Source: Thermoanaerobaculia bacterium (GTDB lineage Bacteria; Acidobacteriota; Thermoanaerobaculia; Multivoradales; Multivoraceae). From it: DNA of 64,000 bases. Both the position numbers and the translations under genes were made by a program. Under the pieces are notes generated by a model. The model ran no database searches. It had not been told where the DNA came from and saw only the letters and a program-made list of their open reading frames with translations. The stretch spans positions 2,048,001-2,112,000 of the forward strand of contig OY761158.1 of NCBI GenBank assembly GCA_963664405.1, read 5' to 3'. Each line of letters begins with the position of its first letter. Within the stretch, counting starts at the first letter, position 1. Below, one piece after another: positions 1-64,000 of the stretch.

Positions 1-153
1 CCGGCGCCCGGGAAGACTCGAGTCGTATATCCAGGCCAGCCCGAGCACGAGGCTCAACTGGAACGCGAAGAGCGGGGCATTCCCTACCATCCGGAGGTCA
101 TCGAATGGTTCAAGGGTATCTGCGAGAAGTACAAGATCGGTCATCAGCTTTGA
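1..153 (+). CDS. 3' end of probable Ldh_2-family (malate/L-lactate/sulfolactate-type) oxidoreductase, partial
   Basis: Frame 1 reads PAPGKTRVVYPGQPEHEAQLEREERGIPYHPEVIEWF..*; the V-x-x-PG-x-PE...R...GIP ending is typical of this family. Confidence 0.6.
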   Translation, partial: PAPGKTRVVYPGQPEHEAQLEREERGIPYHPEVIEWFKGICEKYKIGHQL

Positions 154-166
154 GGGGAGTTAGAGC

Positions 167-1804
167 ATGAATGGTAACGAGTACATCGCCCGGATTCTGA
201 AGGAAGAAGGGGTCGAGATCATGCCCTGCTTTCCCAATAACCCGCTGATCGAGGAAGCGGCAAAAGAAGGGATAAGGCCGGTTGCCTTCCGCCATGAGCG
301 AGGCGCCATCATGGCGGCCGACGGGATCAGCAGAACGAGCGACCGGCAGCGCTTCGGAGTGGTGGCCATCCAGTCCCAGGCAGGGGCTGAGAACGCAATG
401 GGCGGCATCTCCCAGGCCTACGCCGACAACATCCCGATCTTGGTCCTACCCGGCGGGGTGATGCTGAACCAGATCTCGGTCAAGCCGAATTTCTCCGCGG
501 TCAGGAACTACTCTGGCATCGTCAAACAGGTCGAGGCCATCTATCGACCCAAAGACATCGGGAACGTCATGCGACGCGCGTTCCATGCGCTGCGCAACGG
601 CGCGCCGGGTCCGGTCGTGGTCGAGCTGACGGCGGACGTCTGCGCTCAAGAGATCCCGGAAGAAGGACAGACCTACCGATCCCCTACGGCGATGCAACAG
701 CAACCCTCGAACGGGGACATCAAAGACACCGCGACCGCGCTACTGGGCGCCGCAAAGCCGGTGCTCTGGGCAGGCCAGGGCGTCCTCTTTTCCGGAGCGA
801 CTCAGGAGCTCGAGGAGCTCGCCGAGCTGACCGGCATCCCCGTTTTCTGCACCATGCCAGGAAAATCTGCCATGGACGAGCGTCACCCCCTATGCCTGGG
901 GGCGGGGAGCGGTCTCACCACCATGGCGGCGGGAAAGTGGCTGACCGATTGTGACTTGATCCTCGCACTCGGGTCTTCTCTGACCCGTACTTTCTACGGG
1001 CAACGGATTCGTGGTCAGAAGGTACTGATACAAAACACCAACAACCCTGACGACATCAACAAGGACGAGTCGGTCGACATCGGATTGGTGGGTGACACCA
1101 AGCTCACCCTTCTCGCTCTGATCGATGAAATAAAATCGCGCCTCGGAGATCGTGGAGTCGGCGATGCGGACGAGACCAAAGTCGAGATCGCTGCCCTCAA
1201 GGCCGAGTGGTTGGAAGAATGGAAGCCGCTCCTCACCTCCGATGCTGAGCCGATCAACACCTACCGGGTCATTCACGAGATCGACCAAGTCCTCGATCGT
1301 GACAACAGCATCGTGACCCACGATGCCGGCGCGCCGCGAGACTCGATCGTGCCCTTCTACACCGCAACCACACCGCATAGTTATGTCGGCTGGGGGAAAA
1401 CCACCCATCTCGGCTTCGGCATCCCGCTGATGATCGGCGCCAAGATGGCAAACCCCGACCGTTTCTGTCTGAACTTCATGGGCGACGCGGCGTTCGGGAT
1501 GTCCGGCCTCGACCTCGAGACGGCTTCGAGGAGCGGATACGCGATCACGACTGTGCTGCTCAATAACGGCGGCATGGCGACCTACCCCGGCGGCTTCCCC
1601 AACGCCCGAGAGACCTACGGCGTTTCCCACATGCAGGGCGACTACGCGAAGATCGCTGAAGGCATGGGAGCGGTCGGGATCACAGTCAAGAAGGCCGCAG
1701 AGCTGGCCCCCGCCCTGGAACAGGCGAAGGGGCTCAACGCGGAGGGGCAGACCGTTCTGATCGATGTCCACTCAGACATGGAAGCGAAGAAATCACGCTA
1801 CTGA
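167..1804 (+). CDS. Thiamine-pyrophosphate-dependent enzyme (acetolactate-synthase-like)
   Basis: RHERGAIMAADG N-terminal motif, GDAAFGM...LLNNGG TPP-binding motif, 545 aa, GGAG RBS. Confidence 0.9.
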   Translation: MNGNEYIARILKEEGVEIMPCFPNNPLIEEAAKEGIRPVAFRHERGAIMAADGISRTSDRQRFGVVAIQSQAGAENAMGGISQAYADNIPILVLPGGVMLNQISVKPNFSAVRNYSGIVKQVEAIYRPKDIGNVMRRAFHALRNGAPGPVVVELTADVCAQEIPEEGQTYRSPTAMQQQPSNGDIKDTATALLGAAKPVLWAGQGVLFSGATQELEELAELTGIPVFCTMPGKSAMDERHPLCLGAGSGLTTMAAGKWLTDCDLILALGSSLTRTFYGQRIRGQKVLIQNTNNPDDINKDESVDIGLVGDTKLTLLALIDEIKSRLGDRGVGDADETKVEIAALKAEWLEEWKPLLTSDAEPINTYRVIHEIDQVLDRDNSIVTHDAGAPRDSIVPFYTATTPHSYVGWGKTTHLGFGIPLMIGAKMANPDRFCLNFMGDAAFGMSGLDLETASRSGYAITTVLLNNGGMATYPGGFPNARETYGVSHMQGDYAKIAEGMGAVGITVKKAAELAPALEQAKGLNAEGQTVLIDVHSDMEAKKSRY

Positions 1805-1805
1805 G

Positions 1806-1937
1806 CTAGGCTCCAGAAATGATGGCTATCATTTCCTCCGCCTAGTTGCCTTTTGGCGCCGAGGACGGCGCACTTCGGCTCTGCTTCCTATTCGCTCCGG
1901 GAAACGGCTCAGAACGAATACTCGGACACGCTCCTAG
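1806..1937. repeat. Family A palindromic element, copy 1 (CTAG-bounded)
   Basis: GAAATGATGGCTATCATTTC (1816-1835) plus hairpin GCGCCG-AGGA-CGGCGC (1856-1871); homologous to 46383-46474 and 53347-53441. Confidence 0.8.
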
Positions 1938-2126
1938 CCTGGATCATTCATGAAGCTCCTACTACGGTGCCGCAGCTGCCCGAATCTACTGCGTTGCGCT
2001 CTGACTGGGCGTCCCCGTCGCGCCCCTCGACGTATTGCCCAATACGCCTGCGGTGCTCTCGGTCGCGACGCCTTGTATCTTCGGGCATCTGCAGCACCTC
2101 GCTACGGACCTCATGAATAGTCCAGG

Positions 2127-2606
2127 CTAGGGGGTGGCGTCGGTCGAGCCGACAGGACTTTGCCGTCGGATCGATAGAATCGCTCCATCCAGCTGCTGGA
2201 GAAAGCGGGATCGATCGCGCTTACCCAGCGGTGGCGGGCCGCCCGTTCTCTCACCTCCGCTGCGAAGATCCGTCAACAGGTCCCGCGTGGCGACAGCATC
2301 ACCGATGCTGTCTTCAGTGAAGAGCCGTCCGTTCGGTCCGACGACACGAGTACCCAGCTTCAGGCAGCGGGCTGCGAGAGGAATGTCCGAGGTCACGACG
2401 ATGTCGTGACTATCAGCGTTCTCGACAATCCAGTCATCGGCCTCGTCGAGCCCCTGGCGGACGACCTCGAGTGAGATCCGCTGTCCCTCTGGAACCCGCA
2501 TCCAAGAGTTGGCGACGAGGGTCACACCAAGGCGGTGTCGGCGCGCGACACGAAAGATCTCCTCTTTGACTGGGCAGGCATCTGCATCGACGAAGATATG
2601 CAGCAA
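2127..2606 (-). CDS. YaiI/YqxD family protein (DUF188)
   Basis: IFVDADACPVK, DIVVTSDIPLAARC, TGGPPP motifs. Confidence 0.9.
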   Translation of the reverse strand: MLHIFVDADACPVKEEIFRVARRHRLGVTLVANSWMRVPEGQRISLEVVRQGLDEADDWIVENADSHDIVVTSDIPLAARCLKLGTRVVGPNGRLFTEDSIGDAVATRDLLTDLRSGGERTGGPPPLGKRDRSRFLQQLDGAILSIRRQSPVGSTDATP

Positions 2607-2621
2607 ATCAGGATACCCCCC

Positions 2622-3473
2622 CTACTCGAAGACTACCGTTTTGTTGCCGTAAACGAGAACTCGGTCTTCGAGATGCCAACGCACGGCCCGTGCGAGGACG
2701 CCGCGTTCGAGATCGCGGCCCTTCCGAATCAGGTCACGCACAGAGTCGCGATGTGAACAGCGCACCACGTCCTGCTCGACGATGGGTCCCTCGTCGAGAT
2801 CGCGAGTCGCGTAGTGCGCCGTCGCTCCAATCAGTTTCACCCCACGCTGGTAAGCCTGGCGGTAGGGTCTCCCGCCGCTAAAAGCCGGCAGAAAGGAGTG
2901 ATGGATATTGAGGACGCGCGAGGGATAGTGCTCGATGAAGTCGTCGCTGACGATCTGCATATACCGGGCAAGAACCACAAGATCGATGTTGAAGCTCGCC
3001 AAGAGCTCGAGAGCGCGCGCCTCCTGCTCCTGCTTGGTCTCTTTGGTGATCGGGATGTGGTGAAACGGGAGATCGAACTGCTCGGCAACCGGGCGAAGGG
3101 TGTCGTGGTTGCTCACGACGAGCGCAATCTCGCAGGGCAGCTCGCTGGATCGCTGACGCAGGATCAGGTCGTAGAGACAGTGGTCGACGTTCGAGACGAA
3201 GATGGCGACACGCTGTTGGCGCCCCTCATCGGCCAGCCGCCAACTCATCTCGAAGCGATCCGCGACCTCGGCGATGGCCTGCTCGAGAGAGGCGCGATCG
3301 GTGCGTAGAGCCGCTAGGTCGAAGCGGATGCGCTGAAAGAACATCCCGACCTCGAGGTCGGAGTGTTGGTCTGAATCGAGAATGTTCGCGCCGTGGCCGT
3401 ACAGAAGCTGGGCCAAGGTGGCGACGATGCCCTTTTGATCGGGACAGGAGACGAGAAGTGTGGCGTTTTCCAT
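2622..3473 (-). CDS. purU: Formyltetrahydrofolate deformylase
   Basis: ACT domain SCPDQKGIVA, VLARYMQI, NIHHSFLPAF, GVKLIGATAHY, C-terminal NKTVVF. Confidence 0.96.
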   Translation of the reverse strand: MENATLLVSCPDQKGIVATLAQLLYGHGANILDSDQHSDLEVGMFFQRIRFDLAALRTDRASLEQAIAEVADRFEMSWRLADEGRQQRVAIFVSNVDHCLYDLILRQRSSELPCEIALVVSNHDTLRPVAEQFDLPFHHIPITKETKQEQEARALELLASFNIDLVVLARYMQIVSDDFIEHYPSRVLNIHHSFLPAFSGGRPYRQAYQRGVKLIGATAHYATRDLDEGPIVEQDVVRCSHRDSVRDLIRKGRDLERGVLARAVRWHLEDRVLVYGNKTVVFE

Positions 3474-3611
3474 GGAGCTCCCGGCAAGGAGGTGCGCCGA
3501 ACGGGCATTCTCCTCCGGTGCCCCGGAAGAAGCAATGCCGCACCCCCCGAGATACTTTTAGCTATATGACAATATACAGGGTCCGCATGTGGGGATTCGG
3601 ATCCCGCAACC

Positions 3612-3702
3612 CTAGGAGCGTGTCCGAGAATTCGGACAGGCGAGTAGTTCTTAGGGGGGGATGGGCCGGAAAGCGGGCCGGAGGCCCGTTTTCCGGGGCT
3701 AG
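3612..3702 (+). repeat. Family B two-hairpin element, copy 1 (CTAG-bounded)
   Basis: Hairpin TGTCCGA..TCGGACA, 27-nt linker, hairpin CCGGAAAGCGGGCC..GGCCCGTTTTCCGG; homologous to 54966-55047. Confidence 0.75.
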
Positions 3703-3767
3703 CTCGGGCTACAACCCTGCGACTGAGGAGAAATTCGAGAGAGGCTCAGGAAGCACGAGGAAGAAGA

Positions 3768-4274
3768 GTGATGAAGGAGCTGCTGTCAGTTTTCCGACTC
3801 CTCGCCCTCCTTGCGGGCGGCACGATTCTCCTCGACGGCGGCCGCCCGCCTTCTTCGGCGCAGAGACCCCAGTCACGCCACGGCGGGACACGGGTTTCGG
3901 AGGCCCAAGAGCCTGTAGCTACAACCCCTGGCCGAACGGCTGCCTCGTCGGCGGGTCAGCAACAACTTCGGGTTTTCCTCGACCCGGTCACCGGTCAAAT
4001 CACCCGCCGGTCCGCAGCACCACTCAGTCTGTCAGCACAAGAGCGCCTGGCCCTGACTCGTTCTTCCGTGGGCCTACAGCCTCGAACCCTGCCCAACGGC
4101 GGCACAATTCTCGATCTAGAAGGGCGCTTCAGACATCTCCTCGTCTCCACTAGCAACGAGACCGAGAAGCTGTCGATAAATTGCGTCCACAGGGCAGAGC
4201 AGGCGGATGCCTGCCTCCAAGCCGGAGCCGGAGCGGCCAGAGCGAGCGGAGACGAGGAGCGCGATGTGCGATAG
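3768..4274 (+). CDS. Small secreted protein resembling post-PEP-CTERM-type domain proteins
   Basis: Signal peptide; LRVFLDPVTGQI...RSSVGL...LPNGGTILDLEGRF pattern recognised from memory; sits directly before a PA-domain peptidase. Confidence 0.6.
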   Translation: MMKELLSVFRLLALLAGGTILLDGGRPPSSAQRPQSRHGGTRVSEAQEPVATTPGRTAASSAGQQQLRVFLDPVTGQITRRSAAPLSLSAQERLALTRSSVGLQPRTLPNGGTILDLEGRFRHLLVSTSNETEKLSINCVHRAEQADACLQAGAGAARASGDEERDVR

Positions 4275-6440
4275 GGCACAGGCCCCCCGGAGAGCTCACC
4301 TTTTTTTGTAGCTGCACTCTTGTTGCTCCTCGGCAGTCTTGCCGCCGAAGGTGCCGTACTCACCATCGTCAACTTGGACGGAGCCGGGGAGGGGTTCAAC
4401 GACCCGACGGCGGCAACGCCGGTCGGCGGCAACACCGGCACGACCCTTGGAGAGCAGCGCTTGATCGCCTTCCAAGCGGCCGCCGACATCTGGGGAATGA
4501 CGCTCCAGAGCGACGTTCCGATTCGGGTTCGAGCGAGTTTCAACCCCTTGAGCTGCAGCCCCAGTTCGGCCGTACTCGGTTCGGCCGGAGCCACGGTGGT
4601 TGTCGAGGACTTCACAGGAGCACCTTCCGCAAGCACCTGGTACCCCATCGCCCTCGCCAACGCCTTGGCGGGAGTGGACCTCGCTCCAGGCTCTGACGAC
4701 CTTGGGGCTACGTTCAACAGCTCCATCGACAACAACAACAATTGCCTCACCGGCACCAACTGGTACCTCGGCCTGGACCATCAAGGACCCGGCATCGACC
4801 TCCTGGCAGTTCTCCTCCACGAGTTCGGTCATGGTCTCGGCTTCGCCAGTTACGTTAACGAATCCTTCGGTACCGAGATCGGGCCCCCCTTCCAGCCGGA
4901 CATCTGGTCCTTCTTCATGCTCGACAACAGCTCGGGCCTGTACTGGAGCGCGATGAGCGACAGTCAGCGCCAGAGCTCGGCGATCAACACCGGAAACCTG
5001 GTCTGGGACGGACCGGGCGTCACTCTCGCGGCGCCGGACGTACTCGATCCATCGACAGTTCTTTTGATCAACAGCCCCGGAGGGATCTCAGGCACCTACG
5101 CGGCGCAAAGCGCCTCCTTCGGTCCGCCGCTCGATCTGGTCGGCGCGACCGGCAATGTAGTGCTGGCGGTAGACGGAGTCGGAGCAACCAACGACGGCTG
5201 TGAGGCCCTCACCAACAGCGGGCAGGTATCGGGTGCCATCGCGCTGGTCGATCGCGGGAGCTGCAACTTCACCGTGAAGGTAGCCAACGCTCAGACTGCA
5301 GGCGCCATCGGAGTTCTGGTGGCCAACAACGTCGCCACTGGTCTACCACCGATGGGTGGGAGCGACCCGACAATCACCATCCCCTCGGTCGGGATCTCCC
5401 AGGCCGACGGAGCTCTGATAGTCAGCGAGCTTCCCGGAGTCAATGCGACCATGCGCCTTGACCCAATCGTCAGACAAGGGACCGATCTACTCGGGCACGT
5501 GCAGCTCTATGCACCCAGCCCGGTCCAGCCCGGTTCTTCGGTCGCCCACTACGACGTAGGTGCGCTGCCGAACCTACTCATGGAGCCGTCCATCAACTCG
5601 ACCTTGACCTCCGATTTGGACCTCACCATGAGCTCCTCGCCGACATCGGCTGGCCACTGACTCCTCCCTCGCCAACCCCGACACCGACGAGCGCAGGAAC
5701 GGCAACCTAGTACCCCGTCGCCCTCGGCGACGGCAACCGCAACCGACGTACCGCCGACCGCGACACCGACCCACACGCCCACCCAGACACCGAGTGCGAC
5801 ACCTACTGCTACTGAGGTACCGCCCACCGCAACCCCGACCGATACACCAACCCACACACCGAGCGCGACACCTACTGCTACTGAGGTACCGCCCACCGCA
5901 ACCCCGACCGATACACCGACCCACACACCGAGCGCGACACCTACTGCTACTGAGGTACCGCCGACTGCTACGCCGACTGACACACCGACTCCGATACCCA
6001 GTGCGACGCCGACTGCTACCGACCTACCGGCAACCGCGACACCAACCAACACACCTACTCAGATTCCGAGCGCGACACCCACCGCAACCAACGAACCTCC
6101 CACCGCTACGCCGACTGACACACCGACTCCGATACCCAGTGCGACGCCGACACCGACCGCCACCGACGTGCCACCTACCCGGACGCCCACCGCCACTGAC
6201 GTGCCGCCCACCGCGACACCGACTCCTCCGGACCATCTCGTGCTCGCCAACAACACGCTCTCGGTGCCGGCTGTCCACGAGGCTTGCAGCTCTATCACCC
6301 TCGGGCCAAACCTGTTCATCACGGCAACTGGCACGGGTGTCATTGCGCGGGCTCCTACCATCAGTTTCATCAGCGAAGTGGGGATCCTCAGTGGGGCAGT
6401 AGCGAGTTTCGAAACCTCAATCCCCGCTGGCTGCCTATGA
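4264..6440 (+). pseudogene. Secreted zinc metallopeptidase with PA domain and Pro/Thr-rich stalk; apparently frameshifted (about 4283-4307, 5627, 5708)
   Basis: HEFGHGLGF (HExxH), PA motif IALVDRGSCNFTVKVANAQTAGAIGV; RBS GAGGAG before ATG 4264; LLADIGW continues in a shifted frame; frame open again 5712-6440. Confidence 0.8.
5712..6230 (+). repeat. Coding tandem repeat, 69-bp (23-aa) unit [23 protein letters not shown]
   Basis: CCTACTGCTACTGAGGTACCG recurs at 5802, 5871, 5940; a second block recurs 138 bp apart (about 5967 and 6105). Confidence 0.9.
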
Positions 6441-6506
6441 ACCTGCGACAAGGCTCTCACTCGAAACCTTCTTGAGTAGGGTGCGGCGGGGACTCACTGT
6501 CCGGTT

Positions 6507-6704
6507 CGAGCTACCCCGGTTTCGTGGACAGTTAGTTATTTGAGTGATCATACGTTGGCGCTCGATCCGAGCCTGTTGCCATCCTCGGCGGATGGCGGCA
6601 CCAGCGTCCCACGGAAACGCGTAAGGCGTCGACTCGGAGTCTCTGTTTTCGAAGTTCATCGGGCTGAAGTAGCCGATCGACGAGTGCCGACGTCGTCGGT
6701 TGTA
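6507..6704 (-). mobile_element. IS3-family 3' remnant (integrase C-terminus plus terminal IR)
   Basis: Minus strand YNRRRRHSSIGYFSPMNFE; end 6507-6530 CGAGCTACCCCGGTTTCGTGGACA shares CGGTTTCGTGGACA with the IS3 end at 61026. Confidence 0.8.
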
Positions 6705-6991
6705 CAAGTCCCGATCACAGTGATCACAGGACCGAGATTCGTCGGGTGCAGTACCGCTGGTACCCGCAATACGGGAAGGAAGTCGTTGTCCAAGGCAAGA
6801 AGAAAGGCGGCGGCGGGGTCTATCGATGTCAAGTCAACGATGACGAGACGCGCGCGAAGCTCGAGATTCCCAAATGGATGTTTGATCGGGAGCTGTGCTC
6901 GGGGACAGGCAACGACTTCGCCCTACGTACGATGGAAAGCGCTTGTCGATTGCTGGCAATTACTCAGAGACACCCGTCAGCAGGACCGTAA
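6705..6991 (+). pseudogene. Remnant of small accessory ORF of a putative serine-recombinase mobile element
   Basis: HSDHRTEIRRVQYRWYPQYG...VYRC...LEIPKWMFDRELC pattern, recalled from ORFs next to large serine recombinases; not verified. Confidence 0.45.
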
Positions 6992-7172
6992 CTGACACTC
7001 TCGACGAGCGCATCAAGACCTACACCAATCCCGCAAAGAACCTGGCCAGCGTCGCCGATACCGAAGCCTTTCCCGAGTAGCTCGTACAGCGGCGGCGCCA
7101 CCTAGCAAGGGGCTCTGCCGAGAGCTCGAGCTGTCGTGGGCGGCCCCCCCCCCAGTCCAGGGCGCCTCTGAG

Positions 7173-7499
7173 TCAGCCCTTTGGGAGGTAGGGAATGGTC
7201 CCGGCGACATCGGTGTCGTCGATCACATGGACCCTGCTGACGCTCCCCGCGGCGCGCGCTGCCTTGTATTCGGCATAGGCCGGGTCGTTGACAAAAGCCT
7301 GCAGGGCCTCCGTCGAGGGAAACTCCAGGAGGGCTATGAGTGTCGTATCGAGACCCTCGCCCTCGATAGTGGTGATATTGGCGCTGCGGGCGAGGTACTT
7401 GCCGCCATGCTTGTGAACGATGTCGTGAACATTCGTTGCGTAATCCGGAAGCCAGGCTTCGTCGGTAACCTTGACGTCTGCGATCAAGAAAGCTGCCAT
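7173..7499 (-). CDS. DUF1330 domain protein
   Basis: HGGKYLAR...IEG...LLEFPSTEALQAF...Y...KAAR pattern. Confidence 0.85.
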   Translation of the reverse strand: MAAFLIADVKVTDEAWLPDYATNVHDIVHKHGGKYLARSANITTIEGEGLDTTLIALLEFPSTEALQAFVNDPAYAEYKAARAAGSVSRVHVIDDTDVAGTIPYLPKG

Positions 7500-7528
7500 G
7501 CGTTCTCCTTCCCTCTTGTCAATGGGAG

Positions 7529-8503
7529 CTACGACTCGGCAACAATCTTACCGAGCACCTTGCGATCGAGCATGTCGCGCATCGCTTGCGGCACTTCTTC
7601 GAGTGAGTAGCGGCGCGATACCAGCGGGCTGAGGGCTCCGGCGGCGGCGTGCGCCTCGAGCTCCTGAGACATCGTCTGGAAAACCTCGGGCTCTTTGGAG
7701 CGCGCGGCGCCCCAAAAGACGCCGACGATAGAGCAGCCCTTGAGCAGGGCCAGGTTGAGTGGAATGCTGGGGATCCCCGCGGTAAAACCGATCACAAGAA
7801 ACCTGCCCCGCCAGGCAAGGGCCCGTAGAGCCGGCTCTGCATACTCTCCGCCGACCGCGTCATAGACGACATCCACCCCGTTTCCGCCGGTGATCTCCTT
7901 AGTCCGGTTCTTGAGATCCTCCCGGTTGTAGTCGATCGTCTCGTCCGCGCCGCGCTCACGGCACAGAGCCAGCTTCTCCTCGGTAGAAGCGGCGGCGATC
8001 ACCCGCGCACCCATCAACTTCCCCAGCTCCACCGCCGCGAGTCCGACGCTGCCGGCGGCCCCGAGAACGAGCAGCGTCTCCCCTGCTTTGAGGTCGCCGC
8101 GAAACCTCAGCGCGTAGTAGCCGGTGCCGTAGGCATAGCCAAAGCCGGTCGCCTGGGCGTAGTCGAGACCTTTGGTCAAGGGTCGAAGCGAAGAGGCCGG
8201 AACCACGATGCGCTCGGCAAAGCCCCCGATGCCACCGCCCCCGATCACGTCGTCCCCGACAGCGAGCCCGCTCACACCCGAACCGACAGCGCTGACCACA
8301 CCCGCAACCTCACCACCGGGAATGAAAGGCGGAGTCGCCTTGAACTGGTAGCGGTCTTCGATGATCAACGTCGCGGGAAAAGTGATCGCGACGGCGCGCA
8401 TATCGACACGGACTTCGCCTTCGCCCGGGCTCGGATCTTCGACCGTCTCTACCACCAGATTCTCCGGCGGACCGAACGCTTTACAGACTACTGCTCTCAC
8501 CAT
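7529..8503 (-). CDS. NADPH:quinone oxidoreductase family (MDR) protein
   Basis: PPFIPGGEVAG, LVLGAAGSVGLAAVELGK, GVDVVYDAVGG. Confidence 0.92.
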   Translation of the reverse strand: MVRAVVCKAFGPPENLVVETVEDPSPGEGEVRVDMRAVAITFPATLIIEDRYQFKATPPFIPGGEVAGVVSAVGSGVSGLAVGDDVIGGGGIGGFAERIVVPASSLRPLTKGLDYAQATGFGYAYGTGYYALRFRGDLKAGETLLVLGAAGSVGLAAVELGKLMGARVIAAASTEEKLALCRERGADETIDYNREDLKNRTKEITGGNGVDVVYDAVGGEYAEPALRALAWRGRFLVIGFTAGIPSIPLNLALLKGCSIVGVFWGAARSKEPEVFQTMSQELEAHAAAGALSPLVSRRYSLEEVPQAMRDMLDRKVLGKIVAES

Positions 8504-8563
8504 CTCACCTCGTTTGCAGAGAACTCTCGCCTTTGACCCGAAGAAGGAGGATACCGCAACCGC

Positions 8564-9325
8564 CTAGTCGAGATGGCGCCTCGAGCTCTCGACGTCGCAG
8601 GGGAAAGATACCAACTCGGTGCCCTCCTCCGCTCGCTCCATGGTGACCGCCAGGGTCAAGGGTCGGGTCAGATACTTCGAGTCGTTGATCGTCATCTGCC
8701 CGGTGAGCGTGCGGCCCTCGGCACCGAGTGTGTAGCGCTCGACCACGACTCTCTGGTCGCTGCTCGGCGCATTTCTGCTCAACCCCCCGATCGTGGCGGC
8801 GAGATCGGCGGTCTCTATCACCAGCGTCGAGCCTTCGAACCAGCCGATGGCGTGACCGCCGGCCGTCGGCTCCCCACCCGCTGGATGGGCGCGACTCAGG
8901 AGATCGATTTTTCGGGTGGTGTCGAAGTACTCGTGGCGGATGGTCAATCGATCCTCGCTCAGTTCCCAAACTTGAAGATTCGGCACCATCACGATCGAGG
9001 GTAGACCGGGGGAGACGCTTATTGGCAGGATGATCGGCGGGGTCCATGGCATCGAAGGCAGCCTTACCCTCGGCCGTCATGCTGGCGCGGACCCTGCGGT
9101 CGCCACCGTCGAGACCCTGGGCGAGCCCCCTCTCGCTCCTGGACCCCCGCCCCTTCGGGCGCGTTGGACCTGCCAAACGCCACTGAACCCCCTCGGCTCC
9201 TCCCGAACCTGTGAAGGAGTCGACTCGAGTGCGAAGCTGGCCTCCTGGGCAGCGATCCCAAGGGCAAGCAGCGCCCCAATGCAGACCGCGACCCACAACA
9301 GCACTTGCTTCTGCGTCCTCTTCAT
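8564..9325 (-). pseudogene. Secreted hypothetical protein, split by about two frameshifts
   Basis: Signal peptide and FSGVW (9077-9367 frame), MTAEGKAAFDAMDPADHP (8505-9296 frame), SPGLPS...GHAIGWFEGSTLVIET...VVERYTL (8564-9052 frame) read as one protein. Confidence 0.7.
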
Positions 9326-9449
9326 CGTTGCTAGCATCGCACCCCCCTTCGCGATTGAATCGTACACTCCACGTCTGTGTAACGCCTGGTACCGTCCAAC
9401 GCTGAAATCACTCGAGCCCTAAACCCACAACCGTTCTGCAGGAGACCTC

Positions 9450-10457
9450 ATGATTCACTTCGGTGTACTCGGAGCCGCGAAGATCACCCCGAGGGCGCTC
9501 ATCTACCCCTGTGTAGACGAGAACAACGCTGTCATTCGCGCTATTGCCGCGAGAGATCGCAGCCGGGCGGAAAAGGTGGCCGACTGGGCCCAGATCCGAG
9601 AGGTGGTGAACGACTATCAGGCGATCATCGAGCACCCCGAGTGCAACGCCATCTACATCCCACTCCCGATCAGTCACCACCGCGAGTGGACACTCAAAGC
9701 GCTCGAAGCCGGCAAGCATGTCCTGTGCGAGAAGTCTTTTGCCGCCAATGCTCGCGAAGCTGAGGAGATGGCGGCACTCGCCCACAGCAAGGGGCTGGTC
9801 GTCATGGAGGCCTTCCACTACCGCTATCACCCGGTCTTTCAGCGTGCGAAAGAGATCGTCGACTCCGGCGCCCTCGGCACGCTCCGCGAGATCGACGCAG
9901 AGTTCGGCCTCCCTTGGAAGATCCGAGCCGAAGACATCCGGATGCGCTACGAGACCTGCGGCGGTGTGACCATGGACATCGGCTGCTACCCGATCTCCTG
10001 GATTCGGCATCTTCTAGGCGAGGAGCCGGTGGAAGTGAGCGCCAAGGCTGAGATCGGTCCGCCGGACGTCGACCTCAAGCTCACGGCGCGCATGTCGTTT
10101 TCCAACGGAGTCGTGGCAACCGCCATCGGTGACATGACGGGGGAAAAGGAGTCGGCAACAATGAAATTCGAAGTACGCGGGGACGTCGGCGTGCTGAAGG
10201 TCAGAAACCCCCTGGTTCCACAGACCGGACACCTGATCGAGTGGACCGTTGACGGCGAGACGACGACCGAGACTCGAGATCGACGGTCGACCTACGGCTA
10301 CCAGCTCGACGCGTTCATCGCGGCGGTGGAAAACGGTGAGCCGCTCTATACCGACGGTGACGACGCGGTAAAACAAATGCGCCTAATCGACCGCTGCTAC
10401 GAAGCCGCTGGCATGCGACCAAGAGGGGAGAGCCCTACCCGTGGCCAGAGTCCGTAA
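9450..10457 (+). CDS. Gfo/Idh/MocA family oxidoreductase
   Basis: GVLGAAKI, AGKHVLCEKSF, MEAFHYRYHP, DIGCY. Confidence 0.92.
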   Translation: MIHFGVLGAAKITPRALIYPCVDENNAVIRAIAARDRSRAEKVADWAQIREVVNDYQAIIEHPECNAIYIPLPISHHREWTLKALEAGKHVLCEKSFAANAREAEEMAALAHSKGLVVMEAFHYRYHPVFQRAKEIVDSGALGTLREIDAEFGLPWKIRAEDIRMRYETCGGVTMDIGCYPISWIRHLLGEEPVEVSAKAEIGPPDVDLKLTARMSFSNGVVATAIGDMTGEKESATMKFEVRGDVGVLKVRNPLVPQTGHLIEWTVDGETTTETRDRRSTYGYQLDAFIAAVENGEPLYTDGDDAVKQMRLIDRCYEAAGMRPRGESPTRGQSP

Positions 10458-10471
10458 CGTCGACGTCAGGT

Positions 10472-10597
10472 TGACGGCCGTTCAGGGTGCCCCAGATCGC
10501 CGCAGCGCAGGAGCGAGGCGACGCAGCCGTACTCTGGTACGGCGGAGGAGCCGAGCGACGAGCACGCGGTGAGGTGGGGTGCCCTGGACGGCCGTCA
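10472..10597 (+). repeat. ERIC-like rod-shaped element E1
   Basis: 23-bp terminal IR with three G-U pairs, apical hairpin GCCGTAC-TCTG-GTACGGC (10526-10543), core shared with E2 and E3. Confidence 0.75.
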
Positions 10598-11008
10598 GCG
10601 GGCCTCGACGAGCTCGATACTCACTCCGTCGGGCGCCGCCAGGTAGCAGAGCAACGCGCCGGGGTTGAACTCCCAGGGCTCGACCACGAAGGTCGCACCC
10701 TTGGCTCGAATCTCTTCACAAAACGCTCTGAGGTCACCGTAGTAGGTGAATCCGAAGTGGTCCGTGCCCCACTCGTTGTGGCTCGAGTAGTCGTCATAAT
10801 CGCGCATTGGGCGTGTTTTGACCGGCTCTTCACCGGGTCGTTTGCCGCGAATGATCACCTGCATTCCGCCGAGCTCTACATTGATCTGGGGTGCCTCACG
10901 GAGCTCGTACTCGGCGCGGATCTTTCCTCCGAGGATCTCCTCATACCAACGCGCGGTCGCCGCCGGGTCCTCGCTGATGATGTGCACGTGGTCGAACTCT
11001 ATTGACAT
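10595..11008 (-). CDS. VOC (glyoxalase) family protein
   Basis: FDHVHIIS, DHFGF, APDGVSIELVE; AGGAGG RBS. Confidence 0.9.
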   Translation of the reverse strand: MSIEFDHVHIISEDPAATARWYEEILGGKIRAEYELREAPQINVELGGMQVIIRGKRPGEEPVKTRPMRDYDDYSSHNEWGTDHFGFTYYGDLRAFCEEIRAKGATFVVEPWEFNPGALLCYLAAPDGVSIELVEAR

Positions 11009-11139
11009 CTTCACTCCTCCTGCCGTGAGCCTATCGCCGAAGTCGATCGACCGCGGCGTCGGTACGCCCGATCCTCCCGTCGCAGTGCCGAACCCAATGC
11101 CCTATAATAGCTTTCGAAAACCGACTCGAGGGAGACTGA

Positions 11140-13539
11140 ATGCGGAGGCCTCCTCAGACGTGGATGTGTCGCTGGGCAACCTGCTTGTTGGCAGTCGGGG
11201 GGCTCGTTTCCCCCGCCGGGGCCGAGCCGAAGCCCACCACCGTCTCCCCAGACTCCTCCGCACCGCACCACGCCCTGGTCAATCAATACTGCCTCTCTTG
11301 TCACAACGATAGGTTGAAGACCGGAGGTCTCGCGCTGGAGAGCCTCAACGGGCAGCAGCTGGGCGAGAACTGGGAGACGTGGGAAAAGGTCGTTCGCAAA
11401 CTTCGCGCCCGGCTGATGCCGCCGGCCGGGAGGCGGCGTCCAGAGGAAGCGACCTACCAGGCCGCACTCGCGTCCCTGGAAGCCGCCCTCGATACCCTAG
11501 CCGTCGCGACGCCGAATCCGGGCCGCACGGACACCTTTCGCAGACTCAATCGAACCGAGTACCACAACGCCATCCGCGACCTGCTGGCGCTGGACGTCGA
11601 CGTCGCTTCGCTGCTGCCGACCGACTCAGCGAGCTACGGATTCGACAACGTGACGGTCGGTAACCTCGCTCCCACTCTGCTCGAGCGCTATGTCGCCGCG
11701 GCCGAAAGGATCAGCCGACTGGCGGTGGGGCGCCCCACCCGTGCGGTTGGCGGCACGACGGTGCGCATGCCTCCCGACCAGACGCAGGAAAAGTATGTCG
11801 AGGGATTGCCGGTCGGGACGCGGGGCGGCGCCGTCGTTCCTTACAACTTCCCGGTCAACGGCGAGTACGAGATCAAGATCCGGCTGGCAAGAGACCGCAA
11901 TGAGCACGTCGAAGGACTGCGGCAGCCGCACGAGGTGGAGTTGTTGTTGGATCGAGAGCGCGTCCACCTCTTTACCGTGGAGCCACCTCCTCTGAGTGAA
12001 GCCCACGCCCTCCTTTATCAACCGGCGCAGCAGAACCTCGATGACCATCTCAAAATCCGAGTCCCGGTCACCGCCGGTCCCCACAAGATCGGCGTCACCT
12101 TTCCCGCCAAGCCATGGGTCCTGCTCGAAACGGAGCGGCAACCCTACGAGACCCATTTCAACTACTACCGTCATCCGCGAGTCCAGCCCGCGCTCTACTC
12201 GGTCTCGATCGTCGGCCCCTATTTCCCGGCGGGAAGCGCGGACACTCCCAGTCGGCGAAAGGTCTTCGTGTGCAAGCCGGCGGAGCCCGCCGAGGAAGAC
12301 GACTGCGCCCGCCAGATTCTCGCCAATCTGATGCGCAAGGCCTATCGACGACCGGTGACCGACGAAGACCTGCAGGGGCCCTTCGAGCTCTACAGCGCGG
12401 AACGAGCCAGGGAGGGGTTCGAAGCGGGGGTCGAGATGGCAGTGGCTGCAGTCCTCGTGAGCCCGGAGTTTCTCTTCCGCATCGAACAGGATCCGCCCGG
12501 CCTAGAGCCTGGGACTCCCTATCGCATCAGCGATGTGGAGCTGGCGTCACGCCTATCTTCGTTCCTCTGGAGCAGCATCCCGGACGACGAGCTGCTGGAT
12601 CTGGCGACCCAGGGAGAGCTCTCCGAGCCAGCGACCCTGGAACGACAGGTGAGGCGAATGCTCAGCGACCCTCGTTCGGTCAATCTGGTGAGCAACTTCG
12701 CAGCCCAGTGGCTGCACCTGCGGAACCTCGAGGCGATAAAGCCGGACAAGCGCATGTTCCCGGACTTCGACGACAATCTCCGTCAGTCTTTTCGCCGCGA
12801 GACGGAGCTCTTCTTCGAGGACGTCATTCGTGAAGACCGCAGCGTTTTGGACCTGCTGAAGGCGGACTACACCTTCCTCAATGAGCGCCTCGCCAAGCAT
12901 TACGGCATTCCCCACGTCTACGGCAGCCGCTTCCGTCGGGTGAGCTTCGAGGAAGAGGGCGGACGGGGTGGCCTGTTGCGACACGGAAGTATTCTGGCCG
13001 TGACGTCTTTCGCCACCCGAACTTCGCCGGTTGTTCGCGGTAACTGGATCCTCGCCAACATTCTCGGCGTACCCCCGCCACCGGCGCCGCCCGATGTACC
13101 GGATTTGCCGGCCAAGGCCGGCGGCAAGGAGCTATCGATACGGGAACGCCTTTCGGAACATCGCGACAATCCGGCCTGTGCAGGCTGCCACAAGCTGATG
13201 GACCCGATCGGCTTCGCGCTCGAGAACTACGATGCGGTCGGCCGTTGGCGAGACCTAGAAGCAGGGCTGGCGATTGACGCTTCGGGGGAGCTTTTCGACG
13301 GCAGCCGCTTTGACGGAATCGCCGAGCTCGAAGAGGCGCTGCTCGGTCGCCCAGAGCTCTTCCTCACGACCCTCACCGAGAAGCTTCTCGTGTTCGCGAC
13401 CGGAAGGGGGGTCGAGTACTACGATGGCCCTGCCATTCGCAACATTCTTCGCGAGGCGCAGGGCGAGGACTACCGCTTCTCGTCGCTGATTCTCGGCATC
13501 ATCAAGAGCGCCCCTTTCCAGATGAGGAGATCGTCATGA
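11140..13539 (+). CDS. DUF1592/DUF1588 (PSD-domain) protein with cytochrome-c-like CxxCH motifs
   Basis: CLSCH, RRLNRTEYHNAIRDLL, ELASRLSSFLWSSIPD, TSPVVRGNWIL, CAGCH. Confidence 0.9.
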   Translation: MRRPPQTWMCRWATCLLAVGGLVSPAGAEPKPTTVSPDSSAPHHALVNQYCLSCHNDRLKTGGLALESLNGQQLGENWETWEKVVRKLRARLMPPAGRRRPEEATYQAALASLEAALDTLAVATPNPGRTDTFRRLNRTEYHNAIRDLLALDVDVASLLPTDSASYGFDNVTVGNLAPTLLERYVAAAERISRLAVGRPTRAVGGTTVRMPPDQTQEKYVEGLPVGTRGGAVVPYNFPVNGEYEIKIRLARDRNEHVEGLRQPHEVELLLDRERVHLFTVEPPPLSEAHALLYQPAQQNLDDHLKIRVPVTAGPHKIGVTFPAKPWVLLETERQPYETHFNYYRHPRVQPALYSVSIVGPYFPAGSADTPSRRKVFVCKPAEPAEEDDCARQILANLMRKAYRRPVTDEDLQGPFELYSAERAREGFEAGVEMAVAAVLVSPEFLFRIEQDPPGLEPGTPYRISDVELASRLSSFLWSSIPDDELLDLATQGELSEPATLERQVRRMLSDPRSVNLVSNFAAQWLHLRNLEAIKPDKRMFPDFDDNLRQSFRRETELFFEDVIREDRSVLDLLKADYTFLNERLAKHYGIPHVYGSRFRRVSFEEEGGRGGLLRHGSILAVTSFATRTSPVVRGNWILANILGVPPPPAPPDVPDLPAKAGGKELSIRERLSEHRDNPACAGCHKLMDPIGFALENYDAVGRWRDLEAGLAIDASGELFDGSRFDGIAELEEALLGRPELFLTTLTEKLLVFATGRGVEYYDGPAIRNILREAQGEDYRFSSLILGIIKSAPFQMRRSS

Positions 13540-14888
13540 TTCTCACCAAGAAGGCCCTACCCCGCCGCACCTTTCTGCGGGGTCTGGGCGCGACCGTGGC
13601 GCTGCCCTTGCTCGATGCGATGGTTCCCTCGATGACGGCCCTTGCCAAAACCCCGGCCAAGCCGGTACGCCGCTTGGGCTTTGTTTACGTACCGATGGGC
13701 TCCAACATCAAGAAATGGGCGCCGCCTGGTGAGAGCGGCGCCCTGGGTGAGCTCTCCCCCAGCCTCAGTCCGCTGGCGTCGGTCAGGGACCACATCACAG
13801 TGATCAGCAACCTGGAGCTGAAGAACGCCTACCCAGGCACTCACGCCACCTCCAACGCCTCTTTCTTGAGCGCGGCCAAGGCGAAGTGGACCGAGAGCAC
13901 GGACTATTACCTGGGCACCACCGTCGATCAGATCGCCGCACAGCAGATGGGTCAGGAGACTCAGCTGCCCTCTCTGGAGCTGGCGATGGATCTGATGGAC
14001 ATGGTCGGTCAGTGCGACAACGGATACGCCTGTGTCTACCAGAACAATCTGTCCTGGTCATCGCCGACAACGCCGCTGCCTGCCGAGGCACACCCGCGGA
14101 TCGTTTTCGAGCGCCTCTTCGGCGAAGGAGGCAGTCCCGAACAGCGTCGAGCCGCTTTAGGGAGGAAAGCCAGCCTGCTGGATTGGGTGCACGAAGACAT
14201 CAGCCGCCTACAAAGGAAGCTCGGGCCCGGAGACCAGGTCAAAGTCAGTGAGTATCTCGACTCGGTTCGTGAGGTCGAGCGCCGGATTCAGAGGGCCGAA
14301 GTGAAGTCCGAGGACAGTCCACTTCCAGACTTCGACCGCCCGGTCAGCGTTCCGGCAGCCTACGGCGACCATGCCAAGCTGATGTTCGACCTCCAAGTGT
14401 TGGCGATGCAAGCCGACGTCACCCGGGTCATCACCTTTCAGCTCGCTCGTGAGTCGAGCAACAGAACCTACCCCGAAGTCGACGCTCCCGATTCCCACCA
14501 CGCCACCTCCCATCACGGCAACCAACCGGAGAAGGTCGCAAGGCTGGCGAGGATCAATCAGTTCCACGTATCTCTCTTCGCTTACTTCGTCGAAAAGATG
14601 GCATCGGTACCGGACGGCGACGGCTCGCTATTGGACCATTCGCTCTACCTATACGGCAGCGGGATGGGCAACCCCAACGTCCATGACCACGTGAATCTGC
14701 CTATCCTCGTCGCCGGCGGCGGGCCGGGAAGGCCGCGCGGCGGACGCCATATCAAATACACCGAGCCGGCCCCGATGGCCAACCTTCACCTGACCTTGCT
14801 TGATCGCGCCGGAGTTCATCTCGACTCCTTCGCCGACAGCACCGGCAAGATCGACACTCTGCTGGGCTCGGTCCCTCTGACCGCTTGA
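13536..14888 (+). CDS. DUF1552 (HxxSHH) protein with Tat-like N-terminus
   Basis: RRTFLRGLGATVALPLLDAM, HHATSHH; ATGA overlap with upstream gene. Confidence 0.9.
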   Translation: MILTKKALPRRTFLRGLGATVALPLLDAMVPSMTALAKTPAKPVRRLGFVYVPMGSNIKKWAPPGESGALGELSPSLSPLASVRDHITVISNLELKNAYPGTHATSNASFLSAAKAKWTESTDYYLGTTVDQIAAQQMGQETQLPSLELAMDLMDMVGQCDNGYACVYQNNLSWSSPTTPLPAEAHPRIVFERLFGEGGSPEQRRAALGRKASLLDWVHEDISRLQRKLGPGDQVKVSEYLDSVREVERRIQRAEVKSEDSPLPDFDRPVSVPAAYGDHAKLMFDLQVLAMQADVTRVITFQLARESSNRTYPEVDAPDSHHATSHHGNQPEKVARLARINQFHVSLFAYFVEKMASVPDGDGSLLDHSLYLYGSGMGNPNVHDHVNLPILVAGGGPGRPRGGRHIKYTEPAPMANLHLTLLDRAGVHLDSFADSTGKIDTLLGSVPLTA

Positions 14889-14898
14889 GGAGGTGACG

Positions 14899-16464
14899 AT
14901 GAGCTCGTGTCTACGGCCGATCACCTTCCTCTTGTTGGGCTTGCTGCTCTCGCCGGCAGCTCCAGCGGCCCCGGACGCAGAGCTGGCGGCAGCCGCCGAA
15001 GCGGCGGCCGGACAGAAAGTCCGGAGACTGCTCGAGCACAATGTCGACGTGAACGCCGCTCAGATCGACGGCATGACGGCGCTTCACTGGGCGGCGTATC
15101 ACGACGACCAGGGGCTGGTGGAGGCGTTGGTGAGTGCCGGCGCTGATGTGAGCGCCGCGAACCGCTACGGCGTAACACCGCTGTCGCTCGCCTGCACCAA
15201 CGGCAACGGAGCCATCGTCGAACGCCTCCTTGACGCCGGCGCCGACTCCAACGCCACCCTGCCAGGAGGGGAGAGCGCTTTGATGACCGCCTCGCGCACC
15301 GGCAGGGTCAGGGCCGTTGAAGCGCTGCTGGAGGGCGGCGCCGACGTTCACGCCAAAGACAGCCAGCGCGGCCAGACGGCACTGATGTGGGCAGCGGCCG
15401 AGGGGAACGTGGAGGTCCTGAGACTGCTCATCGAGGTAGGAGCGGACTTCCGAGCGCCGCTCGACTCCGGGTTCACCCCTCTCCTCTTCGCCGCCAGAGA
15501 AGGAAAAATCGAAGTCGTACGCGAACTGGTGAAAATGGGCGTCGACGTCAACGAGGCCACACCGCTCGAAGCGACGAAACGAGAACGCCCCCTGCCAGGA
15601 GGGCGCACCGTCCGGCCCGGCGCCAACCCACTATTGATAGCGGTCACCAACGCCCACTACGACGTCGCGGCGCTGCTCCTAGACGCCGGGGCCGACCCCA
15701 ATGCCGGACCGGGATACACCGCGCTGCACGCGCTCCCGAGGGTCCGCAAAACCGGGGGGGGAGACAATAATCCGTCTCCCGACGGGTCCGGTGCGATGAC
15801 GGATCTCGACTTCGTCAGGGACATGGTGGCCCATGGCGCCGATCTCGACGCTCGGATGACAGAGAGGCCGAGTCTGGCCAACAACAGCTTCAACGAGCTC
15901 GGGGCGACCCCCTTCATGACCGCCGCAATAGTCGCGGACGCCGAGTTGATGAGGACGCTGGCAGAGCTGGGAGCGGATCCCTCCCGGCGCAACGAAGAGA
16001 ACAGCACAGCGCTGATGGCGGCGGCCGGACTGGGGACGCGATCACCCGGCGAGGACGCCGGCACCGAAGAAGAGGTGGTGGAGGCCATACAGGTGGCGCT
16101 GGACCTCGGTGCCGACACGAACGCGGTCAACGACGATGGCGAGACCGCGATGCACGGTGCCGCGTACAAGAACCTGCCGAAGGCGGTCGAGCTTCTCGCT
16201 GCCAACGGCGCTGATATCGAAATCTGGAACCGGCACAACAAATACGGTTGGACCCCGCTGTCGATCGCCCGCGGCTACCGGAGAGGAAACTTCAAGCCGT
16301 CGCCGGTGACCGTTGCGGCGGTGGAGAAAGTGATGCTCGCCGCCGGTGTGAGGCCACCGACGGAGGAAGAGGAAGGGGCCAAGGGCTTCGACATCTACGC
16401 CAAGCCCTACGGAACAGAAGCGACCAAGCCGGCGCCGGGGACTGACGGCAAACCCCTTCGCTGA
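14899..16464 (+). CDS. Secreted ankyrin-repeat protein
   Basis: Repeated G-x-TPL/TAL-HWAA...GADV motifs, signal peptide, GGAGG RBS. Confidence 0.9.
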   Translation: MSSCLRPITFLLLGLLLSPAAPAAPDAELAAAAEAAAGQKVRRLLEHNVDVNAAQIDGMTALHWAAYHDDQGLVEALVSAGADVSAANRYGVTPLSLACTNGNGAIVERLLDAGADSNATLPGGESALMTASRTGRVRAVEALLEGGADVHAKDSQRGQTALMWAAAEGNVEVLRLLIEVGADFRAPLDSGFTPLLFAAREGKIEVVRELVKMGVDVNEATPLEATKRERPLPGGRTVRPGANPLLIAVTNAHYDVAALLLDAGADPNAGPGYTALHALPRVRKTGGGDNNPSPDGSGAMTDLDFVRDMVAHGADLDARMTERPSLANNSFNELGATPFMTAAIVADAELMRTLAELGADPSRRNEENSTALMAAAGLGTRSPGEDAGTEEEVVEAIQVALDLGADTNAVNDDGETAMHGAAYKNLPKAVELLAANGADIEIWNRHNKYGWTPLSIARGYRRGNFKPSPVTVAAVEKVMLAAGVRPPTEEEEGAKGFDIYAKPYGTEATKPAPGTDGKPLR

Positions 16465-16483
16465 CGCGCAACGCGCCTCTCCG

Positions 16484-17515
16484 TCACCGCGACTGCACCA
16501 TCGCCCACGCCTTGGCGGCGTTACGCCGAATCCCTGGTTTGTGCGCCAGGTACTGCTCCGAGGACGCATTGCCGTCGAGACCCCGTTTGACGACGCCCTG
16601 AACGATGGCCGCCAGCCGGAAGAAGGTATAGGCCATATAGAAGGTCCAGTCGTCGACCGGTGGACGCCCCGAAACCTCGAAGTAGCGCCCCAGTAGGTCG
16701 CGCTGGGTGGGGATGCCCGATCGCACCAGCTCGTCTTCGCCGAGGTCGCCGTAATACATCAGGCGGCAGTAGGCGAGGTCGCCGTTGGGATGCCCGAGCG
16801 TCGAGAGCTCCCAATCCAAGACCGCGGCTACGCGTGGCTCGGTGGCGTGCACGATGCAGTTGCGGATCGAGTAATCACCATGGACGATGGTAGTCAGATC
16901 ATCATCCGGGATGTTGGCGGGGAGCCAGTCCATCAGACTGTCCATCTCGGGGATGTCCTCGGTCATCGAAGCTCGATATTGCTTCGACCACCGACTTATC
17001 TGGCGAGCGAAGTAGTTCCCCGGTCGGCCGTAGCCCTCACCGAGGCCGACACCCTCGTAGTCGACGCGATGGAGGCGCGCCAGGACCTCGACGAAGTCGT
17101 AGTAGAGCGCGCCGCGGTCCTGCGGCGAGAGGTTGGGCAGGAGGGTGTCTTCGATGACCCGACCCGGGACCATCTCCATCACGAAGAACTCGGTTCCGAT
17201 CACCGAACGGTCTTCGCAGCTGACCAGCATCTCAGGCACGGGTACGTCGGTTTCCGCCAGTGCCTTCATCACCCGATGCTCGCGATCGACCTGGTGAGCG
17301 GAGGGCAGCAGCTCACCTGGCGGCTTCTTGCGCATCACCATCCGTCGGTCGGCGGTCTCGATCAGGAACGTGGGATTGGATTGCCCTCCTTCGAACTGCC
17401 GCACCTCGATCGGTGGGCGGAAACCTGGGAGGTGCCCGTGTAGATAGGCTTCGAGTGCGGCCTCGTCAAACTGATGCGGGCCGCGAACGTCGGTGATCTG
17501 TGCTTCGTCGGACAT
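16484..17515 (-). CDS. Phosphotransferase (APH-like, ACAD10/11 N-terminal type)
   Basis: QFEGGQSNPTF, LLPSAHQVDRE, IVHGDY, LDWELSTLGHP; start taken at MSDEAQ. Confidence 0.9.
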   Translation of the reverse strand: MSDEAQITDVRGPHQFDEAALEAYLHGHLPGFRPPIEVRQFEGGQSNPTFLIETADRRMVMRKKPPGELLPSAHQVDREHRVMKALAETDVPVPEMLVSCEDRSVIGTEFFVMEMVPGRVIEDTLLPNLSPQDRGALYYDFVEVLARLHRVDYEGVGLGEGYGRPGNYFARQISRWSKQYRASMTEDIPEMDSLMDWLPANIPDDDLTTIVHGDYSIRNCIVHATEPRVAAVLDWELSTLGHPNGDLAYCRLMYYGDLGEDELVRSGIPTQRDLLGRYFEVSGRPPVDDWTFYMAYTFFRLAAIVQGVVKRGLDGNASSEQYLAHKPGIRRNAAKAWAMVQSR

Positions 17516-17522
17516 GGTGTTG

Positions 17523-18417
17523 CTAACTCGCAGCCGCAGACTCCGCTTCGAGCTCACGGGCTTCCCGGGCTCGTACCTTCTTCTCGGCACGGTCCACGGC
17601 GTAGAGATAGCCCAGCCCGGTGAGCAGCGCAAAGGAAGCGGCGATGAAAAAGAAGACCGCGTAGCCGAATTGTGCCGCGACGAATCCCGACAGCGCCAGG
17701 CAGGATGAGCCGCGATTCTTCGCGTTTGATGGTCTCGATGAAGTTCGGCCGCTCGCCACGCTCCCGACGTTTCAAGGCCGCGGGCGGAGGAGGCGGCTCG
17801 CGACGCAGAGTCGCGGGGGTGGCCGCCACGATGAGCAGAAGAGCTGCAAAGATCGAGGTCTTTCGCCATCCCCAGGTGTCGATCAGGGCGACGCAGCTCT
17901 GGCCCAGAACTCCGCCGAGGAAGGCCAGAAATACGATTACGGAAGTGCCGACCGTGCGATCGTGATCGCCGAGGCTCTCGGCGGCATAGGCGTCGACGGC
18001 GATGTCCTGCGCCCCCATCACGAAGCCCTTGACGAAGAGGATCCCGACGACCACATACACGGTCGCGACGCTGGGCTCGAAGAACCCGACTGCGAGATAG
18101 AGACTTGCGCCGAGCAGGGTGGTAGGAACGATCCAGGACTTGCGAACACCGAATCGGACACTGCCGTAGTTGTCGACCAGGAGGGCCATCGCCCACTTGA
18201 GCCAGCGCGGGAAGAAAGGCAGCGACAGCAGCCAGAACTGTTCGAGAGGCAGTCCTTGCTGGCGAAAAACAGCGGGGAGGGCTACGGCTGTGAAGGAGCC
18301 AGGGAAGTACTGGCCCATATGGAGCGAGCCGAGCGACAGGAGCTTCGCCCAGTCGATGCCTGACGCTTTCTTCTTAGGCTCCAGGTCGTCAGTCCTCTCT
18401 CGAAACGGACGCTCACC
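17523..18417 (-). pseudogene. AmpG-like MFS transporter with internal deletion/frameshift
   Basis: LKW...VD...RKSWI, AQDIAVDAYA; N-half joined out of frame at about 17700 to the last TM helix. Confidence 0.7.
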
Positions 18418-18508
18418 TTATCCGCGCTCCCCCGCCGCCGACAAGTCGTACGCGCTGCGACGCCAGACGCGTTAGGCTCACCCACCGGAACGAAAGGAGA
18501 TGACAAGG

Positions 18509-19216
18509 ATGCAGCTCGATCAAAAAGTCGCAGTGGTCACCGGTGCGGGTCGTGGCATTGGCAAGGCAATCGCAGTCGCCTTCGCCCGCGAGGGCGCGCG
18601 GGTGGTGTGCTCGGCTCGTAGCTTGGAGGAGATCAACGACGTAGCGGACCAAGTGGGAGGTCGCGCAATCCAATGTGACGTGGGTCGAGAAGATGAGATT
18701 CGCGGTCTGATCGACCAGACTCTGGAGGAGCTAGGACGCATCGACATTCTGGTCAACAACGCCGGCGCGGTTGCACGGCAGCCGGTCCATGAGCTGCCAA
18801 TCGAGGACTGGGACAACGTCATCAACGTAAATCTCCGCGGCGTCTTTCTCTGCACCAAACTGGCCCTGCCATCGATGCTGGAGCGCGGAAGCGGCTGCAT
18901 CATCAATATTTCCTCCGGCGCAGGGGTGGTCGGTCCGCCCAATCGATCGGCCTATGCGGCCTCTAAGCACGGCGTCATGGGCTTTACCAAGACCTTGGTC
19001 GCTGAGTATCTGAAGCAGGGCATCCGATCGCACGTCATTCTTCCGGATGCAACGGTATCCAGGATGCGCAGCGAGGGGTTCCCGGAGGAGGACCCTGATA
19101 CGTTGATTCAAGCCGAGGACATCGCCGACGCGGCGGTCTTTCTGGCCACTCAGAAGCGCACGGCACACACGATGGAACTGAGGGTCAGCCAAGGGCTGGC
19201 GACGAAAGCGCGGTAG
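18509..19216 (+). CDS. SDR family oxidoreductase
   Basis: TGAGRGIG, NNAG, YAASK. Confidence 0.93.
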   Translation: MQLDQKVAVVTGAGRGIGKAIAVAFAREGARVVCSARSLEEINDVADQVGGRAIQCDVGREDEIRGLIDQTLEELGRIDILVNNAGAVARQPVHELPIEDWDNVINVNLRGVFLCTKLALPSMLERGSGCIINISSGAGVVGPPNRSAYAASKHGVMGFTKTLVAEYLKQGIRSHVILPDATVSRMRSEGFPEEDPDTLIQAEDIADAAVFLATQKRTAHTMELRVSQGLATKAR

Positions 19217-19226
19217 AGGAGACTCC

Positions 19227-20033
19227 ATGACCTTCGAGAACTTGATTCTGGACAAACGAGATGGTGTCGCCACCATCACCCTCGACCGGCCGGAGGCCAT
19301 GAACGCACTCAGCACCCAGCTGGGGCGCGAGCTCCAAGACGCGATTGTCGACGTCGAGAATGACCCCGACGCAAGAGTGCTGGTCCTCACCGGGGCGGGG
19401 CGGGCTTTCTGTGCGGGTGAGGACGTCAAGGAGCGCCCCGCCGACTCCGCCGAGATGAAGGCGAGCCAGACCGCTCTCGGCAAGATCAGTCGTGGGCCGA
19501 AGAGCCACCGCTGGTTCGCCGAGACTTTTCGCGGCATGAGCAAGCCGACCATCGCTTCCCTCAACGGCTTCGCGGTCGGGCAGGGCCTGAGCATCGCCCT
19601 CGCCTGCGACATGCGGATCGCTTCGGCCGAGGCCAAGCTCGGCGCCATCTGGACCCTGCGCGGTATTCCTCCGGAGTCGGCCGGGGCCTACCTGCTGACC
19701 CAGTTGGTGGGTCCGGCCGTCGCCTGTGAGCTGATCTTCACCGGCCGCATCGTCGACGCCGGTGAAGCCAAGGAGCTCGGCATGGTCAACCGCGTTGTTC
19801 CGGGAGATGAGCTCGAAGCGGCAACCCGTGAGCTGGCGACAACGATGGCGCAGGGGGCGCCGGTAGCCATCGCGGTCTCGAAGATGATGATCTATCAGGC
19901 TCTCGAGAGCAGCCTCGAAATGCACGGCCGGCTCGACTCTCTCGGACAGGCATACTGCTTCAACACCGAGGACCGCGAGGAAGGGATCCGCTCCTTCCTC
20001 GAGAAGAGGCCGGCTCGTTTCACAGGCAGGTAG
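19227..20033 (+). CDS. Enoyl-CoA hydratase/isomerase family protein
   Basis: TLDRPEAMNAL, FCAGED, ALACDMRIAS, FLEKRP. Confidence 0.93.
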   Translation: MTFENLILDKRDGVATITLDRPEAMNALSTQLGRELQDAIVDVENDPDARVLVLTGAGRAFCAGEDVKERPADSAEMKASQTALGKISRGPKSHRWFAETFRGMSKPTIASLNGFAVGQGLSIALACDMRIASAEAKLGAIWTLRGIPPESAGAYLLTQLVGPAVACELIFTGRIVDAGEAKELGMVNRVVPGDELEAATRELATTMAQGAPVAIAVSKMMIYQALESSLEMHGRLDSLGQAYCFNTEDREEGIRSFLEKRPARFTGR

Positions 20034-20199
20034 CGCGGCCTGAGGGTCTGCGAAGAGCTGTCGCAACGATCTGGACTGCACGCATTTGCAGGCTCGTCTG
20101 AGGGCGAGTCGCTGAAGGATCAGTTCCGGCTCTGAGTCGCTATCGGTTAGTGTTCATCGGCGCGCGCCTCGCATACGCGGCGCCGCCGGGAGGTCTCAG

Positions 20200-21435
20200 A
20201 TGAGCACCAAGCTGACACGTCGCCACCTTCTCGCCACTGTCGGCGCAGGAGCTCTCGCCTTCGGCCGGCGCTCGGCTGTGCGGGCCAAAGCCTCACCCAG
20301 CGAGACCATCGGCATTGGAGTCCTCGGCAGCGGAAGCCGAGCTCTCTGGCTGCAAAAGTCGATCGTGGACGCGGGAGGGGCTCGGATCGTCGCGGTATGT
20401 GACGTCTACAAAACCCAACTCGCGAGGGCCCTCGAGGCCGCCGGGCCCGATGCCTTGGCGACTCCCGACTATGAGGAGGTCCTGGCTCGCGACGACATTG
20501 ACGCGGTCATTATCGGCACCCCGGACCACTGGCACGTTCCGATGACGGTAGCCGCTCTCGCCGCCGGCAAGGACGTCTTCGTCGAAAAGCCACTCACCCA
20601 CTCTCTCGAGGAGGGCGAGACGATTCTCGCCGCGGCGATCGCGTCAGACCGCATCGTGCAGGTCGGAACCCAGCAGCGCTCGATGCCGCAGTTCAAACGC
20701 GCCAAGGAAATCATCGACGCCGGCACTCTCGGACGCATTCGCCGAGTTCGGATGACGTGGAATCGCAACGGTATACCCGCGAAGGGAAGGGGATCGTTCG
20801 CCGACCGACCGAAGATCGCACCGGAGGACGTCGACTGGCAGCGCTTCTTGGGCAGCGCCCCGCCGCAGCCCTTCGACCCCTACCGCCTGCGCCAATGGCG
20901 AATGTTCTGGGACTTCGGCGCCGGCCTGCTTGGAGACCTGATGGTTCATTGGCTCGACGCCGTGGTCTGGCTGGTGGGTATTGGCGAGCTCCCCGCCGAG
21001 ACCACTGCCATTGGCGACAGCTTCTTGGCTGAAGGGCTGTGGGAGGCGCCGGACACCATTGCGGCGACGTTTCGGTACCCCAGCCGGGGTATCCACGCCA
21101 TCTTCGAGGCCACTCTCGTCAACCAGCACGATCGCGCCGGGCTCACGATCATGGGAGAGCATGCAACGATCTATCTCGACCGCGGCAGAGTCGAGCTCCA
21201 TCCGCAACCCGGGCGCGACATCGAGCCCGAAGAGTGGTTGATCGACGATCGGGAGCGTGGCTCGGATGCCTACCTGCAACCTGAGGGAACGCTGCGCCAC
21301 CTCGAAAACTGGCTCGAGTGTATTCGCACCCGTTCTCAGCCCAATGCACCGGTCTCTGACGCAGTGTTAGCCGCCGGAGCTGCTCACCTCGGTAATATCG
21401 CCTACCGGGAGAAGCGAATCGTGGTTCGGAGCTGA
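20200..21435 (+). CDS. Tat-exported Gfo/Idh/MocA oxidoreductase
   Basis: TRRHLL Tat motif, TPDHWH, GKDVFVEKP, QVGTQQRS. Confidence 0.9.
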   Translation: MSTKLTRRHLLATVGAGALAFGRRSAVRAKASPSETIGIGVLGSGSRALWLQKSIVDAGGARIVAVCDVYKTQLARALEAAGPDALATPDYEEVLARDDIDAVIIGTPDHWHVPMTVAALAAGKDVFVEKPLTHSLEEGETILAAAIASDRIVQVGTQQRSMPQFKRAKEIIDAGTLGRIRRVRMTWNRNGIPAKGRGSFADRPKIAPEDVDWQRFLGSAPPQPFDPYRLRQWRMFWDFGAGLLGDLMVHWLDAVVWLVGIGELPAETTAIGDSFLAEGLWEAPDTIAATFRYPSRGIHAIFEATLVNQHDRAGLTIMGEHATIYLDRGRVELHPQPGRDIEPEEWLIDDRERGSDAYLQPEGTLRHLENWLECIRTRSQPNAPVSDAVLAAGAAHLGNIAYREKRIVVRS

Positions 21436-21544
21436 GATCCGCCGGAGCCGCTCGCCTGCGGAGGGCCAAGAACGCAGATATCATCCCCAGACAGCTCCCT
21501 CAGAGAGATAACAGGCACAGCGGCCAGGCAACTAGAGGAAGACT

Positions 21545-22750
21545 ATGAATTTCGAATTCAGCGACAAAGTCCGCGATCTGCAGCAGCGGATCACCGACTT
21601 CATGGACGAGCAGGTCTACCCGCTCGAAGAGGACTATCCGAGGCATGTAGAGGAGGCGGGAGGCTGGACCACGCCACCGATCATGGACAGATTGAAGGAG
21701 AAGGCGCGGGAGCTAGGGCTCTGGAATCTTTTCATGCCCGATGACGAGCACGGCGCCGGTCTGAATAATCTCGAATACGCGCCATTGGCGGAGATCATGG
21801 GTCGGGTCGCTTGGGCGTCTGAGCCGTTCAACTGCAGCGCCCCGGATACGGGCAACATGGAGATCCTGGCCCGCTTCGGTACCGAGGAGCAGAAAGAGCA
21901 ATGGCTGAAGCCGCTCTTGAACGGCGAGATCCGTTCGTGCTTCTCGATGACCGAGCCGGCGGTTGCTTCGAGCGACGCCACCAATATCGAATGCAGCATC
22001 AAGCGCGATGGCGACGAGTACGTCATCAACGGACGCAAGTGGTTCTCGTCAGGCTTCTCCAACGAACGGTGCAAGGTCGGCATCGTCATGGGCAAGAGCG
22101 ATCCGGACAACGCCAACCGTTACGTGCAGCAATCGATGATTCTGGTGCCCAAAGGAACGCCGGGCATGACTCTGGTTCGCAACATCACTACTTTCGGCTA
22201 CAAGGGAATGCCCGGCGGGCATCCGGAGATCTTGTTCGAGAATGTCAGGGTCCCGGCTACCAACATGCTCCTGGGGGAAGGCCGAGGCTTCGAGATCGCC
22301 CAGGCGCGCCTGGGGCCGGGCCGCATCCACCACTGCATGCGCTTCGTCGGCTCGGCGCAGAGAGCCTTGGAGCTGATGTGTAGGCGGGCCGAGAGTCGCA
22401 GCGCCTTTGGCGTCAAGCTGTCAGAGCATGGATCGCTGCGCGAGGACATCGCCAAGTCCTTCTGCGAGATCGAGCAGGCTCGTCTGCTCACCCTCAGAGC
22501 CGCCGACAAGATGGACCGCGAAGGCAACAAAGCGTCGCGAGACCTCATCGGCGCCGCCAAGATCGTGGTGCCGGCGATGGCAGCCAGGGTCATCGATCGA
22601 GCGATTCAGGTGCATGGCGCCATGGGCTTCACCGAGGATACCTTCTTGCCAGCGGCCTATGCCCATGCGCGATACATTCGCGTCGGCGACGGCCCCGATC
22701 AGGTCCACATGTCGTCTCTCGCTCGGCAGTTGTTACGCAAATACGCCTGA
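21545..22750 (+). CDS. Acyl-CoA dehydrogenase
   Basis: [46 protein letters not shown]. Confidence 0.95.
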
Positions 22751-22792
22751 GGATCAAGGGCGAGTCATCTGTTCTACGCCTGAAGAGTCGCC

Positions 22793-24010
22793 ATGTTCGA
22801 TCTGCTGAGGAGTCTTAAAGTCGTCGACTTGACGACCATCGTTCTCGGGCCTTACGCCACCCAGACCCTGGCCGACTTCGGGGCCGAGGTCATCAAGGTG
22901 GAGCCGCCGGGCGGCGACATTCTGCGAGCCGTTCGACCGGGCCGCCGCAAAGACCTGGGAGTCCAGTTCCAGAACTTCAATCGCAACAAGCGCTCCCTCA
23001 CGATCGACCTCAAGCAGGTGCGCGGGCGAGAGGTGTTGCATTCACTCGTCGAGAAGTCGGATGTGGTCGTGCACAACATGCGGAGCCGATCGGCCGCGTC
23101 GCTAGGCGCTTCTTACGCCGAGCTGTCCGCCTGCAATCCGAAGCTCGTTTACTGCTATTCGGCCGGCTATGGCGACAGTGGACCAGATCGTGACGCGCCG
23201 GCCTATGACGACATCATTCAGGCACGGTCGGGTCTCGCGACTTTGAACGCGGACGCCACCGGGGCGCCGCAATTCGTGCGCACCATCGTCGGCGACAAAG
23301 TCGTGGGGCTACACCTGGCCATTGCGGTGCTGGCCGGAGTCGTTCACTTCCAGCGGACAGGACAGGGGACCTGCATCGAGATACCGATGCTGGAGAGCAT
23401 GACCGCGTTCCTGCTGGCCGAGCATCTTGCCGGTCATAGCCTGATTCCGCCGGAGGGCGATCTCGGGTACAGCCGGCTCACCTCTCCCAGCCGTCGTCCG
23501 TATCCGACCAAGGATGGTTTCGTGGCGATCCTGCCCTACAGCACCCGGCACTGGACGCGTTTTTTTACGGCCAGCGGCCGAGCCGATCTCGCCAATGACC
23601 CGCGCGTGCTCGATCCCGAGAAACGGAGTGAGAACATCGATGATCTCTATAGCGAAGTCGCCAAGCTGGCGTTGGGGCGTACCACCTCGGAGTGGCTGGA
23701 GTTGATGGCGGAGCAGGACATTCCGTGCGCGCGCGTCAACGGCCTCGCGGATCTCTTTACCGACTCCCACCTGGAGGCAGTGCAGCTCTTCGAGCGAGTG
23801 AGCGACCCGGAGTTGGGTGAGATCCAACAAGTACGATCTCCCTATCAGGTCGATGGGGCCACCTACGGCGCGGGTTCCGCGAACACGGTCGCCCCCTGCC
23901 TCGGCGAGCACACCGACCAGGTTCTCGAGGAGCTCGGCTATTCGGAACAGGAGATTTCAGATCTTCACGCCGAGAGCGTGGTGACGTCGGCAGCCAAGCG
24001 AGATTCCTAG
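22793..24010 (+). CDS. CaiB/BaiF family (class III) CoA-transferase
   Basis: GPYATQTLADFGAEVIKVEPPGGD, NRNKRS, APCLGEHT. Confidence 0.94.
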   Translation: MFDLLRSLKVVDLTTIVLGPYATQTLADFGAEVIKVEPPGGDILRAVRPGRRKDLGVQFQNFNRNKRSLTIDLKQVRGREVLHSLVEKSDVVVHNMRSRSAASLGASYAELSACNPKLVYCYSAGYGDSGPDRDAPAYDDIIQARSGLATLNADATGAPQFVRTIVGDKVVGLHLAIAVLAGVVHFQRTGQGTCIEIPMLESMTAFLLAEHLAGHSLIPPEGDLGYSRLTSPSRRPYPTKDGFVAILPYSTRHWTRFFTASGRADLANDPRVLDPEKRSENIDDLYSEVAKLALGRTTSEWLELMAEQDIPCARVNGLADLFTDSHLEAVQLFERVSDPELGEIQQVRSPYQVDGATYGAGSANTVAPCLGEHTDQVLEELGYSEQEISDLHAESVVTSAAKRDS

Positions 24011-24172
24011 CGTGGTGTCTCCGACATGGCTTGCCAAGAGCTCGAGGTCATTCTGTTCGCTGTCAAGGAGCGACGAGGCAGGCATATTGGGAATATGTCG
24101 ACGAGTCGCGACGACGGCAGCGGGCAAAAGGGGCCGAGATATTCGTAAGCCATGTCGGAAACACGGCACTAA
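24007..24172 (+). repeat. ERIC-like rod-shaped element E2
   Basis: Arms GTGTCTCCGACATGGCTTGC / GTAAGCCATGTCGGAAACAC; apical GGCATATT-GGG-AATATGTC (24081-24099); begins at the TAG of the CoA-transferase. Confidence 0.8.
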
Positions 24173-24195
24173 CAACTACTTCGAGGAACGATCCG

Positions 24196-24849
24196 ATGAG
24201 TGACGACCCCGCCTTGTTCGAGATGATGCACAGCATGCGCGCGATGCGCCGTTTGAAGCCGGATCCCGTTCCGGACGAGCTCTTGAGGGAAGTGCTCGAT
24301 GCGGCGATTCGGGCGCCGAGCGGGCAAAACACCCAGCCCTGGGCGTTCGTCGTGCTGCGTGAGGAGGCCAACCGGCGGTTCTTCGGCGATCGCTACAAGC
24401 ATTGGATCCACACTCTGATGGGCGATCGTGTACCCGAGGAGAGCGATGATTCTCCGGCGGCGCGCTCGAGGCGCGCGGCGGTCCATCTCGCCGACCACAT
24501 GAGTGAGGCGCCGGTCATCGTGCTCGCCTGTGGAAAGCGCGACTGGCCTTTTGCCGTGCCGAGCGAGAAGCGGGTCGGCAAGGCGCCACCGTCCTACGGA
24601 TCGATCTATCCGGCGGTGGAGAATCTCTTACTTGCTTGCCGGGCGCGCGGGCTGGGCGCCAGCCTCACCACCACCCACCAGATGTTCGAGGGCGAGCTGA
24701 CCGAGCACCTCGGCATTCCGGATACCTACGGTGTCGTCGCGGCCATCCCGATCGGTTATCCGACCGGCCGCTTCGGGCCGGTCCGTCGTCGCCCGGTGGG
24801 GACTGTGTCTCACTTCGACCGCTGGGGTGACCAGAACCCGGATTGGTGA
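24196..24849 (+). CDS. Nitroreductase family protein
   Basis: RAMRRLKPDPVP, RAPSGQNTQPW, SIYPAVENLLLACRARGLG; GAGG RBS. Confidence 0.9.
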   Translation: MSDDPALFEMMHSMRAMRRLKPDPVPDELLREVLDAAIRAPSGQNTQPWAFVVLREEANRRFFGDRYKHWIHTLMGDRVPEESDDSPAARSRRAAVHLADHMSEAPVIVLACGKRDWPFAVPSEKRVGKAPPSYGSIYPAVENLLLACRARGLGASLTTTHQMFEGELTEHLGIPDTYGVVAAIPIGYPTGRFGPVRRRPVGTVSHFDRWGDQNPDW

Positions 24850-24912
24850 GGCGTTGCCGCTTCGGCTCACCGCTCTTCATGAGCTGGAAATAGCGTGATC
24901 GGAGGACTTCCA

Positions 24913-25917
24913 ATGAAGGTCGATGCACCAGTCCCCGCGGATCTAGCGCGAGTGGGTTCGGAGGCGCAGCGCCTCGAAGCCTTGGGTTACGACGGCTTGC
25001 GAGTAGCGGAGCTCAATCACGACCCTTTCATGCCACTGGCCCTGGCGGCAGAGCACACTGAGAAAATCGAGCTGGTGACCTCGGTTGCGGTTGCCTTCGC
25101 CCGCAATCCGATGTCGATGGCGATCTTGGCGCACGATCTCAATGCCTACTCAGGTGGGCGTTTGGTGCTTGGCTTGGGCTCCCAAGTCAGGCCACACATC
25201 GAGCGCAGATTCAGTATGCCTTGGCACAGGGCGGCGCGCCAGATGCGTGAGTTCATCGAAGCGATGGAGGCGATCTTCGACTGCTGGTACGAAGGCCGGC
25301 GGCTCGAGTTCGAGGGTGAGTACTACCAGCACACCTTGATGCCGGCGACCTTCACCCCGGAGAACACCGAGGGACCCCGACCAAAGATTGTCCTATCGGC
25401 AACGGGCCCTCTGATGACCAAAGTCGCGGCGGAGATCGCCGACGGCATGATCATGCATCCGTTCTCGAGCGAGAAGTACATGCGCGAAGTGACCCTCCCG
25501 GCGATCGAGGAGGGCCTTCGAGCGAGCGGGCGAACCCTGGGCGACTTCACTCTCGACTACGCGCCACTGATCGCAACCGGCGCAACCGAAGAGTCGCTCG
25601 AGCGAGCAGTAGCAGCAGTCCGAGACCGAATTGCGTTCTACGGTTGCACCGTAGCGTACAAACCGGTCCTGGACATCCATGGTTGGGGCGATTTGCAACC
25701 TGAGCTGATCGCGCTCAATCGTGAGCATCGCAAAGAAGAGATGGCGCAGCTCATCCCCGACGAGATCCTAGGTACGCTGGCGATCATCGGCCGTCCCGAA
25801 GTGGTTGTGGACACGATGAAGGCTCGTTTCGGAGGATTGATCGACCGCACCGGCTTCAGCGCTCCCGACCTCTCGGACAACGAGACGAAGGTACTCCTCG
25901 AGCGCCTCCGCAGCTAG
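24913..25917 (+). CDS. LLM-class, probably F420-dependent oxidoreductase (TIGR03617-like)
   Basis: ELNHDPFMPL, VAFARNPM, GLGSQVRPHIERRFSMPW, HTLMPATF; GGAGG RBS. Confidence 0.85.
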   Translation: MKVDAPVPADLARVGSEAQRLEALGYDGLRVAELNHDPFMPLALAAEHTEKIELVTSVAVAFARNPMSMAILAHDLNAYSGGRLVLGLGSQVRPHIERRFSMPWHRAARQMREFIEAMEAIFDCWYEGRRLEFEGEYYQHTLMPATFTPENTEGPRPKIVLSATGPLMTKVAAEIADGMIMHPFSSEKYMREVTLPAIEEGLRASGRTLGDFTLDYAPLIATGATEESLERAVAAVRDRIAFYGCTVAYKPVLDIHGWGDLQPELIALNREHRKEEMAQLIPDEILGTLAIIGRPEVVVDTMKARFGGLIDRTGFSAPDLSDNETKVLLERLRS

Positions 25918-26072
25918 TGTAGTGCGTCAATCAGCCACCCGGCCACCCGATAGGGGTGCCACCCTCTCTGCGAAGAAGCGTCCGCTGAACGCCGAGGACC
26001 CGTCGGCCTCAGCCTCCTGCAAGGTGTTCGCCCCCGATCACGTCCTCTACTTTCAGGAGGACCCAGGCACCG

Positions 26073-27008
26073 ATGCGGAAATTCAGAGGATTAGTTGCAA
26101 ATCGCCTTGTCGAAGTCACCACCCGGACGTTTCAGGGTCGCTTCCTACTCAGCCCCTCCCCCGAAGTGAATCGGACCATAAAAGGGGTCATCGGCCGGGG
26201 TCAGAGACGGACCGGAATCGACATCTGTGGCCTCGCCTTCATGTCCAATCACGCCCACATGCTCCTCGTCCCGGAGAGCACTGAACAGCTCAGCGAGTTC
26301 ATGGGATTCGTCAACGGCAACATCGCTCGCAAAGTTGGGCCGCTGCAGGGTTGGCGGGGCAAGCTCTGGGAGCGGCGCTACCAGCACATCATCATCTCCG
26401 ACGAGCCCGAAGCTCAGATCGCTCGTCTGAAGTACCTCTTCTCCCAAGGCACCAAAGAGGGCTTGGTGCGCCATCCCATGGACTGGCCCGGGGTTCACTC
26501 CGCCGGCGCGAGCCGACGAGGCTACCCCGAGATGACAGGGGGCGTGTGGCATGACCAGACGGCCGAAGGCAAGGCTCGAAGATCCGGTAAAATATTGACT
26601 CCCAAGGAGTTCCTCTTCGAAGAGGTGATCCGGCTGAGTCTCGTGCCGTGTCTAAGAGATTGGAACCCAGGGCCGAGGCTGGGGCTCATCGACCAGCTCC
26701 AACACGAGTGCGAACAGAAAGGCCGTCAGCTTCGTGAGGAGACAGGTAGACCTCCCATGGGGCCGAAGAAGATCCTCATGCAGGTCCCGGACTTCCAGCC
26801 AAAGGAGCTGGATCGATCGCCAGCACCGGCCTTTCACGCGGCTTCAAAAGAGGCCTTCCGGAAGCTCAGAGAAGAGTACCGAGAGTTCGTTAGTCTCTAC
26901 TGTGAGTGTGCGGAGAAGCTCAAAGAAGGTGGGCTCGAGGTGACCTTTCCACCTGGATGTTTCCCGCCCCACCTTCCCTACGTCCCAGAGGTTCGAGCAG
27001 GACCGTAG
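26073..27008 (+). CDS. Y1 HUH tyrosine transposase, REP-associated (RAYT-like)
   Basis: VTTRT, MSNHAHML (HUH), GKLWERRY, LKY...GLVRHPMDWP; AGGAGG RBS; no tnpB. Confidence 0.8.
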   Translation: MRKFRGLVANRLVEVTTRTFQGRFLLSPSPEVNRTIKGVIGRGQRRTGIDICGLAFMSNHAHMLLVPESTEQLSEFMGFVNGNIARKVGPLQGWRGKLWERRYQHIIISDEPEAQIARLKYLFSQGTKEGLVRHPMDWPGVHSAGASRRGYPEMTGGVWHDQTAEGKARRSGKILTPKEFLFEEVIRLSLVPCLRDWNPGPRLGLIDQLQHECEQKGRQLREETGRPPMGPKKILMQVPDFQPKELDRSPAPAFHAASKEAFRKLREEYREFVSLYCECAEKLKEGGLEVTFPPGCFPPHLPYVPEVRAGP

Positions 27009-27157
27009 CCATCGGCCCGATCGCAGATGAGCTTCGCAGAGCAGCTCTCAAGTGAGAGGCCGTAGAACGGAGCTGCGTCCTGCAATCGCCGTTTTGGCGC
27101 CTCTCGCCTCCCAACGCAACGCAAAAGCCCAAGACCACCGATTCTGACCTTATTTGT

Positions 27158-27218
27158 CGACCTGTGGAGAGAATCTGCGACCTGTGGAGAGAATCTGCGG
27201 CCCCAAAAGGGTCGCAGA
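27158..27218. repeat. 20-bp tandem repeat with inverted partner downstream of the RAYT gene
   Basis: CGACCTGTGGAGAGAATCTG x2 (27158-27197); GGTCGCAGA (27210-27218) is complementary to TCTGCGACC. Confidence 0.8.
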
Positions 27219-27398
27219 AGTTCATTCTCTGAATCTCCGTTGAGCGCGGTTTAAAGAGGGTGGAACCATTTTCGACTAGCTTCCGCGCTGCCGGCCTTCG
27301 AGACCCAGAGGTCTCCTATCTCTGTCTTTCGATCAGATCATCAGATCCCTCCTTCGTCTCGCACTGCCAGCCGATTATCGGCGCTTCCTTGCGGACGG

Positions 27399-27447
27399 TT
27401 GACACGGATACCCCTTAGGGGTATATTAGATACCCTCAAGGGGTATC
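27399..27447 (+). promoter_or_regulatory. sigma70 promoter overlapped by two CsoR-type operators
   Basis: TTGACA (27399) - 17 bp - TATATT (27422); ATACCCCT-T-AGGGGTAT (27408-27424) and GATACCCTCAAGGGGTATC (27429-27447). Confidence 0.88.
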
Positions 27448-27459
27448 TGGAACTCTCCG

Positions 27460-27750
27460 ATGATGGACGATCAAACCAAACGCAAGGCCCGTGCGCGGCT
27501 GAAGCGAATCGAAGGGCAGGTCGCTGCTCTCGGCCGGATGCTCGACGCTGATGCGGACTGCGTCGACGTACTCATACAGATCTCCGCCGCTCAGGGCGCA
27601 CTCGCCGGTGCCGGGCAACTAATTCTGGGTCAGCACATCGAGAGCTGCGTCAGCGAGGCCTTTCGCCATGGCGACGAGGCTGAGCGGGCACTCAAGATCG
27701 AAGAATTGATGGATGTGTTCTCTCGCTACGGCCGCATGGAGAGCCGCTGA
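27460..27750 (+). CDS. CsoR/RcnR family metal-sensing repressor
   Basis: RLKRIEGQV, DCVDVLIQISA, HIESC (C-H-C ligand set). Confidence 0.92.
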   Translation: MMDDQTKRKARARLKRIEGQVAALGRMLDADADCVDVLIQISAAQGALAGAGQLILGQHIESCVSEAFRHGDEAERALKIEELMDVFSRYGRMESR

Positions 27751-28952
27751 TGCTGACCGCGATGTGGAGCATTACGCTCTCTCTGGCGCCTTGGCTGCTG
27801 CTGGGCATGGCGATCGCCGGCATTCTGCACGTAGCTCTCCCCAAGGGTTTCGTTCAGCGACACCTCGGCGGCCGCGGAGGCGTGGCCAAGGCGGTGGCCC
27901 TAGGCGTTCCACTGCCTCTCTGCTCTTGCGGCGTCATCCCCGCAGGGCTCGGCCTTCGCAGAGACGGCGCCAGCCAGGGCGCGACGGTCGGATTCCTCAT
28001 CAGCACACCGCAGACCGGTGTCGACTCCATCCTGGTCAGCGCATCGTTTCTCGGCTGGCCCTTTGCCGTCTTCAAACTAGTCTCTGCGACGGTCACAGGT
28101 CTGGTCGGCGGATGGATCGCGGACCGCGTTAGCGAGCCCACGAAGATCGAGTCGGCCACTCCCCTACCGGCCGAGAGCTCGACCGAGCGGCCCCGCTTTC
28201 CTACCATGTTCGCCCACGCTTTCGACATCCTGCGCTCGATATGGCGATGGATCGTCTTCGGCGTTGTTGCCTCCGCCGCAATTGAAGCCTTCGTGCCCGA
28301 TGGCTTCTTCACCGGTCTCTCCGAGATGGGCACTCTGGTGCCGATCCTGGCCTCTCTCGCGGTCTCGCTCCCTCTCTATGTCTGCGCCACCGCTTCGGTA
28401 CCCATAGCGGCTGCCCTAGTCGCTGGCGGGATGCCAGGAGGCGCCGCCCTGGTATTTCTCATGGCGGGGCCCGCGACCAACATCGCGACCATCGGCGCGA
28501 TCCATCGCGCACTAGGCAGCCGGACCCTCGCGGTCTACCTGACCACCATCATCGGGGGCAGCGTGCTGGCAGGAACTGCCTTCGACTCGGTCCTCGCAGC
28601 CGAGGCCATCGCCCTTCCCCACTCCCACGCCGAGGCGACCTGGTGGGCGGTAGCGAGTGCGGTGGTACTGCTCGGGATGATCGCCTGGTTCGCCTTCAGC
28701 GATCTACGCCTCTTGATCTCCAGGCAACGCAGCGAGTCGGGCCCGGCGGAGATCGAGATCGAAGTGGGTGGCATGGTCTGCGACGGCTGCGCCTCGCGCC
28801 TCGAGCGCGCTCTGCTCGCCGAAGAAGGCGTCGCCGGAGCGAGCGTGACCCTGGAACCGGGGCTGGCCAAGGTTCACGGGGCCATCGCGCGAGAGGCTGT
28901 CGTCGAGACCATCTGTCGCGAAGGCTTCAAGGTCGCCGAGGCCCACGCCTGA
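27750..28952 (+). CDS. DUF318-type metal permease fused to C-terminal HMA domain
   Basis: PLPLCSCGVIP, FLISTPQTGVDS, LYVCATASVP; GGMVCDGC. Confidence 0.88.
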   Translation: MLTAMWSITLSLAPWLLLGMAIAGILHVALPKGFVQRHLGGRGGVAKAVALGVPLPLCSCGVIPAGLGLRRDGASQGATVGFLISTPQTGVDSILVSASFLGWPFAVFKLVSATVTGLVGGWIADRVSEPTKIESATPLPAESSTERPRFPTMFAHAFDILRSIWRWIVFGVVASAAIEAFVPDGFFTGLSEMGTLVPILASLAVSLPLYVCATASVPIAAALVAGGMPGGAALVFLMAGPATNIATIGAIHRALGSRTLAVYLTTIIGGSVLAGTAFDSVLAAEAIALPHSHAEATWWAVASAVVLLGMIAWFAFSDLRLLISRQRSESGPAEIEIEVGGMVCDGCASRLERALLAEEGVAGASVTLEPGLAKVHGAIAREAVVETICREGFKVAEAHA

Positions 28953-30168
28953 CGATCACGCCGTCCTTCATCACCAGGGAGAGATCCCGCCCGTTGGAGG
29001 CCAGCAGGCCGAGGTTCTGTAGCGGATTCCCGGCGACCACCACGAGATCGGCCAGAGCACCCTCCCGCACCACACCGATCTCCCCCTCCTGTCCCAGGAT
29101 CTCGGCCCCCACCGCGGTCGCCGAGTGGAGAATCTCGAACGGCGAGAGTACCTCTGCCCGCATCGTGAACTCGGTGCCCTGTCGAGTGTGCATCTCGGCC
29201 AGAAGATCGGTGCCGAAGCCCAGCTTCAGCCCGGCTCGCTGCATCGTTTCCAGCCCTCCATAGGCGAGATCGATAATCGCCTCCATCTTGTCGAGGCTGG
29301 TCTGCCCGATACCCATCGCCCTGCCTTGCTCGCGGATCGCACCCATCACCGAGAAGGTGGGAACGATGAAGGCGCCCCGCTCCTTGACCTCTCCGGCGGT
29401 GCCCTCCGAGATCAGGGTCCCATGCTCGATAGTGCGCACGCCGAGTCGCACCGATCGCAGAACCGCTTCATCGGGATGACAGTGCGCCGCGACGTAGACG
29501 CCCCGCCGCTCGCACTCTTCGACGATGGCAGCAATCTCGGCATCCGAGTATTGACAGCGATCGATCGGGTCGCTTGGGCTCATCACTCCACCCGAGCCCA
29601 TGATCTTGATGTGATGCGCACCCTTGCGGAGCTCTTCGCGAACCGCCTTGGTGCACTCATCGACGCCGTCCGCCAGAATCGAGAGCTCGTTCTTCTGCGC
29701 TCCGCAGAGGCAGAGATCGTTACTGGGCAGGCCGGGACTGCGGAAGTCACCGTGGCCCCCGGTCTGCGACAGCGCCAAACCGCCGTAAAAGAAGCGTGGT
29801 CCCTCGACCCAACCCTTAGCAAGCGCCATCGCCAGCCCGTGGTCACCGCCGGCGATGTCACGCACGGTGGTGAATCCGCAATCGAGGATGTTGGCGAGGA
29901 ACGTGGCCGCGTAGTGCGCGTAATAGGTCGCCGGTCGATCACCGCTACCCAGTCGCACCGAATAGGCGTAGGCATGCACATGGCAATCGATCATGCCGGG
30001 CATCAGGGTTTTTCCGGCGCAGTCAACGACCTCCGCATCGGCGATCCCGATCGGCGCGTCGGAGACTTCCTTGATCCGGTTGCCCTCGACCAGAACGAAC
30101 ATCGGCTCCCGTACTTCGGGGCTGTGGCCGTCGAAGAGTGTGGCGTTCTCGAACAAGACTGTCGTCAT
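28927..30168 (-). CDS. Metal-dependent amidohydrolase (Xaa-Pro dipeptidase-like)
   Basis: MPGMIDCHVH, SQTGGHGD, IKIMGSGG, TIEHG, FGTD; start MTTVLF 16 bp from the IS end. Confidence 0.92.
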   Translation of the reverse strand: MTTVLFENATLFDGHSPEVREPMFVLVEGNRIKEVSDAPIGIADAEVVDCAGKTLMPGMIDCHVHAYAYSVRLGSGDRPATYYAHYAATFLANILDCGFTTVRDIAGGDHGLAMALAKGWVEGPRFFYGGLALSQTGGHGDFRSPGLPSNDLCLCGAQKNELSILADGVDECTKAVREELRKGAHHIKIMGSGGVMSPSDPIDRCQYSDAEIAAIVEECERRGVYVAAHCHPDEAVLRSVRLGVRTIEHGTLISEGTAGEVKERGAFIVPTFSVMGAIREQGRAMGIGQTSLDKMEAIIDLAYGGLETMQRAGLKLGFGTDLLAEMHTRQGTEFTMRAEVLSPFEILHSATAVGAEILGQEGEIGVVREGALADLVVVAGNPLQNLGLLASNGRDLSLVMKDGVIVRRGPRRP

Positions 30169-30231
30169 AGACTCTAGTGTCCTGGGCGGATTCAACTGGT
30201 CGTCGCAACATCTCGTGATGGAGGTGTTTCG

Positions 30232-31629
30232 ATGGGAGTTGGCAAGTGTCAGGGTGCGATTCGAGCGATGCGTGGCCAGATGCGGTCACCTGGCCGGCCC
30301 TCGACAGCGCGGCGCGAGGACCGGATCCGGTTCTGGGAGACGATCGCTCGTGGGGCGTCCAGCGAGGACGCCGCAACAGAGGCTGGGGTGTCGCCGGCTG
30401 TCGGGTCGAGATGGTTCAGGCAAGCTGGTGGAATGCGACCTATCTCGTTGGCTCCGGTGTCGGGGCGTTATCTGTCGTTCGCCGAGCGTGAAGAGATCGC
30501 CATCCTTCACGCTCAGCATGTTGGGGTACGTGAGATCGCTCGCCGCCTGGGTCGTTCACCGTCGACGATTTCGCGGGAGCTGCGCCGCAACGCGGCGACT
30601 CGCAGCCGTGCCGTAACTTATCGGGCCACGACTGCGCAGTGGCACGCGGAGCGGCGCGCCAGCCGTCCGAAGGTCTCCAAGCTTGCCGCGAACGATGCCT
30701 TGCGTGAGTACGTGCAGAACCGCCTCGCCGGCGTGATCGCAAGGCCTGACGGGGAGCTGGTGCCGGGTCCGGATGTGCGTTGGATCGGCCGTCGGCACGG
30801 CCGTCGCCAGGATCGGCGTTGGGCGAAATCCTGGAGTCCGGAGCAGATCTCGAACCGGCTTCGGATTGATTTCCCCCATAATGAGTCGATGCGGATCTCT
30901 CACGAGGCGATCTACCAAGCGCTCTACATCCAAGGTCGAGGAGCCCTCAAACGCGAGCTCGTCGCGTGCCTGCGAACCGGGCGAGCGCTACGAGTGCCGC
31001 ATGCGCGAACCCGGGGGAGAGGCAAGAAATTTGTAACTCCGGAGATCATGATCAGCGAACGCCCCGCCGAAGCCGGCGACAGGGCCGTGCCGGGTCACTG
31101 GGAAGGCGACCTGATCGTCGGGCTCGAGAGCTCAGCGATCGGGACCCTCGTCGAACGCACTACGCGGTTCACGATGCTGCTGCACCTGCCCCGCATGGAA
31201 GGGCACGGGACCGAATCGAGGGTGAAGAACGGGCCGGCCCTCGCCGGGCACGGCGCCGAAGCCGTCCGTGACGCGATCGCGGTGTCAATCACCACGCTGC
31301 CCGAGCAGCTCCGCCGGTCCTTGACCTGGGACCAGGGCGCCGAGATGGCTCAACACGCTCAACTCCGCGTCGATACCGGCCTCGCGATCTACTTCTGCGA
31401 CCCGCACAGCCCCTGGCAGCGGGGCACCAACGAGAACACCAACGGACTACTACGCCAGTACTTCCCGAAGGGCACCGACCTTGTCAGATACTCCTGCGAC
31501 GACCTCGCCGCGGTCGCGCTCGCACTCAACGGCCGACCCCGCAAGACCCTCGGCTGGAGAACCCCTGCCGAAGTCTTCGATGAGCTTGTACACTCTGCTC
31601 ACCAAGGCAACGCTGCGACGACTCCTTGA
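30232..31629 (+). CDS. IS30 family transposase
   Basis: LSFAEREEI, WSPEQIS, GHWEGDLI, TWDQGAEM, PWQRGTNENTNGLLRQYFPKG. Confidence 0.96.
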   Translation: MGVGKCQGAIRAMRGQMRSPGRPSTARREDRIRFWETIARGASSEDAATEAGVSPAVGSRWFRQAGGMRPISLAPVSGRYLSFAEREEIAILHAQHVGVREIARRLGRSPSTISRELRRNAATRSRAVTYRATTAQWHAERRASRPKVSKLAANDALREYVQNRLAGVIARPDGELVPGPDVRWIGRRHGRRQDRRWAKSWSPEQISNRLRIDFPHNESMRISHEAIYQALYIQGRGALKRELVACLRTGRALRVPHARTRGRGKKFVTPEIMISERPAEAGDRAVPGHWEGDLIVGLESSAIGTLVERTTRFTMLLHLPRMEGHGTESRVKNGPALAGHGAEAVRDAIAVSITTLPEQLRRSLTWDQGAEMAQHAQLRVDTGLAIYFCDPHSPWQRGTNENTNGLLRQYFPKGTDLVRYSCDDLAAVALALNGRPRKTLGWRTPAEVFDELVHSAHQGNAATTP

Positions 31630-31636
31630 ACCCAAG

Positions 31637-32050
31637 CAGTACGCCTCGAAGGCTTACCAGGATCGGCTGGCTGAGCTGCGGTTTCGCTGCAGCATGTCCG
31701 GCGTCGGAAATTGTTATGACAATGCGGTCTTGGAGAGCTTCTTCGACAGTCTCAAGACCGAGGTCTGGGACCGACCCTTCGAGACTCGTCAGCGAGCTCA
31801 CGACGAAGCGGTTTCTTACCTCGAAGTGTTCTACAACCTGAGACGCCAGCATTCGACGCTCGGATTCCTGAGCCCCGAGGCCTTCGAAGGGGCAGCGTGA
31901 ACTCACGCGCGACCGGCGGTCGGATCCGAAGGGAGGCTGCGCTCCCCGAACCTCGCACAGCCTCGTCCGAAGCTGACTACCCGAACTGATGCAGAATAGG
32001 AACTGCCCCGATGGGGCTTAACTTGGTGTCCACGAAACCGTGACCGCTCA
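31637..32050 (+). pseudogene. IS3-family 3' fragment carried as passenger
   Basis: QYAS...SMSGVGNCYDNAVLESFFDSLKTE...FYNLRRQHSTLGFLSP*, then IS3-type end TGTCCACGAAACCGTGACCGCTCA. Confidence 0.9.
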
Positions 32051-32128
32051 GAACCCCTGCCGAAGTCTTCGATGAGTTTGTACACTCTGCTCACCAAGGC
32101 AACGTTGCGACGACCCCTTGAACCCAAG

Positions 32129-32286
32129 CTCTACCCGTAGTTCGTTGTGCAAATCGCGCCGTCATTTTGGGTGCTGCCAAGGCGCACCGACGAAGTCATA
32201 TCGGGAATATTTCGAGGAGGTGGAACGACGGCAGCGCGCAAAAGGGCCAGCGAGTTGCGTAACGTACTGCGGGTAGAGGACACTAG
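32129..32286 (+). repeat. ERIC-like rod-shaped element E3 (first 10 bp displaced to 30174-30183 by the IS)
   Basis: CTCTACCCGTAG.../...CTGCGGGTAGAGGACACTAG arms; core close to E2. Confidence 0.82.
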
Positions 32287-32292
32287 CTTCTC

Positions 32293-33915
32293 ATGACGGT
32301 GGACAAGTCCAAGTGGGTCGTCGGCAAGGTGCTGGCCGAACAGGCTCGGGTGCGGGGTGACCGCCCCTTCATACAGTTCGAAGACGGTGAGCCGGTTACC
32401 TACGCCGAGGCGCACGAGCTCACCAATCGCGTCGGCAACGCACTCGCCAAAGAGGGCGTGAGCTTTGGCGAGAACGTGGCGGTGATGCTTCACAATCGCC
32501 TGGAGCATCTGTGGTCGTGGTTCGGCTTGAATCGCATCGGCGCGGTCCATGTCGCTATCAATACCGCCTACAAGGGCAGTTTCCTGACCCATGTACTTGC
32601 CAATGCCGGATCCCGCTTCGGCATCATGGAGCGCGAGTTTCTGCCCTGGCTCGCCGACATCGAAGACACGGTACCCGCCATGCAGACGGTCTTCGTGCCG
32701 GGGCCGCCGCTCGAAGCGGAGGACACTCCGCCCTTCCGGCACATCGAGGTTCGCCACTTCGACGAGCTCCTAGAGGGCGCGCCCAACGACATCGAGGTAG
32801 AGGTCAGCTACCGGGATACCGGAATGATCATGTACACCTCCGGCACCACCGGACCATCAAAGGGTGTGGTGATGCCCCACGGCCATCTCTATCTCTTCGG
32901 CTTGGGCATGAAGAAATTCACCGACCTCGGGCCCGAGGACCGTTACTACATCTGTATGCCGCTCTTTCATGCCCAAGGTAGCCTGATGCAGACCTACGGA
33001 ACCCTCCTGGCAGGCGCCAGCGCTGTCATGGTGAAGCAGTTCAGCGCCACCAAGTGGATCGACGACATCCGGAAGTACGAGGCTACGATCACCAACTCAC
33101 TCGGCGTGATGAACGACTTCATCTTGCGACAGCCCCCCAAACCCACCGATCGAGACAACAAACTACGCATGATGTCCGCCCTCCCGGTGACGGAGGAAAC
33201 TCTCGAGCAGTTGCGCGAGCGTTTCGCGATCCCCAAATTCAACGAGCTCTTCGGAATGACCGAGGTGAACCTCCCGATCTGGCGCCCACTCGACGCCCCC
33301 GATGAAGCCGGCTGCTCCGGCAAGGTATGGGACGAGTACTTCGAGGTCATCATCGCCGACCCCGATACGGACGAAGAGCTCCCCGTCGGCACAGTGGGCG
33401 AGATCCTGGTGCGGCCGAAAGAGCCCTATTGCTTCATGCAGGGCTACAACGGAATGCCGGATCGAACTGTTACGACCTGGCGCAACTTCTGGTTTCACAC
33501 CGGTGACGCCGCACGCTTCGATGAGCGCGGCTTCCTCTGGTACATCGACCGCATCAAGGACACCATCCGGCGACGCGGCGAGAACATCTCCTCCTACGAA
33601 GTGGAAGCGGTCCTCCTCGAGCATCCCGCGGTGGAAGAGGTCGCCGCGGTAGCGGTAAGAGCCGAAGAGGGAGGCGAGGACGAGGTCCTGGCCTGCCTCG
33701 TCTTAGCCCAGGGAGTGGAAAGACCCGCGCCGGAAGCGATCCTCGACTTCTGTCTACCGCGAATGCCCTACTTCGCCGTGCCACGTTACGTCGAATATCT
33801 GGACGAGATCCCCAAGACCCCGACTCAGAAGATCCAAAAGAACAAGCTCCGCGAGCGCGGGCTGAGCGCCACCACCTGGGACCGCGAGGCAGTGGGCTAC
33901 AAGGTACGTCGCTGA
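32293..33915 (+). CDS. ATP-dependent acyl-CoA ligase (CaiC-like)
   Basis: YTSGTTGPSKG, FGMTE, WFHTGD, IRRRGENISSYEVE. Confidence 0.93.
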   Translation: MTVDKSKWVVGKVLAEQARVRGDRPFIQFEDGEPVTYAEAHELTNRVGNALAKEGVSFGENVAVMLHNRLEHLWSWFGLNRIGAVHVAINTAYKGSFLTHVLANAGSRFGIMEREFLPWLADIEDTVPAMQTVFVPGPPLEAEDTPPFRHIEVRHFDELLEGAPNDIEVEVSYRDTGMIMYTSGTTGPSKGVVMPHGHLYLFGLGMKKFTDLGPEDRYYICMPLFHAQGSLMQTYGTLLAGASAVMVKQFSATKWIDDIRKYEATITNSLGVMNDFILRQPPKPTDRDNKLRMMSALPVTEETLEQLRERFAIPKFNELFGMTEVNLPIWRPLDAPDEAGCSGKVWDEYFEVIIADPDTDEELPVGTVGEILVRPKEPYCFMQGYNGMPDRTVTTWRNFWFHTGDAARFDERGFLWYIDRIKDTIRRRGENISSYEVEAVLLEHPAVEEVAAVAVRAEEGGEDEVLACLVLAQGVERPAPEAILDFCLPRMPYFAVPRYVEYLDEIPKTPTQKIQKNKLRERGLSATTWDREAVGYKVRR

Positions 33916-33956
33916 ATCGCAAGATTCAGCCCGAAAGGGTGCTCGGACTTGGCCGT

Positions 33957-34211
33957 CTACCGATACACCTCTTTGCGATGTCCGATGCGGACGACCAAGA
34001 TCGTGAGCTCCTGGTGGATGGCTTCGTAGATGATTCGGTAGCGTCCCACGCGAAGCCGCCGAAGACCTCCGAACTCTCCTTTGAGGGCCGCCCCAGCAGA
34101 CGGCTCGTCGGCCAGTCGATCGATCGCTTCGACCAACCGGATCCGCTCTGGGACGTCGATCTTCCGAAGGGCCTTCGCGGCGCTACTCCTGATCTTGATC
34201 GAGTAGCTCAC
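33957..34211 (-). CDS. RelE/ParE family toxin
   Basis: RRLRVGRYRIIY...VVRIGHRKEVYR. Confidence 0.92.
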   Translation of the reverse strand: MSYSIKIRSSAAKALRKIDVPERIRLVEAIDRLADEPSAGAALKGEFGGLRRLRVGRYRIIYEAIHQELTILVVRIGHRKEVYR

Positions 34212-34410
34212 GCTTGACTTCTTCCCAGTCGAGCACGGGGTCGGCCGGGTCGTTGAGCCTGTCCAGGGCCAGTCGGAGATCCTCGAAGTCGTCGAGGTAG
34301 TACTCGAGGGCTTGCCTGAGTAGCTGCGCTCTCGAGCGATTCAACTGACTAGCCGCACGATCCGCCTTCTCGACGAGCTCATCGGGGAGTCTTGCTGTTA
34401 CTTGCCTCAT
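34183..34410 (-). CDS. Ribbon-helix-helix antitoxin
   Basis: RQVTARLPDEL...RSRAQLLRQALEYYLDDFED...WEEVK; overlaps the toxin start. Confidence 0.85.
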   Translation of the reverse strand: MRQVTARLPDELVEKADRAASQLNRSRAQLLRQALEYYLDDFEDLRLALDRLNDPADPVLDWEEVKRELLDQDQE

Positions 34411-34524
34411 GGTTGCGCCTCCGACTCAACATGATGTCTTTGACTTCGATCGAAGTCAAGTTAGTTCGCTCTTCTTCCAGAGCCACGATGGCCGTGGGCG
34501 CGCTCTGTCTGAACGATCTACTCT

Positions 34525-34700
34525 TCAGCTGGCTCGCCGCAGGCCACTGGGGGTGTACCCGAAGGCGTTCTTGAACGCCCGGGTCAGGATCTGGGCAGAG
34601 GAAAAACCTACCTGGCCGGCGATCTGTTCGATCGAAACGGCGGTGTACCGGGCCAGCTGGTGGGCTTTCAGCAGGCGCCAGCGGTTGAGGTATTCGATCG
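34525..34700 (-). pseudogene. AraC-family HTH C-terminal fragment
   Basis: EYLNRWRLLKAHQL...SIEQIAGQVGFSS...RAFKNAFGYTPSGLR*. Confidence 0.8.
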
Positions 34701-34950
34701 CGGGCCTTCGCCCAACGCCGGCTCTCCCCGCGTATGCAGCGGCCAAGGCCGGCGTGATCCATCTCACCGGTACGCTGGCGCTCGAGCTCGCCCCCAAGAA
34801 GATCCGCGTCAACGCGATCTGCCCTGGCCTGGTATGGACGCGAAGATAGGGCGGCTCGCCGCGTTCCTGGCGAGCACCGATGCGGCGACCATCACCGGCC
34901 AGGCGATCAGCGTCGACGGCGGCATCCTCCTCGCCGGGCGTGCTCTGTGA
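34701..34950 (+). pseudogene. SDR C-terminal fragment with internal deletion
   Basis: YAAAKAGVIHLT...IRVNAICPGLVWT, then shifted frame IGRLAAFLAS...ITGQAISVDGG. Confidence 0.8.
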
Positions 34951-36105
34951 CGGCACCCAGCACCGACGAACGGCCGATCCCTCCTCGCACGCACCGACCG
35001 CGGAGATCCTCTCGAGCTCACGCACGACGATGCCCTCCGAGATCTCGGCATGGATCTTGGTCGCCAGGTCTCCGGCGGCGGCAGCGAAGTCCGGCTCGGC
35101 GAGAACGCGCGTGAGCGCCGCCTCGATCTCTGCGGAGGAAGCCTCGCGATCGAGTACCAGCCCGGCACCATGCCAGCTGGCTCGAGCTCCGTTCTCGGCC
35201 TGATCGCGCCCGAGAGGGAGGCACACGACCGGAACGCCTGCGGCCAGGGCTTTGAGCACGCTGCCGTGCCCCCCATGGGTCACCATGGCGGCGGCACGCT
35301 GCAGGATCGGAGCGTGAGGAGCCGTGGCGACGATCTCCACGTTCTCGGCCGCCTCGAAGTCAGATGGCTCAAACATCCCTCCCAGCGTCACGATCGCCTG
35401 GACGTCGAGCTCTCCAAGAGCTGCGATCGACCGGCGGTAGACGTCGAGCTGATCCTGAAACGAGGATCCGAGGGACACCAGCACGAGAGGTCGGTCGCCG
35501 CCCGAGGACGACCACGATGTCGTTTCGGACCACACCGGGTCGTCGAGCACCGGTCCGGCGAAGAGGGTGCGCTCCGGCAGCGCGTAGGGATAGTCGAAGT
35601 GTCGACTGGTCAGCAGTAGGACGAGGGATGCCCGGTCCCATTCCTCCCACGGATGGCTGGTCGCAGGCAGCCCGAGCTCCTGCCGCGCGGGGTCGAGAGC
35701 CGGCTGTCCGGCCGCGAAGGCCAGTCGCGCGGCCTCCCAGATCTCGGCATCGCGGGCCTCACCTTCCTCGCCCTCCAGAGGAAGCAGGCCGGGGCCGAAG
35801 CCCGGCCGACCGGGAGCCCACCGCAGGTCCACGTTCGGGAAGAGGACGACCGACGGCAGCCCACACCTCTCGGCTCCGAGCAGGGCACCGAACACCAACG
35901 CACAGCCGACCACGACGTCGACTGGATCGCGAGCGTGGCACGCCATGACATCCCGCGCCACACCGTGAGCGGGGCCGCACATGAAGCCGCGCACCCCGGC
36001 ACTGATGCACTCTAGGGGATCGGCGATCGTCCAGTCCTTGACCGGATCGTCCTCCGGGCCGCGAGTCGCCCGATTCGGCGCCTCCTGGTAGCCGACGAAG
36101 GTCGA
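34951..36105 (-). pseudogene. MGT/UDP-glycosyltransferase (GT1), 5'-truncated
   Basis: VLVSLGS, PHAPIL...VTHGGHGSVLKALAAGVP...GRDQAENG; in-frame stop just upstream of 36105, N-terminus missing. Confidence 0.78.
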
Positions 36106-36609
36106 TCAGGCCTAGGATCCGCGCATCCCGACCGACCGATCCGCCTTTCGACACCGACTACTGATCGTGACGCTCGCGATCGTGCTGTCGAGCCCCGCTC
36201 TCGCCCAGTACGGGACCCGCGGCGGGGAGTTCCGTCCTGATTGCGCTAGGGCGCCCTGACTGTAGGTGACGACAATCTACTCGGGCGTCTCTCCCGTCGT
36301 GACCCAGCGGTCATCACGACTCCTGGCTGGCCGGCTCTTCCGGCTGCGCACCGCGATCGCCGCCCCCGCCAACCACCGTCGGGGTAGCGCTCCGTCCACT
36401 CCACCAGCTTGTCGACCGCCGTCCAGCATCAGCGGCGTGCCTCGAAAGTGCCCCGGCTCGATCGGACTCGCACCCTCAGGCAGGCGCTCGTCGGCGGACA
36501 GCTCTGAACGACATGAGGTGCCGGAGTCTACGAGAAGGGCCGGTGTGTGCAGAACGTCTCGAAAAGGCTCTCGAGAAACTCGCGCCTTCCGTGCGGCTCT
36601 GACCTCTTG

Positions 36610-37395
36610 CTAGGCGGAAGCTCCGGAATAGTGCCGCAGGCCGAGCTTCCAGAAGCGCCGTGAGACAAAGAGGAAGGCTGCGGCCAGCGCCACCGCGACG
36701 CTCAGGGTCAGCGGCGAAAGACGACCGGTGAGCGCCTGGGCGGGGACGCTCACGGCAAAGACGATAGGAACCAGCGCCGTCAGGCTCCATCGCAGCCAGG
36801 GAGGGTAGATACCGATCGGCCAGCGCCCCGCGACATACATGCTCCAGAAGATCATCATCACGTTCTCGATGCGGATGAACCAGAAGCAGAGGGTCGCCAG
36901 AATGATCCAGAAGCTGTAGACGATCGCCGCTCCGCATCCGAACGCCAGCAGGAACTGGAGCGCCTCGACGACCGACACCGTCTCGGCCAAGCGATACAGC
37001 GATACGGCCAGCAGGACTCCGCCGAGGAAGACCTCCCCGATCTTCCAGATCTGGAACTCCGAGATGCTGACCAAGAGCTGAGCGTCCGCGGGTTTGGTGA
37101 TCGTGAAGTCGAGCTGGCCCATCCTCACCTCGCCCATGAAGCGGGTCAGCGAAGGCGCGATCACCATGTTGATGGCACCGAGCATCATGAAGTAGATCCC
37201 GAGCAGTGCGAGCAGCTCCCAGGGGCCCCATCCGGCGAGGCTCTCGGTCTGGCGAAAGACCAGAAAGACAGCTATCAGCGCGGTCGACATATTGAGCAGC
37301 GTCTCGAAAGTCTGGATCCAGAAGTTGGACCGATAGGCCATCTCGTTCATCGCCCCGATACGGAAGAAGACGAGGATGAGACGCAGCACGTTCAT
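36610..37395 (-). CDS. ABC-2 family permease (DUF990 type)
   Basis: MAYRSNF, GQLDFTITKP, RWPIGIYP. Confidence 0.88.
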   Translation of the reverse strand: MNVLRLILVFFRIGAMNEMAYRSNFWIQTFETLLNMSTALIAVFLVFRQTESLAGWGPWELLALLGIYFMMLGAINMVIAPSLTRFMGEVRMGQLDFTITKPADAQLLVSISEFQIWKIGEVFLGGVLLAVSLYRLAETVSVVEALQFLLAFGCGAAIVYSFWIILATLCFWFIRIENVMMIFWSMYVAGRWPIGIYPPWLRWSLTALVPIVFAVSVPAQALTGRLSPLTLSVAVALAAAFLFVSRRFWKLGLRHYSGASA

Positions 37396-38186
37396 CCGCC
37401 CACCGCCGAGAATCTACGCACCGCAAAGCGCCAGCCACCGGCGAGAACCGCCAGAACCAGGAGTGTCCACACCAGCTGCATGCCGAGGCCATGGATAACC
37501 TCCTGCGGCGAGAGACGGCCGATGATCACCTCGACCGGAAATGCCGCCACCCAATAGAAGGGCAGGCCCTCGCCGACTCTCTGCAGCCAGGGCGGCAGCA
37601 GGTCGACCGGAGCGACCCGGCCCGAGAAGACCAGCAGCAAGGCGAAGTACATCTGATTGATGGCGGTGGTTCGAGTGGTCCAGAAGGCGGCAAGCGCCAG
37701 GGTCCAACCAAGGAAGAAGCGCAAAAAGATCGCCAGGATCAGCGCCGGCAGCGCGGCCACCACAGCCCAGGGCTCGGTCTCGAAGGTGGGTCGGAACCAC
37801 AAGGCCAAGATCGCCACCGCCGGCACCATCACCACCATCATCACCAATTTGTAGGCGAAGTTGTCGGCCAGGTCGCCGTGGATCGGATGCACAGGGCGCA
37901 ACAACAAGAAGGAGAACTGCCCTTCCTGGATACGCCACTGAAACTCGTGCATGATCCAGGTGAAGGTGAGGTGGTTCACCAGCATCAGAGTGAGGTAGTA
38001 ACCGGCGAACTGAGAAACAGAGTAACCGGCGACTTCCCCACCCTGCGCGTTGGCAACCGTCGACCAAACGATGAGAAAGATGACCGGATCGAGCACGCCT
38101 CCGATCATCCAGATGATGCCGGAGGCTCGATATTGAACCTGGACCGCGACGCCGATCCTGAACAGGGTGCGGTAGAGGCCGAACAC
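37392..38186 (-). CDS. ABC-2 family permease (DUF990 type)
   Basis: QYR, IQEGQFSFLLLRPV, FSGRVAPVDLLP. Confidence 0.88.
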   Translation of the reverse strand: MFGLYRTLFRIGVAVQVQYRASGIIWMIGGVLDPVIFLIVWSTVANAQGGEVAGYSVSQFAGYYLTLMLVNHLTFTWIMHEFQWRIQEGQFSFLLLRPVHPIHGDLADNFAYKLVMMVVMVPAVAILALWFRPTFETEPWAVVAALPALILAIFLRFFLGWTLALAAFWTTRTTAINQMYFALLLVFSGRVAPVDLLPPWLQRVGEGLPFYWVAAFPVEVIIGRLSPQEVIHGLGMQLVWTLLVLAVLAGGWRFAVRRFSAVGG

Positions 38187-38191
38187 GAGGA

Positions 38192-39205
38192 CTACTCCGA
38201 GCGCTGGGCGAAAACCCGCTCGATGATCAACTCGATTGGCGGGTCCTCCACCGATAGATCGACCACCGGCAGGTCCTCGAGCAATCTGGCAGTTACCTTC
38301 GGCGTCTCCGCCTTCGCTACCTGCAGCGAGTAGCGCCCCCCCTCCTGGGCAATGACGTTCCCGTACTCCGAAAGATCGTGGGTCCCATCACCGAGGTCCA
38401 CAATGATCGTCTTCTGCGCAGTGAAGCGACGCACCAGGACGTCGAGGTCACCATCGAAAAGAGCCGCGCCGTCGTTGATCACGATCACTCGTTTGCACAG
38501 AGCTTCGACATCGGCCATGTAGTGACTGGTGAGAATGATGGTCGCCTCGTACTTCGTCCGATACGCCTCGACAAACGATCGAATTCGGCGCTGCATCGTG
38601 ACGTCCAAACCCAGCGTAGGCTCATCGAGAAAAAGGATACGCGGCCGGTGAAGTAGGGCCGCGGCCACCTCACACTTCATGCGCTCGCCCAGAGAGAGGT
38701 TGCGCACCGGCTTCTGCAACAGATCGGAGAGGTCGAGAAGCTCGACCAACTCGTCGCGGCTGTCGCTGAACTCGTTCGCCGACAGCCGGTAGATGGCACG
38801 GTTGCGCTCCAGAGAATCGGCTACCGGAATGTCCCAGATAAGCTGATTGCGCTGCCCCATCACCAAGGTCATCTGACGCAAGAACTCCTTTCGGCGTTCG
38901 AAAGGCTCGAAGCCCAGAACCCGCACGCGGCCCGAGGTCGGGTAGAGGAGGCCCGAGAGCATCTTGAGCGTCGTTGTCTTACCGGCGCCGTTGGGCCCGA
39001 TGAAGCCGACAATCTCGCCCGGCGCAATGGAGAAGGTAACCGCCTTCACCGCCTCGACGCGCCGGGTCTCGCGCCGAAAGAGGCTACGAACCGCAGCACC
39101 AAGGCCGGTCTCCCGCACCGGGACCAGATAGGTCTTGGTGAGCTCGACGACGTCGATGGCGGAGCCTGTCGTCGCCGGAAGCGGCGCTTCAGTACCCGTC
39201 AGCAC
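38192..39205 (-). CDS. ABC transporter ATP-binding protein
   Basis: GPNGAGKT, LSLGERMK, LFLDEPT. Confidence 0.94.
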   Translation of the reverse strand: MLTGTEAPLPATTGSAIDVVELTKTYLVPVRETGLGAAVRSLFRRETRRVEAVKAVTFSIAPGEIVGFIGPNGAGKTTTLKMLSGLLYPTSGRVRVLGFEPFERRKEFLRQMTLVMGQRNQLIWDIPVADSLERNRAIYRLSANEFSDSRDELVELLDLSDLLQKPVRNLSLGERMKCEVAAALLHRPRILFLDEPTLGLDVTMQRRIRSFVEAYRTKYEATIILTSHYMADVEALCKRVIVINDGAALFDGDLDVLVRRFTAQKTIIVDLGDGTHDLSEYGNVIAQEGGRYSLQVAKAETPKVTARLLEDLPVVDLSVEDPPIELIIERVFAQRSE

Positions 39206-39294
39206 TTACTCGTGAAGCTCTCATGCCCGTCTCGACTCTTCCTGCCGGCATCATACCTGGGTCGCGAGGGCGAGCCGAAGTAGAATCCACCCAC

Positions 39295-40674
39295 ATGCAA
39301 CCGCGAAGAAAGCCTTCCAAAGGGGTCGGCCTCAGCCTCCTTCTACTACTTCTGATCCCCGCCTGGGTCGGTACCGCCAAGGCACAGCTCAGCGATTGGC
39401 CGAACTGGCGGGGTCCCCTTCACAACGGAACGAGTCCCGACGCCAACCCGCCCATTCACTGGAGCGAGACCAACAACGTCCGCTTCAAAGTGCCGATCCC
39501 CGGCGAGAGCCTCGCCTCTCCCATCGTCCATGGCGATCGGGTCTATGTGGTCACCGCCGTAGCGCTCGACGAGGCCGCCTACGCCACCAACAAAGAGGCC
39601 GCCCAAGGGGTCATCGATCGCGGTGAGTGGCCACCGAAGGTAACCGCGGTTCGCCACCACTTCCGTGTCTATGCCTTCAATCGAGAGGACGGCAGCCTGG
39701 TGTGGGAACGATTGGCGACCGAGCGCGTGCCCCACGAGAGTCACTATCTCGACTCCTCTTATGCCTGCGCCTCACCGTTGACCGACGGCGAGCGTCTTTT
39801 CGTCCATTTCGGTTCCAACGGCACCTACGCTTACACCCTCGACGGCGAGCTCATCTGGGAAACCGACCTCGGCGACATGACCGCTCGGCGCGGTTTCGGC
39901 GAGGCGAGCTCACCGGCGATCTCCGGCGATCTTCTGGTAGTCAACTGGGACCATGAGGGAGACTCGTTCATCGTCGCGCTCGACAAGAAGACGGGCCGGG
40001 AGGTCTGGCGAACAGAGCGACCCGGAGAGGTCACATCGTGGTCGACGCCTCTGATCGTCGAACATCAAGGTCGGAACCAAGTCGTGGTCTCGGCCACGGG
40101 CCGAAGCCGAGGCTATGACCTCTTGACCGGCAAGGAGCTCTGGAGCCTCGGCGGTATGACCGTCAACCAGATCCCCACCCCCATTCACAACCAGGGCGTC
40201 GTATACCTTGCCAGCGGCTATCGCGGCAACATGCTCCAGGCCGTCGACCTGGCCACAGCGAAGGGCGAGCTCGAAGGTACCGAGGCGGTGCTTTGGAGCT
40301 ACGAGCGTGACACTCCCTACGTCGCCACACCTCTTCTATACGGCCACAACTTCTATTTCATCAAACACTTCCGAAACATCCTCACGGTCCTCGACGCGAG
40401 CACGGGAGAGGTCCGTTACAACGAGGTGCGGCTCCCCGACCTCCGCCAGATCTATTCTTCGCCGGTCGGCGCGGCCGGGCGGGTCTATATCTTCGGCCGC
40501 GACGGCAACGCCCTCGTCCTCGAGGACGGCCCGAGCTTCAAGATCCTCGCCCACAACGTGCTCGACGACGACGTCGATGCCACCCCGGCTCTGGTCGGCG
40601 ATCGTATGTACGTCAGGGGGCGTCACTCCCTCTACTGCTTAGAAGCCGAGGCCCCGCCGTCTGCGGATCGCTAG
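39295..40674 (+). CDS. PQQ-binding-like beta-propeller protein (BamB-like)
   Basis: DWPNWRGP, ASPIV, ALDKKTGREVW, YSSPV repeats; signal peptide. Confidence 0.88.
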   Translation: MQPRRKPSKGVGLSLLLLLLIPAWVGTAKAQLSDWPNWRGPLHNGTSPDANPPIHWSETNNVRFKVPIPGESLASPIVHGDRVYVVTAVALDEAAYATNKEAAQGVIDRGEWPPKVTAVRHHFRVYAFNREDGSLVWERLATERVPHESHYLDSSYACASPLTDGERLFVHFGSNGTYAYTLDGELIWETDLGDMTARRGFGEASSPAISGDLLVVNWDHEGDSFIVALDKKTGREVWRTERPGEVTSWSTPLIVEHQGRNQVVVSATGRSRGYDLLTGKELWSLGGMTVNQIPTPIHNQGVVYLASGYRGNMLQAVDLATAKGELEGTEAVLWSYERDTPYVATPLLYGHNFYFIKHFRNILTVLDASTGEVRYNEVRLPDLRQIYSSPVGAAGRVYIFGRDGNALVLEDGPSFKILAHNVLDDDVDATPALVGDRMYVRGRHSLYCLEAEAPPSADR

Positions 40675-40679
40675 ACCCA

Positions 40680-41615
40680 ATGCCGCTCGTCTCCGGAACC
40701 AAGCTCAAGTCCCTGATGCGAGAGCCGCTGCTGCATTTTCTGCTGATCGGCGGCGCCGCTTTCGTCGTTTTCGACGACGTGGCGCTCGTCGACGCCTCAG
40801 CCGATAGCAAGAGGATCATTGTCGACCGCGAGAGCCTCCTCACCTTCATGCAGCAACGCGCCAGAGTTCTTTTGCCGGAGGGGTTCGCAGCTCAGCTCGA
40901 CGCGCTGTCCGGCGAGCGACGCGCACAGCTGGTCGAGGATTACGTGCGCGAAGAGGCGCTCTATAGAGAAGCCAAGGCGATGCAGCTGGATGACGCCGAC
41001 TACGGCGCACGCCAGCGGCTCATCGGGCAGCTGCGCTTCATCAACGAAGGCTTCGTTGCCGCATCGATCGAGGTCTCGGAGCAGGAGCTGCTCGATTACC
41101 TGCGAGCTCACTCGGACCGCTACAGCGTCGTGCCGACGATCACCTTTACCCACGTCTTCTTCAGTGCCGAAAGACACGGCGACGAATCAGCGCGCGACCT
41201 CGCCGAGGCCAAGCTAGGGGTATTGAACTCGGAGCAGGTGCCGTTCCACCAGGCTGTGGGCCATGGCGATCGTTTTCTCTACCACACAAACTACGTACGC
41301 AAGGGAGCCGGCGACATCGACAGCCACTTTGGGCGCGAAATGCAACGACCGCTGTTCGCCGCTGAGCCCGACGAGAAGACCTGGATCGGCCCCTTCCGCT
41401 CCGAGTACGGCTACCATCTCGTTCTGCTCACGACCAAGTCGGCCGGCTACCTACCGAGTCTCGACCAGGTGCGCGCGCGCGTCGAATCTGATGCGATACA
41501 AGCTCGCCTGGAGAATGCCTTCGAGGAGATGACGGACTCGATCGTGGAGAGCTACGAGGTCGAGCTCGACGCTGTCCTCAGAGAAGAGGCCGACCTCGCG
41601 GCGAGCTCGCGATGA
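40680..41615 (+). CDS. Peptidyl-prolyl cis-trans isomerase (parvulin-like)
   Basis: REPLLHFLLIG, YVREEALYREA, WIGPFRSEYGYHLV. Confidence 0.85.
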   Translation: MPLVSGTKLKSLMREPLLHFLLIGGAAFVVFDDVALVDASADSKRIIVDRESLLTFMQQRARVLLPEGFAAQLDALSGERRAQLVEDYVREEALYREAKAMQLDDADYGARQRLIGQLRFINEGFVAASIEVSEQELLDYLRAHSDRYSVVPTITFTHVFFSAERHGDESARDLAEAKLGVLNSEQVPFHQAVGHGDRFLYHTNYVRKGAGDIDSHFGREMQRPLFAAEPDEKTWIGPFRSEYGYHLVLLTTKSAGYLPSLDQVRARVESDAIQARLENAFEEMTDSIVESYEVELDAVLREEADLAASSR

Positions 41616-42625
41616 AGCGCCGGATCGCTAACGCTGCGCTGCCGGCACTGGTTCTCAGCCTGTGCGCCGCTGTCGAGGCCGACGACAGCCGGCCGCTCCT
41701 CATCGAAGTCACCGAGACCTACCAAGATACCTTCCGGGTCCAATTGACAGCGCCTCCTCGGGTGGCGATGTTCGGTACGCCCGTTGTTGTCATGCCCGAG
41801 CACTGCCAGGGAGCGGTAGGAGCGGCAGGCGAAGCTCCCCGGGGGCAAGGCCGGCGTTACTATCACTGCGTCGACGGCCTCTCGGGTCAGACTCTGGAGA
41901 TCGAGTTTCCGGGAGCTCGGTCCGCGGCGGCCACCGTCATCCGATTCAGTCGCGAGAACGGCGAAACGCTGACGGCGGTGCTCGATCCGGACGAAACGCA
42001 ATGGATCGTCCCGGACGCCCAAACACCAATGCGCGTTGCCGGCAGCTACGTGCGTTTCGGCATCGCCCACATCTGGGTCGGCTACGACCACCTCCTCTTT
42101 CTGCTCTGTCTACTCTGGATCGCGGGTCGTTGGCGGCGGATCGTCGCTACGGTTACCGGCTTCACCCTGGCGCACTCGCTGACCTTGGCTCTGGCCGCCC
42201 TGGATGTGGTCCGACTGCCGGTGCCGGTGGTAGAAGCTGTGATCGCCCTCAGCGTTCTCTTTCTCGCCATCGAGGTCGCCAAGGGGCGCCGCGCGAACCT
42301 GACCTGGCGCTACCCGATCGCGGTGTCGAGCTCGTTCGGGCTCCTTCACGGACTGGGCTTTGCGGCCGTCTTGATGGAGATAGGCCTGCCCCAAACGCAG
42401 GTGGTGACCGGCCTCCTTTTCTTCAATGTCGGCGTCGAGATCGGGCAGCTGGCCTTCGCCGCGCTGGTCCTAGCCGGCCTGTGGATGCTGAGACGGTTTG
42501 CTACCCAATGGATGACGGCATCCCACTTCGACGATCGGATGCAGACCGCCATGGGCTACAGCGTCGGCTGCGTCGCCGCCTACTGGCTGTTCCAGCGCGC
42601 GATGCCGCTGATCGGCGCGGCGTGA
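41612..42625 (+). CDS. HupE/UreJ family membrane protein
   Basis: HIWVGYDHLLF, FTLAHSLTL, FGLLHGLGFA, FNVGVEIGQL. Confidence 0.9.
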   Translation: MKRRIANAALPALVLSLCAAVEADDSRPLLIEVTETYQDTFRVQLTAPPRVAMFGTPVVVMPEHCQGAVGAAGEAPRGQGRRYYHCVDGLSGQTLEIEFPGARSAAATVIRFSRENGETLTAVLDPDETQWIVPDAQTPMRVAGSYVRFGIAHIWVGYDHLLFLLCLLWIAGRWRRIVATVTGFTLAHSLTLALAALDVVRLPVPVVEAVIALSVLFLAIEVAKGRRANLTWRYPIAVSSSFGLLHGLGFAAVLMEIGLPQTQVVTGLLFFNVGVEIGQLAFAALVLAGLWMLRRFATQWMTASHFDDRMQTAMGYSVGCVAAYWLFQRAMPLIGAA

Positions 42626-42628
42626 CGA

Positions 42629-44503
42629 CTATTCGGGCGTGTACCAGATCGGCGAGCTGTATGCCCGCTCCTGGGTGATCATCGGAATACCGTCGGGAAT
42701 GTCGGTGACCCCGTAGAACTTGGCGTCGTAGGCGGTCCAGCGCGGGGTCGGGATCTCGAGAACGCGCAGGTAGTAGAAGGCGTGCTCCTCCGGCTTGAAG
42801 TCGGGGTCCCGCCAAACGACGGCGAGCTCCGGATCACCGATACTGTTCAAGTAGGTCGCTTCGGCAACGTCGACCGTGTTGCCGACAGGCTCCACCTTGC
42901 CGTCGCGAGCGACCGCGCGCCCGTCCGAAAGGGCGACGTCGAAGATCTTCTCGTGCAGCTCGCCGCCGCCCGAGCGCCACCCCTTGATCACCTGGACCCG
43001 GTCGAGGTGTGCCCCATCCGGATCCTTCACCGCACGGATCAGAAAACTGGGGCTCTGCCCCCGCGGCGCCTGCGCCAGATCGCCGCCCATCGGCACGCCC
43101 TTCTCGTAGCCCACGCTCGCCGGGTCTCGCCGGTCGGCGTCCGCGGGCACGAAGTCCCAGCCGCCGAAAAAGCGTACCGTCATGCGGGGTCCCGTCGTTG
43201 CGTACGCTTCTCGACGCCGCATCGCATCGAAGATAGCCTCGCGGGTGTTCTCGGTCGCCCACACCGCCGCATAGCCGGATGCAGCCATCTCCCAATTGGT
43301 CGTCGGCCTCGAATTGGATAGCCGCCGCGCGCTCGGTTCACCGGGTGCCACCTTGCCGAAGAAATTGTCTTCGTCGACCGCGGCCAGCGAGGTGTGCGAG
43401 TCCGAGCTGCCGATCATGCCGTACTTGAACGGATTCGCGCCCTTTTCCGCCTGCTCCGCGAGACCGAGCTTGAGTGCCGAGCGAGCATACTCGTACTGGA
43501 TCTTCTCGTTCGCCCGCGCGGGTGGCCGGACACCGTCAGCACCCAGCCTGTTGCCTCTCGTCCCGCCCCAGCCATTCCAGGTCTCGTAGTCGGCAAACTC
43601 GTCGGTGGGTGATAAGTAGGGATGGGTCTCGCTGTCACCTTTGATCTGAGTCGCTTCGAGTAGGGGCTCCCACCGCGAGCGTAGCCGTGAATAGGCAGCG
43701 GTCAGCGGCTGACCGTAGGAGTCCTCCAATCGGAACATATTGCCGCTGGTCAGATTGCCGTTGTGGGGAATCGCAAGAATCGACCCCTTGGTCTCGGCCT
43801 CATACTTCACCAGGTAGGCCCAGAGCTCTTCTTCTCTTCTGCTGTCGAAAGAGCTGAAAGGCAGCACTCGATTCGCTGTCGCGGCATCGTCGCGAAAGAT
43901 GACGACCCGGTGGTCGGAATCGCCGAGAGGCGTCCACTCGTAGCCGATGAAGGCGGTGAAAACACCGGGCTCGTTGTAGCGGTCGGCGTTACCGGTGATC
44001 TGATGCCAAACCGATCGGCGGAAAGCTTCGTCTCGAACCGAGATCTGCCAGGGTCGATGGGCCGGAAGCAGCGAGCCACTCTCGAGAGCCTGTTGATCGA
44101 TATCGTCACGCTGCTCGAGATCGGCGAGTGCTCGCTGCCACGACCGCCCGATCTCGGTCTCTCGGAATGCCGGGTCTTCCAGGTAGAAGTGACGCGAATA
44201 GGCAGCGCCGACGTTATTGGCATGGTCCGCGACAACGATGAAATCGAGCGGCCGGCGCAGCTTCGCTGGCAGCCCGGTGTTGCTCGTGACCTCTTCACCA
44301 CGGGCAAAGCGGTAAGCCTCGTCAGGACCCAGACGCGTACCTCCGGCCATCGCATCCCCGGAGAGAGCGGTATGCAGATGGGTGTCGCCCCAGTAGACGC
44401 GGTCGGGGTAGGTGCGCGAGACCTCGGGTGAATAGGACTCCTGCGCCTCACTCGGGCTCTGCCACGACATCCCAAGAATGCAGACCACCATCAATCGCAA
44501 CAT
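42629..44503 (-). CDS. DUF3604 domain protein (secreted, PHP-like)
   Basis: WGDTHLHT, FIGYEWT, IPHNGNL, QIKGDSETHP, QERAYSSPIWY. Confidence 0.9.
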   Translation of the reverse strand: MLRLMVVCILGMSWQSPSEAQESYSPEVSRTYPDRVYWGDTHLHTALSGDAMAGGTRLGPDEAYRFARGEEVTSNTGLPAKLRRPLDFIVVADHANNVGAAYSRHFYLEDPAFRETEIGRSWQRALADLEQRDDIDQQALESGSLLPAHRPWQISVRDEAFRRSVWHQITGNADRYNEPGVFTAFIGYEWTPLGDSDHRVVIFRDDAATANRVLPFSSFDSRREEELWAYLVKYEAETKGSILAIPHNGNLTSGNMFRLEDSYGQPLTAAYSRLRSRWEPLLEATQIKGDSETHPYLSPTDEFADYETWNGWGGTRGNRLGADGVRPPARANEKIQYEYARSALKLGLAEQAEKGANPFKYGMIGSSDSHTSLAAVDEDNFFGKVAPGEPSARRLSNSRPTTNWEMAASGYAAVWATENTREAIFDAMRRREAYATTGPRMTVRFFGGWDFVPADADRRDPASVGYEKGVPMGGDLAQAPRGQSPSFLIRAVKDPDGAHLDRVQVIKGWRSGGGELHEKIFDVALSDGRAVARDGKVEPVGNTVDVAEATYLNSIGDPELAVVWRDPDFKPEEHAFYYLRVLEIPTPRWTAYDAKFYGVTDIPDGIPMITQERAYSSPIWYTPE

Positions 44504-44637
44504 CACCAAAAGACTCCTCTCCCAACCGCCGGGGAAGCTTACATGAAGAGGCCGCCTCTTCGAGCGGTTGACTGTCGCCTCGGCGATGAGCCAGCATGGC
44601 GCTCCGAACCAAGACAAACCGAGAAAGGAAGCAGCGA

Positions 44638-45024
44638 ATGGGATTCACCGGTGTAGATCATATTGTCGTCCGTGTCCGCGATTTCGACGAGGGCGTCGCC
44701 ACCTACCGCGATGGATTGGGACTGGAGCTCGACCATACCGACGAGCACGAGGCGCTCGGCATCAAGCAGGCGTTCTTCAACCTCTCCGACGGCTCCTTTA
44801 TCGAGGTGGTCGCACCGCTCGGCCCCGAGTCCGCGGTCGGGCGCGCCGTGGAAAGCCGCGGCGAGGGGATTCACACAGTGGCGTTGGCCGTGGACAACCT
44901 CGACGAAACTGTCGAACGGCTAAAGGCCGGAGGGGCGCGCCTGATCGGAGAGGGCGGTCCCCAGGTCTTCGTTCATCCCAAATCCGCCCACGGCGTGCTC
45001 CTGCAGCTGAGCCCGAAGAAGTAG
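44638..45024 (+). CDS. VOC family protein (methylmalonyl-CoA epimerase-like)
   Basis: DHIVVRV, GEGIHTVALAV, FVHPKSAHGVLLQL. Confidence 0.85.
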   Translation: MGFTGVDHIVVRVRDFDEGVATYRDGLGLELDHTDEHEALGIKQAFFNLSDGSFIEVVAPLGPESAVGRAVESRGEGIHTVALAVDNLDETVERLKAGGARLIGEGGPQVFVHPKSAHGVLLQLSPKK

Positions 45025-45049
45025 AGACGCTCGGCAGCGAGGGCTCGGC

Positions 45050-45529
45050 GTGAAGGCGAACAACGCACGATCCTGGAAGGCCGCCGCGGTGGGCCTAGGC
45101 TTGATCTGCGCGCTCCTAGCGAGCCGCGCGATGTGGGCCTGGTGGCTGTATCTCAACTCGGCGACGACCTCATCTGGGGAGCAGCGCTGGCCTTTCCCAG
45201 GGCTCTATCTGGTCGAGGTCGCGGCACTGGCAGTGGCGGTCCCGCTACTACTCGCGATGGAGGGGCCTCAGCCGGATCGTAAAGGCACCGGCGCTTGGGC
45301 CGCGATCGGCGCTCTTGCGTCGATGGTTCTTATCGGCGGCTTCTCGATCGGGCCGTCACTGCAACTGTCGCTGGCGATCGGAGCACTGGCTGTAGCCGTC
45401 GGCAGCGTTGGCGTGCGGCGGTCCCCGATGAAGTGCCTTCTACCTCTGCTAGGGGGGCTCCTGGCTCAAGCGGCACTGATGCTGCTCGTCCTCTTCACCC
45501 TGCTGGCCACAGGAAGAGCGAGCCGGTAG
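45050..45529 (+). CDS. Hypothetical membrane protein
   Basis: 159-aa ORF with several hydrophobic segments filling the gap on the same strand. Confidence 0.6.
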   Translation: MKANNARSWKAAAVGLGLICALLASRAMWAWWLYLNSATTSSGEQRWPFPGLYLVEVAALAVAVPLLLAMEGPQPDRKGTGAWAAIGALASMVLIGGFSIGPSLQLSLAIGALAVAVGSVGVRRSPMKCLLPLLGGLLAQAALMLLVLFTLLATGRASR

Positions 45530-45623
45530 CGCAACCTCGCAGGCTGCTAGAAGGGGGGGCTGGCCTCTGCGATAACGACCGCCGAAGCGACTCGACGCGG
45601 CTCAGTTCCTGCCGCGCAGACTC

Positions 45624-46367
45624 CTAGCCCCGTAGGCCGCTCAGGTGGTCGACTTCGTTGAAGTTCTGCAGCGACCAGACGTGACCGTGCGGGCCCATGG
45701 GCCTGGCGCCGCTGACTGAGAAGGATGCAAGCTCGCTCTCGAAGCGGATCCACTCCCACGGCACCGGCCGAATGTCGAGCAGGTGCGTGAGGGCAACGGC
45801 ATTGCTCCCTCCATGCGCAACGATGAGGATCGTGGGGCTCTCCTCTCCTAGATCCCACAGTTTGAAGTCGTCGCTGCGACGCCCGCGAATGCCGTGACGT
45901 CCGAGAATGTCGGCAATCGAGCCGGTGATTCGCGCGTGAAAGTCCATGAAGGGCTCGGCTCCGGGCCAGCCCGCCCAATGTTCTTCGAGAGGACGTTGTG
46001 CCGCCTCCACAAAGTAGCGGTCCACGTCCTCCTGACTCAGACCTCCGAGCGCCACCGCGATCTCCGCCAGCCCATCGATGGTGACGGGCTCGATCCCGGT
46101 CTGCTCGGCGATCGGGATCGCCGTCTCCTGGCATCGACACAAGGGACTCACATAGATCGCGTCGACGCCCTCTGCTGCCAGGCGGGTCGCGGCGGCTTCC
46201 GCCTGGCGCTGGCCGTAGACCGTCAGGCCTGGATCATCGATCGAGAGACCGTCCGCCGCTGTCCAGGCAGGATCTCCATGCCGGAGGAGAATAAGCCGCG
46301 GCTGCGAGGCGGCCCGACCGGCTGCCTCGCGCAGCGCTGCGGGTCCTGGTCCAGGTACTCGTGACAC
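45624..46367 (-). CDS. Histidine phosphatase (PGAM) family protein
   Basis: LILLRHG, SPLCRCQETA, VAHGG, NEVDHL. Confidence 0.9.
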   Translation of the reverse strand: MSRVPGPGPAALREAAGRAASQPRLILLRHGDPAWTAADGLSIDDPGLTVYGQRQAEAAATRLAAEGVDAIYVSPLCRCQETAIPIAEQTGIEPVTIDGLAEIAVALGGLSQEDVDRYFVEAAQRPLEEHWAGWPGAEPFMDFHARITGSIADILGRHGIRGRRSDDFKLWDLGEESPTILIVAHGGSNAVALTHLLDIRPVPWEWIRFESELASFSVSGARPMGPHGHVWSLQNFNEVDHLSGLRG

Positions 46368-46382
46368 GAGGCGAGAGTCTGC

Positions 46383-46474
46383 CAGCTATCGGAAATGATA
46401 GCTATCATTTCCGATAGCTGAACAACATGGCGCCGAGGACGGCGCATCCGGAAGGAGTGATCGCGCCCTCCTAG
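46383..46474. repeat. Family A palindromic element, copy 2
   Basis: Perfect 38-bp palindrome 46383-46420 plus GCGCCGAGGACGGCGC (46430-46445); ends CTCCTAG. Confidence 0.85.
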
Positions 46475-46490
46475 CACGCTGCGCGTCGCG

Positions 46491-47453
46491 CTAGTAGCTC
46501 AAACGCAGACCCGGCCTGGACCACTCGGTCGATACCAGACGACCGGTTCCCGAGAGCGTGATGTAGGCGGTGCGAAAGTCCGCGCCGCCGAAACAGATGT
46601 TGGTGGTCAGAGGGTCCGGCGCTCGCACATGCTCGACGATGTCGCCCTCGGGGGAGATGACGGTGATGCCCCCGGTGAGCAGGGTGGCGACGCAGATATT
46701 GCCGCCCGCCTCCACCGCCAGCGAGTCAAAAAGATGCTTGCCCGGCGGATCGGCCACCAGCTCGCCGCTGTAGGGAAGGATGGTCTCGTCTTGAATCACC
46801 TCTCCCGGCGACGGGATCGCCCACTTCCACAGCCGCGTGGGATAGGTCTCGGCAACGTAGAGAGCCTTTCCATCCGGCGACAGCCCGATGCCGTTGGGCC
46901 CGTCGAGCGGAAAGATGACCTCACGAATCTCGGAACCGTCGGCCTTGGCGTAGAAAACACCGGTGCGATCGCGGTCTCGCTCTCGGGTCTGCCCGTGATC
47001 GGTGAACCAGAAGCCGCCGTGGGCGTCGAAAACGAGATCGTTGGGTGCCCGCAACGGGCGACCGTCGCACTCGGTGTAGAGATCCTCTACACGGCCGGTG
47101 TCGAGATCCACCCGCTGGATGCGACCCCCGATGTAGTCCTCGGCCTGCAGCCCAGGCACCTCGAGAAGCCCGCCAGGGAACTGGGCGATCGGTAGCTCGC
47201 CCACCTCTATCTTCTCGTAGTGAAAGCCGCCGTTATTACACACGTAGACGCCGCCGTCCGGGCCCAGAGCAGCCCCATTCGGACCTCCTCCACACTCCCC
47301 CACGACCTCGATCCGTCCGTCGGGGGTCACTCGAGAGAGGGTCCCGCGGGCGATCTCGACCAGCAGCACGCTGCCGTCTTCGAGGGCGATAGGTCCCTCC
47401 GGAAAGCCCAGCCCCGAAGTGACCTCATGCAGATCCGCATTCCTAGACAACAA
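46491..47453 (-). CDS. SMP-30/gluconolactonase family protein (start uncertain)
   Basis: GLGFPEGP, GGPNG, APNDLVFD, PNGIGLSPDG, TTNICFGG. Confidence 0.9.
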   Translation of the reverse strand: MLSRNADLHEVTSGLGFPEGPIALEDGSVLLVEIARGTLSRVTPDGRIEVVGECGGGPNGAALGPDGGVYVCNNGGFHYEKIEVGELPIAQFPGGLLEVPGLQAEDYIGGRIQRVDLDTGRVEDLYTECDGRPLRAPNDLVFDAHGGFWFTDHGQTRERDRDRTGVFYAKADGSEIREVIFPLDGPNGIGLSPDGKALYVAETYPTRLWKWAIPSPGEVIQDETILPYSGELVADPPGKHLFDSLAVEAGGNICVATLLTGGITVISPEGDIVEHVRAPDPLTTNICFGGADFRTAYITLSGTGRLVSTEWSRPGLRLSY

Positions 47454-48951
47454 GTTCGAATACCTCGGTGATGCCGAGCCAAGGCAGCCAGAGCTCGACC
47501 GGCCCCCGATTCACCGGTGTCCACAACGGCTCGCGCATTTCCGACTCCCAGTTTCGATACTCCTCGAGGAGCGCATCGACACGATCCTGATGTTCAACCG
47601 CCACGTCTTCGGCGTCCGCCTCTCCCTTCGACAAGTCGAAGAGATAGGGGGCTCGCTCGTTCACACTCACCAGCTTCCAGGATCCACTGCGAACAGCGAA
47701 GTTCTCGGCGTTACGCCAGAACAGAGAGCGCGAAGGAATGTTCTCCTCGCCGGTGAGCAGAGGCACCAGATCGATGCCGTCGAGGGTGCGATCGCTCGGC
47801 GCCTCCGCGCCGGCCAGCGCCAAAGCCGTAGGAAGAATGTCGAGCGAGCTTACCGGCGTCCGCTCGACCCTACCGGGGCTGATGCGGCCCTGCCAGGAAG
47901 CGAGAAAAGGCACCCGCACTCCGCCCTCGAAGTGGGAGAGCTTTCCACCGGTCAGCGGATCGTTGTAGCAAGCTTTGACGTAGCTCGCACAGCCGTTGTC
48001 GGAGAGGAAGAGCACCAGCGTCCTTTCCTCGAGGCCGGCGCTGCGCAGCTTGCTCATGATCGCGCCGACGCCGTCGTCGAGGGCACTGACCATGGCGGCG
48101 AAGATACGATGGGGATCGTCGGCGATGTCGGGGAACCTGTCGTAATACTCCTGGGTCACTTGTAGGGGCGTATGGGGAGCGTTGTAAGCGACGTAGAGAA
48201 AGAAAGGCTCCTGCTTATGGCGATCGATGAAGTCGACGGCCTCACGAGTGAAGGCATCGGTCAGGTACTCCTCTTCGGCCACCGGCTCCGCACCACGTTG
48301 GATCGGGTTGATCGGGGGACGATGCCGATACTCGTCCGGCCGACGGCCGCCGGCGACCGTGTGTGCCGCCACGGTGTGCACTCCCGGTTGGTCCGCGGGG
48401 TCCATGTAAAGGTTGCCGCCGTGCAAGAAGCCGAAGAACTCGTCGAAGCCGCGGTGCTGGGGTTGAAACTGCGGTTGCGAGCCCAGGTGCCACTTGCCGA
48501 CCATGCCGGTCGCATACCCCGCCTCTCCAAGCAGTGCCGGCAACATGATCTCTTCGGTCGGCGTGCCGAGGCCCGCCTCCTCGGTCCGCTCCATGTCGCC
48601 GGCACCGAACTCGTGCCCGAAGCGCTGCTGGTAACGCCCGGTCAACAACCCGGCCCGTGTCGGGGAGCACAGCGGGGCGCTGACGTAGCCGTCGGTGAAG
48701 CGGATGCCGGAAGCTGCGAGGGTGTCGATGTTCGGCGTTCTCCCACCCTCGCAACTGTAGGCACACACATCGCCGTAACCGAGATCGTCGGCAACGATGA
48801 CGACGATATTGGGCGGTGACTCGGGCTCGGGCAGGGGCTCAGGGGTCGTCTCGCCCGAAGGCGGACCACAACCGGCGAGCAAGGCAAGCGCTACACCGGT
48901 GAGAATGTAGTGAGGGCGGCGATTCCGGAAGTAAGAAAAAATCCTAGTCAT
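47443..48951 (-). CDS. Sulfatase (formylglycine-dependent), probable lipoprotein
   Basis: PNIVVIVADDLGYGD, CSPTRAGLLTGR, GKWHLG; LLAGC lipobox. Confidence 0.94.
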   Translation of the reverse strand: MTRIFSYFRNRRPHYILTGVALALLAGCGPPSGETTPEPLPEPESPPNIVVIVADDLGYGDVCAYSCEGGRTPNIDTLAASGIRFTDGYVSAPLCSPTRAGLLTGRYQQRFGHEFGAGDMERTEEAGLGTPTEEIMLPALLGEAGYATGMVGKWHLGSQPQFQPQHRGFDEFFGFLHGGNLYMDPADQPGVHTVAAHTVAGGRRPDEYRHRPPINPIQRGAEPVAEEEYLTDAFTREAVDFIDRHKQEPFFLYVAYNAPHTPLQVTQEYYDRFPDIADDPHRIFAAMVSALDDGVGAIMSKLRSAGLEERTLVLFLSDNGCASYVKACYNDPLTGGKLSHFEGGVRVPFLASWQGRISPGRVERTPVSSLDILPTALALAGAEAPSDRTLDGIDLVPLLTGEENIPSRSLFWRNAENFAVRSGSWKLVSVNERAPYLFDLSKGEADAEDVAVEHQDRVDALLEEYRNWESEMREPLWTPVNRGPVELWLPWLGITEVFELVV

Positions 48952-50708
48952 GACTGATCCCCATTTCTTCGACTAAGCCCTGGCGCAGGCGATACTTCTC
49001 GACTTTGTTCGTCGGCGTGCGCGGCAGGTCGTCGACAACGCGAACAAATTCGGGCCACATATGACGCGGTAGCTCTTTGTGCGTCCACTCGAGAAAGGAT
49101 GCCGCATCCAAGCTCCGGCCAGGCTTGGCGACCACGAAGGCCGCAACATCTTCTTCGTCTCCCTCTCGCGCGGACACGCCAACTACCGCGCTCATCGCCA
49201 CATCGTCGTGCTCACCGAGGAGAGCCTCGACTTCGTAGGACGAGATGTTCTCGCCCTTTCTACGGATGAAGGAGCCCATGCGATCGACGAAGTAGTAGAG
49301 GCCCTCCGCGTCTCGGATCGCCGCATCTCCAGTGTGGAACCACGAGCGGCGGAAGGCTTCCCGTGTCGCCTCCGGCTGAGCGAAGTACTCCTCCATCAAG
49401 AGATGAGGCAGGCGACCACGGAAGGCGAGCTGACCATACTCCTCGCTGCCGAGCTCCTCGTCGTCCGGCCCGAGAATGGCCGCCTCTACGAAAACGGAGG
49501 GACGCCCCATCAGCCCACGGCGGATCTCTTCCGCTCCGCGGAGCACTGGATAGCCGTGACTGCGAGCGAATCGCCACACCTCTTCTTTCGCCAGCCCCTT
49601 GTACAGACTCGCCGGTGTGCCCTCTTGGTCGCCCATCTCGTCGATGAAGGCGAAGGCCCCGGCTCCCGTCTCGGTCTGTCCATAGGAAGTGGCACAGATA
49701 TCAAAGCCGAAGCGGCGAGCGATGGCATTGTGCCCCTCCGGCAGCGGCACCATATTGACCAGGTGCAAGGTGTTGCAGTGGTCATCGGCTCGCGGTGGCG
49801 CGTTGAGCAAGCGCGGAATCATCACATCGAGGAGCACAGCACCCGTCGCCCCGCGAGAGGCGATACGACGCCAGAAGGCACTCGAGCTGAAGCGGTCCCA
49901 CAGGGCGACCTCGCACCCCACCCAGGCTGCGCGGGCCATGTTCACGATCGCCCCGGCAGCGTGGTAGAGAGGCAAATCGTTGTAGATCACATCTTCCTGG
50001 TTGATCAGGCGTCGCGGGGTATAGATGAATTGATTCATCCAGCGGTGCGACTGCACAACGCCTTTGCTTGGCCCGGTCGTCCCCGAGGTGTAGATGATGT
50101 TGGCGATCGAGCCCGAGTCCAGAGTGCTGGGCGGTGCATCGGCCTCCGCGGCGACTAGATCGGCGAAACTCGCCACCTCCCGACCCCGGGGTGCCAGGGG
50201 CACCCGCTGAGCCGGAATCGAAGTCGTGATCGCTCTGCCGTGGCCGATGCACGACCAAGGACAGCTGGCCCACATCGTCGAGGACATCACCCAGGATCGC
50301 CAACAAGGACTCCTCGGTGATCAACAGCTTGGCCTGAAGGTCACCGAGCTGGTGGGCGAGAAGGCTCCCGCGAAGGTTGAAATTGATCGGGCAATAGGCG
50401 GCTCCGATCCGCCACAGGCCGAACATCGCAATTGAGGTGACGAGCGGATTACGGAGGAAGAGACCAACGCGGTCGCCCTTCCCAACGCCGAGAGAGCGAA
50501 GAGCCCCAGCGATACGGCGGCTGAGCTGATGAAACTCGGCAAAGGAGAGCGACCGATCCTCTTCGCCATAGAAAACGAAGGTTTGCTGCGGACGCGTCGC
50601 CGCCCACCTGTCGAGCCGGTCCACCACCAGCTCACCTTCGCTCAGCAGCTCTCGCTCGAGCGCGGCGAGGTCGCTTCGATCGAGCTCAGGCAAAGACGAC
50701 GTGACCAT
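48944..50708 (-). pseudogene. CaiC-like acyl-CoA ligase, frameshifted near 50218
   Basis: N-half in ORF 49782-50708; YTSGTTGPSKG, WFHTGD, GENISSYEVE in ORF 48944-50290. Confidence 0.85.
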
Positions 50709-51519
50709 GGCTGAGCACCGAACCGCTGTCGGTCGACACCTGGAATAGATAGCTCTTCTCGCTCTCGGCCCAGGCTTCGACCGTAAGCGTGTCCCCAGGA
50801 TAAATCGTGGCTGCGTATCTGGTTTCGATCTCGCTCAGACGGCTCGGTTCCCCATTACATAGATCTTGAACGAGGATCCGAGTGGCGTAGCCCAGAGTGC
50901 AGGGGCCATGCAAGATGGGCCGATCGAAGCCGCGACTGCGCGCAAAGGCGGGGTCGATGTGCACAGGGTCGTCGACTCCGTTGAGCTGATAGAGGGCCGC
51001 CTGGTTTTCGGGAATGGGACAAGAAACGCGCAGCTCCGGAGCGCGATCCGGCGGCCGCCGGCCGGGGGACCGCGGCCCGCTTGCCCCGCCGTACCCCCCC
51101 GAGCCGAGCATGGCCGAAGAGCTATTGAGATCGAAAACCAGCCGCCCCTCCTCGTCATGGCCCTGCACGTGCGTCACCATCAGCGCGAAGCTACCCTTGT
51201 CGAAGATGTCCGCGATCTCAGCCGATACCAGAAGACGGCCGGGCACTTGGAGAGGGCGATGAAGAACGAGCCTCTCACCGGCCGCGACACGGTGGTAGTC
51301 CTCGACGAGGTCGGTGAACTGGTCGCCGAGTGCATTCATCGCCACGAAACAGAAACTGGGAAGGACGCGCAACCCTCCTGGCGCCTTCTCCCACACCAGC
51401 GCCAGGTCGCCGGATTCGGCTCCGACACTCAAGGCATAGAGAGCAACCTCACGCGGTCCGTACTCGAAGGAGACGGGCTCCGCTTTGCGGCCGATGAGTG
51501 CCAGGTCGGCTTTGGGCAC
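50686..51519 (-). CDS. MaoC-like double hot-dog dehydratase, degenerate motif
   Basis: ALYALSVGA, QAALYQLNGVDDPVHIDP, PILHGPCTLG. Confidence 0.85.
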   Translation of the reverse strand: MPKADLALIGRKAEPVSFEYGPREVALYALSVGAESGDLALVWEKAPGGLRVLPSFCFVAMNALGDQFTDLVEDYHRVAAGERLVLHRPLQVPGRLLVSAEIADIFDKGSFALMVTHVQGHDEEGRLVFDLNSSSAMLGSGGYGGASGPRSPGRRPPDRAPELRVSCPIPENQAALYQLNGVDDPVHIDPAFARSRGFDRPILHGPCTLGYATRILVQDLCNGEPSRLSEIETRYAATIYPGDTLTVEAWAESEKSYLFQVSTDSGSVLSHGHVVFA

Positions 51520-51563
51520 CTGGCGCCCGGGCTCACTCGAGCCCCCCGCAGGCGTCGTCAAGC

Positions 51564-52409
51564 TCAGGCTCCGTCTACGATGGCATAGGCGCTGGAGATG
51601 ACCACGCCCCGCTCGGTCGAGACTTGAATGAGGTAGCGAGAGTCGCTCTCCCGCCATCCACGGGTGGTGAGAGTCTCACCCGGGTAGACGACGTCGGAGA
51701 AACGAGCCTTGAATTCGCGCAGCGCCGCGGCCCGACCCTCGCAGGCACCCTCGAGAATCGCTCGGGTGGCGTAGCCATAGGTGCAGAGACCGTGCAGGAT
51801 CGGGCGATCGAAACCGCCGAGTTTGGCAAATTCCGGGTCGATATGGAGCGGATTGTAGTCACCGTTGAGGCGATAGAGGGCGGCCTGGTCGATGGGAATC
51901 GTGTAGGCGACGCTGAAGCTGGGCTCGACGCCTTCAGGCGGATCCGACCTCTCCGTCTTCGGACCCGGATCTCCTCCAAAGCCACCGCCGCCACGATAGA
52001 AGCCCACCTTGAGCGTCTCGAAGACCTTCTCTCCGTCTTCGGTTCGCCCGGTCACGCTGGAATGGATTACAGCCGCCTTGAGCTTGTCGAAGATGTTCTT
52101 GACTTCGCCCTGGAGGATGAGCTTCCCCCCAGGAGGTATCGGTCTGAAGAGCCGGATCAGCTGCTCGCCGTGGAGCATGCGGGTCTTGTCGAAGCTGTCC
52201 TCGAGATCGCCCATGGCGCCCATCTCGGGGATGACACAGTAGCTCGGCAGCACTTCGAGACCACCCGGCGCTCCTTCGTAGATGTTGGAGATTTGGTCGG
52301 CGCGTGCCCCCACGCCGAGAGCGTAGAGAACGACGTCCTTCCACGAGTACTCGAAGACCTGAGGCTCGGTCTTGCGACCGATGAGATCCGGAAGCGAGAG
52401 CTCGGACAC
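51564..52409 (-). CDS. MaoC-like double hot-dog (hydratase-2 type) dehydratase
   Basis: LYALGVGA, LHGEQ, YRLNGDYNPLHIDP, PILHGLCTYG. Confidence 0.9.
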   Translation of the reverse strand: MSELSLPDLIGRKTEPQVFEYSWKDVVLYALGVGARADQISNIYEGAPGGLEVLPSYCVIPEMGAMGDLEDSFDKTRMLHGEQLIRLFRPIPPGGKLILQGEVKNIFDKLKAAVIHSSVTGRTEDGEKVFETLKVGFYRGGGGFGGDPGPKTERSDPPEGVEPSFSVAYTIPIDQAALYRLNGDYNPLHIDPEFAKLGGFDRPILHGLCTYGYATRAILEGACEGRAAALREFKARFSDVVYPGETLTTRGWRESDSRYLIQVSTERGVVISSAYAIVDGA

Positions 52410-52506
52410 TTGAGTTTTCCCCCTTGTTGTGCGGCCTTGTTGCGGCCGTCTGGGCTTGCCAGCTACGATAGCGAGGCTAGATAGACCAGTCAATCTTCTT
52501 AATCGG

Positions 52507-53316
52507 ATGTCGTACAGAAACAGCCAGCTCAGAGAGCGAATCCGACGACCGGCCTCCGCGGTTCTCGCGACAGCGCTTTTGCTGGCGGCGCACGGAGTCT
52601 CCGCCCAGGTTGAGGTCGACGACTTCGAGGCACGCAGCTTCACCGATTCGCGGGACGGTACTCTGGTCTTCCGCCTCTTCGTTCCGCGCGACTACGACGC
52701 GGCGAAGAGCTATCCCATCGTCACCTTCCTTCACGGCAGTAGTCGTCGCGGCGAAGACAATCGCCGCCAGATCATTCTCGGCGCCAAGGTCTGGGCGGAG
52801 CCCGCCAGCCAGGCCAAGAACCCGGCTTTCGTGCTGGCCCCACAATGCCCCAGCGACGACGGCTGGGGCCGGCCAGAGGGCATGACCGGCTACGGGCCGA
52901 GTACGCCGGTACGGACGGTGAGCGAGATCCTCGATGCGCTGGAGGAGGAGTTCTCCATCGACCCGGATCGCATGTACATCACCGGCCAGTCCGGTGGTGG
53001 ATGGGGGACGCTCCGAGTTCTCGGATTACAGCCACATCGCTTCGCTGCCGGCATTCTGGTCTGTCCGGCCGGCGCCGGATCCTCAGGTGAAGGTCTCGAC
53101 CTCGTCGCCCCTCTCACCCATCTCCCCCTCTGGTTCTTCCACGGCACTGCGGACAGAATCGTGCCCTTCGACCTCACCGTCCGCCGTGTCGACGCACTGC
53201 GTCAAGCCGGCGCCAAGCCTCTCTTTACCGAGTACCCGGGAGTGAAGCACGACGCATGGACGCTGGCGTATCGTGAAAAGGGACTGGTCGACTGGCTCTT
53301 CGCCCAGCAGCGTTGA
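52507..53316 (+). CDS. Secreted alpha/beta hydrolase (esterase/peptidase)
   Basis: YPIVTFLHG, LAPQCP, GQSGG nucleophile, FHGTADRIVP, HDAW. Confidence 0.88.
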   Translation: MSYRNSQLRERIRRPASAVLATALLLAAHGVSAQVEVDDFEARSFTDSRDGTLVFRLFVPRDYDAAKSYPIVTFLHGSSRRGEDNRRQIILGAKVWAEPASQAKNPAFVLAPQCPSDDGWGRPEGMTGYGPSTPVRTVSEILDALEEEFSIDPDRMYITGQSGGGWGTLRVLGLQPHRFAAGILVCPAGAGSSGEGLDLVAPLTHLPLWFFHGTADRIVPFDLTVRRVDALRQAGAKPLFTEYPGVKHDAWTLAYREKGLVDWLFAQQR

Positions 53317-53346
53317 CCGAGTAGCAGGCGATAGTCGATAGTATCG

Positions 53347-53441
53347 CCCCGGAGTCTGTGCGGCAGGGCTCCGGACGCGCCGTCCTCGGCGCCAACAGCA
53401 ACTCGCCGCAGGAAGTGATAGCCATCACTTCCGGAGGCTAG
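53347..53441. repeat. Family A palindromic element, copy 3 (inverted)
   Basis: GCGCCGTCCTCGGCGC (53377-53392) and GGAAGTGATAGCCATCACTTCC (53411-53432); CTAG at 53438. Confidence 0.82.
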
Positions 53442-53451
53442 GGAGGAACAT

Positions 53452-54969
53452 ATGAACGGCGGAATCGGCCTTTGGCTTTCTCGGCGCGCCGAGACGACAC
53501 CTCATCGACCGGCGCTCATCTTCGGTGATCGCTCCTGGACCTACGGCAGCTGGAACGCCGAAGTGCAGAGAGTTCGCCACGCCTTGCGTGCCGGCGGCGT
53601 GAGCGCCGGTGATCGAGTCACGGTGCTCACCCTCAACGAGCCCGAGTTTCTCACCACCGCCTTCGCCTGCTGGCAGTCGGGGGTCCTCTTCGTACCTCTG
53701 AACACTCGCCTCACCGGGCGCGAGCTCTCCTACATCATCGGCGACGCAGGCGCCCACACCCTCATCGTCGGTCCGGAGTTCGTCGACACCATCGACGAGG
53801 TCCGTGACGAGCTTCCGGTTCGCCGGTACATATCTCTGCAGCCCCGAGAAGGCTGGACCCACTGGGAGGAGCTGATCGCCGATCATTCTGAAGAGGGCTG
53901 GTCTCAGCAGATCCACGACGACGACGTCGCGATCATCATGTACACCTCGGGGACAACAGGTCTGCCCAAGGGAGCGATGCTGAGCCACGGCAATCTGCTC
54001 TGGAACAACATCAACGCACTCCACGTCATGGAGACCTCGGCCGACGACCGAACGCTGGTGTGCGCGCCGCTTTTTCATATCGGGGGTTTGAACGTAAACA
54101 CTCTCATCACCTTGCAGGTCGGCGGCCTGATCGTACTGATGAGGAGCTTCGACCCCGAGGCCGTGCTCGACAACATCGAGCGCCACCGCATCACCGGCAT
54201 GTTCGGAGTGCCTGCCATGTTTCTTTTCATGAGTCAGTTTCCCGATTTCGCCGATCGCGATCTCTCGACCGTGCGCTACTTCTTGTGTGGCGGAGCGCCG
54301 GTACCTGAAGCGACCATCAAGCTCTACGGGGCTCGCGGTATCTCTTTTCTCCAGGGCTACGGCCTGACCGAGACCTCTCCTTTCGCGACCCTCCTGCCCA
54401 AAGACGACTGCGAGCGCAAGGTCGGCTCCGCCGGTGTGGCGCCGATGTATACCGAAGTCCGAGTGGTCGACCTCGACAACAAGCCGGTCGCCGCCAACGT
54501 CCAGGGCGAGATCACAATCCGCGGCCCCAATGTGATGAAGGGGTACTGGAACCGTCCCGAGGCGACCGAAGAAGTGATGGACGCAGAAGGCTGGTTCCAC
54601 TCCGGCGACATCGGCATCATGGACGAAGAGGGCTATTTCTATGTCGTCGACCGCAAGAAAGACATGGTCATCAGCGGCGGCGAGAATGTCTACCCAGCAG
54701 AGGTGGAGACCGTCATCCATGAGATGCCGGAAGTCGCGGACGTCGGCGTCATCGGACTCGAAGACGAGAAGTGGGGCGAGCGAGTGGTCGCGATCGTTGT
54801 GCCGAGCCCTGGCGTAGAGCTTCGGCCCGAAGACGTCATCGCCTACACCGACGGCAAACTGGCGCGCTTCAAGATGCCGAGGCAGGTGGAGATGGTCGAA
54901 GAGCTTCCTCGTAATCCCCAGGGGAAGATCCTGAAACGAGTGCTTAGAGAGCAGTTCGCGGAGGGCTAG
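53452..54969 (+). CDS. Long-chain acyl-CoA synthetase / MenE-like ligase
   Basis: YTSGTTGLPKG, GYGLTE, WFHSGD, SGGENVYPAEVE; GGAGG RBS. Confidence 0.93.
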   Translation: MNGGIGLWLSRRAETTPHRPALIFGDRSWTYGSWNAEVQRVRHALRAGGVSAGDRVTVLTLNEPEFLTTAFACWQSGVLFVPLNTRLTGRELSYIIGDAGAHTLIVGPEFVDTIDEVRDELPVRRYISLQPREGWTHWEELIADHSEEGWSQQIHDDDVAIIMYTSGTTGLPKGAMLSHGNLLWNNINALHVMETSADDRTLVCAPLFHIGGLNVNTLITLQVGGLIVLMRSFDPEAVLDNIERHRITGMFGVPAMFLFMSQFPDFADRDLSTVRYFLCGGAPVPEATIKLYGARGISFLQGYGLTETSPFATLLPKDDCERKVGSAGVAPMYTEVRVVDLDNKPVAANVQGEITIRGPNVMKGYWNRPEATEEVMDAEGWFHSGDIGIMDEEGYFYVVDRKKDMVISGGENVYPAEVETVIHEMPEVADVGVIGLEDEKWGERVVAIVVPSPGVELRPEDVIAYTDGKLARFKMPRQVEMVEELPRNPQGKILKRVLREQFAEG

Positions 54970-55047
54970 GAATCCGCCCGAGTATTCGGGCGAGCGAGTA
55001 GTTCTCAGGCGGGGATGGGCGAGAGAACGCGCCGCAGGCGCGTCTTC
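54966..55047 (+). repeat. Family B two-hairpin element, copy 2
   Basis: CGCCCGA..TCGGGCG, linker 25/27 identical to copy 1, ACGCGCC-GCA-GGCGCGT; starts at the ligase TAG. Confidence 0.75.
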
Positions 55048-55180
55048 ACGAGGAGGCGCTCCTCAGATGAGGGTTAGCGCAGGCCGATGTCGTCTTTCTT
55101 CTATAGAGGACCCTTCATCGAAGCCCGACGGCCGGCCGTCTCGAGACCACCAGACTCAGGGTCCGTTTTTCGGGTGAATT

Positions 55181-58100
55181 ATGCCAACCATGGAGAAGCC
55201 TACCGGGAACCCAACCTACCTCGGCGATCTCCCCCGTCCGGGCCTTGGCCAGAGTGCCAGGCGGCTCGGCCGACTTGGCGCGCTCGGTGCCACCTCGCCA
55301 TGGCAATCGCTGGCCCGGTCGTGGCGGGCCATCAGTTCCTCAGGTGGCCCGACGGCGACGCGTTCACGACCTTTGGTCCAAACGAGCTGATCCTGATCGA
55401 CATCGGAGCGATCGAGTTCGTGACGAGCTGTCCCGAGATGGCGATCGAGGACTTCATCTGGCCCTTTGCCGACATCTACGTCATTCCCTCCGGGAGCGGT
55501 CAGTCGGGAGCAGCACTGAGCGATGTGACAGGCTCAAAGAACACGGCCTGGGGCGCCTCAGGGGGTGGTGTCTTCGTGTCCCAGATTCTCGGCGTCACAG
55601 CACCCTCCGGATCGCTGGGCCCGGGAACTTACGCCGTGGTCTTCGACGAGTGCCAGAACGGGATCTTCGACGGGCCCGACTTCGTAGCCGACCCGGCGTT
55701 CCGGGTGGTCATCCCCGCCGATCTACCAGCGCCCCCTATTTCCCTTGATTTCAAAGATCGTGCGCGAACACAGGCGTTCCGGCTCAGATCGATGCACGCC
55801 TTCACCAAGGCCCTCTTTTTTGTCGCCCAGCTTGCCGGCAAAGCCAAGGCACCGGGCGCGAGCCGCCCCTCCAACGAGTCCCTCGGCAGGATGATCAGCC
55901 TCGCCGGCGACGCCATCAAGAAGACCGGTCTGCGCCTCGTCGACATAAAGGCGGGGGCCCTGAGCACCATTCTCCAGGTGTTCCGCTACCACGATGCCCT
56001 GGCGAAGGATCCTCCCGATCCCGACTTCGATCAGGTCACGACCCTGGGGCCAAGGCCGGCGTTCCCGAGCCACGACCCGGACCCGCTGGTCCGGCAGGGA
56101 ATTGCCGCCAGCGCCGAGGCCAGCATCGACGAAGCCCTTCTCCTCGCGCTGCTGCAATCTCTAGAGCGCTACCAGGGGGCTCAGGCCGAAGGCGACGGCT
56201 CCTGGGGCCTCGCCCAAGCCCGCTCGGCGCTCGAATACGCCGGCCTGCTCGCCGACCACGCCGACGATAGCGCCCTCGCCTTTGCCGCTCTCGGAACCGA
56301 GGTGGCGGGGGCCGACGTCACGCTCGACGACTTCACCCTCAAGTGGGCCACTTTCTTGTCGACCGTCGAGAGCTCGGGCCTCCCCGCTGAGGAGTCCGTT
56401 ATCGCTGCGAACTTCGGCATTCCCCCAACCGTGATCGACGACGAGCTCGAAGAGCTTCTCGGCGTCGACTTTGCGTCCTTCTCCCGCGCCGCCATGGCGA
56501 CCGCCGCGGCGGACGTCGCGACTTCAACCTCCGACTTTGGCACTGGGCTCGTCACCTTCATCGGCGACATGGCAGTCCTGGTCGCCGCGATCGAAGCCGA
56601 CCCCGTGGTGCTGGACTTCTTCCCTGTCGCCGACGCGGGGGGGCCGTACGACGGCACCGTCGGCATTCCCCTCTCTCTGGACGGGTCGACCTCGAGCGGC
56701 GACATCGTCGCTTTCGCGTGGGATCTCGACGGCGACGGCGACTTCGACGACGACGCCACTGCTACGCCCACCTACGTACCCGACCGTCCCCGCCATGATC
56801 TGGTGGGCCTCGAAGTGATCACCGCCACAGGCGACAAGGACGTGGGCTACGCGTGGCTCACGGTGGCCGCGGTCAACCGGCTGCCCGAGGTTCAGGCCTC
56901 GAGTCCCGGGTTCCTCTTCGGAGACATCGAGATCGGCAGCTCGCGGACCTTCTCGGTCGTGCCCTCGGACCCGGATAGCGACCCGGTCACAGTGGAGTGG
57001 TTCTACGCAGGAGCCTTGGTTGCGAGCGGAGTCTCCGCAATCCTGACCCCACTCGCTGCGGATGCCGGCACAGCGCTTCTCGAAGCGGTCCTCGACGATG
57101 GCAAGGGTGGGCTGAGCGAGGTCGCCTGGCCCATTGCCGTTTTCTTCCCCGACCCCGACGGCGACGGCTGGTCCTCGAACCTCGACTGCGACGAGACGGA
57201 CGCGGCGGTGAATCCCGGCGCCACGGACGTCCTCAACGGCATCGACGACGACTGCAACCCGTCGACGCCAGACGGTGGGCTCCCGCCGGAGATCGTCGTC
57301 GGGTCGGCACCTTCGGGGACGGAGGGTGAGGCGGCGACCCTCGATGCGACCTTCACCCATGCGGAGCTGGCCACTGAGACCTTCACCGCCGAGGTCTCCT
57401 GGGGCGACGGCCAGAGCGAGACTGTCGGCGTCACGGCTGGCGCCGTCCATCTGCCCCACACTTGGGTCGAAGACGGCTCCTACCCGGTGGAGCTCTGCAT
57501 CCGCACCGGCGCCGGAGCCCGCGGCTGCGTGGAGAGCCGGGCCGGCATCGCCAACGCGCCGCCCACCTCGGCGCTTCAGGTCGACCTCACTCTCTGGACT
57601 CCGGAAGTCGTGCCAGGCACTTTCGCAACGACAGGATCGCAGTGGGTCGTCAGCGCCGAGCGCGACACCGTTGTGCAGGTGGTCAACGGGTCTCCGACGT
57701 TCTTCATCAGCGACTTCGAGCTCGACCCCGCGGATCAGCTCTCACTCGCCCTGAGCGTGCTGTCTGGGAGCGGGGACGACGACTTCATCGGCTTCGCCTT
57801 CGGAATGTCTACTGGAGATACCACCAATCCGACGTCCGACTACCTGCTCTTTAGCTGGAAGCGCTCAGCGCAGCGGATCGCAGGTGAGATTGCTCCCCGC
57901 GGTCTGCGCTTGGTGCGGGTCCAGGGAACCCCGACGCCGCGAAACTTCTGGTCCCACGAGGGAGCCATTCAGTTCCTACAAGACGCAGCGACTCTAGGGG
58001 ACGCGCGTTGGAACTTTGGGGTCGAGTATGCCTTCTCCTTCCGCATTCTTCCGGGCCGACTCCAGGTATTCGTGGATGGTGGGCTCGAGTTCGACGTCAA

Positions 58101-59436
58101 CGTCGACGTCCCTCCCGGCGGCGTCGCTTTCTACAACTATTCTCAGGGAGGCGTGCGCTACAGCGGCGTCCGGCGCGGCGCTCTTGGGGGCGACGAGGGC
58201 AGCTTGCTGAGCCTCGACTTACCGTTCTCAGACCCCGGCATTCTCGACGTCCATACCGCGACTGCCAACTGGGGCGACGGATCTCCGCTGAACGCTCTCG
58301 ATATCGTGGAGTCAAGTGGAGCCGGGGCGGTGTCCGGTAAGCACGCCTATCGCGACAACGGCTCCTACGACGTCGAGGTCTGCGTGCGCGACGACGAGGG
58401 TGCGGAGGTCTGTGGCACCCTCTTCGCCAGCGTCGGCAACGTTGCGCCGGTGGTCGACGCCGGCCCGGACACCGAGGCGGGACCCGTGCTCCATTTGGCG
58501 GCCTCATTCTCCGACGCTGGGGCGGACGACACCCACACGGCGACCGTGGACTGGGGGGATCTGGGCCCGGTCGAGCCGGTGCCCGTGGAGGGCGGTCCAG
58601 GGGGCGGCACTCTCGCTGCTCCACACCTCTATGCGAGCGACGGTCTCTTCGACGTCGAGGTCTGCGTCACCGACGACGACGGCGACCAAGGCTGCGACAC
58701 TCGCCAAGTGACCATGAGCGCTCTGAACCAGCCTCCGATTCTCACCCTCGACACGCCTCCGCAGGCGGACGAGGGCAGCACGATCCTCTACTCCCTCTCC
58801 TTCGTGGACGCAAACCCCAGCGACGTTCATCAAGCGAGCGTCGATTGGGGAGACGGGACATTTCCCGAAGCGCTCTCTCCGTTCAATGATGGCGGCAGCG
58901 TGGGCTTCGGTACCGGTAGCCATATCTACCTTGATGACGGCCTCTTCCCGATCGTGATGGAGATCTGCGACCCTGAACCGGCGTGTGCATCAGGGAACAG
59001 CGAGGCGACCATCCACAACGTTCCTCCAAGCGTTCTCGGCGGGATCGCGGTCGACGGCGACCTGGTGACCCTTACCGGGACGTTCACCGATCCAGGCATC
59101 CTCGACACTCACTTCGGCATGATCGATTGGGGGGACGGCAGCTCGTCGCCGGCAGTCCTGGGCCCATTCGGGAGCTCCGGGGCAACTCTCGCTGGTACCC
59201 ACACCTACAGCGCCTCCGGCGCTTATCCGATCTTGGTCTGTGTGAGCGACGACGACGGTGGCGAGGGCTGTGTGAACTTGGAGGCGACTCTCAGCGCGGA
59301 CCGAGAAGCCGTCCCGATCCCCACTCTGGAGGGCCTTGGCCTAATGCTGCTGGCCCTGCTGCTGGTCGTCGCGTCGCTGACGATCCAGCGTTGGTCCCGC
59401 CGCCGGCCAAGACACAGCTCGAGGTCGCGCTCCTAG
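55181..59436 (+). CDS. Large surface protein: PKD/Ig-like repeats, Cys/Asp metal-binding motif, thrombospondin-C-like domain, IPTL-CTERM tail (probable frameshift near 55292)
   Basis: Repeated WGDG...H-x-Y...G-x-Y-x-V-x-VCV-x-DDDG; DCDETDAAVNPGA..NGIDDDCN; IPTL-TM-basic tail; the signal peptide only assembles across two frames. Confidence 0.82.
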
Positions 59437-59518
59437 GCCCGCCTCCTCCCCTCACCCGCCGGCTCTCTGCCCCCTGTCCAGGAATGCTAGTCTGGTTCTT
59501 TCCCCTGGGGGAGAGGAG

Positions 59519-60091
59519 ATGGGGCAGGCGGGCGAGATCACCCGGCTCTTCGAGGCCGCTGCGGCCGGCGACGAGTCGGCCTTTGATGCCATCGTAGCCC
59601 GGGTCTACGGCGAGCTCGAAGACCTGGCGGGGCGGCAGATGAGGCACCGCTTCGGCGGCCTGTCCGGTCTGACCCTTGAGCCTGCGGCTCTGGTCAACGA
59701 AACTCTTCTCCGGGTCCTTCGCGAGCCCCGGTCCTTCGCCAACCGCCGGCACTTCTTCGCCTTTTGTTCCAGGGTCATGCGCCGTGTCCTGGTCGACTAT
59801 CAGCGCTCCCGGGGTCGCCAGAAGCGCGGCGGTGGAATGCTCAAGGTCACCCTGACCGAGCTATCGGCCACACTCTCCGACCCCGTGGCCGCGAATGCCG
59901 GAGAGGTTGTGGAGGCCCTCGAGCGCCTGGAGCATCTCGACCCACGCAAGAGCGAGGTCGTCCAGCTGCGGGTCTTCTGGGGGCTCGAGATGAAAGAGAT
60001 CGCAGCCACCCTGGATCTGTCCCTGGCGACAGTCGAGCGGGACTGGCGCTTCAGCCGATCCTGGTTGGCAAAAGAGCTGCGCGTTGCCTGA
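59519..60091 (+). CDS. ECF sigma factor, kinase-associated (TIGR02999-like)
   Basis: VYGELEDLA, TLEPAALVNE, NRRHFFA, QKRGG, TVERDWRFSRSWL; GAGGAG RBS. Confidence 0.92.
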   Translation: MGQAGEITRLFEAAAAGDESAFDAIVARVYGELEDLAGRQMRHRFGGLSGLTLEPAALVNETLLRVLREPRSFANRRHFFAFCSRVMRRVLVDYQRSRGRQKRGGGMLKVTLTELSATLSDPVAANAGEVVEALERLEHLDPRKSEVVQLRVFWGLEMKEIAATLDLSLATVERDWRFSRSWLAKELRVA

Positions 60092-61025
60092 GTCTCCACC
60101 CGAGGCAGTCCCTCTCTCAAGCGGTAGCCGGAGCACTTCACCGACCGCTCAGCGCTTTGTCCGCCTCGAAGAACTGTTCCAGCAAGTCGTCGACCTGGAC
60201 TCTGCCTCGCGCGCCGAAAGGTTGGCGCGGCTCTGTCCCGAGAGCTCGAGCCTACGAGAGTCGGTCGAGCGCCTGGTCGATCTCGACCGGATGACTGGAT
60301 TCGGCACCTTCGCCGGGGCGGGTGTCGCCAGCTCACAGGACCCCCTCGCCTCCCCCGACGCTGTCATCGGCAGCTACAAGGTTATCGGTCAGATCGGGAC
60401 GGGAGGCATGGGCATCGTCCTGGAGGCTGAGCAGTCGGCGCCTCTGCGACGCAGAGTGGCGATCAAGCTCGTGCGCCGGGGCCTCGCTAGCGACTCGATC
60501 GTCGAACGCTTCGAAGCCGAATGCCAGACCCTCGCGGTTCTCGACCATCCCTACGTAGCGAGGGTGTTCGAGGCAGGGTCGAGCGAGGACGGTCGGCCCT
60601 ACTTCGTCATGGAACTGGTGAAGGGAGTGCCGATCTCGCGCTTCTGCGATGCTCGCGAGCTGTCGACGAGGCAACGCTTGGAGCTCTTTCTACGAGTCTG
60701 CGATGGAGTGCAGCACGCCCATCAGAAAGCAATCCTCCATCGCGACCTAAAACCCACCAACGTTCTGGTGGTCGAGACCGAAGACGGCCCGAGCCCGAAG
60801 ATCATCGACTTCGGCATCGCCAGGACTCTCGACGAGGGGGCAGAGCTCGGCCGCACCCGGGTTGGGCAGGTGATTGGCACGCCAGCCTACATGAGCCCGG
60901 AGCAGGCCAGCGGGTCGGGAAGTGTGGCTTTGGACGTACGCAGCGACCTTGGGTTCAAGGGGTCGTCGCAACGTTGCCTTGGTGAGCAGAGTGTACAAAC
61001 TCATCGAAGACTTCGGCAGGGGTTC

Positions 61026-61439
61026 TGAGCGGTCACGGTTTCGTGGACACCAAGTTAAGCCCCATCGGGGCAGTTCCTATTCTGCATCAGTTCGGGTAGT
61101 CAGCTTCGGACGAGGCTGTGCGAGGTTCGGGGAGCGCAGCCTCCCTTCGGATCCGACCGCCGGTCGCGCGTGAGTTCACGCTGCCCCTTCGAAGGCCTCG
61201 GGGCTCAGGAATCCGAGCGTCGAATGCTGGCGTCTCAGGTTGTAGAACACTTCGAGGTAAGAAACCGCTTCGTCGTGAGCTCGCTGACGAGTCTCGAAGG
61301 GTCGGTCCCAGACCTCGGTCTTGAGACTGTCGAAGAAGCTCTCCAAGACCGCATTGTCATAACAATTTCCGACGCCGGACATGCTGCAGCGAAACCGCAG
61401 CTCAGCCAGCCGATCCTGGTAAGCCTTCGAGGCGTACTG
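61026..61439 (-). pseudogene. IS3-family 3' fragment carried as passenger
   Basis: Same as 31637-32050. Confidence 0.9.
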
Positions 61440-61446
61440 CTTGGGT

Positions 61447-62844
61447 TCAAGGAGTCGTCGCAGCGTTGCCTTGGTGAGCAGAGTGTACAAGCTCATCGAA
61501 GACTTCGGCAGGGGTTCTCCAGCCGAGGGTCTTGCGGGGTCGGCCGTTGAGTGCGAGCGCGACCGCGGCGAGGTCGTCGCAGGAGTATCTGACAAGGTCG
61601 GTGCCCTTCGGGAAGTACTGGCGTAGTAGTCCGTTGGTGTTCTCGTTGGTGCCCCGCTGCCAGGGGCTGTGCGGGTCGCAGAAGTAGATCGCGAGGCCGG
61701 TATCGACGCGGAGTTGAGCGTGTTGAGCCATCTCGGCGCCCTGGTCCCAGGTCAAGGACCGGCGGAGCTGCTCGGGCAGCGTGGTGATTGACACCGCGAT
61801 CGCGTCACGGACGGCTTCGGCGCCGTGCCCGGCGAGGGCCGGCCCGTTCTTCACCCTCGATTCGGTCCCGTGCCCTTCCATGCGGGGCAGGTGCAGCAGC
61901 ATCGTGAACCGCGTAGTGCGTTCGACGAGGGTCCCGATCGCTGAGCTCTCGAGCCCGACGATCAGGTCGCCTTCCCAGTGACCCGGCACGGCCCTGTCGC
62001 CGGCTTCGGCGGGGCGTTCGCTGATCATGATCTCCGGAGTTACAAATTTCTTGCCTCTCCCCCGGGTTCGCGCATGCGGCACTCGTAGCGCTCGCCCGGT
62101 TCGCAGGCACGCGACGAGCTCGCGTTTGAGGGCTCCTCGACCTTGGATGTAGAGCGCTTGGTAGATCGCCTCGTGAGAGATCCGCATCGACTCATTATGG
62201 GGGAAATCAATCCGAAGCCGGTTCGAGATCTGCTCCGGACTCCAGGATTTCGCCCAACGCCGATCCTGGCGACGGCCGTGCCGACGGCCGATCCAACGCA
62301 CATCCGGACCCGGCACCAGCTCCCCGTCAGGCCTTGCGATCACGCCGGCGAGGCGGTTCTGCACGTACTCACGCAAGGCATCGTTCGCGGCAAGCTTGGA
62401 GACCTTCGGACGGCTGGCGCGCCGCTCCGCGTGCCACTGCGCAGTCGTGGCCCGATAAGTTACGGCACGGCTGCGAGTCGCCGCGTTGCGGCGCAGCTCC
62501 CGCGAAATCGTCGACGGTGAACGACCCAGGCGGCGAGCGATCTCACGTACCCCAACATGCTGAGCGTGAAGGATGGCGATCTCTTCACGCTCGGCGAACG
62601 ACAGATAACGCCCCGACACCGGAGCCAACGAGATAGGTCGCATTCCACCAGCTTGCCTGAACCATCTCGACCCGACAGCCGGCGACACCCCAGCCTCTGT
62701 TGCGGCGTCCTCGCTGGACGCCCCACGAGCGATCGTCTCCCAGAACCGGATCCGGTCCTCGCGCCGCGCTGTCGAGGGCCGGCCAGGTGACCGCATCTGG
62801 CCACGCATCGCTCGAATCGCACCCTGACACTTGCCAACTCCCAT
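61447..62844 (-). CDS. IS30 family transposase
   Basis: Translation identical to 30232-31629. Confidence 0.96.
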   Translation of the reverse strand: MGVGKCQGAIRAMRGQMRSPGRPSTARREDRIRFWETIARGASSEDAATEAGVSPAVGSRWFRQAGGMRPISLAPVSGRYLSFAEREEIAILHAQHVGVREIARRLGRSPSTISRELRRNAATRSRAVTYRATTAQWHAERRASRPKVSKLAANDALREYVQNRLAGVIARPDGELVPGPDVRWIGRRHGRRQDRRWAKSWSPEQISNRLRIDFPHNESMRISHEAIYQALYIQGRGALKRELVACLRTGRALRVPHARTRGRGKKFVTPEIMISERPAEAGDRAVPGHWEGDLIVGLESSAIGTLVERTTRFTMLLHLPRMEGHGTESRVKNGPALAGHGAEAVRDAIAVSITTLPEQLRRSLTWDQGAEMAQHAQLRVDTGLAIYFCDPHSPWQRGTNENTNGLLRQYFPKGTDLVRYSCDDLAAVALALNGRPRKTLGWRTPAEVFDELVHSAHQGNAATTP

Positions 62845-64000
62845 CGAAACACCTCCATCACGAGATGTTGCGACGACCAGTTGAATCCGCCGACGTCTAC
62901 TCGCTCGGAGTGATGCTCTACGAGCTCCTCGTCGGGAGCCATCCCTTTTTCGAGGGGCCGGACGACGAACCGTCCTTCGACGAGCTCAGCCGCCGGTTGC
63001 GCGAGCAGGAGCCCCCAAGGCCTTCCTCCAAAGTGATGGGCTCGGGGGACGCCGAGCTTCTGGCAGCTCGGGTGCGGGGCACCGTCCCGGCCGCCTTGAG
63101 CCGGACTCTGCGGGAGGAGCTCGACTGGATTGTCCTACGAGCACTGGAGCGTGAACCGGATCGACGCTATGGATCGGTATTGGAGCTTGCCGGCGACCTC
63201 CGCCGGCATCTGCAACACCTGCCGGTCCTCGCCGGCCCTCCCGACTCGATCTACCGCCTGCGCAAATTCGTGCGTCGCAACCGCTGGCCGGTGACCGGCG
63301 CTGCGGCTCTGGCTCTGGCCCTCGTGGCTGCCGTCGCCGGCACCTCGGTCGGCATGGTGCGCGCGCGCAGGGCAGAAACTGCGGCCCAGGCCGAGGCCGA
63401 AGTCGCCGAGGAAGTGACTCGGCTGCTCACGGATCTCTTTGCAGCTGACAACCCCTACCAGTACGGCAGCGAGCGACCCACCGTGGAGGAGATCCTCGAG
63501 GCGGCCTCACAGCGGCTCGAAGAGGGGAAGGTCCGGGACCCGCGAGTTCGCCGCAGGCTCTCTCGGGCGCTCGCAGATCTGGCTCTGGCTCACGGTCACT
63601 TCGACCAGGCCAGGGACCTTCTCGAGAGGGCCGCAGGAGACCTCTCGAGTCGTGCCGCCGACTCGAACGACTCGCTAGAGATCCGTCTCAAGCTGGCTAC
63701 CGTCGATCGCCAATCAGGCCGACTGCAAGAAGCCAGCGACCGTCTCGAGGAGCTTCTACCTGAAGCCCGCTCGCGTCTGGGCGAGAAGGACCCTCGCCTC
63801 GGGCTCGTTCTCCTGGAACTAGGGCTGGTCCAGGCCGACCTGCAGCGCCCACGCCAAAGCGAGACCTGGTTTCGACAGGCTCTCTCGGTATTTCGAAGCT
63901 CGGATGCAGCTCCCGCAGAGCTCGCCACGTCCCTCTCACAACTGGCGCTGGTGAGCGATGAGCCGGAGGAGTGTCTGGAGCTCGCCGAAGAGGCTTTGGA

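Follow-up and report, generated by a model that had tools for sequence, protein, structure and literature searches.

CTAG-bounded miniature inverted-repeat elements with a core structured on one strand: a family probably mobilized by IS630-type transposases

Two intergenic elements, E2 and E3, of the 64,000-nucleotide stretch of bacterial DNA analysed here (the window) are CTAG-bounded miniature inverted-repeat elements (MITEs). They belong to a family with precise boundaries and a precise target, polymorphic for insertion, and those of its members that have the D-type ends, E3 among them, match an end of an IS630-family insertion sequence (IS). Taken together, the evidence makes it probable that E2 and E3 are non-autonomous elements which insert into CTAG, are mobilized by IS630-type enzymes, and carry a core that acts in cis, as a single strand, in the service of the element. 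For the B type, to which E2 belongs, we infer that enzymes of the same kind move it as well.

E2 occupies positions 24007–24172 of the + strand. It is a complete MITE of subfamily B, given here with its flanks (CTAG ... CTAA), and the TAG at 24008–24010, in the left flank, is the stop codon of a CoA-transferase-like open reading frame (ORF) located upstream. The left terminal inverted repeat (TIR), a subfamily-B arm, extends from 24010 to 24038, the right one from 24143 to 24169 (both +). Between them, at 24039–24142 (+), stands the 105-nt core common to subfamilies A to D (nhmmer profile, 100.9 bits), which itself encloses the inner structured core at 24054–24124 (+), identified by a match of 61.1 bits to our covariance model R1 and by pair counts. 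Fifteen other full-length copies of E2 were found, at 94–96% identity; a comparison with the plasmids of PLSDB gave no match. E3, on the + strand too, is split into two parts because an IS30-family element, which is not MITE sequence, inserted into it at 30184–32128 (+; 465-aa ORF at 30232–31629). To the left remains a stub made of CTAG and the first 6 nt of a D-type arm (30174–30183, +). To the right lies the rest of a diverged subfamily-D MITE (32129–32286, +), with its CTAG end at 32283–32286 and a match of its core to R1 at 32168–32238 (65.2 bits). Close to its right end, the IS30-family element also contains a fragment of another IS.

A previous reading of the letters (hereafter the sequence-only reading) had placed these two elements, and a third one, E1, exactly where they lie. 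It saw all three as rods, and indeed each forms a single long rod, with an energy well under that of shuffled sequences: −86.1 kcal/mol for the + strand of E2 (z −9.0) versus −66.3 for its − strand, −93.5 kcal/mol versus −74.1 on the other strand for E1, and −77.7 kcal/mol for the right part of E3. It also gave them a common core. This holds for E2 and E3, with the R1 scores just cited, and the strings GTCATT(T/C)TG, CATAT(T/C)GGGAATAT and ACGACGGCAGCG(G/C)GCAAAAGGG are all present in both; for E1 the likeness is weak, its centre (10517–10552) matching the P2-J2-P3 part of the core at 14.9 bits (E 0.07), over positions 20–55 of a model that was built without it. E1 (10472–10597, +) is a 126-nt rod located between convergent ORFs and belongs to a separate repeat family, with about 17 full and about 35 partial copies; the copy in the window has no CTAG flanks. 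The mismatches in its arms, announced as three and all G-U, came on counting to four G-U pairs and one C-A mismatch. As for the outer arms, thought to be unrelated between copies, they are not wholly so: those of E2 and E3 both begin with CTAGTGT..TGT.

Further copies were sought genome-wide, and 261 non-overlapping core loci came out, 162 of them full length. The 188 copies with paired TIRs, 154–251 bp long, fall into four arm subfamilies, A (140 copies), D (21), B (16) and C (11). Every subfamily comprises pairs of identical copies (26, 1, 3 and 2), and the family as a whole makes up about 0.5% of this genome. A typical copy has 160 bp between its flanking TAs, with TIRs of 30–45 bp placed around the 105-nt core. 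This is what makes a MITE: TIRs on a short element devoid of a transposase gene. A short ORF that starts in the apical hairpin shows no conservation between subfamilies.

CTAG is found on both sides of 147 of 187 copies, in a genome where this tetranucleotide is rare (7,502 occurrences observed, 23,229 expected). Flanks other than CTAG differ from it almost solely at the outer base, and they come in asymmetric pairs: six CTAG/CTAA, four TTAG/CTAG and one TTAG/CTAA, while matching non-CTAG pairs number zero. Eleven asymmetric pairs and no symmetric one fit a duplication of TA by an element with G...C termini. C-TAG frequently contains a stop codon, which places many copies right on one: of the 192 3′ ends of neighbouring genes, 74 terminate precisely at the first base of the element. 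An empty site was looked for in relatives, at 85% likeness, and two metagenome contigs from two different studies, about 97% identical to the flanks of E2, show presence/absence polymorphism at this locus. The first one (1,212 bp, 10 differing letters in 412 aligned) lacks E2 and keeps a single CTAG, 24011 being joined to 24181 to leave ...TTCCTAGCAAC...; in the second, 24009 is joined to 24174. A TA duplication and a 4-bp duplication predict the same empty site, so that the one observed for E2 fits both. Insertion into CTAG would most likely proceed by duplication of TA, with the element bringing its own terminal G...C, so that both junctions would read CTAG again.

Which enzyme might do this is suggested by another genome of the same phylum (G078), which harbours a 1,207-bp CTAG-bounded IS of the IS630 family with a 370-aa DDE_3 ORF. 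The right end of this IS and the D-type arms agree at 28 of 32 bases (G000-D and G004) or 27 of 32 (G039), thus providing the D type, hence E3, with an autonomous element that has matching ends. All five copies examined of this type of IS share a CTAG with an adjacent MITE, and the autonomous element itself is without the core. From the empty site and from this match of ends it follows that the apparent covariation of the outer arms is simply TIR symmetry. The sequence-only reading had noted that each arm pairs with its own partner and had inferred selection for a structured RNA or an ssDNA substrate; the arms are terminal inverted repeats, probably of IS630-type transposon ends, and their pairing therefore needs no RNA explanation.

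The B-type arms of E2, compared with the ISs examined, gave no match (16 of 32 bases at best). A search of this genome for an autonomous partner with matching ends found none: its own two DDE_3 copies are degenerate, and their ends are different. Candidates for this role had other identities. The long TIR pairs turned out to belong to MITEs into which IS91-like or IS21-like elements had inserted, and a 517-aa ORF lying between two inverted cores is sulfatase-like by its sequence. A TIR-like match at window position 37294 is inside a gene and due to chance. At the scale of the phylum, DDE_3 is present in all five genomes that contain many near-identical copies (burst genomes), and in 27 of 52 core-positive genomes versus 24 of 98 core-negative ones (27/24/25/74 over 150 genomes, odds ratio 3.3, p 0.001, uncorrected for kinship). 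Ten of the 23 multi-copy genomes of the phylum sample are without a DDE_3 match. We propose that copies are probably moved in trans by IS630/Tc1-mariner-type (DDE_3) transposases, in which case the arm subfamilies would represent different transposon ends. Elements of this build, short, devoid of genes and having both TIRs and a TA at each junction, are well known as IS630/Tc1-mariner MITEs: RUP of S. pneumoniae has been linked to IS630-Spn1, and the plant Stowaway elements are the Tc1-mariner-type MITEs for comparison. Tenzen and Ohtsubo reportedly observed in 1991 that IS630 prefers TA inside 5′-CTAG-3′, and ISY100 duplicates TA (PMC2170065). What is unlike these systems is the strand-specific core of about 70 nt, kept here across subfamilies, unrelated ends and phyla.

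Another family of enzymes also deserves attention, even though we deem its involvement unlikely. The elements would be MITEs of the IS4/IS5 superfamily (IS5, IS1182 or IS1380 type), moved by DDE_Tnp_1 transposases with a true 4-bp duplication of CTAG (YTAR). Three IS types of this genome are bounded by CTAG...CTAG, one of them 1,562 bp long and present in eight copies (DUF772, DDE_Tnp_1 and DDE_Tnp_1_6), the other two carrying DDE_Tnp_1_4, and DDE_Tnp_1 occurs in five of five burst genomes. Yet the ends of the CTAG-flanked IS1182-like and IS1380-like elements of this genome are unlike the arms of the MITEs, the co-occurrence of PF13751 with the core is weak (odds ratio 2.1, p 0.066), and G039, G095 and G106 have a single DDE_Tnp_1 match each. 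The lack of symmetric non-CTAG flank pairs and the match of D-type arms to an IS630-family end likewise stand against it. A relevant precedent is MITEPsy1 of P. syringae, 100 nt in length, which was shown experimentally to be mobile and whose insertions, at CTAG or YTAA, duplicate 4 nt (PMC3189936). Its IS5-type (ISPsy2) ends and its narrow distribution set it apart from the present family, as this duplication probably does, and its description mentions no conserved structured core.

We now come to the core. Its elements follow one another in the order P1, AA, GGCG/CGCC, P2, (GA-C-G(C)A / GA-G-GA), apical hairpin; that is, the outer stem P1 is followed by an unpaired AA and a GG(C/A)G/CGNC helix, then by the middle stem P2, the internal loop J2 and the apical hairpin P3. 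J2 is made of two tandem G.A blocks around a C-G pair, which is G-C in E2, and the 3′ side of the core has a CAA bulge, replaced by GAC in E2. The purine-rich loops are invariant. The inner stems, read as covarying when they were first noticed (GCGAC/GTCGC in E2, CACC/GGTG in E3), do covary: 89 distinct sequences display compensatory changes at 21 of 26 pairs, and the covariation score of 0.425 compares with 0.127 in shuffled controls (0 of 500 reach 0.425) and at most 0.111 when the structure is slid. The single pair of J2 is C-G in 65 of these sequences, G-C in 22, A-U in one and unpaired in one, counts that overstate the number of independent events because copies of one family are kin.

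Covariation alone does not tell RNA from DNA. It is the nature of the mismatches that points to one strand: ten elements total 73 G-U pairs versus one A-C mismatch on the + strand, and all their other 1×1 mismatches are purine-purine. Selection on a single strand, for a structured RNA or a single-stranded DNA, had been put forward from three elements; the strand asymmetry stands, whereas free-standing RNA genes do not fit. The + strand folds 20–34 kcal/mol lower than the − strand, and it forms the rod under DNA parameters as well (−38.6 versus −31.6 kcal/mol). Within subfamilies B and C, which are young, changes away from the consensus look neutral, with 13 G-U and 17 A-C. We know of no strand-specific step in the cut-and-paste chemistry of IS630. 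The core appears to be a cis-acting module, read single-stranded, that serves the element rather than its host. As for the form in which it is read, read-through RNA is a somewhat better bet than not, single-stranded DNA a distinctly less probable one, and some other form less probable again.

Beyond this genome, the core was found in 52 of 150 other genomes of the phylum (41 of 108 genera) and in four of 120 other genomes of a second phylum. A motif-pattern scan of genome contigs gave 55 core loci in other phyla, with a pattern whose first gap is N4-5, so that close relatives of the copies present here, which have N3, are excluded. MAGs labelled Verrucomicrobiota, Smithella, Beta- and Deltaproteobacteria, Bdellovibrio and Methylophilaceae contain it. 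In other genomes it rides on unrelated ends. This opens the way to a bolder conjecture, which we judge less likely than not: the core might be a functional unit in its own right, a strand-specific structured RNA (or single-stranded DNA) with two tandem-G.A loops and CAA bulges that travels as a passenger on unrelated transposon ends, that has spread through at least three phyla, and that owes its retention to binding some factor, of the host or of the transposon, which is itself widely conserved, its vehicles ending in several IS630-type sets of TIRs and also in ends without CTAG. Were this true, the bound factor would raise the success of the vehicle or lower its cost. The heads of eukaryotic SINEs derive from RNA genes, and the core would be the proposed bacterial parallel.

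The interior of MITEs is usually regarded as neutral filler. Three things are out of the ordinary here: conservation is stronger in the core than in the transposon ends that surround it, the core recurs on different ends in many genera and several phyla, and it tolerates wobble-type mismatches only, on one strand. If an interior is conserved and can be exchanged, the passenger itself would be under selection – possibly through transposition, RNA processing or host tolerance – and this would offer a way to test why the copies of some MITEs run into the hundreds. In the Correia elements of Neisseria the internal module is an IHF-binding site in double-stranded DNA, while here it is an asymmetric hairpin with G.A-rich loops. 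Otherwise Correia (NEMIS) elements are alike, with TIRs, a length of 107–155 bp and a TA duplication such as is probable here; they are described as forming long RNA hairpins when co-transcribed, and as having variants of their internal module (PMC2229807).

The core might also be known already in another guise, as a distant member of the enterobacterial ERIC/IRU lineage. The sequence-only reading was right about the motif: in E. coli copies, (G/C)AAGGCG ... (C)AACGC encloses a loop rich in purines together with an apical hairpin. Moreover R1, used unfiltered, aligns end to end with three of 12 copies (14.5, 11.7 and 10.3 bits), with the J1 motifs in register. ERIC (IRU, RU-1) is described as an intergenic repeat that is rod-shaped, about 127 bp long and bounded by TIRs, co-transcribed and with orientation-dependent effects on mRNA (PMC2229807), and TA is at the termini of both families (PMC2229807, Table 1). 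Kinship is nevertheless improbable. The E-values are just 0.055–0.9 in 36 kb, nine of the 12 copies go unmatched, R1 with default filters finds 0 matches in the whole MG1655 chromosome, and the sequences of J2, the length of P2, the TIRs and the length of the element (127 versus 160 bp) are all unlike. Rfam gave 0 matches at gathering score in the window and, for nine loci at E up to 1, two chance miRNA matches and nothing else. The suggestion that the family may be undescribed fits our searches of published papers, which found no description of it.

Movement as single-stranded DNA, in the way of REP/REPIN-like or other hairpins handled by a tyrosine (Y1/HUH, RAYT-like) transposase, has the appeal that it would directly explain why folding is needed on one strand only. 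Besides the excess of G-U over A-C (73 to 1) and the + strand rod kept under DNA parameters, this genome has Y1_Tnp matches, and there is a weak replichore bias in orientation (103 versus 70, p 0.015). We hold it to be very unlikely all the same. This bias, weak as it is, puts the folding strand on the leading-strand template, a preference opposite to that of IS608-type elements. Y1_Tnp is found in only two of the five burst genomes, being absent from G039, G110 and G106; the elements, 160 bp long, have long TIRs, a duplicated target and CTAG junctions, their two-core forms are symmetric, and they are without the GTAG/CGTC tags that define REPs (PMC3733652).

Least credible of all is a structured non-coding RNA, or terminator or stabilizer hairpins, selected by the host for an effect on neighbouring genes: covarying stems, invariant loops and very stable folds would suit it, as would the 54 of 168 copies located between convergent genes (versus 19% of all intergenic gaps) and the reported effect of ERIC and Correia RNAs on mRNA stability (PMC2229807), but orientation is random both with respect to tandem genes (39:45) and with respect to the gene that uses the element's stop codon (27 sense, 39 antisense), as judged from our own crude ORF-based gene calls, the starts of which may be misplaced, and this randomness argues against an RNA function selected by the host, while close strains are polymorphic for presence, identical copies exist, subfamilies B and C depart from their consensus in a neutral way, Rfam has no match, and a scan of E2 found no U-tract, no promoter-like site and no terminator.

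In kind, then, the CTAG-bounded elements are one more MITE family. Their stop-codon habit results from their target being CTAG; they provide or restore stop codons, offer other insertion sequences new CTAG hot spots, and risk being taken for RNA genes or terminators. The window contains a fourth element, E4 (1934–2130, − strand), a 197-bp CTAG-bounded MITE that carries CAAGGCG...CAACGC between arms of another family (CTAG followed by CCTGGA...). E1 and E4 represent separate families with the same inner motif as E2 and E3. The CTAG of E4 at 2127–2130 contains the stop codon of a − strand ORF, called at 2127–2606.

The rod-shaped elements of the window make up a family of mobile elements that is new but of a known kind, the MITEs, and their conserved, exchangeable and one-strand-specific core is real. 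E2 (24007-24172, + strand) is framed by an ORF (22793-24010) ending in TAG and a gene that begins at 24197. E1 (10472-10597, +) is intergenic, flanked by convergent ORFs, while E3 (+), a 10-nt stub at 30174-30183 continued at 32129-32286, is interrupted by an IS30-family element carrying an ORF of 465 aa. A fourth element, E4 (1934-2130, -), has yet another type of CTAG-bounded arms. The strings which a sequence-only reading had listed as shared are present, and folding gives one long rod for each of E1, E2 and E3, far below shuffled controls, with the + strand more stable in all three (E2, -86.1 vs -66.3 kcal/mol; E1, -93.5 vs -74.1 kcal/mol). The IS30-family element (30184-32128) is compound: an IS3-type integrase fragment (ORF 31481-31900) is found close to its right end, a repeat of some 80 nt of the IS30 end occupies 32050-32128, and a 2-nt CT is seemingly duplicated where it entered the MITE arm. 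Minus this insertion, E3 would occupy nearly the entire gap (window 30170-32292) between two divergent gene starts, ATG 30169-30167 (-) and ATG 32293 (+), so that both promoters would have to be in or beyond the MITE.

That the elements belong to a repeat family, suspected from the window, is borne out by the whole genome (6.78 Mb, single contig, 62.6% G+C). E2 has 15 further full-length copies at 94-96% identity and a second set of matches at 78-80%; many other loci have only E2 positions 33-136 in common with it. A search with the 105-nt core profile retrieved 261 loci that do not overlap, and 162 of these are full length. The flanking arms, unrelated from one group to the next, define four subfamilies: A (start CTAG-ACCAGCGTTTCC; 140 copies with paired terminal inverted repeats, TIRs), B, the E2 type (CTAG-TGTTGTGTCTCC; 16), C (CTAG-TGTCGTGTCCCG; 11) and D, the E3 type (CTAG-TGTCCTGTACCA; 21). 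These 188 TIR-paired copies are mostly 160 bp long. Each of the four subfamilies has pairs of identical copies, and nearest neighbours share a median identity of 98-99%; hence the spread is recent. Rfam has no match to the elements, in line with the earlier idea that they may be undescribed in this lineage. E1 is a member of another family, with about 17 full and about 35 partial copies, some of them in tandem arrays; CTAG follows many of these, but not E1 itself. Head-to-tail arrays of this family, partly made of half units, with 219-bp and 109-bp spacing, are located at G000:C1 (this genome) 5242309-5242866 and 5447640-5448036. Two A-type elements of 59-61 bp (G000:C1 1826922-1826982 and 2783084-2783142) consist of arms without a core, against 140 core-bearing A copies, and other A copies are interrupted by IS91-like and IS21-like elements.

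How do these elements insert? CTAG, three-fold rarer than expected in this genome, bounds both ends of 147 of the 187 oriented copies. Other flanks differ almost solely at the outermost base (6 CTAG/CTAA, 4 TTAG/CTAG, 1 TTAG/CTAA), and no oriented copy has an identical non-CTAG word on both sides. This is the prediction of a TA duplication by elements that end in G...C, and it is not predicted by the 4-bp duplication of the main rival explanation, an IS5-type MITE duplicating CTAG. IS630 is said, from work of Tenzen and Ohtsubo in 1991, to prefer TA within CTAG. ISY100 duplicates TA, according to PMC2170065; the rival has its own precedent in MITEPsy1, which PMC3189936 describes as an IS5-type MITE with a 4-nt duplication at CTAG. 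With C-TAG as a target, genes often end on an element: of the 192 gene 3' ends next to a copy (in crude ORF-based gene calls), 74 stop exactly at its first base. The sequence-only reading had suggested looking for empty sites in relatives, and a metagenome contig from each of two studies, with about 97% identity to the flanks, does span the E2 site without the element (85% likeness threshold, at least 255 nt aligned on each side), one of the two contigs reading ...TTCCTAG-CAAC..., i.e. a single CTAG.

In this genome no long element with ends matching the MITE arms was found, and both copies of DDE_3, the IS630-type transposase domain, are degenerate. Another genome of the phylum, G078, has an autonomous 1,207-bp IS with CTAG on each side and a 370-aa DDE_3 ORF, which leaves 61 nt 5' and 36 nt 3', no space for a core. 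The right end of this IS, CTAG-TCTCCTGTAACAGTGGTTCG..., agrees with D-type arms at 28/32 positions (this genome and G004) or 27/32 (G039). All five copies of this IS type retrieved adjoin a MITE with one CTAG in common, as expected if two targets are restored each time an element inserts. DDE_3 occurs in all five genomes that show bursts of near-identical copies, Y1_Tnp in only two of the five. Among 150 genomes, 27 have both DDE_3 and core, 24 DDE_3 alone, 25 core alone and 74 neither (odds ratio 3.3, p 0.001; for PF13751 and core 2.1, p 0.066), values uncorrected for kinship and general IS richness, in tallies that include G088, marked as unpublished and positive for all three features, without which each count shifts by one. 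A DDE_3 match is absent in 10 of 23 multi-copy genomes. The CTAG-flanked IS1182-like and IS1380-like elements of this genome were rejected as partners, their ends being unrelated. A 1,562-bp IS bounded by CTAG (8 copies: G000:C1 378432-379993 and seven other places) codes for a 439-aa transposase with DUF772, DDE_Tnp_1 and DDE_Tnp_1_6, and one copy has inserted at the CTAG that ends an E4-type MITE. A 40-bp mini-palindrome bounded by CTAG (CTAG CTTTCGGAAATGAT...; e.g. G000:C1 194231-194270, 1965344-1965383 and 4283031-4283070) also occurs in about 20 copies, several of which directly adjoin 1,562-bp IS1182-like copies.

The core was first aligned from 28 sequences (five arm families here, four other genera and MAGs of other phyla). 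It comprises, in order, an outer stem P1 (9 bp, free sequence), unpaired AA, an invariant GGCG/CGCC helix, a middle stem P2 (4-5 bp), the internal loop J2 and an apical hairpin, with a CAA bulge on the 3' side. J2, 5'-GA-C-G(C)A / 5'-GA-G-GA, would on our reading form two tandem G.A/A.G blocks flanking one Watson-Crick pair. This alignment, not fitted to any model, has compensatory changes in 20/26 pairs. A set of 93 matches, 89 of them distinct, was realigned with a covariance model, R1; these, in an alignment fitted to R1 and hence leaning towards it, display compensatory changes in 21/26 pairs and a covariation score of 0.425, vs 0.127 when shuffled (0/500 reach 0.425) and at most 0.111 with slid partners. 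Of the 89 sequences, 65 have C-G as the single pair of J2, 22 have G-C and one A-U, and in one it is unpaired. The covariation claimed for the inner stems thus holds; that of the outer arms is TIR symmetry.

Selection of structure on one strand, also proposed earlier, is supported by ten representative elements, five of this genome and five of four others, not independent in their common core positions though their arms differ: they hold 73 G-U pairs vs a single A-C 1x1 mismatch, the remaining 1x1 mismatches are all purine-purine, and the + strand folds 20-34 kcal/mol lower. Single-copy departures from subfamily consensus are 124 G-U vs 58 A-C overall, and 13 vs 17 in the young subfamilies B and C, so that the bias belongs to spreading lineages, not to resident copies. 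A structured RNA of the host fits poorly, orientation being random in three comparisons: with tandem genes (39 same, 45 opposite), with the gene lending its stop codon (27 sense, 39 antisense, p 0.18) and with the starts of downstream genes (27:31). A scan of E2 found no promoter-like or terminator-like site; replichore bias in orientation is weak (103 vs 70, p 0.015). Our best guess is that the core would be a cis-acting module serving the element and read more likely as RNA than as ssDNA.

The resemblance to enterobacterial ERIC stands for layout, 12 E. coli K-12 copies found with the ERIC2 primer displaying AAGGCG...AACGC around a purine-rich loop. It is slight in the model: R1 had no match on the K-12 chromosome with default filters and, filters off, aligned weakly with 3/12 copies (10.3-14.5 bits, E 0.055-0.9).

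Closer to home, of 150 other genomes of the phylum (at least 90% complete, sampled for even coverage) 52 have a core detected by R1, often in tens of copies; with the genome of the window included, 41/108 genera carry it. In a genome of a different family, an A-type element (L129, G184:C5:1560333-1560563; R1 74.3 bits) is near-identical to those found here, a likeness that suggests horizontal transfer. Some core carriers have other ends, without CTAG (L131 in G130, L133 in G043); these two rods directly adjoin apparent tRNA gene 3' ends. A pattern search of genome contigs, not an exact fit to the core and no full tally, yielded 55 loci, the majority in MAGs labelled Verrucomicrobiota and the remainder under the labels Smithella, Beta- and Deltaproteobacteria, Bdellovibrio, Methylophilaceae and Acidobacteria; in the phylum to which one such MAG belongs, four others match among 120 genomes sampled. 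Many of these elements are 280-314-bp forms with two inverted cores, one per strand, so that read-through from either side would include one sense core.
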